A stretch of 37,852 nucleotides of DNA from Collodictyon triciliatum (taxonomy: Eukaryota), in assembly GCA_043381765.1 (NCBI GenBank), contig JBHJMP010000924.1, positions 1 through 37,852 on the forward strand, in the 5' to 3' direction. Both the position numbers and the translations under genes were made by a program. The notes under the pieces are model-generated. The model saw nothing but the letters and a program-made list of their open reading frames with translations. It had not been told where the DNA came from and did not search any database. The number at the start of each line of letters is the position of its first letter. Position 1 is the first letter of the stretch. This document shows positions 1 to 37,852 of this stretch, in pieces.

Positions 1-104
1 AGAAAAAGAAGAAAAAGAAGAAAAAGAAGAAAAAGAAGAAAAAGAAGAAAAAGAAGAAAAAGAAGAAAAAGAAGAAAAAGAAGAAAAAGAAGAAAAAGAA
101 GAAA
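1..104. repeat. (AAAAAGAAG)n 9-bp tandem repeat at the window edge
   Basis: Directly visible perfect tandem array. Confidence 0.95.
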
Positions 105-310
105 AATAAAAGGAAGGTGTCTATGGAAGTATCAATCACAATTGATTATTTTGCCTCCATCAAGTGGAACAGTCTCCTCTCTTTGTATCGAATAAAGGAA
201 GAAAAAAAAAGTAGAATACCCTCTACATGCTGGTACCTTGATTTTCGTAACGTTTTTTTTTTTTTTTTTTAAAAAAAATGTGTTTATAACCTTAATAACA
301 ACATCAGTTG

Positions 311-436
311 ATGGAGTCCTTCCCTGCGGACGCTGAGACTGTCACAAAGTACGAAAGCCTTAAAGCACTCGGGAAGGGTTCCTTTGGTACTGTGTCGCTT
401 GCACGTAACAAAGTAAAAACATTATTATTATTATTA

Positions 437-504
<68 letters not shown>

Positions 505-3500
505 TCCTTTCCGTTTGTCTCTTTTTTCTTATTCCTTTTTATTTCTTTCCGCTTTTTTTAATTATAGATGGATTTATTTGTAACCTTATGTGTCCTTGTT
601 ATTCCTTTTCTGTGATTCCTGGTTTTTTTTATAATACAACTAAATCTTGATACTCATATTCAATAACCATATTTGCTTTTTTTTTTTTAATCTTTCATGC
701 TTAGGTGACGAAGTCTCTTTGTGTAATCAAGCGGATTCGACAGGAAGATCAGACAAAGCAGAACATGCAGTCCATCCGTGATGAAGTCCTCTTCACTCTG
801 GATAATTGCATATCTATATCATGCTTGCAGTAGTTCGAATTCAACGAAAGATATACTCTTTATGTTCCTTTCATCTCAATCTAGGTGCGCCTGCTTTCTG
901 TCCTGAAGCATCCAAATATTGTTGGATACCAAGAGGTTTACACTGACCTCGCCGATGGAAATTGCATATGTATTGTGATGGATTTCTGTGATGGAGGAGA
1001 TCTTGATAAACGAGTTAGGCACGCAATCGAGCTCAACTACAGATTCGATGAAAATGTATAAATGATTTAATCTGTAGTTTTTTCACCTTAACTGTCGACA
1101 TGAACCAATCCCATAATTTTTGTTCCCCTTCATTTTTCTGTTGCCGTATGTTGGTACTCATGCTCACGTAATGTAGCAAGTCATGAGCTGGTTCACACAG
1201 CTGTTGATGGCTCTTGAATATCTTCACAAAAAGTCTATCATACAGTTCGTCTTCATCTTAATAGTGCATCGACCATGATATCCTTCCTTCCTTCCTTCCT
1301 CCTCCTTTTTTTTTTTTTTAATACAATGTACGAATTTTGCATATTGGTTAATTTTTCTTTTCTCCATTTTATTAGTCGAGATTTGAAAGGACAAAATGTC
1401 TTTCTTATGAAAAATGGCATGGTCAAACTAGGTTTCATATCTCGATAATCTAACCTCAGTATTTTGAATAGTCATCTTTTTCCATATTTTCACATATATT
1501 ATGCGATGTCATAATTGTAAAGATAATATTTCTATTCATTTATTTGATATATTTATAAACAAAGGCGACTTTGGTGTTTCTAAAACCATCGAAGAGAGTT
1601 CCATGGCAAAAACAATGGTTGGAACACCCTATTATATCAGCCCAGAAATCATCCGAGGCGATAAATATCCGAAAGCAATCCTTTAAATTTCGCCCCGTTT
1701 ATTCGATTCAAAGCCAACAGCAATACTTTGCATTTCATATTTGTGTATTCGTCTGGTTCACTTTTTCACAATATTCCCTTGACACTATAAACATATGATA
1801 CAAAATCGGATATATGGTCCCTTGGTTGTATTCTTTACGAGCTATGTACACTGAATAGACCTTTCCAAGGCGATGTAAAGTGCTTTTGATTTTTTTCATA
1901 TATCCCTTAATTTATGAAGTACAAGCTCAAAACATTATTCCTGAAATATAGCCATAGTGTATTGATTATGCATATATTGTCTCCATATTTACTTACAAAT
2001 TTCGTTCTCCAGAATATGTTCCAGCTCATGGCTTCTATACAGAAAGGAGAATACGTTCCTCTAAACGAAACGCTTTTTTCTCCTGGTATATGTCAACTCT
2101 CTTCCAGATTGCTCCAGATAAGCCCTGAAGCTAGGCCGAGTGCCAAACAAATTTTAGTGGATGCGTGGGTCACAGACCACGTAACAAGAGTAGCCGAAGA
2201 GCTTTCTGCCTCTGAGCCTGTAATCACATCCGATGCATCGAAACTGGGGTATTTTTTCATGATTTCCCCCTTAGAGATTGAATCGTCACTGATTTTGCAT
2301 GAACACCAGAGTAAACTGGGATATTGCGTGATTTTTTCCTTCATTTGATTCAAAATGTAAACTGAAATATTGTATGATAAAGGGGAAAATACAATTGTCA
2401 TTTTTTTTTTTAATATTTAATACATCTACCAACACAATTCAGAAAGCCTGCTTTTCCTTCCAAACGCCCCATGCTTAAGAGGACAGGAACTTCAGGGGGT
2501 GCCAAGATTCAAGTTAACACAACAAGTATAGTCACGGCACAAAATACAAGCAAAGACCCAACAATATCTGTTCAGATTCAAGTTCCTTCTTCCAGCATTG
2601 TAGATGCAATTTTGAGACCCTTTCACAAGGCTTCCTCTGTTTTTAAAAATATACATGAATCTGATGAAAAAGTTTTGAATAACCATGAAGCTCTTCTTCC
2701 TGATGTCAGTGCAGGGAAGGAAACAGAGAAGAGAATACAACCACATTCAGCGAACACAGCAGATAATAATAATCATACCCAGAATAACCACTCACGAGAT
2801 AATATAACATTACCCTCGATTAGCAAGGATACCACCCTCATACAGTTACAATCAAACCCGAATCATCATGTACTCCGAAACCAAAGGACGATGGGGTCTA
2901 TTCAACTTGGAACCCAAATACCATCAAAGGCCCCCCAAAAAGCAGAGCATGTTGCTGGACAGGCCGTCACTTTTACCGACACAGCCAGCACAACTTCAAA
3001 GAGTTTCCGTTCCCTCAAAACTGACATGACAGAACCGAAAACTGTCGATGCAGGGTCTCTGTCGAAAACGCCTCAATATGTGCAGCCGCAGTCGAAACCT
3101 TTATCTGAAATAAATCCAAACAGAATCAAACCGGCGGCCTACATACGACGAGATTCTCTCCCCAGGCCGGTTGTTCTACCATCCACAGTTTGCTCGGTAG
3201 GAACTTTTTCAAAGGAAACTTATTAATCCCTTCTCTAAATATTCCCTTAACTTTGATAAATAATTGTGTCTATGTAATATATCTTAAATATGCTTATATG
3301 TACTGAAAAAAAAAACGAAAATAAGTTAATTTTACATTTGCACAACACCCAACTTCTCAAATACTCTATATTACACAGAAACAACACGAAATGCACTGGC
3401 AAAAGAATCAGAAAACAATACCTCTCGAAACCGAAGACGAAACTGATATGTAATATGCACATATACAATCCTTAAACTCTCCAATTTTTCTACTTGGCAT

Positions 3501-5359
3501 TTTTGATTTATATTGTACACGCAACATTCAATATTTTTTTCGTTTGTGAATCAAATACCAGTAACGATTACCGAAATGTGCTTTAATAAATATAACCATG
3601 ATATAATTTATTTATTTAATGCATTTTGCGATATTGATTTAATCTGAGACCAAAACTAATTCGAACAAACAGAAATCATGGGCAAGAGCAAGACTTGAGG
3701 AGTTTCCTGTCTATCGTAAAAAGAAAGTTCAAAGCCTTCTTTGAGGCCCCTGTATCTGATTCTGAAAATACAGAGACGAGACTGAATCGAACGCCGAGTC
3801 CAAATACAAACCCTCGAAACCAGGAACAAAATCACACGATTATCGATTCGCGAAAGAGTACAAAATTCACCAGCAGCAGCGAACCCAGGTCACATGTCAC
3901 GAAGCGATACATCGACACAGAACCATCCAAAGGGATAGTGATTGACACACAATCCACCACGGACTACTCATCGAGCCTTTCAAACACGCCATCACCACGT
4001 TCACAATCTCCTTTGACCCAACCACTAGACAGGAAACAAACTCCAAGCAGTGTGGTTCGATGTATTCAGCCAGAGCAGGCACTCTACAAACCACAACCCG
4101 ACTCTTCCAGCGACTCTGACAACGACGCGACAGGGGCAGATGGCATCATTCTCAGGAACGCCGACGTCCCATCACCAGAAAGTTCAGCAACGTCTGGCAA
4201 GTCTGATTCTGGACAAGGTTTACGCCTGGCCAATCAACAAGAGAGCAACTCTGTAAACCAAAATGAAACCCACCAGAGCAGAGGGAGTAGCCCGCATATA
4301 CAGCCGACTGCAGGTCCAGACTCCTTGGCTACCTTACTCCGAGGAAAAGGACCCCACGAACCCATCCTGAGGTCGCCATATCTTTCATCAACATCATCCC
4401 CAATCACAAACCACACAGCCATCCCTCCAGGCTCACATCGCCACACACCCACAAACACTGACATTCGATCCAGTCCGTCTTTGCGTTCGTCCCCAACGCC
4501 AGACTCGATGACAAGTCCTGGCCTTCATTCAATCACTCATGGTGCCACGCCAATAGACCAGTTTCACCAGCGTAGAGAGCAGGCTGCAAATGCAATCGGT
4601 GACTTTCTTCCTGGGTACGACCCATCTGATATGCGACACTCTTTTACAAAGCCCAAAGGCATGCCACGTCGCTCCTCGTCGGTTGTCCGAGACTCGCTTC
4701 CGCCTCTTCACGCTCAGGACATTTCACGGATAGCAAAAGCCCTGCGGGATGACTGTCCACAAGGGGAAGATGTGAGACATGATGGGAGCGAATCGGCACA
4801 AGAGCAATCATCCAGTGTGCAACTTGACGCGTCCGGACTGAGGGAAAAGCCCAACGCAGGGAGCACATTCGCGGCATCAACAAATGGTGAGCCGCAGGCT
4901 GGAATGCTCCCGTACATCCGCCCCAGTCGCCGGTCTGTCCCATCAAGCCCAATACCAGACCACGTAAGAAGGAGTAAAGCAAAACAGGAGCGATGATATG
5001 CGCAAATGGGTTGTGAAAAAGAAGAAAAAAGAAGGCCAACTTTCATGCCCTTCATCGCGTGTTGTTTCCTTTATGTTCTTGAGGTCATAGTCGTGCTTTT
5101 ATCTTCTAACACAACATTGCATCGATAGGAGATGTCATCTGCGCTTGCTGTGAGCAGTAGTGATGAGCGTGCGTTGGGAATCATCAAACAAGTCCAAAGG
5201 ATGCCGATATCATCACTCGCCGCTCTGCAGTCACCCACAACCGCATCGCAAGTGACACTGACAGGCGAGTCTGTCACAAACACCAACGCAACATCAAATA
5301 CCGATTCGAGACCAACAGCCATGCTTAGGATGAGACCGTCGTTGCGTTCGTACCAATAG
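311..5359 (+). CDS. NEK: NIMA-related (NEK) Ser/Thr kinase with long S/T/P-rich C-terminal tail, ~12 exons
   Basis: Spliced exons 311-412, 705-785, 885-1055, 1177-1244, 1376-1431, 1565-1664, 1793-1874, 2013-2248, 2443-~3187, 3379-3449, 3673-4963, 5129-5359. They give [65 protein letters not shown] and RPSA, a typical NEK kinase domain. A possible upstream micro-exon ATG CTG at 227-232 splices in frame to 308. The NEK subfamily cannot be resolved. Confidence 0.92.
421..502. repeat. (ATT)n microsatellite in NEK intron 1
   Basis: Directly visible; it produces the spurious poly-Leu in the ORF track. Confidence 0.95.
1665..1792 (+). other. U12-type AT-AC intron (NEK intron 6)
   Basis: Donor ATATCCG, branch point TTCCCTTGAC (1774-1783), terminal AC at 1791-1792. 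Removal restores [11 protein letters not shown], and no GT is available at this junction. Confidence 0.9.
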
Positions 5360-5510
5360 CGCCTTTCGCCGTGTTGTTCTGGCAATGCGCTCATTATGCA
5401 AAGACTACTTTCCTCTGTGAAGCGTATACTCTTTTTTTCTTTTTTCTGTTCTATCTACTTCTCGAATACTTGTACTAGCCTCCCAAGAATAAATAAAAAT
5501 AACTAGAAGC

Positions 5511-5568
5511 ACAAACAAACAAACAAACAAACAAACTAACAAAAGAAAACAAACAAACTAACTAACTA
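5511..5568. repeat. (AAAC)n-like repeat between NEK and EXO1
   Basis: Directly visible, imperfect. Confidence 0.8.
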
Positions 5569-5668
5569 ATGATGTTGCTGTACTGGGGTTTGCTCCACAG
5601 TCGCCTCCGGACGGGTTTCTTTCAATCCCCCGCTTTTTGTCTCTCGTTTCAGAATCCCTTTCTTCGTC

Positions 5669-8600
5669 ATGGGGATATCTGGGCTGCTTCGCCACTTGAA
5701 GCCGAGCATCCCGAAAGTTCGTACGACGGAGCTGCGTGGCCGGAGAATCGGGATCGACGGATATGTGTGGCTACATCGCGGGGTTTTCATATCCTTGTCC
5801 GCGCGTTCATTTATTTGTTTATGCATTCATTTATTTTATTCATTTATTCATTCATTTATTCATTCATTTATGAATTAATTCATTTATTCATTCATTTATT
5901 CATTCATTTATTCATTCATTTATTCATTCATTTATTCATTCATTTATTCATTCATTTATTCATTCATTTATTCATTCATTTATTCATTCATTTATTCATT
6001 CATTTATTCATTCATTTATTCATTTATTCATTCATTTATTCATTTATTCATTTATTCATTCATTAATTCATTCATTTATTCATTCATTTATTCATTCATT
6101 TATTCATTCATTTATTCATTTATTCATTCATTTATTCATTTATTCATTCATTTATTCATTTATTCATTCATTTATTCATTTATTCATTAATTCATTCATT
6201 TATTCATTCATTTATTCATTTATTCATTCATTTATTCATTCATTTATTCATTCATTTATTTATTCATTTATTCATTCATTTATTCATTCATTTATTCATT
6301 CATGTATTCATTCATTTATTTATTCATTTATTTATTCATTTATTCATTCATTTATTCATTCATTTATTCATTCATTTATTCATTCATTTATTCATTAATT
6401 CATTTATTCATTCATTTATGCATTAATTCATTTATTCATTTATTCATTCATTTATTCATTCATTTATTCATTCATTAATTCATTTATTCATTCATTTATT
6501 CATTCATTTATTCATTCATTTATTCATTCATTTATGCATTAATTCATTTATTCATTCATTTATTCATTTATTCATTCATTTTTATATGCGCTGATTTGTG
6601 TACAAGCTCGTTTACATTAAAAAGAAAGGAACATAATGGCTCTGGTTGTGTAGAGTTCCTTGACTATCCTTCCTCTGCCTTTTATTTCCCTTTCTATTTG
6701 TTCCTCTGTTTATCTATTTGCCTTTTGGTTTTCTGTTTCAAACACTTGTGCTGCTGAGCTCGGACAGGGCATTCGAACAGAGAAGCATATTGGATATTTT
6801 ATGCGGCAGCTTGACTCTGTTTCTCGGCTTGGATTGACTCCCGTGGTGGTCTTTGATGGAAGAGAGTTGCCAGGAAAGGCACAGACAGAGCTCGACAGGA
6901 AAAAGTTCGATTAATCACCGACGTGTCTACACATATTTCATAGATGCCTCCGTACTTTCACCCTCATTAAAAATCGCTTGAGGAATTATTTCGCACTTGA
7001 AGATTTTATTCTCTCCTGGATTCTTTTTCGTATATGCTTTTGTAAATAATCGATTTATATTCTTTTATCGAACATTATTCAATTCAATCTATTTGGAATG
7101 ATTCCTCTATATTTCTTTCTCCTTTTCTCCCATTTCCTGCTGGTACTTGAATTGCGAATGCATGCAATCATAAGTATTTAGCTTGCCTCAATACCACCGG
7201 AAGGGTGAGATAATTAACTGTGCCATTACACCCTCTTTGATTTTGAATAGAAAGAGAGAAGAAAGCCGAGAAGCCGCACTAATACATATGCAAGAGAATC
7301 GAAAAGATGAAGCTTATTCTTGTTTTGCAAAGTCAGTCGATGTTACCCCTGAGATGGCCCATCGAGTGATTCAGGTATTTTCCTTTTTTCTCTCTCTCCC
7401 CTTCTTCTTTAACTCATTAACTATGATTTCAAGTATAATATAGAAGAATCAAGTAGAATCAAATAGGGTCGTTTCAAAATATGAAATTGACAGTAAAATG
7501 GAAAATGTTTATGCATTAGAGCCATTTAATGCAAATTTTCCTGAAATATATATGTATATCGATTGATATGCATTTATCTATCGGAAAAAGGAGGATATTA
7601 TCTATCGTCCATATAAAATACAATCGATAAATCAAAAAGGAAAAAATAGGAATGCAGTCACGTCACTCAATTTTCAATTTCTTACCTTTTTTTTTTATTT
7701 TAGGTATTGAGAAAGCGTGGTATTGAGTTTATTGTCTCTCCATACGAAGCTGATGCACAGTTAGCCTATATGTGTGAAGAAGGAATTATCGACCTTGTCC
7801 TGACAGAGGACTCTGATTTAATTCCTCATGGCTGTTCTATGGTATGAATACTTTGTAAATAAAATCTAATGATGCAGCATCAAAATCAAACTCATGATAC
7901 TTATTGATGTCTTGTGATAGATTCTGTTTAAATATTCCGCTGATGGTACTGGTGATTTGTTTACAAGAGATAATGTAATTTCAGACAAAGGAAGCCCTTT
8001 TTTCGAGTGGAACATGTCAAGTATCCTTGATGCATGTATACTTGCAGGTTAGTTGCATTTGTAACCAACAATCACATATTTTATTACTATCCACCCTGTC
8101 TCATAAATGTTCTTGTTTTCAAATGTTTCGCTCTAATATATTACCATTTTCTGATGGTATTATAATGTCAGGTTGTGACTATGTCCCATCCCTACCGGGC
8201 CTTGGGATAAAGAAAGCATGCACATACATAAGCACTTACGGATGCCTGGAGAAGGTGTTACCTTATATATATCGATAAGATTTTATTCAGGATTTAATAC
8301 TTTTTTATAGTGATTAATTAGTTGATAAAACCATACCACGCACCAAGCAGAATTCCCTATATTCAAATGTTTCTCTGTGCGCATATGTTTTTGTTGTTCA
8401 ATCTCGGTCTGGACCCTATGAAGGCTATCCAAGGTATCCAGCTGAGGAGGCTACATTCAGTATCCGACGAGTATCTTTCGCTAGCCATCCAGGCGCGGCT
8501 GACTTTTCTTCACCATATTGTTTATGACCCAAGGAAAAAATGTCTTGTGCATAAAACACCACTTCCTGAGAGTGCGCGTTATGAAAACTTTGAATTTCTT

Positions 8601-10159
8601 GGCGAGTGAGTATTATCATCATCATCATTATTATTATTTATTAAAATTTCACTCTCGCATTGTACATTTCTGGTTGCTTTCCCTTCTCATTTACGTACCC
8701 AGGATATGGAGCGAAGAAATATCTCGTCAGGTTTGCAAAGGAGAGATGGACCCAAGCACGTTCGAATTATTTATAGATGGTGGCCCACTCACTGATTCAT
8801 TCGTAAGATTTGGTCTAATTTTTACACACAACGTTTATTCTGATTGAAGATATGATTATCCTTTCATGTTTTACTCCCTAATTTTCTACATTTTTTTAAA
8901 AGTTGTTAGGAGAATCTGATAAAATCGGTAAAAAGAGAGTAAACGAATCCCCAATAGAAAAAGCGAACAAAATCAGTGCATACTTTCAAAGTATACCTTG
9001 AAGCGTACATAGCCATTATTTCAAATAATCCTGTTTTACATATATTCTTAAATTCCTTCCTTTGCTCATACGTGTGCATCTACCCACTTACCTACACTTG
9101 CATTTTTATCTAAAATTAAATAGTAATGATTTTTTTTTATTTTACCAGCGACATCAACAATAGTCACATCTGCATCAAAAAGGCATAGCCAAGTGGTATG
9201 TTTCACTCAATCATTTTGTCATGCAATTTTATGCATTTATTCCCACTGTTATACCATGCCAAACTAGAAAATGCTCAATTATTCAGAAATACCTGCATAG
9301 AGGTTTGTATGTGCCAATTGATGTCTCTATCACCTACAGATCAGCGCGGATGAGACTAATCCCGATGAAGGTCTTGTGGATAATTTGCCCAGACTTCGTA
9401 CAAACAGTTTGTTCATCTCTCCTAAATTGCAATCCTCATTATTAATGCTGTCTAGTTACATTTTTCTACAAAATTATATTAATGTATCTATATGAGGAGA
9501 AAGTCTGAAAGTAATTTACGGGTAGATAGTTCACTTGCATATAAGGACGAGGATAAGCCACGACACGAGGAAAGCACAGTTGCTCATGAAAATACTCGAG
9601 TGGTTGTTGTGAGCAAGTATTTTATGGACGCACATGAGAACGATCCAATAAAAAGGATTATGGCTATCTTTGCGAGCCGAGAAAATATAACCCACTCAAA
9701 GTATGAAGATATGGGCACCGAACATCTTTCACCTACCGCAGTGGCCGAAGGTCTTGACCCATCTAAACATCATTCGTCCGAGTGCGCAAATCAGGCAATC
9801 ATCATACAATATTACCTTCTTTTTTTTTTCCCGATATTAAAATATACCATTAATTCCATTCAAACTTACTTTTACATGTACGATAAAGTTGCGCATACAA
9901 CAAAAGTGTAATTCACAAAGATAAGTTGGGCGCCATATCTTGATTAATTTTAACCCATTAACGCGTTTAGATAGGAACAATGTCTCATATAAGTGACAGT
10001 TCCTCGCCAACAACCGCTGACGTTGCAGAAGAAAACGAGATGAACGACCAAACGTACACGGCAAAAGAGATACCGACACAGGCGAAGAGTGTATTTGATT
10101 TCAACGCTTTCCGCAGCCGCACGCAGAAGGCTCCAATTGGCGCAGGACAGGACAAATAA
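5669..10159 (+). CDS. EXO1: Exonuclease 1 (XPG/RAD2 family), multi-exon
   Basis: Motifs [72 protein letters not shown]. The C-terminal region has an MIP-box-like VSKYF (9609-9623). The last exon 9971-10159 ends at TAA. C-terminal exon boundaries are less certain. Confidence 0.93.
5789..6743 (+). other. U12-type AT-AC intron (EXO1 intron 1)
   Basis: Perfect donor ATATCCTT at 5789, TTCCTTGAC at 6656-6664, AC at 6742-6743. Splicing gives WLHRGVF|TCAAELG, matching the EXO1 WLHxGxxxCAxEL pattern. Confidence 0.88.
5807..6581. repeat. Composite (ATTC/ATTT)n satellite with a 12-bp ATTCATTCATTT period, inside the EXO1 U12 intron
   Basis: Directly visible, ~770 bp. Confidence 0.95.
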
Positions 10160-10585
10160 ACATCATTGGTCAGACAAAGTACAAAGTTAACAACTAGCGA
10201 GAGCACCCAGATAAAACGAGGAAACGAATACATGAGTTCTGTACATTCTCGACGGGGTTTCGTGCGATGGGTAACCTCCATCTGCGAAGTACCGCTTATC
10301 TAGAATCCTCTAAACCCATAAATGTCCCGAAAGAATTGAGAATATATCTTATCCGAAAAGCAGCCAACAGCAATTAACTGTTTCTTGGTCAAATCGACAG
10401 ATAAATGCACATTTATGTAATATATATGTTTATTTGATTTCTATTTTAAAAGTAAAAAAGAAACTCATATCTCAACGTATTGTGGAATGGTTGAAAACTA
10501 TGGATTATGTATGCACAATTTTACAGGCAGAATTACTGGTGCATGAGAATAGATGGATTTAAGAAAGCAGCTTTAAAGTGATGTG

Positions 10586-13500
10586 TTAGCGAGGCTTTGG
10601 TTTAGAATGTAATGGTTGTGGAGAGGCCGCTGGTTCTGCGCTGGGCGATTCACTCTTTTCTATTGCGTCCTTTTGTCTCTGCTTATAAACTCTATAAACA
10701 ACATCCTCCTTGTTTGTAATGAACGAGCGACGAGGCGGGACTTCGCGAGTGGGGCCTTCATTAAAGAAATAAATAAATAAAGAAATAAATAAATAAATAA
10801 ATAGTGACAAAAATCGTTCAGGTATCAGAAATAAAAATGAATAAATAAAAAAGAAGGGAGAGGTATATAAATTGAACTTTGTATCATCTTAGAATATCGT
10901 TCAGAGCCCAGTAATGATTGAAGGAATTCTGCCTGCTCGCCTGATGAGCTGTTGTGAGGCTCAAGTGACTGTGATATCTAAAATTCACCGCAAGATGGTT
11001 GAATTTATAGTAGCTGTTGCTTCACATATAACAAGAAATAAAAGCGTTCATTCGTTTGTTTAATAAAGTCTACCTGTCCTTTTGTTGGCTTTTTCTTTGA
11101 GACATCCAAATCTGCTGTAAACAACTTTGAATATTGGTACTCGTCCTCACCGATTTGCACGATTTTTTCTGATGCGTACTTTCGTTCCAAGAATCGGCCG
11201 AGCAAATACCTTTACAAATATGGCATGGGCGAACATGCATATATTTACAAAGTATTAAAAAACAACAATTAAATTCATGCTCACTAACATATTCCTCTGA
11301 ATTTTCACCTATGGAATTATTTATATACTCTCAAATATACATTCCTTCGTTTGGAGATACTATATCAAAACACTGCCACAAACATTTCATCATGTCGACG
11401 ATCTTCAAACTCTAATTCTTCTTGGATAAATCTGTCTCGGGCATCTGAAAGTTCCTGCAGATCTTTTTTCATTGTAGATCTGAGAAGATAACACAACCAG
11501 TAATTATTTTCTTTAAAACACAAACGTCACGACATCAAATAGTAATGGGTTTGCTAGTGAGTGCAAATCACGCAACAAAAAATTGTTGAATATATATACT
11601 TTCTCAATCGTCTCATTACCTTAGCTTGGCACATGCGAGCACGAGCTCCTTATTACTCATGTCAGATGTGTATTGAATCTATATGGAAGAGTAAATATCG
11701 ATACAGATGCATTCTGTAAAATACCATCACATATAAATTTAGGCACTCTGCAATTGGTTTGTTGCAACTCAGTTAGAGGATTTTCTTTCAGTATATTATC
11801 ACACATCGAAATAAATGCAGTAATCACCTTCTTCTCATCAGGAAATGGAGGAATCATCTTAAGTTGACGGCGCGGTCTCTCTTTTACTGTTATCGCAGCG
11901 GCTTGGGCCTCCATCTTTGCCATGACTTCGGCATCCGCTCGTGATATCTTTGTCCTTAGAATATTAAAAGTAATAGTTATCTGACAGTGGGTATAAGTCA
12001 AGGTAAAGCATTTAAATTTGATTATTTGGTAATCATAGAAAAAATACAATCAGGAACTGAATAGTTTTTGTACAATAACTTCAATATGGATTGTCTTTAT
12101 AAACAAATAATTGAAAGACGAATGTCTTACTTGGATTTGTCATCAAATTTGGCAATAATATCGTCGGGTGGTTTCCCATATACCTGAAACAATAACAATT
12201 TTAATAATAATAGGGTAAATAAATCGCTAATAATTAGCAAGGCTTTGTAATCAGCTATTCATCTTTCCTACACCTGATAGAATAATAATTGAAAAACAAA
12301 ACCTTGGACTTTTCCATCATTTTCTTGTAAGAGTCTTCAACTTGTGAGTCACTTTTGCGTGATGCTATTTGTCGCAAGTTTTGTCGCAGTGTGAGAAGTC
12401 GTCGTTTGAAGTTCTCTTCATCGATTCGTTTGTTGTCCTATTAATACATACCTTAGAATTGTTTGATGGGTGATATGTGTTGTTTCAAATAGGAAAAAAA
12501 AAATTCATAAATAATACTGTAGAATTAAATAGATTTCTCTGCGAACCTCTGCTATGAGTGCTTTAATAGCTTTTTCTGAAAGGTTGGACATTTCCTTGGG
12601 CTGCTTCGAGTTGAAGTCAACAGCTGTGAAACGAAAACGTTATTATTGTGCAAGAAGATAATTTCTCAACTTATTGCACAATAAGATGAATAAACACGGC
12701 ATCAATATGTATATTTTGTAACCGTTTTCAAGATTCAATATCTGAAATGCGTCAACAAGATCGTCGACTTGAGGGGCCTGTAAAACCATTGTTGTGAGGA
12801 TACTTTTTTTTTGTATCACCATCACATTTCATGACTTTGAATCGAATAAAAAAAAAATCATCATTTTCCAGGAACTGTATTGGTACCCTTCGAGAATACA
12901 AAATAAAAAAAAGGCGTTAACCAAATATTTACTTCACGGATAATAGCACCCCAATCCTTTCGATACCCAAATCCTTTCCAATCTTCGATGGTAATCAAAT
13001 CAGCATTCTTTTCCTATTTGGGGGTACAGTCATGAATAATACATGGCTTTAAATAGCAGAGTCGGCACATTAAGTATGATGTTATAAATCAAAACAAATC
13101 AAAACAAATCAAAACAAATCAAAATAAATCAAAATAAATCAAAATAAATTAAGATAAATTAAGATAAATCAAAACAAATCAAAACAAATCAAAATAAATT
13201 AAGATAAGTACATGAAGATAAACAAATGAAAACCTTGAGTTTTAAATACTCATTTCGCAGTATTTGAACAAAGTCAACTTTTGCTCGAATTTTACTCTTC
13301 TTCTTTGACGATAATTGCACCTCAGCTACATTTGTTTGACTGGATTTATGTGCTGAGCCATATAATTATAAGGGCAATCACCAAATGCATAAGAAATAAA
13401 AGTAGCTTTACGAGTGGTTTAGAGTCGATGATTTTTTTTATTAAAAATTAAAAACATTTAAGACAGCCATATGAACCTGCTTCACTCGTTTGGTTAAGAA

Positions 13501-16500
13501 GTAGCATATTTCGTTGCAACTGGTAGCTGAAGAAAATTATGGAATAGCGAATTTTATTGTTACAATTTCAACACCGCGCTCGAATTTTGGTAGTCGCTGT
13601 ACTCAAAATTGTTTGTTTCATTTATTCAACGTTTTCCTGTATTTTCAATATATGAGTAGATTTAAAGGCTACCCAAACTCATCTGACGACCCACGAAGGT
13701 GCGGATATGTTTCATCCAACTCATCACACAATCTTCGGCTTTTTTGAAGGGCACCTAGCGACTACAGAGAATTGCAAACGATGATTGTAAATGCTTAGTT
13801 TTACCAGTCAACATTGAAATATGTGGCCATCTGCTTGTTTATATTTCTGAACAAACTGGTGATATATATATTGAAGGTTTTACTGAGCTAAATGTCTCGT
13901 TCTCTCTCATTGAAGATGTAAATAGGTCATTTTCATTCTCTGTTTCCTATAATGTGCCCCTTAATTAAAATATGAAAGAAAAATGGAAAAGGCTCGAGGG
14001 GAAAATATCTCGTATTTGTGAATGAAAATACGTGTAGCATTTTGGATGTAGGCGTTGCGTGGTCCTTTGGGGATAATGCTAAAGAGCAGAGTCTCAGTTC
14101 ATTGAGTGAACTTAATTTTTTTTTAATATGTAGTAAACATATACATAAAGAAGCGATAAATATGTATGCACATTCATACGCATGTCACTCTGCCTAGGCA
14201 ATGCAAGTTTCAGTAGAGTAAGACGGTCGGAACGCTTCAGGTCCTCTTCATCAACCTTTTGATTTCCGAGCACCAGGAATGAAGGCGTGTTGTGCATTAA
14301 GGCTGTACACTCGATTTATAAACCAATATATCAAGCACAAACCTCTTCGTCATCGTAGATGTACTCGTCCTCTTCAAAACTTTCCTCATCACTTTCACCG
14401 ACATACAGCTCAGATGGTTTTTTGTGTTGTTTCCCCAGCGCGTCAAACTCTATCGCGCCATCTTTTTTCCTTCCGTTCCTATTTATTGCTCCCATATTAG
14501 CTTTATGTATGGATCTATTGTGAAGACAGCATATTCGCATAATTTCGAACAATTTTTTTTAATAATAAGAAAGATCCGATTTTTTTATTCTTCCTTTCAA
14601 TTTTGTGCAGGATAGTGAAGATGTTGGCAATAAGAAAGATTCGATAGAATTTGGTTGGGAACTGGATACCTTAAGAATTGCTCCACCCATGTATTCAGAT
14701 CTTTGTCCCTATTGTAAACGAAATGCAACATAAGAAAAAGAGTACCAACTTACTGTTTCATTTTTCTTGGGACAAAACATGCTACTCATTGTCTCTCTTG
14801 CGCGACTGTCTGGTTTTTTCATATTGAACAAGCTGCATCTCAGTTCGATGTGAAAAGTTGGCTTCGTCAAGGAGAGCCTTGAGAAATTCCTGTATTCTCC
14901 CAGAGAAATCAAATTTATTACATGAAAAATGACTCTGGACTCTTGTCTTTCAAATGTTTGTTTTTACCTTCCGTGCAATATCCTGAGAGGATAATCTCAT
15001 CGTTCTACTTGCGATTCGCGTAATCTTCTGATCCCTTTATTTGATTTAATGTTATTTCATTTGACTTTGGAACAAATGAATGAGCCAGGTAAGCAGGTAC
15101 GAATGATGCATATTCTAAATTGAAGGTCAAAAGTTCACCTCTCGAATTTTCTTTTCCATGTTTTCATGTCTAATTTTATCTCTTCAGCAGCTAAATTTAT
15201 TTCATCCACGGTGATTGGGGCGTCATTCAAGTCTGACAAACTACACATCAAATTTCAGTGTATATCTAGACCAAGACAGATACAAAAAAATTTTTCAAAA
15301 GACTTGTACGGTCTTTATTCTTGTTGCCAAAGTGATATGAAAAATAAAAATAAAATTTCGACTTATTCGGTACGAACCTGCGGAATGGGCCGCCTGGGCG
15401 CGGAGTTGGAGCTGGTCGTAGCTCAACCGCTATGGCCTCGCTGATAGCCCTATAGAGTACTTTTGATGATTGATGTCTTTCACTCTTCCTTACTTTTTCT
15501 TTTTCATCCGTTAATTAATTTACAGGAAACGAGAGCGCCATCATTGCTCTGATTTCATTCAACCTCCTCTATCTGCCCAATACACCAGGGAGAATAAAGA
15601 AAGGAAGTAGAAAACAAAGAAAGTAATAGAATGCAAACCATACGTAAAAAAATAAACTAAAAAAAGGGCAAACTTTTCACTGTAACGAGTGATGTTCGAG
15701 TGTCCCCTGCCGGATGATACGGAGGCAGACTGGATTATATGTGATAGAGCAGCAGATTGCCCGGTTGAAGAGTTTGTACTCGCGTTCGGAACTTGAGGCT
15801 TCTGACTCAAAGGAACAAGTTTTGCAGTCCTGTTTTTCATATATTACGAGACCAGGGCATTTAACATTGTTATATTAAAAAAAAAAGTGAAACCCAAAAA
15901 GATAACAATAAAAAAATAGAGAAAATGAAAGCCAGAAATGAGTAACCATATAATGCAATCAAACCTGAGATGAGCAGAAGAAGGACGTGTTGATTGGTGC
16001 GCATTATTCCCAGTATCGGCTGAGCTGTTTGCAGAATGCATATTAGCTCTTAATTTGTGCTGCATTTGTCCTTCTGGTGTTGTCCTTCCAAGAGACTGCA
16101 CCGGAGGAGTGGACGAAGCACGTGGATGCGGTTGACTATGGTGTGATGTTTGATATGACACGGCCTTGGGTGCTTGCTCTCCCACATCATGAGCTGTGGG
16201 TATTTCCTCACTGGGCGCGTCTTCCGCCTCAAGTTCATCGGGGTCGATAAATTGCGAAAGTTGGCCGTAAAGTTTCGAGAGGGCCGGTGATACATACTTT
16301 TTTCAAGAAAAGAAGTAAAAGATGTGCTATCCTGAAACTCTTGTTTGTTTGTTTGTTTGTTTGTTTGTTTGTTTGTTTGTTTGTTTGTTTGTTTGTTTGT
16401 TTGTTTGTTTGTTTGTTTGTTTGTTTGTTTGTTTGTTAATTAGAATGAAAATAAATCCATGTTTAAGTTATGGCTAATTCACCTGTCTCTTCTTTGGTAC

Positions 16501-18498
16501 ATTAGGTGCTTCTTGGTGTATCGAAGAGGCATTCCGACTGTCTATTTTTGGGTCGATTGGAAATGTCTTCATGTTGAACTCAAGCAAATCTTGGACAGTA
16601 AAGTCTGATGTAACAGTAAGAAAAATGATGAATTTTTTTTGTCCCTGAAATAATTACGTGCATAAAAGATACAAATATTCAAATTCCTTGAGAAGGAACT
16701 GGTCTCGGGATATTATTTAAGTGATGAATGATGTTCGCTAGAAGACCTTTGTATTTTCCTTGCCGAACGGTGGCAACCAAGAATGCCTCTATCAGGTACA
16801 CTCGTTGGTTGACAAAGGCGATTGGGTTATACCGGATGTCAAGTTTGGTTAATCTTGTAAGTGGTGCCAATGCCATAATGTCAAACTAAACAGGAAGACA
16901 AAGTTTATACGCTATATTTAATCATAATTACATAAGCACCGCAATACTTTATAATATTTTAGTGAATTCGTCGCATTTCATCATTCTTCCTGCATTCTTC
17001 GACTGGAAATAAAATTGAGTTGAATATTGACGGTTTCATTACCACGTCTAAGAGATGGTTATGGCTCAAGTCGAGTTCCTTGAGCAGTGGAAGAGAACTA
17101 GCAAATCTGGGTGCCAGAAAGTAGTTTTTTTGTGCGCAGCAGTGTCATTCAGTTGTTACTTATCGACTGGTCTCAGATGATTTATGATTATATAAGTACA
17201 AACTCTGCTCCTGGAATGGTTTGAATGGAGTTGTGGCTGATGTTCAATGATTCAAGCGACTGGAAGCGAAATATAATGGGTGGAAACACTTGAATTGTCT
17301 CTTTTGTTAGGTTCAGCTTTGGCATTCTTACGAGAAGGTCATCTGAAAATGTCTAGAGAAAGAGCAGCATGATTAAGAATCAAATATTGAACGAGGAATA
17401 AAGGCTTTTACATGAACAAAATAACAATTGAACGATGGAACACAAGAATAGGTACATAAATGTGCATGTTAAGTCTAATTCGCTAATAGCGATGGAATTT
17501 CTGTTTGAGAAGAATAGTGTGCCGAAATTAAGTTTGGATATACTTCCATCAGTGTTCGGATACTAGAGGGCATATTATGCTGGTCACGGACTGAAATGAT
17601 TGGTGGTGTTGAAACACCCGAGGAATCTTTCGAAGACTTTACGGACTAAAATGAAAAATAATCTTATGAGTAGGATAAAACTCTATCTATCGATTCATTT
17701 GGACGATAGTAATATTCAATATCTTTTGGAAGATATATTGTGATATATTGATGTAACATATCGGAGAGCAGGGAGAAATTGCAGGGGTATGGTAAGCTCT
17801 GTTAAATAATATGTGTACGAAGGATACCGTTAATTCATCTCCTCTTATATTCTCGGAGGTATGGTGAGATGCAGATGTGGATGCTCCGTCATGATCTGCA
17901 CGTGACCAAAGAAAAATAAAGATATTAGCTAAACAAAACTGAGTATTTGCCAAGTCTCATCATTCTCGAAAAACGAATCAATCAAAGTAATCCATTTTGA
18001 ATTATGATAAAGATGAAAAAAAAACTTTGGAATCGAAATCTAATTGCTGTGTGTAATATGATTTTTTAAACTTCATAAGCATTTATTTCCACGATTCTTT
18101 GAAGAAAAAACACTACATGACAGCAGGTTTCAAAATGAATAAAGAAATGAATTAGCTGATAAATAATTCACATATATAAATTCTCGTGTTTACCATCTTT
18201 CTGTCTTATATGGTTATGGTTGTGTGATGCCATATTCATCACAGCTTCCTCCATGAGTTTGGGCATAAAAGATCGACGATCAAGCGGACCAGATGCAAGA
18301 ACGGAGTCGAGGCGCTTACGAGAAGCCCTCATCGCACTCCCTGAGACCAAAAAGGATAGGAAAAGTTTCAATAAGTAATTCGCCAATCAAACAAAACAAA
18401 ACAAAACAAAACAAAACAAAACAAAACAAAACAAAACAAAACAAAACAAAACAAAACAAAACAAAACAAAACAAAACAAAACAATACAAAACAATACA

Positions 18499-18529
<31 letters not shown>

Positions 18530-18858
18530 CAAAACAAAACAAAACAAAACAAAACAAAACAATACAAAAAAACAAAGCAAAACAAAACAAAAAAAGGAGA
18601 GGAAAGGTCAGCACAATAAAGACGTAAAGACTTACCTGGGGCGAATGCATTAGACGCAACCCGATCCCGCAGCACGCGTGTGGACAGAGTCGAACCTCTT
18701 CTTTCCAAACCAGTGGGTATGGATCGAGACGCGTCGCTCTGCAGAGCAGCTGGGTTGGTTGATTGGCCTTCAAATCCCGCGCTCTGCATCGGACTAAGAC
18801 AGCAAAAGCGTGACGATTCACATCGTAATTCGTAGGAAGCCGTTTCCTTATGATGCAT
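10586..18858 (-). CDS. Large leucine-rich-repeat protein with acidic and coiled-coil C-terminal region, >20 exons
   Basis: LRR units LESLNISHNSIQTI, LKELDLSHNHL and LTKLDIRYNP, plus LRR-cap-like RVYLIE and LSDLNDAPITVDE. Most exons chain in phase with GT-AG introns from 18858 to the TAA at 10586. The start codon and the single-gene model are inferred. Confidence 0.65.
13086..13208. repeat. 10-bp tandem repeat (AAATCAAAAC/AAATTAAGAT variants), intronic
   Basis: Directly visible. Confidence 0.9.
16340..16437. repeat. (TTTG)n microsatellite, intronic
   Basis: Directly visible. Confidence 0.95.
18388..18595. repeat. (AAAAC)n microsatellite in LRR gene intron 1
   Basis: Directly visible. Confidence 0.95.
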
Positions 18859-18918
18859 TATTCGTAGTTGCAGGAAGAGTCACGCACCCTTCCAGTTGCT
18901 TTATAACAGCATATTATT

Positions 18919-19012
18919 AAAAAAAAAAAAAGAGACGCTAAAGGAAGCAAAAAAAAAAAAAAAAAAAAAAAAAAAGAGACCCAAAAGAAAAAAAAAAAAA
19001 AAAAAAAAAAAG
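18919..19012. repeat. Poly(A) tracts upstream of the LRR gene (poly-U on the sense strand)
   Basis: Three homopolymer runs directly visible. Confidence 0.9.
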
Positions 19013-19179
19013 GTATATCCCGGCTGCTCCTGAGACATCAAGCCAGATTATTTTGTGAGTCCGCGTTTGGGAAAAGAGTTCGTTGGATATTTCCAGATAT
19101 GTAATTTATGAAGTATTTGGTTAAAGAGGGCGGAATCACACGGTGCGTTTGGTGTATTCCGTTCTGCATCGCCCTGCGG

Positions 19180-21202
19180 CTAAGCGCTGCGTGTTTGGAG
19201 TGTGTCCAACGCGGGTTGGAACTCAGTGGCGAGCTGGTCGCACATTTTGATGTGGGAAGCGAGAGCCTAATTTTAATATGTAAAATATATTCACATTTTT
19301 TTCTACATACTTGATATACTCAACGGGTTGATGAGGGTTTATCTTTTACACCTTTTTTTTATCTTTATCTTTTTATATTTTTTCTGAGTGTAATTTTTTT
19401 TTCTTCTGTAAAATATCCAAGGAAGAATAACATCTCACCTCTCGCAGAGGAACTTCTGCATCTTGAAATCTTCTATTCCACGCGTCATACATTTCGCGCT
19501 TTAGTTTGAAATGTTCGTATTCAAATGCTTGCTTCTTGGAGAGTAGCTTGGCCTCATTCTGAGTTGATGTGCGATTATATTTGAAGATTGAGAAAAGAAA
19601 TAGAAATCAATATGGCAAAGGCAAAACAATATTAATTTACTTGATATTTTGTGGACTTCAATATCATTTTTCTTGAGTAAAAAACAAAAATAAAAGAAAG
19701 AAAAATGGTGATGGAATCAGATGAGAAAGTTACTCGAGGAAGACGCTCAGGGTCTGAATCCGCATGCATTTGAAGGTCTTGGACTTTGTTGAGGTAAAAC
19801 TCATAATCAAGCTCCTTGTTTTTTCTATCCTCCTCATTTTTCTACGAATGGAGTCACAACAGGTGAATATGACCGGCAACAGAATAATTTCGTTATAGAG
19901 TCGTCATGATATGATATTGGGGGAAATCTCAATATCCTTTGTTCCGTTTATGTAAAGAAACCTTGAAACTGTCCCACTGCTCCAAGTATTTCGAATATGG
20001 AGTTAACGCTTTCGACAAGAACCTTTCGACCTTATAGTATGTAAGATACCGTCATACAGACAAGGGCGCGAAAGATTGCAAATATTATAAGGAAAGCAAG
20101 GTTTTTGCACGCTTATTCGTGTAATTGCGTACCCTGCCGGATTTTTCCTCAGGGTCTCCGTGGCTCTTTGTCACAGTGTGGAACTTGGTCGCGGCCGGCC
20201 TTACTGTAGACTTGCTCTCCGTACAGTCAATAATGTGCGAAGACAGGCGATACATAACAGCGCTCAATGCTATGAGAAAACAAATCAAAGCTGTGCCGTA
20301 ATTCGAAAAATAAGACTCGTGTGCAAACACGAGAAAAAAATGGCGATTTGTTGATATGGAATATGCAAGGTACAATCGAGGGCTCATGAAAGACTGCAAT
20401 AGAAGAAAATATCGCTGATTCCTGTAGAAATGAATTATACGATTTTGTGCTGTGAGAAAAATGGTGGTGTAATAGTGGTATACTTCTCTGCGAATCCAGG
20501 TACTTTTTCATCTCTTTTTCTATACAGTCAGATTGGTGGGATAATACCACCACTTGATTGTACATCTTATTGTATTCCTGTGATAAATATTATTTTCATG
20601 AAAATATTTCCCATCAATCTGAAAGACCAAATGAACTACAACACTCGACGTTTTTTTTTTGTTTCGTTTTGTTTTGGTTTGGTTTGGTTTGGTTTGGTTT
20701 GGTTTGGTTTGTTTTGCTTTGTTTTGTTTTGTTTTGTTTTTGTTTTGTTTTGTTTTGTTTTGTTTTGTTTTGTTTTGTTTTGTTTTGTTTTGTTTTGTTT
20801 TGTTTTGTTTTGTTTTGTTTTGTTTTGTTTTGTTTTAGATTGCTTTGTTTTGTTTTGTTTTGTTTTGTTTTGTTTTGTTTTGTTTTAGATTGCTTTGTTT
20901 TGTTTTGTTTTGTTTTGTTTTGTTTTGTTTGGTTTGGTTTTGTTTTGTTTTGTTTTGTTTTGTTTTGTTTTGTTTTGTTTATTTTATTTTATATTATATT
21001 ATAAAGGGAGTGTTTTCTTAAGTCTTGTACCTCATCGTAAGGTGTGCTATGTCTTTCCTTGTCAAACTTTCGCAGCGTCTGCAAGCAGTGGGTATTAAAG
21101 ACAATAGAGACAAACAATAGAGAAAACCATTCTAACGCCTCTCACCTTCTCCTTGGTGCGTCTCAGCGATCCCTTGATTGAAGTCCACGATTCACTCGCC
21201 AT
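19180..21202 (-). CDS. BAR-domain protein (amphiphysin/Rvs161/BIN3-like), 7 exons
   Basis: Spliced product MASESWTSIKGSLRRTKEK...EMKKYLDSQR...DRKNKELDYEFYLNKVQDL...DPERLPRNEAKLLSKKQAFE. It shows an N-terminal amphipathic helix and the R.xK.LDY pattern of BAR domains. All introns are GT-AG; ends at TAG. Confidence 0.75.
20650..20995. repeat. (TTTTG/TTTGG)n microsatellite in BAR gene intron 2
   Basis: Directly visible. Confidence 0.95.
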
Positions 21203-21550
21203 GTCGAGAACTAGAACCTGAACCCTGTCGACTTTTATTTTCTACTTTTTGCAGCTTATTTTCATTCTATTTTTTTTTGATTTATTTGTGATTTATTTGT
21301 GATTTATCGACATCACATTATATATATTTTCTGTTGATTCGTGATTGCCTTCGTTTGCAGATAGATCAGCCGCGGCACAAAGTAGGAGGCTTGCTTTATT
21401 GGATGCCTGATTCGGTATGAGTAAACAGAAAGGGCTTCGTAGCCTTTGGACAAGGCGGGAGGAGGAAAATGGTTGACAAGCAGAAAAGATAGATGGAAGG
21501 GTTGTTTGGACAGGTTATTATCCCAAAGGGCATCCCACGGGATATAGTTT

Positions 21551-24422
21551 CTAGAGAAGATAGTTGACTTTTTGTTTCTTGCAGTCACCACCAACTCGAT
21601 GCAACTGAATATCGCAGCGGTGATGCCAGTTCTCCACAGCTCGTCGTTCCATAGACGGGTCAAGCGGCTCATCCTCATCGCACCAAGAGCCCCATTCCAA
21701 AGTCTCGTCGCACTCCTACAAGGCATATTTTCAAATTAACAAGATACATAATCTTACAATATGACAGTTCCATAATATGTGTCCGTTTGATAATTAGTTT
21801 GGATGGTTTGGTGCAACCCCTCATCGCTATTTTTTAAAAGAAAAATAATAGAAAAAGTAATTATAGAGAAGAGGGTTATGATAATAGGTAAGAAATGAGT
21901 ATAATAAGAAAAGAAAAGATAAATGAGGGATAGGCTTCGGGTTGGAGATGAGATAGACAAGGTCACAGTAGAATGAATCCCGTGTTTTTTTTTTTAACTT
22001 CGTTATGAAAAAGAGCAATAATTTCAAATATCATTTATCAAAGGTAGAATTCATAACGCCTCAGTCAAAAATATTGATGTTTTATATATAAAAAAACGAA
22101 GGAGAAAGAGAAGGAGAAAAGAACATCGAAGATGTGTACCGGTTCATCATTCTCAAACTTTGGGTCGTTCTCCATCAGAAAGCTGAATAACCTCTGGTGG
22201 TCGAGATGATTGTACAGCATCGTGGTGTGCCCATTAGTCCACGCAGCGTCAACTCCTCTAAGGTGTGCACTCGTTGTAGTTCTGTTCAGAAAGTACCACT
22301 GTCCGGTGGGTAGTAACTTGTTAAGGACTACACTAAAAAAACTTCAGTTTCAGGATGTAAAATGACGTTTTGGGTAATTAGAAACATAAGATTGATTGAA
22401 AGAAAGAAAAGAACAACTTGAAATCAGTGTTTAGTTGATTATTTATGTAGTTTTACTAATCAATAGCTCCGTTTTCCATGAGAAATGCGGGTTTGGTAAT
22501 CCAGACACAAATCGATTCCATGCAATTTGTTTCTGAGAGAATCTTTCTTGGGAGCTTCGTCTGTGGAAACCCTAACGCGAAACTCTCATAATCAGCCCCA
22601 AAAACCATATCCCAGCTCGAAACACTTAGGTAATATATATTTGGCCTGCGGTGTTTTTAAAAGAAGAAAAGAAATATATGGATTGTTTGTGGATTGAATA
22701 GTCATGAGATTGAATTAATACATACAAGCATATTGATAAATGGCAAAATGATCGGATGTATGTAAACCAGATGACCTGACTGCAATGTCTGAGAAATAAG
22801 GCAATCTTGCGTGCATATCTGATGTGAATGTAAACATGCAAAAAGTAAACCTTGTCGCTGATTAAATAAATTGTATATTATTACAAAGGATAAAATTTGA
22901 AACGGCCCATACCTTGATATTTAATTTCAGCATAAGAGAGGCATTTTTTGAGAATGCGTTAAATCAAGGAATTATTTTAAACATATTGGAAAATCGTGTG
23001 TTGTCATACCATCTAATTTTTCCAAGTTATATGGGAGAGGGTTCTCAACTGAGCAATAGTCGTTTATCTCCATTTTTTTCAACAGAATTTTGTATGTGTT
23101 TGGCTTATATATAAGTGTATAAAATTTGATATATTTACATTTTCAGATTCATATTCAAATGAAGTGGTCTTGTGTGAAATATTATGTATTTGGACATGTA
23201 TGTTTTTTTTTAACTTGATATTACTGCTGTTCTTTGAACTACGACATCAAGGAAGCGGAACTTCATCTCTGTAACTGTGGATGAGTTCAACCATCTCAGC
23301 TGATCGAACGGATCACTCTGAAAAGAGGGAGGTAATTTCGAAATGATAATTATCTGGTAATACTTTTATGTGAAGGAAATCGCCAGGGTGATATGTTGAG
23401 TGTTGTAAAACTTACATGAAACCATGTAATATGAATCAAACGTTTGTGAAACGATTAAAAGAATTACGATTGATTTATCGAACATAGATAAAAGGGATAG
23501 GGTGAGCCCCCGAATGTGAGAATCTCCTCCAAGAAACATCCACTTTCCAGAAAGATAGTTGTATATCTCATTGAAAGAACGATAATGGAAGTGGCAATCT
23601 GTTTTTTATGACATCAAAACGAAAGTACAATTATTTAGCAACAAAAATTCTGAAGATAATTCATTAGTAGTTTTTTTTTTTATACTGATAATTAATTATA
23701 AAATTTTACTGACTTCCATATCTGCCTTCCAAGGTGATTTGTGATGTTTTTGTTGTGACCTATTGATAATTTAAATAAAATTCAAATATTAGCTTAAAAA
23801 AGATGTGTGTCTGATTATCATTAAATGAAGTTGATAAAATCGAAGAGGCATCGCATTATGGAGATATGTCATATCTATGTATAAATATTGTTTTTTGATG
23901 TTACCGTTTCATCCCATGGCGTTGTCTTGCATCTCGGTGTGCAAACACAATCCCGTTCTTTCTTATAAAATTCTTTATGCTTCTCTGCGAATGATTTTTC
24001 ATGTCTTGTTTGCCCTGGGTCATTTAGATACCACATATTAAGCACAACAATAGATCTACATCCGAATATATCATGTATGACTAGAACTTGGAGCTGAATT
24101 CGACGCATATATATTTTTGGTCTCTTTTCAACAGTTTATTGAGAGAAAAACGATGCATATATATTTCATTCATCCATATAATAGCTGAAGCAACTCCGCT
24201 ATTTGAATCTTAGAGCCTTAGAAATACCTCAGCTGCAGAATGTCTCACTTTCGCAATGCTGTCTATGTGTTTTGTATCTAAATTAGAAAAGAAAAAATCA
24301 CCTTCTTGGTAAGTCCAGAGCATCTCTGACGAAAGGAAACACAGTGTCGCAAAAAGAAGCACGGCAACAAACAACCCATTCTTTGCGAGGAACTCCTTGA
24401 AAAAACTGCGAGGAGACTCCAT
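21551..24422 (-). CDS. Type II membrane SGNH/PC-esterase-like (TBL/PCED/NXPE-type) acyl esterase or O-acyltransferase
   Basis: N-terminal transmembrane helix (GLFVAVLLFATLCFL), then C..F....Y.YLSGKWMFLGGDSHIR (GDS nucleophile motif), PNIYYLSVSSWD, ICVWITKP and a C-terminal NGH. The final exon ends at TAG 21551; its junction is less certain. Confidence 0.72.
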
Positions 24423-24870
24423 CTGCGCTACCTAGAACAGAGTATATTATAGTTGACAAGTCTTTCTACGTTTCATAATTGATTTAATATTATTGCGATC
24501 ATGCGAATGGCTTTTCCGCTGCCTTCTTTAGGTGAGACCTTGGATACTAGCGCACCAGATTTACCAATCAAAAGATTAGTATACCCCTTCTAGTACAGAA
24601 TGACAGAAGTTTATCAAACTAAAACAAACAAATAGTTTATAAGATCGAAGATCAAACAAAAGGAACAACTCCAACAAAGAACAAAGAACAAAAAAATAAA
24701 ATAAAAAAAAAGTGCAGAACACAAAAGAAAAAAACCAGAGGCTGAGTACCAATAAACTGCCTTGCGTTGACAGGTGAGACGCCAGTACATTCTTTTTCTT
24801 CTCGGAGACAAAGAAATCTTTGGAAAGAAGGAGGCTAAGGGATCTGCAACCAAGCGCAACACAAGCAAAC

Positions 24871-27000
24871 ATGGCCGAAAGCAACCAAGGGCTGCGTGCT
24901 CGTCAGCAGCAAACAGAAAACATCGCCAAAGTCCGAGTTATTCTAGAACGCGTTCAAGGTAAGTTATGCTGTGCTATTTAAAAGAAAGTTGGTATGAAAG
25001 TAGAATGAGGGGAACCCTTTTTCAAAAGGCTCTCTATCATTCTTCAAATTGGTATTAGAGCTGTATATGAAAAGGACTCTATATCTTTAGGTGAATCCGA
25101 GCTACCACAGCTTAACAAGAGACTAGAAGAAAGTGAAAAAGTGATGGAACATGGTATGCGGTCAAGTTTTCGACATATTCGTGTGTTTTTCTCTTTATTC
25201 TCTTTTATTCTTTTTATTATCTTTATTCTTTTATTTTTATTCTCTTTATTCTCTTTATTTTATTATTCTTTTTATTCTCTTTATTATATTTATTCTTTTT
25301 ATTTTTATTCTCTTTATTCTTTTATTCTTTGTATTCTTTTATTCGATTCAAAGCTTTTGTATTCTTCTCTATTCGTGGATTATTATCCCATTTCTTTCTA
25401 TGTATCATTGGTATCGCTTACTTAATATCAAAATGACGTAACCATATTTCATCAAAGCTACATCCGCACCGGAAATCCTCGTCGATGTTAAGATAGCACT
25501 TGCCGTGGCAAAAAAAGGCCTTGACAATGCCCAGAACATAGAGACACAAGTGGATTCGGTGACTCTCCCTGAATTCATCACCAACTTAGCTGCCAAACTA
25601 TTAAGCACTACAGAAGAAAGCTCGTCCCGTTCAAAGAAATACACAACTCAGTTGATTCAGAAAAAATGGACCGAAATAGGACAGGTAGCGAGCCCGCTTG
25701 TCGCTAGGTCGCCGAGATATTCGTGCTTGTAGGAGTTGCATCAATTATTTTTTTAAAAAAATTATTCTCTAATAGAATTGTAATTCATTTACATATTCAC
25801 TACGTCGTCACATCGTTCATCTGTTTCCATAATGCATTCAATGTTTTGCTCTCATTATGCATGGTAATGTATGTTTGTACTTCAGAAGAAGGGTGATGCC
25901 CTGATGATAGATCTATTTAATCATCCTTGCACGCAGGCTCCCTTTCATCTTTTCTGAAAAACCACCAGAAAGGAAGAAACCTGCTCCAAGAACAGCCTCA
26001 ACATCAAACCCTGTGCCCGTTGTTTCTGTCTCTGGACCGAAGAATTCATCAGAAAAGAATGAGGAACAGTCGAGTGGAAATGAGATGAGAAATAGAACAA
26101 GTTACATATCCAGAGAGTTGGCGAAGTATGACAAGATCTCTTTTCCAAGGTTTGTGGTCGACCCCACTTCCTACGTTAATACAGTTGAAAATATGTTCCA
26201 CTTGTCCTTTGTAATCCGTAACGGGGCTGCAGAACTCGTTGTGGAAGATGAGGAATCTTTTCTTGGTTAGACTTATTAGTATAATAGGATATGTATTTCC
26301 TTTGCACAAAAAGACAAATCTGTGAAAGATTATGGTTTTTATTCTGGGAAACTATGAGAACGAATGACTGTGTTCTATCTTCGAAAGGTATTCAAAATCA
26401 CTGAAGCATGCCTTTGTTATTATTAAATAGTTTCAAAAATGGACCAGCGAAAAGGAAACGCAAGTCAAGGAAACTTGAACTTCAAGCAAATCGTCATACG
26501 CCTTGATTATGAAACATGGGAGGTATGAAATGTGGACATTCTTTTACATGGCCTTTTTTTTATTCTATGAGGTGCATACGATTTGAGAAAGCCCACTGCA
26601 TTGATGTAAAAAGAAAAGGAAAATAATCATGAAAATCTTATAGGAGATGTCAAGAAGGTATCCGCAGAGGATATTGGACCCGTGGATGCCATCCAAGGAA
26701 TATTTACGACAAATAGGCCTCTCTGAGAGAGTGTTTCAGGAACTCACAGAGAACCTAACCCCTGTCTCCAAGATGAAGAAGATACAAGACATGGAACGCT
26801 CCGCCCGTCAGAGACGAGAGCCATCGCCCGAGATTCATCGCAGGAAAAGGCCTTTGGATACAACTTCAGCAAGCAAACCGGCCACGAAGAGGCCACTCAC
26901 TCCCGTGCCTGATGAAGAGGATGACGAAGACGAAGAGGAGGAAGAAGAAGACGAGGAGGAGGAGGAGGAGGAGGAGGAGGAAGAAGAAGAAGACGAATAA
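24871..27000 (+). CDS. NSE4: Non-SMC element 4 (kleisin subunit of SMC5/6)
   Basis: Nse4_C signature FVVDPTSYVNTVENMFHLSFVIRNG followed by QIVIRLDYETWE. Six exons join in phase with GT-AG introns; acidic tail. Confidence 0.88.
25187..25345. repeat. Degenerate (TTCTCTTTA)n repeat in NSE4 intron 2
   Basis: Directly visible, imperfect. Confidence 0.8.
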
Positions 27001-27215
27001 GATTAAAGGCATCAGTCCTGTGTCTTGCCTCTTCATTTTCAGCTGGCTCCTTATATATATATATTTCGCTTCTCTACAATCAATCCTTTTGCTGCGTTGC
27101 AGTCGGGTCTATTGATGCCTCGACTCTCCAATGAATCAGATAAAGGAAAAACTCAAAGACACGGACCGAAACCAACACACACATCTTGATCCGATCAGAG
27201 GCTCTGCGTTTCTGC

Positions 27216-29047
27216 ATGGCAGACGTCTTTGTTGCATATGAGACAGAGTTTTTGTCGATCAAAACAGCGCTTGGCCGGGTTTTCGAGGCAGTCGTGCGTG
27301 AAACAGGCGGTAAGAGACTTTCACTTTGGAGCGAACGTTTTGATTTCGTACGGCTGAAAATGATTTGTGCTTTTATGCCATGATTTTTTCTGTCTTTTTC
27401 TTTTCCTTTTTTTTTCTCTTTTTCATCTATTTTTCTTTTTTTTCTTTTTTTCTCTTTTTTCTCTTTTTTCTCTTTTTTCTCTTTTTTCTCTTTTTTCTCT
27501 TTTTTCTCTTTTTTCTCTTTTCTTTTCTTTTTTTCTCTTTTTCTCTTTTTCTTTTTTCCTCTTTATTCTTTTCTTTTTTTTTCATCTTTTTTATTTTCTT
27601 TTCTTTCTTTTCTTTCTTTTCTCTCCTATTTATTTAACATAATACTGCAAGGAAGATTGTTTTAATTATTTTTAACAGGATAATAAATATATATTTGTGT
27701 GTGTATTCTGAGAGCAGAACGGCGCAAAGTCACACTCAAAAAGGCTGAGAAGGACATCCAGGAGCTAGAGAGCATTGTAAGAAAACATCATCGGCTCAAT
27801 CATCACGATTTGATATAAATACACCCACACACGATAGCATACCTCCATGACCAAATCTTTAGTCCACACATTCCCAATCATCTTCCACATATCTACACTT
27901 TCCATACCCAGGCTAAAATATTTACTCGCCTTCCTGATTAATTGCTATATAATATATTACCTTTATATATGTATCAATTCAAAGCAAAAAGAAAAGTTTC
28001 CCTTATCGCCAAGTATCATCTATAACCTCGATTTTTTCCAGCTCCAATCGATGGACTTGGATGTCCGTGCAAGTACGGGAGAGGCAAAAGCAAAGCGAAG
28101 CACCGCACTGCAAGGATATAAAAACGACCTAGTTCAGATAAAAGCAAGTTATCGCAAAGCCATTCTTTCAGCCGACCAGAGTGAAGCGCGAGACAAATTA
28201 TTTGCAGAATCCGGCATTGAAATGACGGTACAAACCTTTCCAATATTCAGTTTGGCGTTGAAGTAAAAAAAAAAATAATCTGTCATTCGCACTTCGTAGT
28301 TGATGATATTATTCGCGAATTATTATTTTTAGAAAAATAATAAATTTTTGACTAAAATTTTTTATTCCTATTTCTATATTCCTATTTCTATTCTATTCCT
28401 ATTTTTATTATACTCCTATTTCTATTCTATTCCTTATTTACACGCAACTATCGCATCTGCCGCCACCACAGGACATGGCAACCGACCAGCGGCAGCGGCT
28501 TCTTGTGACCGAGGCCAAAGTCAACAAAACAACCCGGGCGCTGGACCAAGTGCACCGCGTAGCCTTGGAAACCGAAGAAATCGGCACATCCATCCTGTCC
28601 GACCTGTCTGAGCAGCGGGCAACACTCATGCGGGCCAAAGAAAGCGTACTCACAAACCCCATCACAACACAGGCCCTACCACCAAACCATGTCTTTTCCA
28701 TCCCTGATTCAAAGAGAGAGAGACATGAAGAGAGGAAGGAATGGAGAAAAAAACACTTAACAGCAGAGCCGCGCTACAAAAACACTGATACATTCAGTCT
28801 TTTCTTTTTTCTTTTTTTTTTATTATCGCCCCCAATAGAAAGAAAAGAAAAGGACACGGGATATTAAGATTTAATTATCTTTGTTGCAATGCAGTTGGAC
28901 CACGCAAACGACAATATCGCCCGCGCTCGCACCATAGTCAGCTCCATGGGGCGGCGCATGGTCACAAACAAACTTCTGCTCTACTTTGTCATCTTCATCC
29001 TGCTCGGCTCCATCTCCCTCATCATCTACTACAAGTTCATAGCCTAG
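27216..29047 (+). CDS. VTI1: Qb-SNARE Vti1
   Basis: N-terminus MADVFVAYETEF, LQSMDLDVR, SNARE motif DQRQRLL...RVALETEEIGTSILSDLSEQRATL, and MGRRMVTNK followed by a C-terminal transmembrane helix; 5 exons. Confidence 0.95.
27385..27625. repeat. Pyrimidine repeat (TTTTTCTCT)n in VTI1 intron 1
   Basis: Directly visible. Confidence 0.9.
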
Positions 29048-29362
29048 TCCAGCAGCGCGGGTGTCCAGACAAAACACACACCTATACATGCGCACAAATA
29101 CAATCGAGACCCAAGTCTGTATCTCCCGCACAGTCGACCCCATCACCAGCGTAGACACAAGGACGTGTCATTGGGTAGTTTTCACCGAAAGAACACAAGA
29201 AAAAATAAATAAATAAATAGACTAGTATCTACCTCTCTCGTCTGGTGAAGATTGGTATCCATGTCGGTGGGCTGATATGACAAGACATGGGAGAGGCACG
29301 GGTGTGAAACAGAGATAAATGCGGGGTTGTTTTAGCTGGGAAGAGACTCACTTTATTCACGT

Positions 29363-29879
29363 TTATTTCTTCTTGGCGGCAGCAGAGGCAGTGTGCTTCT
29401 TCACACCACGGACCTTCTTGGCGCGATTCTTGCGCTCCTTGCGTTGCTTGCGTCCAGTCTGCTCCTTCTTGACAAGACCAGCACGAACTTGGCGGTACTT
29501 GGGCTCGAACTTGGTGTAGGCGTCCATGCTGTCGTAGATGAGGGCAAAGCCAGTGGAACGGCCTCCTCCGAACTTGGTGGAGAAGCCAAAGAGCGAGACG
29601 CGGTTGGGGTTGTCAACCTTGTAGAGGGCAGCAAGCTTGTCACGGAGCTCGTTCTTGGAGACGTTGGGGCGACCGGGATGGATCACTTCAACGATCTGAG
29701 TGAGGTGTCAGATAGTTATACTCTGGTTGCACCTGACAGAACTGCTAGGTTGAGTAATAACGGAGTGGTGCCTGAGATCGATCAGGGCGTGGGTGGGAAC
29801 GTACCATCTGCTTGCGGGAGAGGAGGCGGTTGGTCATGAACTTGCGAGTGCGCAAGGTGATATTTGCTGGGGTGGACAT
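29363..29879 (-). CDS. RPS24: 40S ribosomal protein S24 (eS24)
   Basis: Exon 29879-29805 ([25 protein letters not shown]), GT-AG intron 29804-29696, exon 29695-29363 (HPGRPNVSK...[14 protein letters not shown]...KNRAKKVRG). Confidence 0.98.
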
Positions 29880-30131
29880 CTACAAATGTTGAGGAGGTTT
29901 GAGTGGCCGGATCGAGAGAATAAAAAAAAAAAAGAAAAAGGGGGGACTGGTTGTGTCGTTTGGGAAGCATTGTGGGATAAGGGTGTAGTTTGAGTGGCTG
30001 GAGAATTTCTGTTCAACGATCGGTATGCGGTCTAATCAGGACCAGACGGCGAGCGATCGGAAAGTTCTTATGAGGAGTTTTCTGGTTGGGATTAGCGGAG
30101 TCCCGATCAGAACGAAGGTATCAGCAGTTCT

Positions 30132-30865
30132 TCAAGAGCTGCGAAAAAAGGCTCCCAGTTCTGGTCTCATAGTAGCAAATTTCGTGGGTGATCGAATTTT
30201 TGGAGATTGTGGAGCATCATCCGGTTTGGGAAACACCAGCTCTGTTTCTCTGGATGGTATCGATACCATTGGGTGGTTGAGAGTTAGAGTTGGTTCGACT
30301 GCTGGTTTTGTATCATCTCCAAGTTGGCAATGTTCCCTGACTGCGCATATCAGCACCATTTATCATAGCCAGTCTTCCTTGTGTTTGGGGACGATTCGTG
30401 TGTATTACTGGGTGCCACCGTGGACAGCATGGTTTCTTTCGTATGCCACAATGTAACCTCCGAAAGCCCAAACAACCGCCCGGCAGAGCAAAGAATACAG
30501 GGTCTCACCTCAAGGCGTTGAAGTGGGTGTAGTGAGGGATGGACTATGGCAGGAGGGACTCTTTACCTTCTATGTGTTCCTGTCGAGCAAACAGAGGCGG
30601 CGTAACTCCACTGGGGAATGGCAAGAAATTAGGATTGAAAGAGGATTCTGATCCACCACACAAACGCACAGATCAAATTTGCAAGATTTTTTTGTGATTT
30701 GGCATCGATACTTTCAATTTGGGTAAAGATCGATCTTTACGTTTATGGTATGTTTATTCCAATCGGGTCGTATGGGCACCGACAAAGCGTCTTGAAACAA
30801 ATAAGAAAATCGATATCCCGGAAAGGCGCCTGTAAACCGCATCCCACATAAAGCAACGAAGAAAA
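30132..30865 (-). CDS. Putative exons: either C-terminal exons of the VPS9 gene or a separate small unknown gene
   Basis: In-phase GT-AG-bounded segments (FMWDAVYRRLSG..., ...FARQEHIE, GETLYSLLCRAVVWAFGG..., ...RPELGAFFRSS*). No recognisable family. Confidence 0.35.
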
Positions 30866-31055
30866 TGACTGGGAGCATATCAAATAGAGGGAAAATTGTA
30901 GCGGTTCGTTCTTATATATATTGGTTTTTAAGGAAAAAAAAAGGATTGTCCGAGTCAGTAAGTATGCTTGAGTCTTTTGATTCCCTAATCGGCGGAAATA
31001 ATAATTAAAAAAAAGAAAAGAAAACCTGGAGAGTCCAGCGAGGTTTATGAGTTTT

Positions 31056-37530
<6,475 letters not shown>

Positions 37531-37588
37531 CTGATACGTGTTTGCGAGGCGGTTTTTTTTCTTAGGGAAACCAAAACAAGATGAACGT

Positions 37589-37852
37589 TTTTTTCTTTTT
37601 TTCTTTTTTTTCTTTTTTTCTTTTTTTCTTTTTTTTCTTTTTTTTCTTTTTTTCTTTTTTTCTTTTTTTCTTTTTTTCTTTTTTTTCTTTTTTTTCTTTT
37701 TTTCTTTTTTTTCTTTTTTTTCTTTTTTTTTTTTTTTCTTTTTTTCTTTTTTTTTTTTTTTCTTTTTTTTTTTTTTCTTTTTTTTCTTTTTTTCTTTTTT
37801 TCTTTTTTTTCTTTTTTTCTTTTTTTTCTTTTTTTTCTTTTTTTTCTTTTTT
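37589..37852. repeat. (T7C)n-like pyrimidine repeat at the window edge
   Basis: Directly visible. Confidence 0.95.

Follow-up and report, generated by a model that had tools for sequence, protein, structure and literature searches.

An AT-AC intron in EXO1 of Collodictyon triciliatum with a U12-type donor and a consensus branch motif 80 nt from its acceptor

The first intron of the EXO1 gene of Collodictyon triciliatum, read in a window of 37,852 nt (the whole stretch of DNA analysed here, contig JBHJMP010000924.1), has AT-AC termini, a U12-type donor and a U12 branch-site motif, both fully matching their consensus, with the branch adenine of the motif 80 nt from the end of the intron. The explanation that we put first, at close to but short of an even chance, is that this would be a genuine U12-type AT-AC intron whose branch motif has been set 80 nt off by an A-poor pyrimidine spacer. 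EXO1 intron 1 is a curious case of a known kind of intron; a minor intron in EXO1 and the class of minor-like or hybrid introns are both already known.

The gene is identified as EXO1 by its Pfam domains, with XPG_N encoded by exons 1 and 2 and XPG_I by exon 4, together with matches in the PDB, which are Exonuclease 1 in all five cases for exon 2 and in the top five of six for exon 1. On the forward strand, exon 1 extends from the ATG to codon 40 and ends in phase 0 (5669..5788), and exon 2 occupies 6744..6904, both being delimited by alignments to XPG_N, to human EXO1 and to L001, the single locus confirmed from 594 pattern matches in a metagenome scan, which encodes an EXO1 with 48% identity and is intron-less at this place. 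Between these contiguous exons lies intron 1 (5789..6743, forward strand, 955 nt), which is assigned by a reading of its sequence and is U12-type by its donor; after exon 2 comes a GT-AG intron (6905-7250, same strand), and intron 3 starts at 7375. Positions 1-40 of the XPG_N profile correspond to exon 1 and positions 44-94 to exon 2 from its residue 2; in the human EXO1 chains, residues 1-39 match exon 1 and residues 42-92 match exon 2 from residue 2; and in L001, residues 1-40 match exon 1 without gaps and residues 42-93 match exon 2. No residue is lost or gained at the 5788|6744 junction in any of the three alignments, which place the intron, in phase 0, at residues 40|41 of the human numbering. 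In the read-through ORF, residue 39 falls at XPG_N profile position 41, and the part of the open read-through frame that precedes 6744 shows no homology in the alignment to L001. A comparison of exon 2 with longer database proteins gave no match among 21 candidates, and no junction-spanning protein was found among them. As judged from these alignments of DNA, frame and homology are restored only at the AC at 6742-6743, and the junction is right to the residue. The earlier sequence-only reading of this DNA had named the gene EXO1, with an AT-AC donor and acceptor, and had proposed the junction 5788/6744; the XPG domains, the Exonuclease 1 matches and the U12 donor bear out the former, and three independent alignments, exact to the residue, the latter.

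One rival explanation proposes different boundaries and was overlooked by that reading. The U2 spliceosome could remove a slightly longer intron with GT-AG ends (GT 5783 to AG 6758), using the pyrimidine tract, with its branch at CTTGAC or at an A of the tract; the U12 signals would then be left as vestiges or have a role only in a competing, twintron-like alternative. This arrangement preserves the reading frame, its AG (6757/6758) is the first one past the tract, and its donor, GTTTTC, is within the range of the GT-AG donors of this organism, which are highly degenerate (GTTCGA, GTTCGT, GTTTCA, GTCCTC); moreover, in a minus-strand GT-AG intron near 12003, a CCTTGAC precedes the AG by 15 nt. 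However, its product would lack seven residues (profile positions 41-47), which include three identities to L001 and extend the alignments to Pfam and to human EXO1 without gaps, and a donor matching at 8/8 positions plus a branch motif matching at 9/9 are hard to see as vestiges. We hold this larger intron to be quite improbable.

Both U12 signals of intron 1 are on the forward strand. The 5' splice site, ATATCCTT (5789..5796), agrees with the consensus RTATCCTT in 8/8 positions, and the branch-site motif, TTCCTTGAC (6656..6664, branch A at 6663), has no mismatch to TTCCTTRAY. No other AC or AG separates the AC of the 3' splice site (6742..6743) from the branch motif, and the distance from A6663 to the end of the intron at 6743 is 80 nt, whereas the optimum for U12 introns is 11-13 nt and the published search windows reach 8-45 nt. 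A scan of the whole intron for 9-mers resembling TTCCTTRAY yielded this one with no mismatch and four with one mismatch, all of them inside a microsatellite and more than 270 nt upstream; in the last 144 nt of the intron there is, besides TTCCTTGAC, no branch candidate better than three mismatches. The scan agrees with the earlier claim that A6663, 80 nt from the acceptor, is the sole good U12 branch point. Chance is an unlikely source of the motif, with about 0.003-0.01 occurrences expected per 100 nt: TTCCTT[AG]AC occurs twice over the two strands of the window taken together, equivalent to 0.0026 expected per 100 nt, and TCCTTRAY eight times, equivalent to 0.011 expected per 100 nt. The latter is not enriched window-wide (8 against 6.66 expected, with 38 of 100 shuffles reaching 8).

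The same two signals bear on a second rival, in which the termini are unchanged and the intron is a U2-dependent, type II AT-AC intron removed by the major spliceosome. U2-type AT-AC introns do exist (PMC1557818), traits of the U2 type include a pyrimidine tract and a distant branch, and the donors of this organism are degenerate. Nevertheless, the donors of U2-type AT-AC introns are described as fitting the U2 consensus except for the first base (PMC1557818), whereas here a perfect U12 donor is accompanied by a U12 branch motif, making this the explanation to which we give the least credence of all, a very improbable one.

Other U12-like motifs of the window were considered and rejected as intron signals. 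The copy of ATATCCTT at 1278 is part of a CT repeat within a GT-AG intron; GTATCCTT at 8021, TCCTTGAT at 8024 and CTCCTTGAC at 14872 (minus strand) are coding; the minus-strand CCTTGAC near 12003 belongs before the AG of the GT-AG intron already mentioned and not to a U12 intron; and the matches at 28112 and 2825 are antisense to exons. A search of the whole window against Rfam gave no match, and no snRNA gene was found there.

A second AT-AC intron was recognised in the neighbouring kinase gene (1665-1792). It reads ATATCC...CCCTTGAC, with its branch A at 1782, 10 nt from the AC at 1792, and the Pkinase profile is continuous across it (173|174). The sequence of this intron suggests a functional minor spliceosome in this organism, one that reads the classical CCTTGAC. 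Its 10-nt spacing indicates that normally spaced minor introns are also present, so that any relaxation of the spacing would not be general to the minor introns of this organism.

Most of intron 1 (80%) is made up of a microsatellite with a 12-nt unit, TTTATTCATTCA, in 63 copies (5818..6581, forward strand; Tandem Repeats Finder). Many other simple repeats and low-complexity expansions are found elsewhere in the window. The 77-nt spacer between the branch motif and the acceptor (6665..6741, forward strand) is pyrimidine-rich and A-poor; it was considered as a tandem repeat and rejected as such, also by Tandem Repeats Finder. With 7 A, 19 C, 7 G and 44 T, it is 82% pyrimidine, whereas U12 introns normally have no distinct polypyrimidine tract. 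The stretch from 6656 to 6743 is devoid of AG and has just two ACs, one in the motif (6663) and one at the acceptor (6742); each of the five spacer A's ahead of the terminal AAAC is followed by T, leaving no AG, AC or AA among them. These base counts agree with the earlier description of a pyrimidine-rich stretch free of AG and AC up to the acceptor. Given the composition, the absence of both dinucleotides from 6665-6741 is marginal, since 973 of 20,000 mononucleotide shuffles (4.9%) lack them likewise. Windows of 77 nt with at least 82% pyrimidine account for 1.1% per strand, mostly in simple repeats, and 20 of 7700 gaps between AG or AC dinucleotides are at least 77 nt long, about five of them in non-repeat sequence by our own reading of their starts. 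Compared with 11 other introns annotated by hand, the zone free of AC and AG before the acceptor is the longest of the 12 (79 nt here against 4-44 nt), whereas the zone free of AG alone is ordinary (88 nt against 34-137 nt). A heptamer, TATCCTT, starting 2 nt past the branch motif (6666..6672, forward strand), is a 7/8 copy of the U12 donor motif, for which we estimate a chance of about 5% from the spacer composition. That the spacer is spliced recursively or in a nested fashion was rejected because it has no AG, and no RNA fold bringing the branch site to the acceptor was found (z = -1.45, with 18 of 200 shuffles folding as well).

An insertion or slippage probably lengthened the spacer; expansions of low complexity abound in this genome. 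Such growth is also the starting point of a third rival, in which a recent spacer insertion, or an indel specific to the assembly or strain, would have crippled a canonical U12 intron, which would now be poorly or unproductively spliced, by retention or by the use of weak, frame-shifting A-T ends, with EXO1 down-regulated or decaying. Low-complexity expansion is common here, as the 63-copy 12-mer within the intron and the simple repeats elsewhere illustrate; use of 6685 or 6697, the nearest A-N ends past the branch, would put the exons out of frame; and U12 introns are reported to be slow or rate-limiting (PMC3584512; bioRxiv 10.1101/2021.10.18.464728). Against this, the EXO1 exons examined are all intact and conserved, the spacer has no tandem-repeat structure, and there is no sign of misassembly at the site. 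We regard a crippled intron as improbable.

More weight is due to a rival that keeps the junction and the minor donor and moves the branch to a non-consensus site near the acceptor, either A6712 or A6716, in TTTATCTAT, or the terminal AAAC. The pyrimidine tract would then aid the definition of the 3' end, the intron would be minor-like or hybrid, and the motif at -80 would be a stranded relic or an auxiliary U12 dock. A class of this kind has been described, with a strong minor donor, a weak or absent branch motif and, in some cases, a tract, and in human minor-like introns only 46% of the mapped branches fit the predicted minor motif (PMC11347168). Additionally, work on intron classification describes a good branch site at 10-20 nt as "not always necessary" (PMC1557818), and a bimodal distribution has been reported for human U12-type branchpoints, with half lying farther than 20 nt (PMC5959240). 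In intron 1 itself, the pyrimidine fractions of 0.75, 0.78 and 0.80 in the last 20, 40 and 80 nt are within or above the range of the GT-AG introns of this organism, and a candidate intron with GTATCCTT on the minus strand (17827-17646) is also without a consensus branch motif near its AG. On the other hand, from -8 to -79 there is no candidate with fewer than three mismatches to TTCCTTRAY, and most of those there lack the A's; an unused perfect 9/9 motif should decay; and the last 13 nt (TTCTGTTTCAAAC) are pyrimidine at only 8/13 positions. A near branch of this sort is, in our judgement, doubtful, even though it deserves serious consideration.

Returning to the distal branch, the U11/U12 di-snRNP would dock on ATATCCTT (5789) and TTCCTTGAC (6656), both of them perfect motifs, the lariat would form at A6663, and exon ligation would take place at the AC at 6742/6743, whose A is the first one with a non-T neighbour past the branch; the spacer has no AC, AG or AA to compete for this ligation. 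We infer from the motifs and the junction that the minor spliceosome would act here, with A6663 as the branch, and that the distant AC would be reached without a nearer branch. That it branches 80 nt upstream and then reaches the first AC, in the manner of U2 distant-branch introns with an AC/AG exclusion zone, is a tentative proposal that we rate somewhat below even. The U12 spliceosome reportedly cannot scan for a distal 3' site, long spacings activating cryptic sites instead, as is said to have been found by Dietrich et al. in 2001. In human cells, the optimum from branch to 3' splice site is 11-13 nt, with constraints described as rigid (PMC3584512). The distal-branch explanation is weakened by this optimum, by the 10-nt spacing of the kinase-gene intron, which serves as a control, and by the marginal absence of AG and AC, as well as by the ordinary AG-free zone, the AG/AC-free runs elsewhere, the U2-type tract and the lack of a bridging fold.

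The sequence-only reading had gone further and inferred from the 3' end a possible modified mode of minor splicing, in which the acceptor might be picked by scanning to the first AC or AG or with the help of a U2-like tract. Its description of a 3' end departing from the textbook U12 layout holds; the modified mode is not supported, with a weak AC/AG depletion (4.9% of the shuffles), a neighbouring intron spaced at 10 nt, and spacing data from human cells that point in the opposite direction (PMC3584512). Besides the in-frame U2-type option from GT5783 to AG6758, it had left aside the minor-like and hybrid classes (PMC11347168).

A short and fixed distance between branch and acceptor is treated as defining minor splicing and is built into the tools that search for U12 introns. 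If a branch at 80 nt were validated, this spacing constraint would not be universal, the intron would be a ready substrate for studying how the minor spliceosome picks its 3' site, the minor-like bins would hide true minor introns, and all current U12 predictors, with search windows of up to 55 nt, would misfile such introns. If splicing relied instead on the major spliceosome or on a cryptic branch closer to the acceptor, this would be a further, ordinary example of the class drift described for EXO1.

The closest canonical system is the U12 AT-AC intron of the kinase gene (1665-1792), which has in common with EXO1 intron 1 an ATATCC donor, a CCTTGAC-type branch, an acceptor ending in AAAC and a place in an information-processing gene. 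They differ in that the branch A of canonical U12 introns lies about 10-20 nt from the acceptor, as opposed to 80 nt here, and that U12 introns are described as normally lacking the pyrimidine tract that EXO1 intron 1 has (PMC3584512).

The U12 system of Physarum polycephalum also has 3' signals that depart from the textbook, namely a TTTGA 9-12 nt from the acceptor and a co-evolved U12 snRNA (bioRxiv 10.1101/2020.10.12.336362). However, a Physarum-type TTTGA branch was sought and is absent from the last 45 nt of EXO1 intron 1, and, unlike in Physarum, both AT-AC introns of the window bear the classical CCTTGAC; the RPS24 of the window is only 64% identical to a Physarum transcript. Its best match, at 73% identity, is an unnamed protein, the named ones at about 64% come from chytrids and other fungi, plants and Physarum, and the clusters matched in the Atlas were broad eukaryotic ones only. 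With U2 distant-branch introns that have an AG exclusion zone, the intron shares a long, pyrimidine-rich, acceptor-free stretch downstream of the branch and up to the first usable acceptor. For U2 introns, branch points at distances above 100 nt have been noted (PMC1557818), and distal branchpoints are put at 8-9.5% (PMC5378181, PMC5959240), but those introns are removed by the major spliceosome and have GT-AG ends. No description of a U12 intron with a distal branch was found in a literature search of limited coverage.

EXO1 is counted among the minor-intron genes of human and mouse (bioRxiv 10.1101/2022.10.12.511939; PMC12956336) and is reported as one in plants too (PMC12956336), and in its orthologous cluster the zebrafish member is given as minor-like and that of maize as major (bioRxiv 10.1101/2022.10.12.511939). 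Drift in the class of the EXO1 minor intron between lineages is thus already documented, and human and mouse EXO1 have a minor-type intron in the same gene family, a comparison made at the level of the gene. Finally, the scheme that Olthof et al. (2024, PMC11347168) use in the Minor Intron Database has minor-like and hybrid classes, with which the intron may share a strong minor donor, no minor branch in the usual window and a major-type pyrimidine content near the 3' end. A tract in that scheme is scored from -13 to -1, the stretch in which EXO1 intron 1 has 8/13 pyrimidines, and the donor and branch site are likewise scored as minor signals, the latter being low within the window scanned. 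Unlike the introns of these classes, EXO1 intron 1 has AT-AC termini and a perfect minor branch motif located beyond the published search windows, which are given as 8-30/38 nt (PMC1557818) and up to 45 nt (the Physarum preprint, bioRxiv 10.1101/2020.10.12.336362).

The 3' anatomy of the first intron of EXO1 is real and unusual. It lies in 37.9 kb of intron-rich, microsatellite-laden eukaryotic DNA (~24-47% G+C), where Pfam finds genes for a protein kinase, an XPG_N/XPG_I nuclease, Nse4, a Vti1-like SNARE and RPS24. Judged by sequence matches, the nuclease gene is EXO1, since the PDB sequences matched by both exons are named 'Exonuclease 1' (five of five for exon 2, the top five of six for exon 1). 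Exon 1 (40 codons) starts with the ATG at 5669 and ends at 5788, followed from 5789 by the eight bases ATATCCTT, and exon 2 starts at 6744, directly 3' of the AC that the sequence-only reading had needed to restore the frame. Three independent alignments cross the junction 5788/6744 residue-exact, with no residue gained or lost: in Pfam XPG_N, exon 1 covers profile positions 1-40, residue 39 of the read-through ORF falls at 41 and exon 2 residue 2 at 44; human EXO1 chains place residues 1-39 on exon 1 and 42-92 on exon 2, beginning at its second residue; and L001, a metagenome-contig EXO1 homologue, places residues 1-40 and 42-93. This homologue (2878-3399, +) shares 48% identity, and its first 174 codons are uninterrupted by any intron. 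In the homologue alignment, the 30 open codons upstream of 6744 in the exon 2 frame show no similarity. Together with the junction alignments, this therefore sets the intron at 5789-6743: 955 nt, phase 0, with AT-AC ends.

We regard a U2-type intron from GT5783 to AG6758 as quite unlikely: it would keep the reading frame, but at the cost of seven conserved residues that align to homologues. The in-frame GT-AG option itself, whose GT stands six bases before the U12 donor and whose AG, at 6757-6758, is the first past the tract, recalls a twintron-style competition between two spliceosomes.

On re-reading the sequence, the earlier description of the 3' end proved correct in every detail. The U12 branch motif TTCCTTGAC (6656-6664; branch A 6663) sits 80 nt before 6743, and, as the sole good branch point claimed, it is the only match without mismatch to TTCCTTRAY in the intron. 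Between 6656 and 6743 there is no AG, AC occurs only within the branch motif and at the acceptor, and the 77-nt spacer is 82% pyrimidine. Before the terminal AAAC, all five A's of the spacer precede T, so that AA is missing too. The branch motif is beyond chance: on both strands (75.7 kb), TTCCTT[AG]AC occurs twice (0.0026 expected per 100 nt) and TCCTTRAY eight times (0.011 per 100 nt). The AC/AG-free tract is beyond chance only weakly, AG and AC being both absent from 973 of 20000 shuffles of the spacer's own 77 nt; of the window's 7700 gaps free of AC and AG, 20 match or exceed it in length (mostly repeats, about five non-repeat), and stretches as pyrimidine-rich account for 1.1% of the window per strand. 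Compared with eleven other introns annotated by hand in the window, this intron is the most extreme in its AC/AG-free zone before the acceptor (79 nt vs 4-44 nt) and in the pyrimidine fraction of its last 80 nt (0.80 vs 0.54-0.76), and ordinary in its AG-free zone alone (88 nt vs 34-137 nt).

About 80% of the intron is a microsatellite (5818-6581, +) with 63 copies of the 12-nt unit TTTATTCATTCA, itself a two-mismatch look-alike of the U12 branch consensus; four variant copies (TTCATTAAT) stand one mismatch away. All four one-mismatch matches to TTCCTTRAY in the intron fall inside this repeat. We argue that the U11/U12 di-snRNP would engage the donor and the branch motif, because both are perfect and lie in the intron's only non-repeat parts; a U2-type AT-AC intron is, in our estimate, highly improbable. 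In the reading we tentatively favour, the di-snRNP would bind both motifs, the branch would form at A6663, and the exons would be ligated at the first AC past it, the spacer offering no AC, AG or AA. A less probable account is a minor-like or hybrid intron with a cryptic proximal branch, the motif at -80 having been stranded by an insertion. No site with fewer than three mismatches to TTCCTTRAY was found in the last 79 nt of the intron, and no tandem or direct repeat in the spacer. RNA folding gave no fold placing the branch site near the acceptor. Two nt past the branch motif begins TATCCTT (6666-6672, +), 7/8 of the U12 donor motif, which may bind U11 or have arisen by chance (~5%, estimated from composition). 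Dietrich et al. in 2001 are reported to have concluded that cryptic sites become active when the spacing exceeds about 20 nt, and that the U12 spliceosome is unable to scan. That the intron is crippled and spliced poorly seems unlikely.

The neighbouring NEK-like kinase gene carries a second AT-AC U12-type intron, recognised by sequence reading (1665-1792, +; donor ATATCCGA, branch motif CCCTTGAC, branch A 1782, acceptor AC 1791-1792), over which the Pkinase profile runs unbroken (173|174). Its branch A lies at the canonical 10 nt from the acceptor. Because of this layout, a working minor spliceosome reading classical CCTTGAC at the classical distance is very probable in this organism and, to the extent that a single control can tell, the EXO1 intron is an outlier in its own genome. 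In both introns the last four bases are AAAC and the next base is A, and two AT-AC introns in adjacent genes represent a high local density. Throughout these two genes (413-8171), exons are short (~60-170 nt) and GT-AG donors highly degenerate past GT (GTTCGA, GTTCGT, GTTTCA, GTCCTC, GTAAAA). RTATCCTT occurs nine times on both strands of the window (2.7 expected; nine reached in 0/100 shuffles), not counting the kinase donor: in our own annotation, only one match is a confirmed donor (that of EXO1), one is a candidate donor, four lie in exon sense/antisense or CT repeat, and three are at 19932, 33024 and 35833. On the minus strand, a perfect GTATCCTT directly follows the open exon of a leucine-rich-repeat-like gene and would open a candidate intron (17827-17646). 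The terminal AG of this candidate is at 17647-17646, and no consensus U12 branch motif lies close by; it is possibly a minor intron of the GT-AG type whose branch site is degenerate. Elsewhere, long purine or pyrimidine simple repeats occupy 1-145, 18377-18622, 20650-21004, 27352-27651 and 37569-37852, the first and last of them at the window ends, and an assembly gap (N run) with GT/GA dinucleotide repeats on its flanks lies at about 34900-35650. RPS24 has its best relative at 73% identity (845 matches), the named ones (~64%) belonging to fungi (chytrid and other), plants and Physarum.

EXO1 as a minor-intron gene, and the class of its intron, are already known. The gene is catalogued as such in human and mouse, with the orthologous intron 'minor-like' in zebrafish and 'major' in maize (bioRxiv 10.1101/2022.10.12.511939), and Exo1 is reported likewise in plants (PMC12956336). 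The sequence-only reading had proposed that the minor spliceosome scans to the first AC/AG or uses a U2-like tract; this is possible but unsupported, and conflicts in part with published constraints. In the textbook layout, 11-13 nt separate the branch site from the acceptor, a pyrimidine tract is missing and distances are rigidly constrained (PMC3584512); predictors look only within 8-30/38 nt (PMC1557818) or, in Physarum work, within at most 45 nt (bioRxiv 10.1101/2020.10.12.336362). According to Sheth et al., a good branch site close by is not needed in every case (PMC1557818); in the minor-like class, defined with the hybrid one by Olthof et al., only 46% of mapped branches fit the predicted minor motif (PMC11347168); and Pineda and Bradley report a bimodal distribution of human U12-type branchpoints, with half lying beyond 20 nt (PMC5959240). 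In the literature searched, we found no description of a consensus branch site so far upstream in a U12 intron. The Physarum U12 system branches at TTTGA, 9-12 nt before the acceptor (bioRxiv 10.1101/2020.10.12.336362); such a branch was rejected here, TTTGA being absent from the last 45 nt of the EXO1 intron. In contrast to Physarum, the kinase AT-AC intron of this organism uses the classical CCTTGAC at the classical distance.
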